This document shows, one piece after another, positions 1-17,998 of a stretch of 17,998 bases of DNA. A program made the position numbers and the translations under genes. The stretch is from Klebsiella phage ST899-OXA48phi17.2: sequence record MK433583.1. One strand, given 5' to 3'. Numbering within the stretch: position 1 is the first letter of the stretch; each line of letters starts with the position of its first letter. A model generated the notes under the pieces. The model did no database searches and was not told the DNA's origin. It saw nothing but the letters and a program-made list of their open reading frames with translations.

Positions 1-3000
1 TCAGGCGACATCGCCGGGGTATGAGGCGTCGTCGTATTGGTAGTAAATATCTTTGTATTCCGGTGCAGTAATCTGGCAATTACTGTCACCGGAAGGTGCT
101 ATTTCCTGAACTATCCCATGACGAGCACCTTTCTCACTGTCACTAAACAGCAATCTTGGCAACTCAATATCAGGGTCATCCATGATCCATTCATCCGGGC
201 GAAGGTCATCGCTATATGGCACTGTCAGGGTATAGTCGTCGACCTGCTGTGGCGTGAGTAACTGTGATGCCCCGGCATCCTGAAACTGTATCCAGCATCG
301 AGGGTTTGCGTAGCTCCAGTCGAGTGGTTCAGTAACATGCAGAGTGATTTCCTGCGTGTCATACATCATTGCGTCAATTAAGCAACTGCGAGTTTTCCCC
401 GTAAGGATATCGTCAGAAAGAATAATGTGATCACCAAATTCGTGACACCAGCCCAGCATTTCGGTCGTCGTCGTATAGGTCCGCCGTTGATGCAGATATT
501 TCATCAACCGGCGCATGCCAATTCGAAATGCCCTGTCTGCACTCATGACCACATCAAGTGTGTAGGACTCTGTTTTTCGCGGGTACGGATTATCTGGCGT
601 TCTGCATTGCACCGTTTCTTCTGCCCAGGTTACGGAGTTAATGTATTTCACATCAACTCCGTCGTAATCATCATCAGTAGGTACCCTGAATGATGTCTGC
701 ATTTCCTCTACAGTATCCTGAGGGGTAATGATTCCGGTCCAGTTTTTAATGCCTTCTCGCCCTGCAGAAAGCAGTCCGTCAGACAGTAAGAAATACCCCA
801 TACCAGCCTCAGCTATCTTGTCGAAAATATCCTTAGCCGATGTACTGTCACTGGTAGCCTGATGATCAAAATACTCCCCACGTGGCGTCCAGTAGGTAGA
901 CTCCAGCATATTAATCGTTGCCATATCAATCTGATCATCACGATAACCCAGGTTACGTGCGACATGATAGAACGCCCCGCTGATGGTCCGATCTCCTCCC
1001 CCATCATAATTTCGTGTCGCTACAACGCTGATACGCTTATCTGACTGGGCAGCCAGTTGCCCGCCAGTTTCAACCGTGATACCAATCGTCGAAATTCCGG
1101 CATAAGACGATGGACGTGCCAGCAATCTGCCACGAAGTGCCTGCCAGAACATAGAATCACGAGCATTATTACTACCCTGCTCGTTTTGCCGTCTTATTCT
1201 GACTTCAACAAGTCCAGGGGATAAAAGATTTATTCGGTGTGTAAAACCGAGACCATTAACGTTTTTTTCAGCATAGGGGAATGAGAGCGATTGCCATGCA
1301 CTTCCGCTGCCATACACACGGTACTGAACATCAATCCCTGTATGACGGATCCGTTTTTTACCTTTGCTGTCGAAACCACACAACCCATTCGGGAACGAAA
1401 TATTAACTTCAACTGCATCCACAACTTCGTTTTGTGGGCAGGCCAGGAATGGCCCCATCCAGGTATCACTGTCGTTTAGTCCTGTCGCTTCGTAGTCGAT
1501 CATGGTTCTGATGACGAAGCCTGGCCAGGTAGCATCAATCACACCGCTCACCAGGCGGCTGACGGTCGCAGTGGTCCCATCAGTTGACACTATCTGATAT
1601 TCATTACCTCGATGTGCCAGGGACAAGCGCTGTGTGCCTTCCGGCATGCCTGAAAATGCAGTCCCAGTGGCACTGTTATACGCCAGGGTCAAATTAGCCG
1701 TGACAGCTGCGCTGCCGCCGGTAGATGCCGTTCCGGCAGTGTAAACCGGAGTATCTCCGAAAACAGATACAGGGAGAGAAGACGAGGTAATTGCGCCACC
1801 GGCAAAAGGACTGGATTCCTCAGTGATAAGCACCGTTCCGCCGTTGTCCCGCGCCACCAGACCAGAACCCGTTAGCCCCTCAGTGATGGCCATCAGCAGG
1901 CCGGACATATTCACGTAATCAGCAACCAGAGACACCGGGTAAGTTGTCCCCTGCCAGGTCAGCGTAAACGTGGTACTGCCTGCCGAAAAATCATACGTCG
2001 AGGGGGCTGCGCTGGCCTGAACTTTAGCAGCACTACCGCCCACTCCCGGCACGGCATCCTGTCCTGGTGTAATGGAAGCAATGAAGAGATCGTAATCAAC
2101 ACTGTTAAAACTCAGCGTAACCGGCATACCCACGATCGGTGCGAGTTCAGTGATCAGCTTACTGGCAAATACGCTATAACCTGACGATGTTGAGATCAGA
2201 AAGTTAGTCGGCGCTTTTATCTCTACAATGGTCCCTTCCACCCAGCTGTCAGGTAGCGCGTTGTCATCCTCATCTTCATCATCGTCGTCATCGGTGTCCA
2301 GGCCGGTAAACGTTACAGTTGCACCTGAGACGGTCATACTGTCGGCGATAATGTCATCTGAATCCGGCGAGGTCTGCGCCATATCTAACCCAGACCCACT
2401 CGATGTCCCACCGACCTCTGTACTGTTGAACCAGTTTTCGCTTCGCTGATCACCCAATACACTGTCATCCGGCCCATATCCGGTAAAACTGAACCCATCG
2501 CCCAGTGTTACCGCTGGCGTTTCGCCGACACGAAAATCCCCCCCGGCATATGAAAACCTGCCGTAACCAAGGCAAACGAACATTTCCACCGTCATTCTGG
2601 TAGGGTCATTCGGGTCGAACCGGGTAACAGGCTGCACCAGATAATCAGGATAAATTCGGTTTCGACCAAATGCCTCCCGGATGGGCTCTCCGAGTTTTGC
2701 TGTATTCGCCTTAGCCGGATTCAGGTCAAGTGAAGTACCATTATTAGATGAAAAGCCACCCAGTTCAGGTTTAGGCGCGAAAAATAACGCATAGGCAGTC
2801 GAGGCTATCGAAACAGCGATCGATACCCACACGGCAATTTCTAATCCGGTGCCGTAGGGAATCGGGTAAATTTTAACATCGCTGTCGGGCCGTAAATAAC
2901 ATAAAGGCCACTCAGTCGGAGGGACTATTTTCCCGTCTAACTCAACGGAGATCGGATGTGTTTTCTCCTGCGAATAACTCGGGACATTTTTTTCCATCCA

Positions 3001-3081
3001 TTCATGAAGTGTTAACACTCCATGCTTATGTGTTTCCAGTGGCTCTCCAGGAAGGCGGGAGGGGTAAATCCTGATTGTCAT
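1..3081 (-). CDS. Tail tip / host-specificity protein. The N-terminal ~150 aa resemble lambda gpI (ubiquitin-like fold, hydrophobic segment, glycine-rich motif) and are fused in frame to a gpJ-like central tail fibre protein (1026 aa, complete; stop codon at positions 1-3).
   Basis: Position after the K-like gene. The N-terminal pattern IRIYPSRLPGEP...VKIYPIPYGTG plus the hydrophobic IAVWVSIAVSIASTAYALFFAP parallels lambda gpI. It is a long protein with a Gly/Ser/Thr-rich region and a conserved C-terminal half typical of J-like proteins. The first ~56 nt of the ORF overlap the upstream gene. Confidence 0.65.
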   Translation of the reverse strand: MTIRIYPSRLPGEPLETHKHGVLTLHEWMEKNVPSYSQEKTHPISVELDGKIVPPTEWPLCYLRPDSDVKIYPIPYGTGLEIAVWVSIAVSIASTAYALFFAPKPELGGFSSNNGTSLDLNPAKANTAKLGEPIREAFGRNRIYPDYLVQPVTRFDPNDPTRMTVEMFVCLGYGRFSYAGGDFRVGETPAVTLGDGFSFTGYGPDDSVLGDQRSENWFNSTEVGGTSSGSGLDMAQTSPDSDDIIADSMTVSGATVTFTGLDTDDDDDEDEDDNALPDSWVEGTIVEIKAPTNFLISTSSGYSVFASKLITELAPIVGMPVTLSFNSVDYDLFIASITPGQDAVPGVGGSAAKVQASAAPSTYDFSAGSTTFTLTWQGTTYPVSLVADYVNMSGLLMAITEGLTGSGLVARDNGGTVLITEESSPFAGGAITSSSLPVSVFGDTPVYTAGTASTGGSAAVTANLTLAYNSATGTAFSGMPEGTQRLSLAHRGNEYQIVSTDGTTATVSRLVSGVIDATWPGFVIRTMIDYEATGLNDSDTWMGPFLACPQNEVVDAVEVNISFPNGLCGFDSKGKKRIRHTGIDVQYRVYGSGSAWQSLSFPYAEKNVNGLGFTHRINLLSPGLVEVRIRRQNEQGSNNARDSMFWQALRGRLLARPSSYAGISTIGITVETGGQLAAQSDKRISVVATRNYDGGGDRTISGAFYHVARNLGYRDDQIDMATINMLESTYWTPRGEYFDHQATSDSTSAKDIFDKIAEAGMGYFLLSDGLLSAGREGIKNWTGIITPQDTVEEMQTSFRVPTDDDYDGVDVKYINSVTWAEETVQCRTPDNPYPRKTESYTLDVVMSADRAFRIGMRRLMKYLHQRRTYTTTTEMLGWCHEFGDHIILSDDILTGKTRSCLIDAMMYDTQEITLHVTEPLDWSYANPRCWIQFQDAGASQLLTPQQVDDYTLTVPYSDDLRPDEWIMDDPDIELPRLLFSDSEKGARHGIVQEIAPSGDSNCQITAPEYKDIYYQYDDASYPGDVA

Positions 3082-3412
3082 TGCCAGAACTCCACAACGT
3101 ACCAGGGTTGCATTCCGCTATCTGTAGCTGATCATCCAGCAGCACAACAATCCCCACATGAGAGACGGTTGATCCCGAATAACAGGCCACCCCGGCACCT
3201 AAGCACGGTTCACAACGTTTAAGCGATTTCATAAAGTTCCGCGCTTCCCGGTCAAGGCCACCGCCGTCTTTAGTCACACCGGCGAAATCAGGCCACACAG
3301 GCAGGTCCAGATCTTTGCGAATTTCATTAATGATTCCGAAACAATCGAGTTCCGGGTATACGCGACCGCCTTTCAGCCAGGTGACTGAACGGTATTTTTC
3401 AGGGTCAAACAT
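3026..3412 (-). CDS. Phage tail-associated NlpC/P60-family cysteine peptidase (corresponds to the C-terminal domain of lambda gpK; no MPN/JAB domain)
   Basis: Catalytic motifs DCFG (Cys) and SHVGIVV (His) in a 128 aa protein. GAGG Shine-Dalgarno 8 nt upstream. Sits between the L-like gene and the J-like gene, as in lambda. Confidence 0.7.
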   Translation of the reverse strand: MFDPEKYRSVTWLKGGRVYPELDCFGIINEIRKDLDLPVWPDFAGVTKDGGGLDREARNFMKSLKRCEPCLGAGVACYSGSTVSHVGIVVLLDDQLQIAECNPGTLWSSGNDNQDLPLPPSWRATGNT

Positions 3413-3427
3413 AGGGGAAACCTCAAA

Positions 3428-3904
3428 TCAGTAGCGTAAGCCAGGGTGCCAGGCGAGGTTGTATCGGTTACGCGGCCACGCCGTTTTAAGGATATTCATG
3501 TACCCGGCAGTCATCTGAACAGCGGTTTGTGTCCAGGAGCCAGATATAACGTCAAGGGTATAAGGTGCGGCTGCAGGGGCTGATAAATCAGTTGAAATAT
3601 ACCGGCGAAACGTCAACGTTGCTGACTTCATTTCATCGAGCAGCGTATCAATAGCGCCAGAAACCTCGCCGTCAATATTGCTGATCGCGAATTTCAAATC
3701 CTGAGTTCCATCAGCGTTGCGGGCTGGCAAAGCGATATCAATGGCACACCCCTCAAATGTCGCCTGTTGACCATTTTCGAGCGTAACAGAAACATTATCC
3801 CAGCCGCTGGTCAGCCAGTAGTTTTGATCGCCGGCGGTGATTTGCAACGTATCGTGGATGACTTCCGATCCGCTGCTGGCATAGAGTCTTTCGAGTATGG
3901 TCAT
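3428..3904 (-). CDS. Minor tail protein, gpL-like N-terminal domain (158 aa; start reassigned to the ATG overlapping the upstream stop as ATGA)
   Basis: The track ORF 3428..4006 overlaps the upstream gene by 106 nt. An internal ATG at 3902-3904 forms an ATGA overlap with the stop of the M-like gene. The residue pattern (YWLTSGW...VSVTLENG...TLTFRRY) parallels the lambda gpL N-terminal region. It lacks the Cys-rich C-terminus. Confidence 0.5.
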   Translation of the reverse strand: MTILERLYASSGSEVIHDTLQITAGDQNYWLTSGWDNVSVTLENGQQATFEGCAIDIALPARNADGTQDLKFAISNIDGEVSGAIDTLLDEMKSATLTFRRYISTDLSAPAAAPYTLDVISGSWTQTAVQMTAGYMNILKTAWPRNRYNLAWHPGLRY

Positions 3905-4371
3905 GCTTTCGGCCACTCTTTGTTCAGTGCGATGTCCAGTAGTGATTGACCGGCCAGCCATTCCGGGTAATTTCCCCAGCCCAGTGGTGGTAAAGGTCGT
4001 TCCCATAGCTCCAGGGTCGCACTGTATTGCCAGTACTTTGGAGCAACGAGCGTCGGTCCTTCGTAGATATCAACAAACCTGGCCTTGTAAGGCTTCACTC
4101 CGATCGGGGTCTGCAGCCTTATGTAAAACCAGGACTGTCCATCTTTGAGCACATCCCTGAAAAACGCCTCGAACACCTGTGCCAGGGCGTCAGTCTGGAA
4201 AATCCATTTAACTGAGGCCTGGGTCGGTGTCGAGGTGTAAAGACGCCGCTGACGTGCGCGACCAGACGTCATTTCCGTCCGTAACAGTGGTGATATGGGC
4301 TTAAATCCGTACCCGTCCATAAGTGGCATGGGCAGGTAATCGTCCGGATAGATAATATCTGCCATTGACAT
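3901..4371 (-). CDS. Minor tail protein, gpM-like
   Basis: First gene after the tape measure gene. Residue pattern MDGYGFK...ALAQVFEAFFRDVLKDGQSWFYIRL parallels lambda gpM (GDGYSQR...LESFLEEHGGWKSFLW). GGAGG Shine-Dalgarno upstream. Confidence 0.55.
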   Translation of the reverse strand: MSMADIIYPDDYLPMPLMDGYGFKPISPLLRTEMTSGRARQRRLYTSTPTQASVKWIFQTDALAQVFEAFFRDVLKDGQSWFYIRLQTPIGVKPYKARFVDIYEGPTLVAPKYWQYSATLELWERPLPPLGWGNYPEWLAGQSLLDIALNKEWPKA

Positions 4372-4387
4372 TCCCTCCGGCAGGTTT

Positions 4388-7300
4388 TCAGGTAGGTTTT
4401 TTAGCCTGCAAATTAGTGTAAATAGCCCGTCCGAATTTATTCTGCGGTTTAGTAACCTCAGCAGTGAGCTTATTGATGATGCGTTGTTCTAGTGCAGCAT
4501 TCCGGCGGTCAACAGCAAGCATCGTTGCGTCGTCAGGCTGCCCGGTAAAGGTACTGCGGGCGTCAACACTGACGGCAATACGTGGCTGCGCCTCGATCTG
4601 CCTGGCGGCTTCCTGGACTGCCGGTGACTGACGACCAACAGCGCGAACCCCTAACGAACCATCCGCCCCTCTCGTCAGCGGCATGATGGCTTCCGGACCC
4701 GCCTCACCGAATACACCCGCCCCTTTTGCAAACGCAAAATACTGCGGAGTGCTGTATACGCCCCCGCTGTATGCAGAAAGCGACGGAGAGTCGTAGACGC
4801 CGCCCAGCGCGTTAAACGAGAAATTTGCACCAGCACTCTGGATAGCGGTTCCGCTGCTCTCCGAGCCAGCGCTACCAATGCTTCCAAAAATGCTACTGAA
4901 CATGCCTCCATAACCCCCGCCAACCATCGACAGAATGGCTTTCGTAATCAAAGCCTGCGTGGCTACCTGGATCAGCGTCTTAATAATGGTTTCACCCATC
5001 GACGTGAAAACATTCGAGATACCTTCCTTGAATGACACCGCCCCCGTAAGAACGTCGGTCATATTGCTGGAAATAGAGTTAGTGGCATTATTGAGAATTT
5101 CGCTGGTCGCTGATGCCGACATTGAACTGAGATCAGCAGCCTGATCCACATAATTCATCAGTGAATCACTGATGCCTGCTCTCCAGTCCGACTGCTGCTC
5201 ATCAACTTTTTTGTAGTAGTCCTCCTGTATTGTCAGCCTTTCATCAAGCGCTGTTTTCAGGGCTTCCGTTTGCTGCTTATAGAGGTCTTCAGATATTTCA
5301 CCCCGACTGAAGTCACGCTGCAGATCACGCTGCTGCTTCAGAAAGTCAGTGCGAATATCAGCCATCTCCTTCATACGGTCGCGCGCTTTATCTCCCGCAC
5401 CGGCACCTAGGAAATCAATATTCCCTCTGTCGCGAGCAGCTGCGTTGCTGTCAGCCAAACCCTCACGGAACGTTTTTAACTGCTCAGCAATGTTTTTCTG
5501 ATCGATAAGCGCGGCATTTTGCAGAAGGGTTTCTTTTTTGGCTTGCTCAAGGGAAGTCAGTTCCCCTTGGGTAACCTGGTATTTTACTTTTGCCAGTTCA
5601 GTATTCTGGCTGCCGAGGCTTATTTGCTCCTGCTGCTGTTTAATTAGACGCTTGTAAACGTCCTCTGTTTTTTCAGCAGCCTTTACCTCTTCGCTTTTTG
5701 GCCCTTTACGTACGGGTTTATTAGCTTCATCATTTTGCCACTTCGCTAACCCCTGGTTAACATACAGATCGCGGTTTGTTTTGAATTGAGGTTCATCCTT
5801 AAGACCTAATTCATCAGCGGCATAACCTAACCGGGCTCTTTCCTTTGCCTCTCCTTTAAGTTTTGATAACTCCAGATCCTGACGACTCTTTTCAAGGGCA
5901 TTGGTTTGTTGGGATGTTAAATCAGCCTGTGGCATTCGCATTGGGACGTTAACCAGGCCCTGCCGTTCCATTAAAAGCTGGTTTCCCAATCCAAGCAAAC
6001 GGTTAACTTCTGAGTATTTACCAGTCATCATTACAAGATTCTGGTATTCATCATTTTGACGCCAGGCCCGATCTTTAATAAGATCGTTTCTTCTTCTCTC
6101 TTGCTCCTCGAGTGCTTTTAATATATCGCTGGACTTTTCACGCATCTGGCGAAGTTTGTCTTCTTCTACGACAACCTGCTCTGTCAGGATTGCAATTGCT
6201 TTTGTAATATTTAAATCGTTTTCTTGGGTAATACCAGGCTTACTTCTACTTTCATTCAGATCCTGTATTTGTTTATTAAGACCACTTACACTCTTTTGCT
6301 GCTCATCAATCAGGCGCTTTTGCTCCTGCATCGCCTCAACTGTCAGTTTTCGGTTGTTATCAACCTCAGGAAGCGACATGGATGAGGTTTTTTCTCTGAT
6401 TTGATCTATCTGGCTGGCATACTCCTGCGCCGACTTTCTGGCTTGTTCCTGGCTTTGATACATAGCGTACCATGCGCCAGCACCTAGCATAACTAACCCA
6501 GGTATGCCGCCGACCAGTCCAAGAGCACCGCTCATCAACCGTGTGCCTGCGGATGTAACGCTGTTAAGGTTATTTTGAGCAGAAACCCGGCCTGCAATAT
6601 TACGACTAAGCGCCGCTTGCGCTGCGGCAAGTTTTCTTTCTGCTACGGTCTGAGCATCTGCATTTTTTGCAGCCACAAGCCCAGCTTGAGCGCGTTCGAG
6701 AGCTGTTTTTGCGCGAACTTTTTCTGTAGCCGTCCCCGTAGCAAGAGCCGAAGACAACCGTCCCTGTGCAGCAGTAACCTTTGCTTCAGCAGCCGCAACC
6801 CTCTCCTGTTGCGCAGCCTGAACATCAGCGCTTTTAGCAGACTGAAGTGCTTGTTGGGCCCGATAAACTGCAGCGCGGGAAGCGGCAACAGAAGATTGGG
6901 CGGCTTTTTCCTGTGCAACAGCAAGAGCCACTTCTGATTTTGCAGCTGAAATAAGCGCCCCGGTGGCGCTGGTTGCGCTAGTAACAATCCCGCCAAGATA
7001 CCGAGCTAAGCCGATGCCAACGAGCCCACCAGCGGCAGTGGTTATCAGGGACATATTATCAGCTACATCACTGAGAGCCCCGCTGACGGCTGAAGATGTG
7101 AGAGAGTCCAGTGTTCCCGCCAATCCATCGAGACCGCCAGAAAGAGCATCTGTCGCGCCAGTTGCCTGGTTCACCCCGCCAACCCATGCCATAAACGAGT
7201 TAGTGACTTTTTGCATTGAACCGGACACTGTAGGCGGTAATGAGGAAAATTCCCCCTGTAAAACACCTAACTGACTGATTAATGCTGGCACGACTTTATC

Positions 7301-7972
7301 AATGGTAAGTTGCCCCTGATCAGCCATTGCTTTCAGGTCTTTTCGGGCAACCCCCATACCAGCGGCCAAGGCGCGGATGACGCGATCCCCCGCTTCGTTA
7401 ACGGCATTAAACTCTTCGCCACGTAACACACCTTGGGCAAGCGACTGGCTAAACTGGGTAATAACAGAACCGGATTCTTCTGTGCTTGCACCAGATAGTT
7501 TAAGTCCTGTTGACACCGCCTCGGTGATTTTGAGTACTTCATCTGAGCTGTAGCCAAATTCACGCATTGATGCTGCTGCGCGAGAAAATAAATTAGCGTT
7601 ATCAGTAAAAGCAGTGCCCGTGCTCTGGCTAATCGCCATTAAACGAGTCTGAGATAAAGTAAAATCATTTGTAGATATGGATGCTTGCTTAAGCCGTGCA
7701 TTTACTGAGTTCCATTGGTCTGCAATCTGAACCAGTTTTCCAGTAGCAAATGCTGCAGCTGCAGCCGTAGCAGCTCGACCAGCTGAAGCAAATCCATCCG
7801 TTAACTCGGAAAGAGCTTTTTGGCTTTCTTTCGCAGCAGCAGCAGCCTGACGCCCACCATTTTGCATGGTTTTATAATAGTCTTGTCCCATGCGTGAAGC
7901 GCGGGCGATCTCAGTCTGGAATGACTGAGAGTTTGCTGAAACCTTAATGATAAGCTCACGTAGGGTTGCCAT
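4388..7972 (-). CDS. Tail tape measure protein (~1194 aa from ATG 7970-7972; the track start at 7993 is a TTG lying inside a terminator U-tract)
   Basis: Very long Ala/Gln-rich protein with coiled-coil repeats, a glycine-rich hydrophobic segment, and a position between the chaperones and the tip genes. GAGGAA Shine-Dalgarno 5 nt upstream of ATG 7972 (MATLRELII...). Confidence 0.9.
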   Translation of the reverse strand: MATLRELIIKVSANSQSFQTEIARASRMGQDYYKTMQNGGRQAAAAAKESQKALSELTDGFASAGRAATAAAAAFATGKLVQIADQWNSVNARLKQASISTNDFTLSQTRLMAISQSTGTAFTDNANLFSRAAASMREFGYSSDEVLKITEAVSTGLKLSGASTEESGSVITQFSQSLAQGVLRGEEFNAVNEAGDRVIRALAAGMGVARKDLKAMADQGQLTIDKVVPALISQLGVLQGEFSSLPPTVSGSMQKVTNSFMAWVGGVNQATGATDALSGGLDGLAGTLDSLTSSAVSGALSDVADNMSLITTAAGGLVGIGLARYLGGIVTSATSATGALISAAKSEVALAVAQEKAAQSSVAASRAAVYRAQQALQSAKSADVQAAQQERVAAAEAKVTAAQGRLSSALATGTATEKVRAKTALERAQAGLVAAKNADAQTVAERKLAAAQAALSRNIAGRVSAQNNLNSVTSAGTRLMSGALGLVGGIPGLVMLGAGAWYAMYQSQEQARKSAQEYASQIDQIREKTSSMSLPEVDNNRKLTVEAMQEQKRLIDEQQKSVSGLNKQIQDLNESRSKPGITQENDLNITKAIAILTEQVVVEEDKLRQMREKSSDILKALEEQERRRNDLIKDRAWRQNDEYQNLVMMTGKYSEVNRLLGLGNQLLMERQGLVNVPMRMPQADLTSQQTNALEKSRQDLELSKLKGEAKERARLGYAADELGLKDEPQFKTNRDLYVNQGLAKWQNDEANKPVRKGPKSEEVKAAEKTEDVYKRLIKQQQEQISLGSQNTELAKVKYQVTQGELTSLEQAKKETLLQNAALIDQKNIAEQLKTFREGLADSNAAARDRGNIDFLGAGAGDKARDRMKEMADIRTDFLKQQRDLQRDFSRGEISEDLYKQQTEALKTALDERLTIQEDYYKKVDEQQSDWRAGISDSLMNYVDQAADLSSMSASATSEILNNATNSISSNMTDVLTGAVSFKEGISNVFTSMGETIIKTLIQVATQALITKAILSMVGGGYGGMFSSIFGSIGSAGSESSGTAIQSAGANFSFNALGGVYDSPSLSAYSGGVYSTPQYFAFAKGAGVFGEAGPEAIMPLTRGADGSLGVRAVGRQSPAVQEAARQIEAQPRIAVSVDARSTFTGQPDDATMLAVDRRNAALEQRIINKLTAEVTKPQNKFGRAIYTNLQAKKPT

Positions 7973-7991
7973 TTCATTTCCTCGCAGATAC

Positions 7992-8013
7992 AAAAAAAAC
8001 CGCCTAAGCGGTT
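7992..8013. terminator. Bidirectional intrinsic terminator (stem aaccgc / gcggtt, loop ctaa, with an A8 run on one side and a T-rich run on the other)
   Basis: GC stem-loop flanked by poly-A on the plus strand (equivalent to poly-U on the minus-strand transcript) and by ttcttta downstream. Lies between the moron stop (8036) and the tape measure ribosome-binding site. Confidence 0.7.
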
Positions 8014-8035
8014 TTCTTTAATTAGCAAGAAAGTA

Positions 8036-8557
8036 TCATCTACAAATCTCGCCCCATAGTTTCGAAAACTCAGAACCACCATCATCGATAAGTGTCATAC
8101 CATTTTTACTTAGATATTTTTTAAATCCTGAGTATGCTCCAAAGCTGTTTTTAGCATTTACCTGGCCGCACACATACCCATCGCGACCAACACTCTGGTT
8201 TTTGAAATTTGCAGATTCCGGGTCTTTTAATACTGACTTAACACCAGAATTGCTTGCTGATATAACATTCATATTGTTGTATCTTTTCTGCCTATCGCTC
8301 TCACTAATTCGCACTAACTCCTCATGTTCCTTATACCTATCACCCCACAAAGGAACCATTGAGTTAACAAAAAACAAGACAAAGACAGAACCAAATATTA
8401 TCAACAGAGAAGCAATCTCCCTGCCAATTTTATCTATATATTTTAAAGAAATTACCAGAACGATAATAAGAAAAACAATTGATATTGGCTGCCTTAAAGC
8501 GATGATAAATGCTATAGCAAAAACCACTAAAGATAAAACCCCCAATATTTTTTTCAT
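8036..8557 (-). CDS. Moron: membrane protein with 3 predicted transmembrane helices and a ~100 aa C-terminal domain of unknown function (173 aa)
   Basis: ORF of ~33% GC embedded in a ~52% GC late operon. Hydrophobic N-terminal segments (LGVLSLVVFAIAFIIAL, ISIVFLIIVLVISL, IASLLIIFGSVFVLFFV). Has its own downstream terminator and an upstream inverted repeat. No lipobox cysteine. Confidence 0.6.
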   Translation of the reverse strand: MKKILGVLSLVVFAIAFIIALRQPISIVFLIIVLVISLKYIDKIGREIASLLIIFGSVFVLFFVNSMVPLWGDRYKEHEELVRISESDRQKRYNNMNVISASNSGVKSVLKDPESANFKNQSVGRDGYVCGQVNAKNSFGAYSGFKKYLSKNGMTLIDDGGSEFSKLWGEICR

Positions 8558-8631
8558 TTTTTATCCCAATAGGTAGAAAAGAACTAAAATCCTACCATTG
8601 GTTAGGCCAGAATTCAGCATCGTTGCTCAAT
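8558..8631 (-). promoter_or_regulatory. Candidate moron promoter/operator. A 10-bp imperfect inverted repeat (ccaatggtag ... ctacc[t]attgg, 15-nt spacer) overlaps an extended -10-like TGgTAGGAT.
   Basis: Intergenic 74 nt between the T-domain stop and the moron start. GGGA Shine-Dalgarno about 6 nt before the ATG. Coordinates are accurate to within 2 nt. Confidence 0.3.
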
Positions 8632-8937
8632 TCAAACTGAGGCAGCAAGCAAAGCGGCCTCTAACCCAGCAAATGGATCACTGCTGTCACTTGCCTCGTC
8701 CTCTTCTGTGCTCCACTGAAGCTGAGCGTCTTCAATGGTGAGTTTTCCGCCTTGTGCGCCGTACACCGCTGAAACCAGCTGTGCATTGAGAATATCGCCA
8801 CGGATATCACCGATCGGGCTGATACGGTCGTATTCAGCCCACATCCTGAACTCCCCCACCGTCATAGTCTGTCGCAGTTCGCCCAGCGTGCGTCCCATCC
8901 GGAGCGCCAGCGACATCAGGAACTGCATGCCAGGCAT
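8632..8937 (-). CDS. Tail assembly chaperone T-like domain, expressed as a G-T fusion by a -1 frameshift from the upstream G gene
   Basis: This ORF is in the -1 frame relative to G, directly after it, in the position between the major tail and tape measure genes. The motif TVGEFRMWAEY is typical of gpT-like proteins. Confidence 0.65.
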   Translation of the reverse strand: MPGMQFLMSLALRMGRTLGELRQTMTVGEFRMWAEYDRISPIGDIRGDILNAQLVSAVYGAQGGKLTIEDAQLQWSTEEDEASDSSDPFAGLEAALLAASV

Positions 8938-8951
8938 TTTTACTTTGCTTT
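8935..8951 (-). other. Putative programmed -1 ribosomal frameshift site (GCC AAA GCA AAG TAA; Lys-tRNA slips from AAG to AAA with the stop codon in the A site)
   Basis: The T frame is open only for the last ~6 codons of G, because a TGA lies upstream in that frame. The shift must therefore occur at ...A AAG TAA. Confidence 0.45.
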
Positions 8952-9344
8952 GGCATCATCCGCGTCACGAATGAGATCGAGTGCCTGTTTCAAAAGACGG
9001 GAGTGGACCGGACCATACATTGATTCAACCTGCTTCGTATCATCGACGGTAAAGACGGGTTGCAGGTCGGTATCCAGTAAAATATCGATGAAGAGCGCGA
9101 CATCTGCCCGCATCATGCGGAAGGCACGCTCTGAAGGGGTCAGCTCTGGCACCTCTGGTGCTTCCTGCCCTTCCGGGGGTTTTGGTTGTTCCGGGCTGGC
9201 GATCCCCTGCCAGCGAATCCAGGCTTCAGCAGAGGGTTCACGAATGATAACTTTGGCGTTTTCCCACTCAGGAACGGGAACTTCCTTTTTGCGAAAACCT
9301 GCCATCGGGGCCAACGCCAGCGCTTTAAGATTCTGTTTTGACAT
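8940..9344 (-). CDS. Tail assembly chaperone, gpG-like
   Basis: Acidic 134 aa protein immediately after the major tail gene and followed by a -1 frame ORF. This is the conserved G/G-T arrangement. Confidence 0.7.
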   Translation of the reverse strand: MSKQNLKALALAPMAGFRKKEVPVPEWENAKVIIREPSAEAWIRWQGIASPEQPKPPEGQEAPEVPELTPSERAFRMMRADVALFIDILLDTDLQPVFTVDDTKQVESMYGPVHSRLLKQALDLIRDADDAKAK

Positions 9345-9374
9345 TAAGTTTATCGCCGGTTCCCCGGCGCTCCA

Positions 9375-10091
9375 TTAACTGATGGTGACGGTGTGGTCAG
9401 CAGAGGTAATAACGGTGCCATCGGCATCGGTGACCACGCAGGAATAAACCCCGGCGTCACCCGATACTGCGCTGGCCTTATTAAACGTTGCGCTGGTCTG
9501 CCCGCTGACTGTAGAAGAGCCTTTTTTCCAGACGTAGGTATAAGGTGCCGTTCCGCCCTGGACGACCACCCCCATCGTCATGGCACTTCCGACCGCAACT
9601 GTCTGCGATGCAGGAAGGTCAGTAGCGAAAGACAGGACACCAGAGGCATTAATATTGGTTGGCTTGCCTTTCAAACGCAGCGAGAACGTTGCGGCTACCA
9701 CACCATTGGTTTGAGAATCCCAGGTATGTTGACGTACCTCAGAGCGCATCAGGAACCCGTTACCTGACGGGAAAATAACCTTAAAACCATAAACGCCGTC
9801 GTTATCGTATGCTTCACGAAGGGCATCCTGCGCCGGGTTGCGATAGAAGTTACCCGAGAGAGACATCTCCGACGGAGCAGGAAGGCCGTTGATATTTTCT
9901 GTTTCATCAGAACAAAGCGCTGTCACGTCAATATCGTTTTTCTGCCCGGCGGTAAAGCTGGCCTGCTTGATGGTGCAACTCAGGTTTAACCAGGTCGCCG
10001 TATCCAGCTCTGCCGCAGTAACCGGCACTGAGGTAATCATTACTACCGTTTTTTGGGCACGTTCATATAGTGCTGACATCGCAGCCTCCAT
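9375..10091 (-). CDS. Major tail (tube) protein with a C-terminal Ig-like (Big_2-type) domain
   Basis: 238 aa, GGAGG Shine-Dalgarno, located after the tail terminator gene. The C-terminal ~85 aa (TAPYTYVWKKGSSTVSG...GVYSCVVTDADGTV) is a typical Ig-like decoration domain, as in lambda gpV. Confidence 0.8.
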   Translation of the reverse strand: MEAAMSALYERAQKTVVMITSVPVTAAELDTATWLNLSCTIKQASFTAGQKNDIDVTALCSDETENINGLPAPSEMSLSGNFYRNPAQDALREAYDNDGVYGFKVIFPSGNGFLMRSEVRQHTWDSQTNGVVAATFSLRLKGKPTNINASGVLSFATDLPASQTVAVGSAMTMGVVVQGGTAPYTYVWKKGSSTVSGQTSATFNKASAVSGDAGVYSCVVTDADGTVITSADHTVTIS

Positions 10092-10096
10092 AAATG

Positions 10097-10117
10097 AAAA
10101 AAACCGCCAGCGGCGGT
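10097..10117 (-). terminator. Intrinsic-terminator-like hairpin (accgcc gct ggcggt + U7) immediately 5' of the major tail gene ribosome-binding site
   Basis: 6-bp GC stem followed on the minus-strand transcript by TTTTTTT. Then catttatGGAGGctgcgATG. Confidence 0.5.
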
Positions 10118-10136
10118 CGGATTGGATGGTTTTCAG

Positions 10137-10484
10137 TCAGGAAATGACTGTTATTTCAAGCGTTGCCCGGTGCAGGTGGGTTGTTGTGTCGTAGCCGGGG
10201 ATTTTTGTCACCTCAACAGGTGAAAGCACTTCCAGACGAGAAAGAGCTTCAAGCCGCAACGCTCTGGCCTCATCGTTTGTTTTTGCCCACACATCAACCT
10301 GAATATGTAGCGTAGATTCGGCCTGCCCGCAGAACACATCCCCGGATACGTCAGTCGGTATTGAGAAAATGATGTAAGGATCGGCAACAGCAGGCAGATT
10401 GTCGCTCCCGAGCGGTACCACATACGGATAAACCCTCCCGTCTGCCAGCGGAGACAGAAGGTTATAGATATCATCCTCTGTCAT
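10137..10484 (-). CDS. Tail terminator / tail completion protein (DUF3168-like)
   Basis: 115 aa, ATGA overlap with the upstream gene, and the position directly upstream of the major tail protein. Confidence 0.55.
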   Translation of the reverse strand: MTEDDIYNLLSPLADGRVYPYVVPLGSDNLPAVADPYIIFSIPTDVSGDVFCGQAESTLHIQVDVWAKTNDEARALRLEALSRLEVLSPVEVTKIPGYDTTTHLHRATLEITVIS

Positions 10485-10930
10485 TTAGCCAGCACCTCAT
10501 CAATCGCCGTATTCATCCTCTGCATGGCTACCTGTGCAGCCTCTTCCAGCCGGGTATCAAACGCTGGGCGGACAAAAGGATGAGCGGGAGCTGTTGCCGT
10601 TCCCAGTTCAACAAAGCGCCAGTAGAAAGCATTCCGTTTGTTGCTGGCCTTCATGGTGTTGTCGCTGTTCCCTGTTTGCGGATTAACCCCGCGAATATGG
10701 ACCCCTGATGCGATTTCACCGCGACGGCGGCTTTTCTGAGTGACCACAACGACGTTTTTCTTCAGCTTCCCGGTTTGTTCGGGAGCCCGATCAATCACTT
10801 CCTGTCGGAGGACTTCAGCCCCGGCACGAGTAGAGTCCCGGAGGACTTTGTTATTTTCAGCTTTGCTGAGGGTTTGCAGATCACGAGCGATATCCTGCAA
10901 GCCGGAAAAATCCAGATTCACATCAATCAT
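10481..10930 (-). CDS. HK97 gp10-family neck / tail-attachment protein
   Basis: 149 aa. The C-terminal motif PAHPFVRPAFD is characteristic of the HK97 gp10 family. ATGA overlaps on both sides. Confidence 0.7.
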   Translation of the reverse strand: MIDVNLDFSGLQDIARDLQTLSKAENNKVLRDSTRAGAEVLRQEVIDRAPEQTGKLKKNVVVVTQKSRRRGEIASGVHIRGVNPQTGNSDNTMKASNKRNAFYWRFVELGTATAPAHPFVRPAFDTRLEEAAQVAMQRMNTAIDEVLAK

Positions 10931-11265
10931 TTTTCGGTCCCCTGTTTGCAGAGAATTTCCAGGCGGGTACCTTTGCTGTCTGGCACTGGAGGCCCGGTGA
11001 CGTTCAATGTCACTCCTTTGTAGGGGCCGTTACGCACAAGAAGCCGGGATGAGGCAGAAATATCATTGCGGTACCGAACCCAGACACGAACAGTCGCATC
11101 AGCTCGTTCGGCTCCGGCAGTCAGGCTCTCTCGCCCGCTGATTCCCTTAACCTCTGCCCAGATGGTTTTTCCATCTTCCCATTTTTCAACTGGTTGACCG
11201 GATGGAGTTCGCGTAGCGGTAAAATTACGGATGGTGATCCGGTGCCGCATCGGTCCAATCTTCAT
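10927..11265 (-). CDS. Head closure / head-tail joining protein (SPP1 gp16-like)
   Basis: 112 aa. The MRHRITI N-terminus and the position after the gp6-like connector are typical. Confidence 0.65.
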   Translation of the reverse strand: MKIGPMRHRITIRNFTATRTPSGQPVEKWEDGKTIWAEVKGISGRESLTAGAERADATVRVWVRYRNDISASSRLLVRNGPYKGVTLNVTGPPVPDSKGTRLEILCKQGTEK

Positions 11266-11275
11266 GGTCCCTCCG

Positions 11276-11614
11276 TTAAACTCCCATATCTATGCGATAG
11301 GGATTAAGCAACCAACGCGCAGGTCCAGGGATATCAAGGCTTAGATCATCCCCGCGGTTTTCATACAACCAGCCCAATATAAGAAGAACCGCACTCTGAA
11401 CAGAGGGTGTGATAATAATTGGGCGATCGCCGGCGCTTTCATGTTCAACTGCGTTATCCAGTGCGACCTGGTCTGAATAAAAACGACGGTTAAGAAACTG
11501 CATAGCAGCATCCTCCGCAGCGGCCAGATACCCCTCCACCAACGTTTTATCGATTTCATCATCCAGCCTGAGATGTTCCATGGCTGTTTCAGTGTTGATT
11601 ACCGTCATAACCAT
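11276..11614 (-). CDS. gp6-like head-tail connector (DNA-packaging / head completion) protein
   Basis: 112 aa. The N-terminal MEHLRLDDEIDKTLVEGYLAAAEDAAMQFLNR matches the Phage_connect_1 signature. Confidence 0.7.
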   Translation of the reverse strand: MVMTVINTETAMEHLRLDDEIDKTLVEGYLAAAEDAAMQFLNRRFYSDQVALDNAVEHESAGDRPIIITPSVQSAVLLILGWLYENRGDDLSLDIPGPARWLLNPYRIDMGV

Positions 11615-11868
11615 TACCCTTTGGTTTCGGGGGCGCGGTTCATTTTGTTATCAGGGGCTTCACCAACTATCGTCACCAGCCCGTTACCTTTGAGTTCGGC
11701 AGCACGTAATCGAGAAACGTGAAAAGGATCATCGGCTGGCGTTCTGAAAATATCGCCATCCATAAAACGCCGGACAGGTTGAACCTGAATAGTCCCGGAA
11801 TCGGGTACAGGTGATAAGTTGTCGTTAACTGATGCAGTAGATTCAGCCACATTTTTCCTGGCCATCAT
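11614..11868 (-). CDS. Hypothetical small protein (84 aa) between the capsid gene and the connector
   Basis: Strong GAGGAG Shine-Dalgarno, and ATGA coupling to the next gene. No family recognised. Confidence 0.4.
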   Translation of the reverse strand: MMARKNVAESTASVNDNLSPVPDSGTIQVQPVRRFMDGDIFRTPADDPFHVSRLRAAELKGNGLVTIVGEAPDNKMNRAPETKG

Positions 11869-11876
11869 GCTCTCCT

Positions 11877-11903
11877 CAAAAAGAGAGGGCCGCTAAACGG
11901 CCC
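11877..11903 (-). terminator. Intrinsic terminator downstream of the major capsid gene (gggccg ttaag cggccc + UCUCUUUUU)
   Basis: 6-bp GC stem and T-rich tail on the minus strand, 9 nt after the capsid stop and before the GAGGAG ribosome-binding site of the next gene. Confidence 0.6.
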
Positions 11904-11911
11904 TGTGTTTG

Positions 11912-13132
11912 TCAGCCGCCAGAAGCGGTTACAGTACCGGTGACAAAAGCCTCCGGCCGATAGACCGCCAACGCCAGACGTTCTTCCGCACGAATTGTGA
12001 CCATGTTTTTAACAAAGTCGTCTTCGTTTTCAGTGGAGAGCAGGACTTCGATATCCATGCGGTCGAAGATTTGCGCCGCCATATTAAACGCCCCGGTCAG
12101 GAAGTTGTTCTGCGCCATGGCCTGTGTTTCCACAACCGGGAGACCCCAGATACGCGGAACACCACCATTGACCGGCTGCGCAATGATATAGCGGCCTTCG
12201 TTATCTTTGGTCAGCTCAATGCCCGCCCAGTCAATCGGGTTCAGTACAAAACCGGACGCCGGATATTCCGCCAGGACGGCCTGTAAAACCGCCAGACGAA
12301 GACGATCAATCGGCGTGGCATTGGACAAGGTAAGGGCCGGTGCAAATTCTGTTGCCTGCGGCAGAATGCCGAGGATATTCGCACCGGTACCATCGCCGCT
12401 CAGCAACTGCTGCTCTTCTTTAAAGCGAAGACCATACTGAGCACGACCATCGATATAGCTGGCCAGACCGGGAGCGTCGTCCAGGATCTGACGGGACGCT
12501 TTAAAATAATGCGCAATAGTACGAACAGGCGCACTTTTCAGCTCAAACTGAATGTCAGATTTTGGCTTAAGTACACCTTCCGCCACAGCTGCAGCATTAT
12601 TGGTAAACCCTGTCTCCTGAACGAATTCAATCCCGTTAGATGCGGTATTGCCAGGGATCAGCAGATTACGAATTGTCAGAGTTCGTTCCGGCGGGGCGAT
12701 AATGCCCTGAACACGATCGGAGACCACCAGGCTGTTGGTTGCACTCACGCCAGTGCCCGTAGTCGCCGGTACGTTCATGATGTCTTTCTGCTCAAGCTTT
12801 ACACGGATGCTCTTGCGGGCCGAGCTGTCCATTCCTTTGAACTCTTCACTTTCGACCACCAGCTCACCGATCGATTTTCGCTGTTGAGGTGTTTCGTTCT
12901 GACGGCGTGCACCTTTTTGCTCAAGTTCAGTGAGGCGTTCTTTCAGCTCGTTCATCTGATTCAGGCTTTCGTCCGTTCGTTGTTTCAGTTCCTGCGAAAC
13001 GGTTTCTCCTGCCTCCATTTTTTTCTTCACGTCTTCGCCGAAGTTTTTGACCTGATCAATCACCATAGTGAGCTGGGTAGAGATTTCGCCAATTGTTTGT
13101 GGCTGATCGTCAGCCGATTTTTTCTGGTACAT
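11912..13132 (-). CDS. Major capsid protein, HK97 fold, with N-terminal coiled-coil delta (scaffolding) domain
   Basis: 406 aa. The N-terminal ~100 aa are charged coiled coil (ELKQRTDESLNQMNELKERLTELEQK). The remainder has HK97-type capsid motifs. Follows the prohead protease gene. Confidence 0.9.
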   Translation of the reverse strand: MYQKKSADDQPQTIGEISTQLTMVIDQVKNFGEDVKKKMEAGETVSQELKQRTDESLNQMNELKERLTELEQKGARRQNETPQQRKSIGELVVESEEFKGMDSSARKSIRVKLEQKDIMNVPATTGTGVSATNSLVVSDRVQGIIAPPERTLTIRNLLIPGNTASNGIEFVQETGFTNNAAAVAEGVLKPKSDIQFELKSAPVRTIAHYFKASRQILDDAPGLASYIDGRAQYGLRFKEEQQLLSGDGTGANILGILPQATEFAPALTLSNATPIDRLRLAVLQAVLAEYPASGFVLNPIDWAGIELTKDNEGRYIIAQPVNGGVPRIWGLPVVETQAMAQNNFLTGAFNMAAQIFDRMDIEVLLSTENEDDFVKNMVTIRAEERLALAVYRPEAFVTGTVTASGG

Positions 13133-13141
13133 ATATATCCC

Positions 13142-13849
13142 TTAGAGAATTTTGGGGAGAGAAAACTGGCTCAATTGCTGGCGCATCGCCGCAATAGCCG
13201 CTTTGGTTTCGCCGTCTTCGCCCCCGGACTCACTCCGGTCAAGCAGATAGGACAGCCCGCGGGAGGCGACCGCAGCGGACTGACTTTTCGAGAAACCTGC
13301 CTCACGCAGGAACTTCTCAAATTCAGGTAAGGAAGGAAGATCACCGTGTGACAGCTTCGACTTAATGACATCAATACGCGCATCATCGTTGGCCGGTACT
13401 GTAACGATGGAGATTTCAACCAGGTCGAGCTTCGTTAATGTGCGGATCCGGGTTTTCTCATCGTAATTCGATTCCCGTACGTAATAGCCAATGGAAAGGC
13501 CGGTAATAGCGCGGGTTTTCATGCCCCGCCAGGCTGTTTTTGCATAAGCAGCATCGTCAAGCCACAACGCCCCCTCGCCAAACAGTCCATGCTTATCTTC
13601 TTTGAGGGTCGAAATATCCCAGTTGCCTATGGGTTCGCCGGTGCGATGCTGCCAGAGAACCGGGAACGTTCTCCCCTTCGCCCGTGTTTCCTCGATGCTT
13701 TCGAGGAAAGCGCCCGGCGCCACGACTTCGTTGTAGCTATCCACCACATCGAAGACAGAACCGTACCCAGAAAAAAGGCCGTCATCGTTGACGGCCTTAA
13801 TGTCGAAGTCGAATGCCTTTACTTTCATGGCTGCGTTTTTCCGGTACAT
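13142..13849 (-). CDS. HK97-family prohead protease (S78/U35). The likely true start is ATG 13826-13828, which forms an ATGA overlap with the portal stop.
   Basis: KAFDFDIKAVNDDGLFSGYGSVFDVVDSYNEVVAPGAF is the hallmark N-terminus. Lies between the portal and capsid genes. Confidence 0.85.
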   Translation of the reverse strand: MYRKNAAMKVKAFDFDIKAVNDDGLFSGYGSVFDVVDSYNEVVAPGAFLESIEETRAKGRTFPVLWQHRTGEPIGNWDISTLKEDKHGLFGEGALWLDDAAYAKTAWRGMKTRAITGLSIGYYVRESNYDEKTRIRTLTKLDLVEISIVTVPANDDARIDVIKSKLSHGDLPSLPEFEKFLREAGFSKSQSAAVASRGLSYLLDRSESGGEDGETKAAIAAMRQQLSQFSLPKIL

Positions 13850-15144
13850 TCCGGCGTCTCCTCTGATTTAATGCCAAGCCATTCCCGCAATGCGTTTTTG
13901 GCCGATTCACTGTCGCCGGACTTGCCAAGCTGATCTATCGGCAGCAGGTTGGATTGAACGGTAAGTTGATCAGCGCCGGGTTTTGGCTGAAGGTTTTCTT
14001 TTTGCCGTGCTTCATTGCGGGTCATCAGACCGTTCTGGGTCATTGTTGAGTAAAAGGCGGCACGGGCGGCGCTGTCGGCGCGTAAGAGACCTTCGATGGA
14101 AAACTCTGCGAAGTACTTATTTCTTTCTCCCGGAGCCAGGAGACTTTTACGAACCGCCTGCTCTATACGGGTCAGCCATGGACGAAGCGAAAAAGTTAAA
14201 AAGCCGATCAACATCTGTTCGACCCCGCTCCCCCACATCGTCTGCCCCTGGGCACTATGACCAATCAACCCCGGCCATACTCTGAACCACCGACAAATCT
14301 CTTCGATATTGAATGCTCTGGACTGCAGCATCTGGGCATCTTCCGGGTTGAGGTCAACAGGTTGAAACTTCATGCCCGCCTCAAGAACCATCATTTTCCC
14401 GGTATTCATGGAACCGGAAAATTGTTCAACCATGCTTTCACGTACTTCATTGCGCTGCTCTTTTTTCAGGATCTGATCCATTGAGAGAACGCCGCTGGGC
14501 CGCATACCGTTTTTGAAAACTTTGGCGCTGGCTTCATCTGTTGCCATTGCCAGACCAAGTGTCTGACGGGCATAACTGATAGGTGACAGCCCCATAACAC
14601 CATTAGTGCTGAAGGCACGGATGTGCATAATGTCTCGCTCATCAATGTTTCGGGATAAACCTGAAGGCCAGTCGCGGTAGGTATAAATGGGCTCTCCGCT
14701 GTTACTTAAATCAACCTTCATCCTTTCTGGCCTGAGAGGCACCAGCGAGGTAATACGCTTTCCGGTTCGGTCTATTTCTGCGTAAGCATTCCCCCATAAA
14801 AGGAGGCTGGCCATGATCATTTCCCAGAACTCCACAGCGGTCATGTCAGCATTAGGTTGATTATGGAGGATCTCATAAAGCGGGTGCTCGTTTGCACTCT
14901 GGCGGCCATCAGCTGTTTTTTCGTAAAAACCAACAGGCAACGTTGCTATGGTTTCGGATAATAATCTCACGCATGACCATACCGCCGACAACTGCAGGGC
15001 TTTATCAACCGTAACGGATTTGCCTGCAGCTGACTGCCCACCTGCATAGGCAGCCCAGAATTCGCCGTCAGTAAGTGAAATGGGTACGCCGAGCCACCGG
15101 CGAACGGCACTTTTAATCCGGCCAGGCTTCTTCTCTTTATTCAT
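13825..15144 (-). CDS. Portal protein, HK97 family
   Basis: 439 aa, immediately downstream of the large terminase gene with a 6-nt gap. Conserved portal core. Confidence 0.9.
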   Translation of the reverse strand: MNKEKKPGRIKSAVRRWLGVPISLTDGEFWAAYAGGQSAAGKSVTVDKALQLSAVWSCVRLLSETIATLPVGFYEKTADGRQSANEHPLYEILHNQPNADMTAVEFWEMIMASLLLWGNAYAEIDRTGKRITSLVPLRPERMKVDLSNSGEPIYTYRDWPSGLSRNIDERDIMHIRAFSTNGVMGLSPISYARQTLGLAMATDEASAKVFKNGMRPSGVLSMDQILKKEQRNEVRESMVEQFSGSMNTGKMMVLEAGMKFQPVDLNPEDAQMLQSRAFNIEEICRWFRVWPGLIGHSAQGQTMWGSGVEQMLIGFLTFSLRPWLTRIEQAVRKSLLAPGERNKYFAEFSIEGLLRADSAARAAFYSTMTQNGLMTRNEARQKENLQPKPGADQLTVQSNLLPIDQLGKSGDSESAKNALREWLGIKSEETPECTGKTQP

Positions 15145-15150
15145 GGTGAC

Positions 15151-16887
15151 TCACACTATGATGGGATTACTGAAAAAGTCGTCAATATCGCCGGAATCAT
15201 CCTCATATCCTTCGGAAGCACCGATCGCCATAGCTCCCGCAACAATGCCGTCGATGCGTCCTGTACTCTTTTTCTTTGCAAAAATTCGGTTTTCTTTCTG
15301 ATCAGCCTCCGTAACTGCTGACGCTGCATTCCAGCGAAGGCAAGGGTTTGTCCTGATGATAATGACGCTGTCATCGAGCAACTCCTCGAACAATTCGATC
15401 GAGTGAGGCATCCACAGCCCGGAATCTTTCGCTTTGTAATACCCTTGCCCATGAGGAATTAAGGGAACAGAAACAGATGCCTCCTCTAGCTCCGGCTCAA
15501 GGTATTTAATGCGATACTGGTCGAAGGCGATGGCCTTGATATCAAACTTCTGAGTAAGATCTGCAATGCGCTGGGCAACAAAGCCGTATTTCACCGCTTT
15601 ACCAGGTGTGGTGTGGATGTGACCATCGCGCTCCCAGGCGTCATAAGGTACCCGGTCCGTTTTGGCCCGTTCCAGCAACGTATCTTTCGGGGTCCAGAAC
15701 TCCACCAGCAACTTGCGCTGCTTTGGAAAAAACAACGCCAGTGCCGTCAAATCACGCGATCCGGACAGGTCCAGACCGCCATAGCATTCCTCACCTTCCA
15801 GTTCATCTGGATCAAAGCTCTCCTCACAACCCATCCAGACATCACTGCTCATCCACGGATTAGCCGCGTCAACCCACTGACAGAAGTTAAGACGTCTGAC
15901 GATGCTCTCTTTCGATGGCATCCCGCGGGCCTGAGTCACCTGCTCACGAAGATAGCTTTCTTCAAAGGTGTGACCCAGGGAAGGGTTAGCTTTCTTCCAG
16001 CAGGACTCATCCTTGAAAGGATCGTCTCCTTCATCCAGAGAACAAATGAAAGCAAAAAAGCTGTCATCTTCTATCGAACCGGCAGAAACCTTTCGGCCAT
16101 ATTCGTGATAGTCATAGCAGACGCTGGTTTTATCGTGCCCACTGTTGGTGATCATGAAAATCAGCGCCTGCCGACGGCCTTTGGTACCGGCACGCATCAT
16201 TTCAACAACCTGATTGCTTTTATGCTCGTGAACTTCATCGATAAGAGCGCAATGTGGGCGCGGGCCGGACTGCCCGTCATCTGAACTAATTGGACGAAAG
16301 AAGGAGCCAGACTGAAGAAAAGCCAGGTTCCATTCCTTTCCGGCGCCACCTGATTTCTGAATACGTGCGGAAAGAGCTGGAGATTGATCCACCATCGCGA
16401 CAGCATCACGGAAAAGGACCATTGCCTGGTCTTTCTTCGTGGCAGCGGCATAAACTTCAGCGCGTGCTTCTTTATCCGCAGTGAGACAGTAAAGCCCTAT
16501 ACCAGCAGAAAGAGGGGATTTCCCGGATCCCTTCCCGGACTCCACATAGATCATTCGGAACCGGCGAAAACCTCTGGCGTTTTTCCAGCCAAAAATAGAC
16601 CCAACGATAAAGCACTGCCATGGCAGCAACACGAAAGGCTCGCCTTCGAAATCACCACCGTTGAGCTTCAAAACTTTCGCAAAATAGTCAATCGAGCGTT
16701 GCGCCGCCTCAACATCCCAGTAGATACCACGGGCATGACATGACTGTAGATCGTTGAGGTGGCGCTGGCATGAGTTGCGTATGTCAGGACCAGCCAGTTC
16801 TTTGCCCGAGGTTACATCCATCGCATATTGGGTTGCTGGATCAACCGAAGAACTTGTCGAGCGTGTCCTCTTCGGGGTCTTCGCCAT
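15151..16887 (-). CDS. Terminase large subunit (Terminase_1 / HK97-like ATPase plus nuclease)
   Basis: 578 aa. Walker A-like VESGKGSGKS, a C-terminal nuclease region, and a 47-nt overlap with the terS gene. Confidence 0.9.
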   Translation of the reverse strand: MAKTPKRTRSTSSSVDPATQYAMDVTSGKELAGPDIRNSCQRHLNDLQSCHARGIYWDVEAAQRSIDYFAKVLKLNGGDFEGEPFVLLPWQCFIVGSIFGWKNARGFRRFRMIYVESGKGSGKSPLSAGIGLYCLTADKEARAEVYAAATKKDQAMVLFRDAVAMVDQSPALSARIQKSGGAGKEWNLAFLQSGSFFRPISSDDGQSGPRPHCALIDEVHEHKSNQVVEMMRAGTKGRRQALIFMITNSGHDKTSVCYDYHEYGRKVSAGSIEDDSFFAFICSLDEGDDPFKDESCWKKANPSLGHTFEESYLREQVTQARGMPSKESIVRRLNFCQWVDAANPWMSSDVWMGCEESFDPDELEGEECYGGLDLSGSRDLTALALFFPKQRKLLVEFWTPKDTLLERAKTDRVPYDAWERDGHIHTTPGKAVKYGFVAQRIADLTQKFDIKAIAFDQYRIKYLEPELEEASVSVPLIPHGQGYYKAKDSGLWMPHSIELFEELLDDSVIIIRTNPCLRWNAASAVTEADQKENRIFAKKKSTGRIDGIVAGAMAIGASEGYEDDSGDIDDFFSNPIIV

Positions 16888-17305
16888 TCACTTTCACCTT
16901 CGTCCTTGCCGCTGGCGTCAGACCGAATTCAACCAGGTAACTTTTAAAGCGGCGGTCGGCATCGGCCAGCATCGAAACGGCCGGGTTAGCTTTGATAAGA
17001 AAACCACCCTCGGTCTGGACGGTATAGGTTCTTCCCTCTACTGCGATGGTGTCGCGCAACTGAAGGATATCAGCATAAATATCGCATAGCCGTTCAAGGG
17101 CTAAGGTGTCGGCAACCGTTAGCACCCCCATCCCGTCAAGGAGAACAGTCAACCTTCCCCAGGCAACCTTTCCCCAGTCGGTCAGGTGCGCCGGCGGGCT
17201 TGGAATTTCTCGCGCCGGAGTCGGTTCTTTATCGTTGAGTTTACGTTTGCCCGGGTTGCCGGAGACCACTTTGAGATGGGTCGGTTTCGGGCGTCGTCCT
17301 GCCAT
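16841..17305 (-). CDS. Terminase small subunit, P27 family
   Basis: The N-terminus MAGRRPKPTHLKVVSGNPGKR is the P27-family signature. GGGAGG Shine-Dalgarno. Confidence 0.8.
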   Translation of the reverse strand: MAGRRPKPTHLKVVSGNPGKRKLNDKEPTPAREIPSPPAHLTDWGKVAWGRLTVLLDGMGVLTVADTLALERLCDIYADILQLRDTIAVEGRTYTVQTEGGFLIKANPAVSMLADADRRFKSYLVEFGLTPAARTKVKVNGEDPEEDTLDKFFG

Positions 17306-17422
17306 CGGAACCTCCCAGAAAAAATCTTTTCATTTCGCGGTTTTGTACAAAAAGGATGGGCGGGGGTCATTTAGGGTCAGAGTTCTGAACTTTTGACCCG
17401 CCCCTCCCCTATGGACTTGACG
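17306..17422. promoter_or_regulatory. Candidate cos / terminase recognition region. GC-rich inverted repeat gggcgggggtca ... tgacccgcccc, nested gggtca/tgaccc, and direct GGGTCA repeats.
   Basis: 117-nt non-coding gap between the HNH gene and terS, where HK97-type cos sites lie. Contains dyad and direct repeats. Confidence 0.4.
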
Positions 17423-17764
17423 TCATCTGAACCAGTGAGAGTTTGGATCAAGCGGAATACCGTTTTCATCGCAGCCGATAACGGTGCCACGCTTCTCCAT
17501 TCGTTGCTTTGTTGAGTCATGGTGCTGCTTACACAGCCCTTGCCAGTTCTTCCGGCTCCAGAAAAGCTTTTGCGCTTTTGCTATTGCCTGGCTGTCACCA
17601 GAGCGCAGAGCCTCCTTCAGTTTGTGCGGGATGATGTGGTCAACCACCGTTGCCGCTGTCACCCTGCCTTGCTCCTGGCACATGACGCACAAGGGGTGCG
17701 TACGGAGGAAAATAAGACGCTCACGGTCCCACTTGCTGCCGTAGATGCGGGGCTCTTTGTTCAT
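17423..17764 (-). CDS. HNH endonuclease (packaging-associated, HK97 gp74-like)
   Basis: CVMC ... VDHIIPH ... CKQHH motifs (zinc plus HNH). 113 aa. Directly upstream of terS. Confidence 0.85.
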   Translation of the reverse strand: MNKEPRIYGSKWDRERLIFLRTHPLCVMCQEQGRVTAATVVDHIIPHKLKEALRSGDSQAIAKAQKLFWSRKNWQGLCKQHHDSTKQRMEKRGTVIGCDENGIPLDPNSHWFR

Positions 17765-17786
17765 GTGATATCAGTCCAGGTAGCAT

Positions 17787-17808
17787 AAAAAAACCCGCCG
17801 AAGCGGGT
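17787..17808 (-). terminator. Intrinsic terminator (acccgc ttcg gcgggt + U7) between the zinc-ribbon gene and the HNH gene
   Basis: Perfect 6-bp GC stem with a UUCG tetraloop and a T7 tract on the minus strand, 5 nt after the stop at 17813. Confidence 0.7.
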
Positions 17809-17812
17809 TGAA

Positions 17813-17998
17813 TCATTCTTTCTTACGATAGCCAGGTAAACTCTCAGCTCTCTTTCTCATCTTGTACTCAGTCTCGGACCAGAACTCGCTAGGGTCATTA
17901 TTAAATCCGCAATTCTCGCAGATATAATCACCGGTCCAGCCATCTCTTTGCTTATCCTTTACTACATCATTTGAGCCACACTCAGGGCAATATTTCAT
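17813..17998 (-). CDS. Small zinc-ribbon protein (61 aa; the ATG lies exactly at the window edge, so the upstream context is unseen)
   Basis: Two CxxC pairs (CPECG ... CENCG), followed by an intrinsic terminator. Confidence 0.5.
   Translation of the reverse strand: MKYCPECGSNDVVKDKQRDGWTGDYICENCGFNNDPSEFWSETEYKMRKRAESLPGYRKKE

Follow-up and report, generated by a model that had tools for sequence, protein, structure and literature searches.

An AT-rich moron cassette between the tail chaperone and tape measure genes of an HK97-like Klebsiella prophage, and the predicted periplasmic domain of its cargo protein

A moron cassette in the gene 15 slot

The window (the whole stretch of DNA analysed here, 17,998 nucleotides from Klebsiella phage ST899-OXA48phi17.2, record MK433583.1) carries on its minus strand a head-tail operon with genes for TerS, TerL, portal, protease, capsid, connector, tube, the tail assembly chaperones G and T, tape measure, tail tip and J. 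Between T and the tape measure gene (TMP), and on the strand of the tail operon, lies an ATG-initiated open reading frame of 522 nt, here called the cargo ORF; the order on the minus strand is thus G, T, cargo ORF and TMP. The features of the locus are the following:

8940-9344, minus: G, tail assembly chaperone gene (PF06222, 2.8e-43)
8632-8937, minus: T, tail assembly chaperone gene (PF06223, 3.2e-18), in the -1 frame relative to G
8558-8631, minus: cassette-specific 5' leader, conserved across 7 sequence variants; homology to the sibling phages is lost here
8612-8617 (CTGAAT, -35-like) and 8589-8597 (TGgTAGGAT, TG-extended -10-like), minus: weak promoter candidate in the leader, recognised by eye, with a spacing of 17 nt
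8590-8601 / 8566-8577, minus: imperfect inverted repeat abutting the ribosome-binding site (hairpin of -13.6 kcal/mol, z = -2.6)
8036-8557, minus: cargo ORF, 173 aa plus stop; ATG at 8557-8555, with GGGA 6 nt upstream
7992-8019, minus: intrinsic terminator of the cassette; stem AAAACCGC/GCGGUUUU, loop UUAG, U8
4388-7972, minus: TMP, 1194 aa (PF06120, 1.9e-70; PF20155, 4.7e-54; PF09718); ATG at 7972, with GAGGA upstream

The conservation of the protein and the size of its family rule out a spurious ORF, and prophages within bacterial contigs as long as 772 kb encode exactly this protein in an identical gene context. The GC content of the cargo ORF is 35.4% (GC3, 32.8%), against 48-57% in the other large genes of the window and 50.6% in the window as a whole, whose deepest GC trough is at 7951-8700.

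As summarised in PMC3594210, the definition of Juhala et al. (2000) describes a moron as an extra gene of deviant composition, with a promoter and a terminator of its own, that is expressed from the repressed prophage. The element behind the word is gene 15 of HK97, the first moron described (PMC3594210). In the HK97 record, the gene for Gp15, annotated as 'moron product', stands after G/G-T and before the tape measure gene, with a terminator behind it. The corresponding slot is vacant in HK022, where only 19 nt separate gp14 from TMP, so it can be empty in a viable phage. Every close relative of the window phage that we examined has some cargo there: vB_VIPKPNMC05 has the same 173-aa gene, ST13-OXA48phi12.2 a gene for a secreted, cysteine-rich protein of 94 aa, and ST101-KPC2phi6.3 a gene for a 77-aa protein, which is also present, unannotated, in phage 1 LV-2017. 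This 77-aa sibling cargo matches Pfam YebO at 2.7e-16, and it is to the YebO family that the homologs of gp15 belong (PMC3594210).

The cargos of the slot all have GC contents of 32-36%. In the sibling Klebsiella phages with other cargos, the flanks are 86-88% identical to the window; homology stops at the stop codon of T and resumes about 20 nt before the ATG of TMP, and each alternative cargo comes with its own leader and its own, differing terminator hairpin. These breakpoints, together with the cargo-specific leaders and terminators, identify the mobile unit as leader, gene and terminator. In the window, the terminator hairpin has a free energy of -15.3 kcal/mol (z = -3.5), a stability reached in 0 of 200 shuffles; about 20 nt separate its end from the start codon of TMP, and it is kept in all copies of the cassette. 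Since other terminator-like hairpins are present elsewhere in the late operon of the window, a terminator alone is not diagnostic of a moron.

Taken together, these observations define the ORF as the cargo of an AT-rich moron cassette, located at about 7992-8631 on the minus strand of an HK97-like prophage. The preliminary description, made from the letters of the window only, had already proposed a classic moron architecture for the 522-nt ORF at 8036-8557, and most of its elements hold. The ORF is there, as 173 codons plus stop on the minus strand. Its composition is close to the estimate then given (about 33% GC in an operon of about 52%), and the downstream intrinsic terminator, with its hairpin and U8, is specific to the cassette. 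The gene is extra, between genes that adjoin each other in HK022 and are separated by varied cargos elsewhere, and leader and terminator travel with it when cargos are exchanged between closely similar flanks. HK022 and the siblings that do without this cargo gene show it to be dispensable; the gp15 slot thus holds a dispensable, exchangeable gene that brings its own terminator. What does not stand is the claim that the ORF interrupts an otherwise invariant adjacency of G, G-T and tape measure genes: it does lie in that junction, but the adjacency is not invariant, as the gene 15 slot of HK97 and the varied cargos demonstrate. This error helps the moron interpretation.

The promoter-like region that the same description had seen upstream of the ORF fared less well. 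Upstream of the cargo ORF, a sigma-70 consensus scan of the coding strand was negative, leaving the weak candidate picked out by eye. This candidate is conserved among the variants of the cassette: an almost invariant stretch of the leader, CCAATGGTAGGATTTTAGTTCTTTTCTACCTATTGGGATAAAAAATG, is common to the 7 variants and contains the -10-like element and the inverted repeat. An Rfam scan of 7800-8800 gave nothing near gathering scores. As the cargo gene and the late operon have the same orientation in the window, its expression might also be confined to the late phase. As a speculation, if transcription started just after the -10-like element, only late transcripts that read through could form the leader hairpin, which might then lower translation during lytic growth.

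The cargo protein and its domain family

The segments of the 173-aa product are as follows (TM, transmembrane; AF2, AlphaFold2):

8495-8548, minus: TM helix 1, residues 4-21, after the N-terminal MKK (hydropathy, charge count; AF2 helix 2-20)
8444-8485, minus: TM helix 2, residues 25-38, joined to TM helix 1 by the short loop RQP (hydropathy, AF2)
8354-8416, minus: TM helix 3, residues 48-68, after the basic, predicted cytoplasmic loop KYIDKIGRE (hydropathy, AF2)
8231-8341, minus: long charged helix, residues 73-109, interpreted as a stalk in the periplasm (AF2, pLDDT about 90)
8039-8230, minus: conserved alpha+beta domain, residues 110-173 (alignments; motif LKDPESANF, four strands, C-terminal helix)
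8168-8170, minus: Cys130
8126-8161, minus: domain loop VNAKNSFGAYSG (alignments)
8042-8044, minus: Cys172

The N-terminus (KK) and the loop that joins TM helices 2 and 3 carry the basic residues, and the soluble C-terminal part comprises about 105 aa; this positive-inside pattern fits a topology with the N-terminus inside and the C-terminus in the periplasm. The full-length AF2 model, built on an alignment of 129 sequences, has a mean pLDDT of 90.1 and consists of three helices, the long helix, four strands and a C-terminal helix, and the domain modelled alone reaches a pLDDT of 94.0 and a pTM of 0.80. Thus, hydropathy, charge distribution and AF2 agree in predicting what had been proposed from the letters, namely three N-terminal TM helices, N-in, and a periplasmic C-terminal domain of about 100 aa. 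The conserved-looking core noted in that domain is indeed conserved: K111, D112, P113, S115, A116, C130, G131, V133-G140, Y142, G144, F164, W168 and C172 are invariant in the close relatives, which gives the close family a core of LKDPxSA, VCGxVNAKNSFGxYxG, F164, W168 and C172.

No named family accommodates this domain, as the preliminary description had suspected. The cargo protein has no match in Pfam (E <= 0.1) or NCBIfam, none among the defence families of PADLOC-DB 2.0 (0 at E <= 10) and none in sequence searches of the PDB, either with the single protein or with a profile. Six PHROGs match at E <= 1.5e-8 (phrog_16400 at 2.2e-41, phrog_2320 at 7.8e-26, and phrog_36625, phrog_35207, phrog_38187 and phrog_21797), all of them of unknown function, and a structure search of BFVD returns only uncharacterised phage proteins. 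PepSY, cystatin and VirB8-NTF2-like alpha+beta folds score in the twilight zone, with sequence identities of 3-15%; the domain differs from these in that KDPxSAxF, NAKNSFGGY and the cysteine pair are the family's own.

The family itself is very large. It comprises 1,769 clusters at 90% identity and, among clusters at 50% identity, 15,904 representatives at E <= 1e-3 and 7,492 at E <= 1e-10. The profile match covers the C-terminal 65-75 residues or so, with the motif columns KDPxSAxF and NAKNSFGGY invariant or nearly so, and distant relatives have the same core behind lipoprotein signals (lipobox), signal peptides or a Zn-ribbon followed by a TM segment. In a profile-biased sample of 232 members containing the core motif, in which proteins with the Zn-ribbon-TM-domain arrangement are the majority, both cysteines are present in 228, and a membrane or export segment precedes the domain in 217 (142 with Zn-ribbon and TM, 68 with 1-3 hydrophobic segments and 7 with a lipobox). 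Moreover, Pfam identifies a genuine PG_binding_1 domain in the homolog of Paracoccus phage Pkon1. The same label on ORF76 of Acinetobacter phage Ab105-2phi was not reproduced by Pfam.

The anchors and export signals that precede the domain in its homologs, the cysteine pair and the PG_binding_1 homolog make a strong case for an extracytoplasmic location and for a disulfide, which the two conserved cysteines of the head probably form. We therefore strongly infer that the cargo domain belongs to a very large, unnamed extracytoplasmic family. With comparable strength, the data point to an inner-membrane product with a cytoplasmic N-terminus and three TM helices, whose helix of about 37 residues holds an alpha+beta head of about 65 residues in the periplasm.

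Genomic context of the family and possible functions

At least 521 viral contigs in IMG/VR encode a relative, and among species-representative genomes the family occurs in Alpha-, Beta- and Gammaproteobacteria and in a Campylobacter. ORFs were called around 160 loci, which became 114 non-redundant loci once the Klebsiella-type set and duplicates had been removed. In 29 of the 114, the family gene is directly upstream of, and co-oriented with, a gene of at least 750 aa; of 17 large downstream neighbours checked, 13 matched TMP_3 and 3 matched TMP_2. The GC content of the family gene is below that of its flanks in all 29 TMP-adjacent loci (by 9.7 points on average), and a GC-rich hairpin with a T-run lies between the family gene and the TMP gene in 23. 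With the window, this makes 30 cases in 15 TMP lineages (at least 40% identity), that is, about 14 beyond that of the window; independent lineages were counted by TMP because single linkage of the cargo proteins merges almost everything, the domain being too conserved. Environmental members of the Alpha- and Betaproteobacteria are among these cases, as is a Gordonia phage from soil. The remaining loci include 11 more with a TMP_3 protein within two genes and nine in which the family gene adjoins a repressor-type gene (Peptidase_S24/HTH, CI-like), and others adjoin J-like tail proteins or integrases. The second recurrent site is the K-I/J tail-tip slot, which in HK97 also has a putative terminator.

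Orientation adds to this picture. Two phages, Pkon1 of Paracoccus and Bunnybear of Gordonia, have the family gene at the chaperone-TMP junction on the opposite strand, so that these members cannot share a transcript with the late operon. The Bunnybear protein, gp15, is a lipoprotein and is assigned to the family with confidence (hhalign probability 98.5%, E = 2e-15). The loci of Zn-ribbon members mostly do not adjoin a TMP gene, and some family members stand beside ordinary chromosomal genes, which implies a role for the domain that does not necessarily involve phages. The enrichment at the TMP junction could also reflect an insertion-permissive hotspot instead of a functional link.

Superinfection exclusion, or defence more broadly, appears to be the best available explanation of these data and is our leading one. 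It is suggested by the alternation of the slot between the window gene and the YebO family, which includes the Gp15 homologs, by the recurrence of the family beside TMP genes and in other positions expressed in lysogeny, and by the precedents of gp15, SieA and Ltp, all of them envelope proteins that act on the conduit made by tape measure or ejection proteins. The positional analogy makes it more plausible, since the window gene occupies the gp15 slot and sieA adjoins the genes of its targets. In the lysogen, a weak promoter belonging to the cassette would drive the cargo gene, and the terminator would prevent this transcript from running on into TMP; in the lytic cycle, late transcription, being antiterminated, would pass through the cassette. 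The protein made in the lysogen may then act at the envelope and stop a post-adsorption step of incoming long-tailed phages, presumably the crossing of the periplasm and inner membrane mediated by the tape measure or the tail tip, resulting in superinfection exclusion as for HK97 gp15, P22 SieA and TP-J34 Ltp. We put forward the whole of this reading (moron cassette, membrane-anchored periplasmic head and superinfection exclusion expressed by the lysogen) tentatively, judging its chances to be slightly below even; its cassette and topology parts, taken alone, are very probably correct. As to what the head recognises, the NAKNSFGGY loop hardly varies between Proteobacteria and the phages of Gordonia, in contrast to the great variability of tape measure proteins. 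This argues against direct recognition of the latter, and makes it more likely that the head binds a conserved component of the envelope or a conserved feature of the injection machinery.

The same architecture would also suit a lysogenic-conversion factor serving host fitness or virulence (resistance to serum, antimicrobials or stress, or adhesion), since lambda Bor and Lom are morons of this kind (PMC3594210), an envelope location is supported here, the host is a clinical Klebsiella lineage and the wide occurrence of the domain in bacterial contexts outside phages suggests a general envelope function. This explanation is nonetheless unlikely: the family clusters strongly in the tail modules of siphophages, its recurrence at the TMP junction in 15 lineages, environmental bacteria and a soil Gordonia phage included, would be left unexplained, and the sibling slot holds a member of the very family to which gp15's homologs belong. 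Alternatively, the product could be a periplasmic inhibitor or immunity protein, whose cystatin/PepSY-like head would neutralise a peptidoglycan hydrolase or peptidase. Its target could be bacterial toxins or host autolysins, or the muralytic activity of incoming tails, as with T4 Spackle, which would still be superinfection exclusion; for this last target, the weak PepSY and cystatin resemblance, the PG-binding fusion and the neighbouring TMP and NlpC/P60-type K genes make a reasonable, if thin, sub-hypothesis. We rate such an inhibitor as quite unlikely.

A lytic-cycle accessory of the late operon, which would condition the envelope for lysis and release or prevent ejection into lysing cells and debris, seems to us improbable. 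The gene is embedded in, and co-oriented with, the late operon, its promoter is a candidate only, and a hairpin beside the ribosome-binding site that formed only in read-through transcripts could tune late translation. However, HK022 and siblings lack the gene, which must therefore be dispensable, the opposite-strand members at the same junction cannot be late-operon genes, other members adjoin repressor genes, and a cassette-specific terminator placed before an essential late gene suits mainly a transcript that has to stop there.

In the widest form of superinfection exclusion, the KDPxSAxF/NAKNSFGGY domain would be an unrecognised family of exclusion factors or tail-lysin inhibitors, and among the most widespread of these. 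Its module, anchored by a lipid, by one TM helix or by three from Proteobacteria to Actinobacteria, would stay linked to the TMP gene and disable a conserved siphophage step of delivery across the periplasm and cell wall. This generalisation is doubtful, if still worth entertaining.

Morons of tail operons are a known source of phage resistance and, to our knowledge, few families of them have been characterised (gp15/YebO, SieA, Ltp, Cor, Tab and P-FimU). What is new here is a classical moron whose cargo comes from a very large, unnamed domain family with a cross-phylum preference for the TMP junction; with about 16,000 clusters at 50% identity, this family has no Pfam, NCBIfam or PADLOC model. 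If the cargo is an exclusion factor, it would represent a common and unaccounted cause of failed siphophage infection in Klebsiella, Acinetobacter and Pseudomonas, with relevance to the prediction of host range for phage therapy, and the invariant loop would point to a conserved, targetable and poorly understood step in the genome delivery of long-tailed phages. Position could then serve as a guide, and the slot between chaperone and tape measure genes could be mined for exclusion genes, as the hotspots of P2 and P4 already have been. If it is not an exclusion factor, there is still a large uncharacterised family of periplasmic domains that deserves a name.

Comparison with known systems

The cassette and its cargo share features with several known systems, and differ from each of them: (i) Lambda Bor and Lom, envelope proteins that the prophage expresses, are encoded by morons of the tail or late region (PMC3594210). 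Both belong to the outer membrane and have roles in host fitness; they are unrelated in sequence to the window protein and were retrieved by none of the searches. Two further candidates, Tab (83 aa, encoded between the terminase genes) and P-FimU (encoded between the tube and chaperone genes), were set aside as unrelated systems in other positions. (ii) The Ltp-type lipoproteins of Streptococcus thermophilus phages, such as that of TP-J34, are anchored, extracytoplasmic proteins that block DNA injection, and changes in the tape measure allow escape from them (PMC10883804; PMC3952083). Many members of the window domain family are likewise lipoproteins, but Ltp belongs to a different protein family, and none of the searches detected a similarity between it and the window protein. 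The Ltp gene lies in the lysogeny module and not in the tail module. For Acinetobacter, an RNA-seq paper, which gives fold-induction only, lists two TMP genes immediately preceded by genes for a 'putative lipoprotein', which are less strongly induced than their neighbours; these lipoprotein genes are candidate members of the family.

(iii) P22 SieA resembles the window protein in architecture: three TM helices are predicted in this inner-membrane protein of 162-164 aa, and the window protein, by predicted membrane insertion, has the same location, a similar size (173 aa, against about 160) and the same number of helices. SieA is expressed from the prophage and blocks DNA injection, and sieA adjoins the genes of the ejection or injection-conduit proteins that it targets. 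No family relationship was found (BLASTP E 1.7, hhalign probability 0.2%). The conserved C-terminal motif of SieA, FxRYPxEAxxFNK, is absent from the window protein; it is predicted to be cytoplasmic (PMC10883804), whereas the conserved part of the window protein is predicted to be extracytoplasmic.

(iv) HK97 Gp15 is located in the inner membrane and confers superinfection exclusion by a tail-dependent block of genome entry (PMC3594210; PMC10883804), and it shares with the window gene the identical slot, AT-richness, a terminator of its own and a small inner-membrane product (PMC3594210). Homology of the window protein to Gp15/YebO (PF13974) was tested and rejected (BLASTP E 0.71, hhalign probability 0.4%, no Pfam match). 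Gp15 has 62 aa and no periplasmic domain, in contrast to the 173 aa, three predicted TM helices and predicted globular periplasmic head of the window protein, and its homologs are confined to the Enterobacteriaceae, whereas the window domain spans several phyla. Among the sibling Klebsiella phages, one and the same slot is filled by a YebO-type gene in some and by the window gene in others.

Cargos and insertions ahead of the tape measure gene

The junction between the tail chaperone genes G/T and the tape measure gene, which holds the 173-aa membrane-protein ORF in this phage, is occupied differently in other Klebsiella phages. A third cargo, unrelated to the others, is found in ST13-OXA48phi12.2 (locus L010, 3134-3418): its 94-aa product contains six cysteines and begins with a signal-peptide-like segment, and gave no match in a Pfam search, while the gene has a GC content of 31.6% and is followed by a terminator of its own. 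The record of Klebsiella phage 1 LV-2017 (KY271401) has a T-to-tape-measure interval that carries no annotation (locus L011, 636-1003); this 368-nt gap, with a GC content of 34.8%, codes for a 77-aa YebO-like protein identical to that of ST101-KPC2phi6.3, and is a missed gene call.

Insertions are also seen here. In ST147-VIM1phi7.2 (locus L013, 140-2391), an insertion of the IS21 family, comprising a transposase and an AAA ATPase, separates the T gene from the YebO-like cargo, and thus the slot takes insertion sequences too. One IMG/VR copy of the cassette formed by the leader, the ORF and its intrinsic terminator (locus L031) has an additional ORF of ~322 aa that follows the terminator and precedes the tape measure gene; in its downstream alignment, divergence begins exactly past that terminator.

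The leader repeat and the late operon

The leader of the ORF contains a conserved imperfect inverted repeat (8566-8601, minus strand; arms CCAATGGTAGGA ... TCTACCTATTGG), which overlaps a -10-like element and extends as far as the ORF's ribosome-binding site. Its folding energy is -13.6 kcal/mol (z = -2.6); it could serve as an operator, or as a hairpin that controls translation.

Besides the terminator of the cassette, terminator-like GC hairpins with T-runs lie at three intergenic sites of the late operon:

10102-10118, minus strand: ahead of the tube gene
11886-11904, minus strand: past the capsid gene
17792-17809, minus strand: close to the upstream end of the operon

Since these hairpins lie within the late operon, antitermination of late transcription would be needed. 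T begins in the -1 frame with respect to G (8937-8942), and the T frame is open only ~6 codons 5' of the T ATG. This arrangement fits a programmed G-T frameshift within the final codons of G; no canonical slippery heptamer was seen over the final ~60 nt of that gene. A second low-GC stretch (~40%), at 6001-6400 in the tape measure gene, suggests a mosaic segment inside that gene.

Other members of the domain family and candidates in Acinetobacter

Long forms of the ORF family (277-293 aa) occur in Providencia, Proteus and Klebsiella prophages (loci L014, 8001-8840, and L002, 3725-4558; further members P0009-P0013), located among tail-tip genes and not ahead of the tape measure gene. They carry an extra cytoplasmic N-terminal domain of ~100 aa preceding the three transmembrane helices, which gave only weak RPA_C and PCI matches against Pfam and, judged by eye, resembles a winged helix. 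In Shewanella, a zinc-ribbon member (loci L015 and L016, 6001-6534) is followed by the same 199-aa gene (6615-7214) in two different mobile-element contexts, an integrase/helicase island and a transposon-rich conjugative region. The 199-aa gene had no match in a Pfam search, and the pair may be a two-gene module.

In the Acinetobacter baumannii ATCC 17978 prophages CP9 and CP14, genes annotated as 'putative lipoprotein' (A1S_3759 and A1S_3701) lie directly 5' of the tape measure genes (PMC3978071). Mitomycin C induced them 4.4-fold and 3.0-fold, respectively, versus ~8-9-fold for most of their neighbours (PMC3978071); for these genes, which are candidate family members only, the lower induction would fit a raised basal expression.
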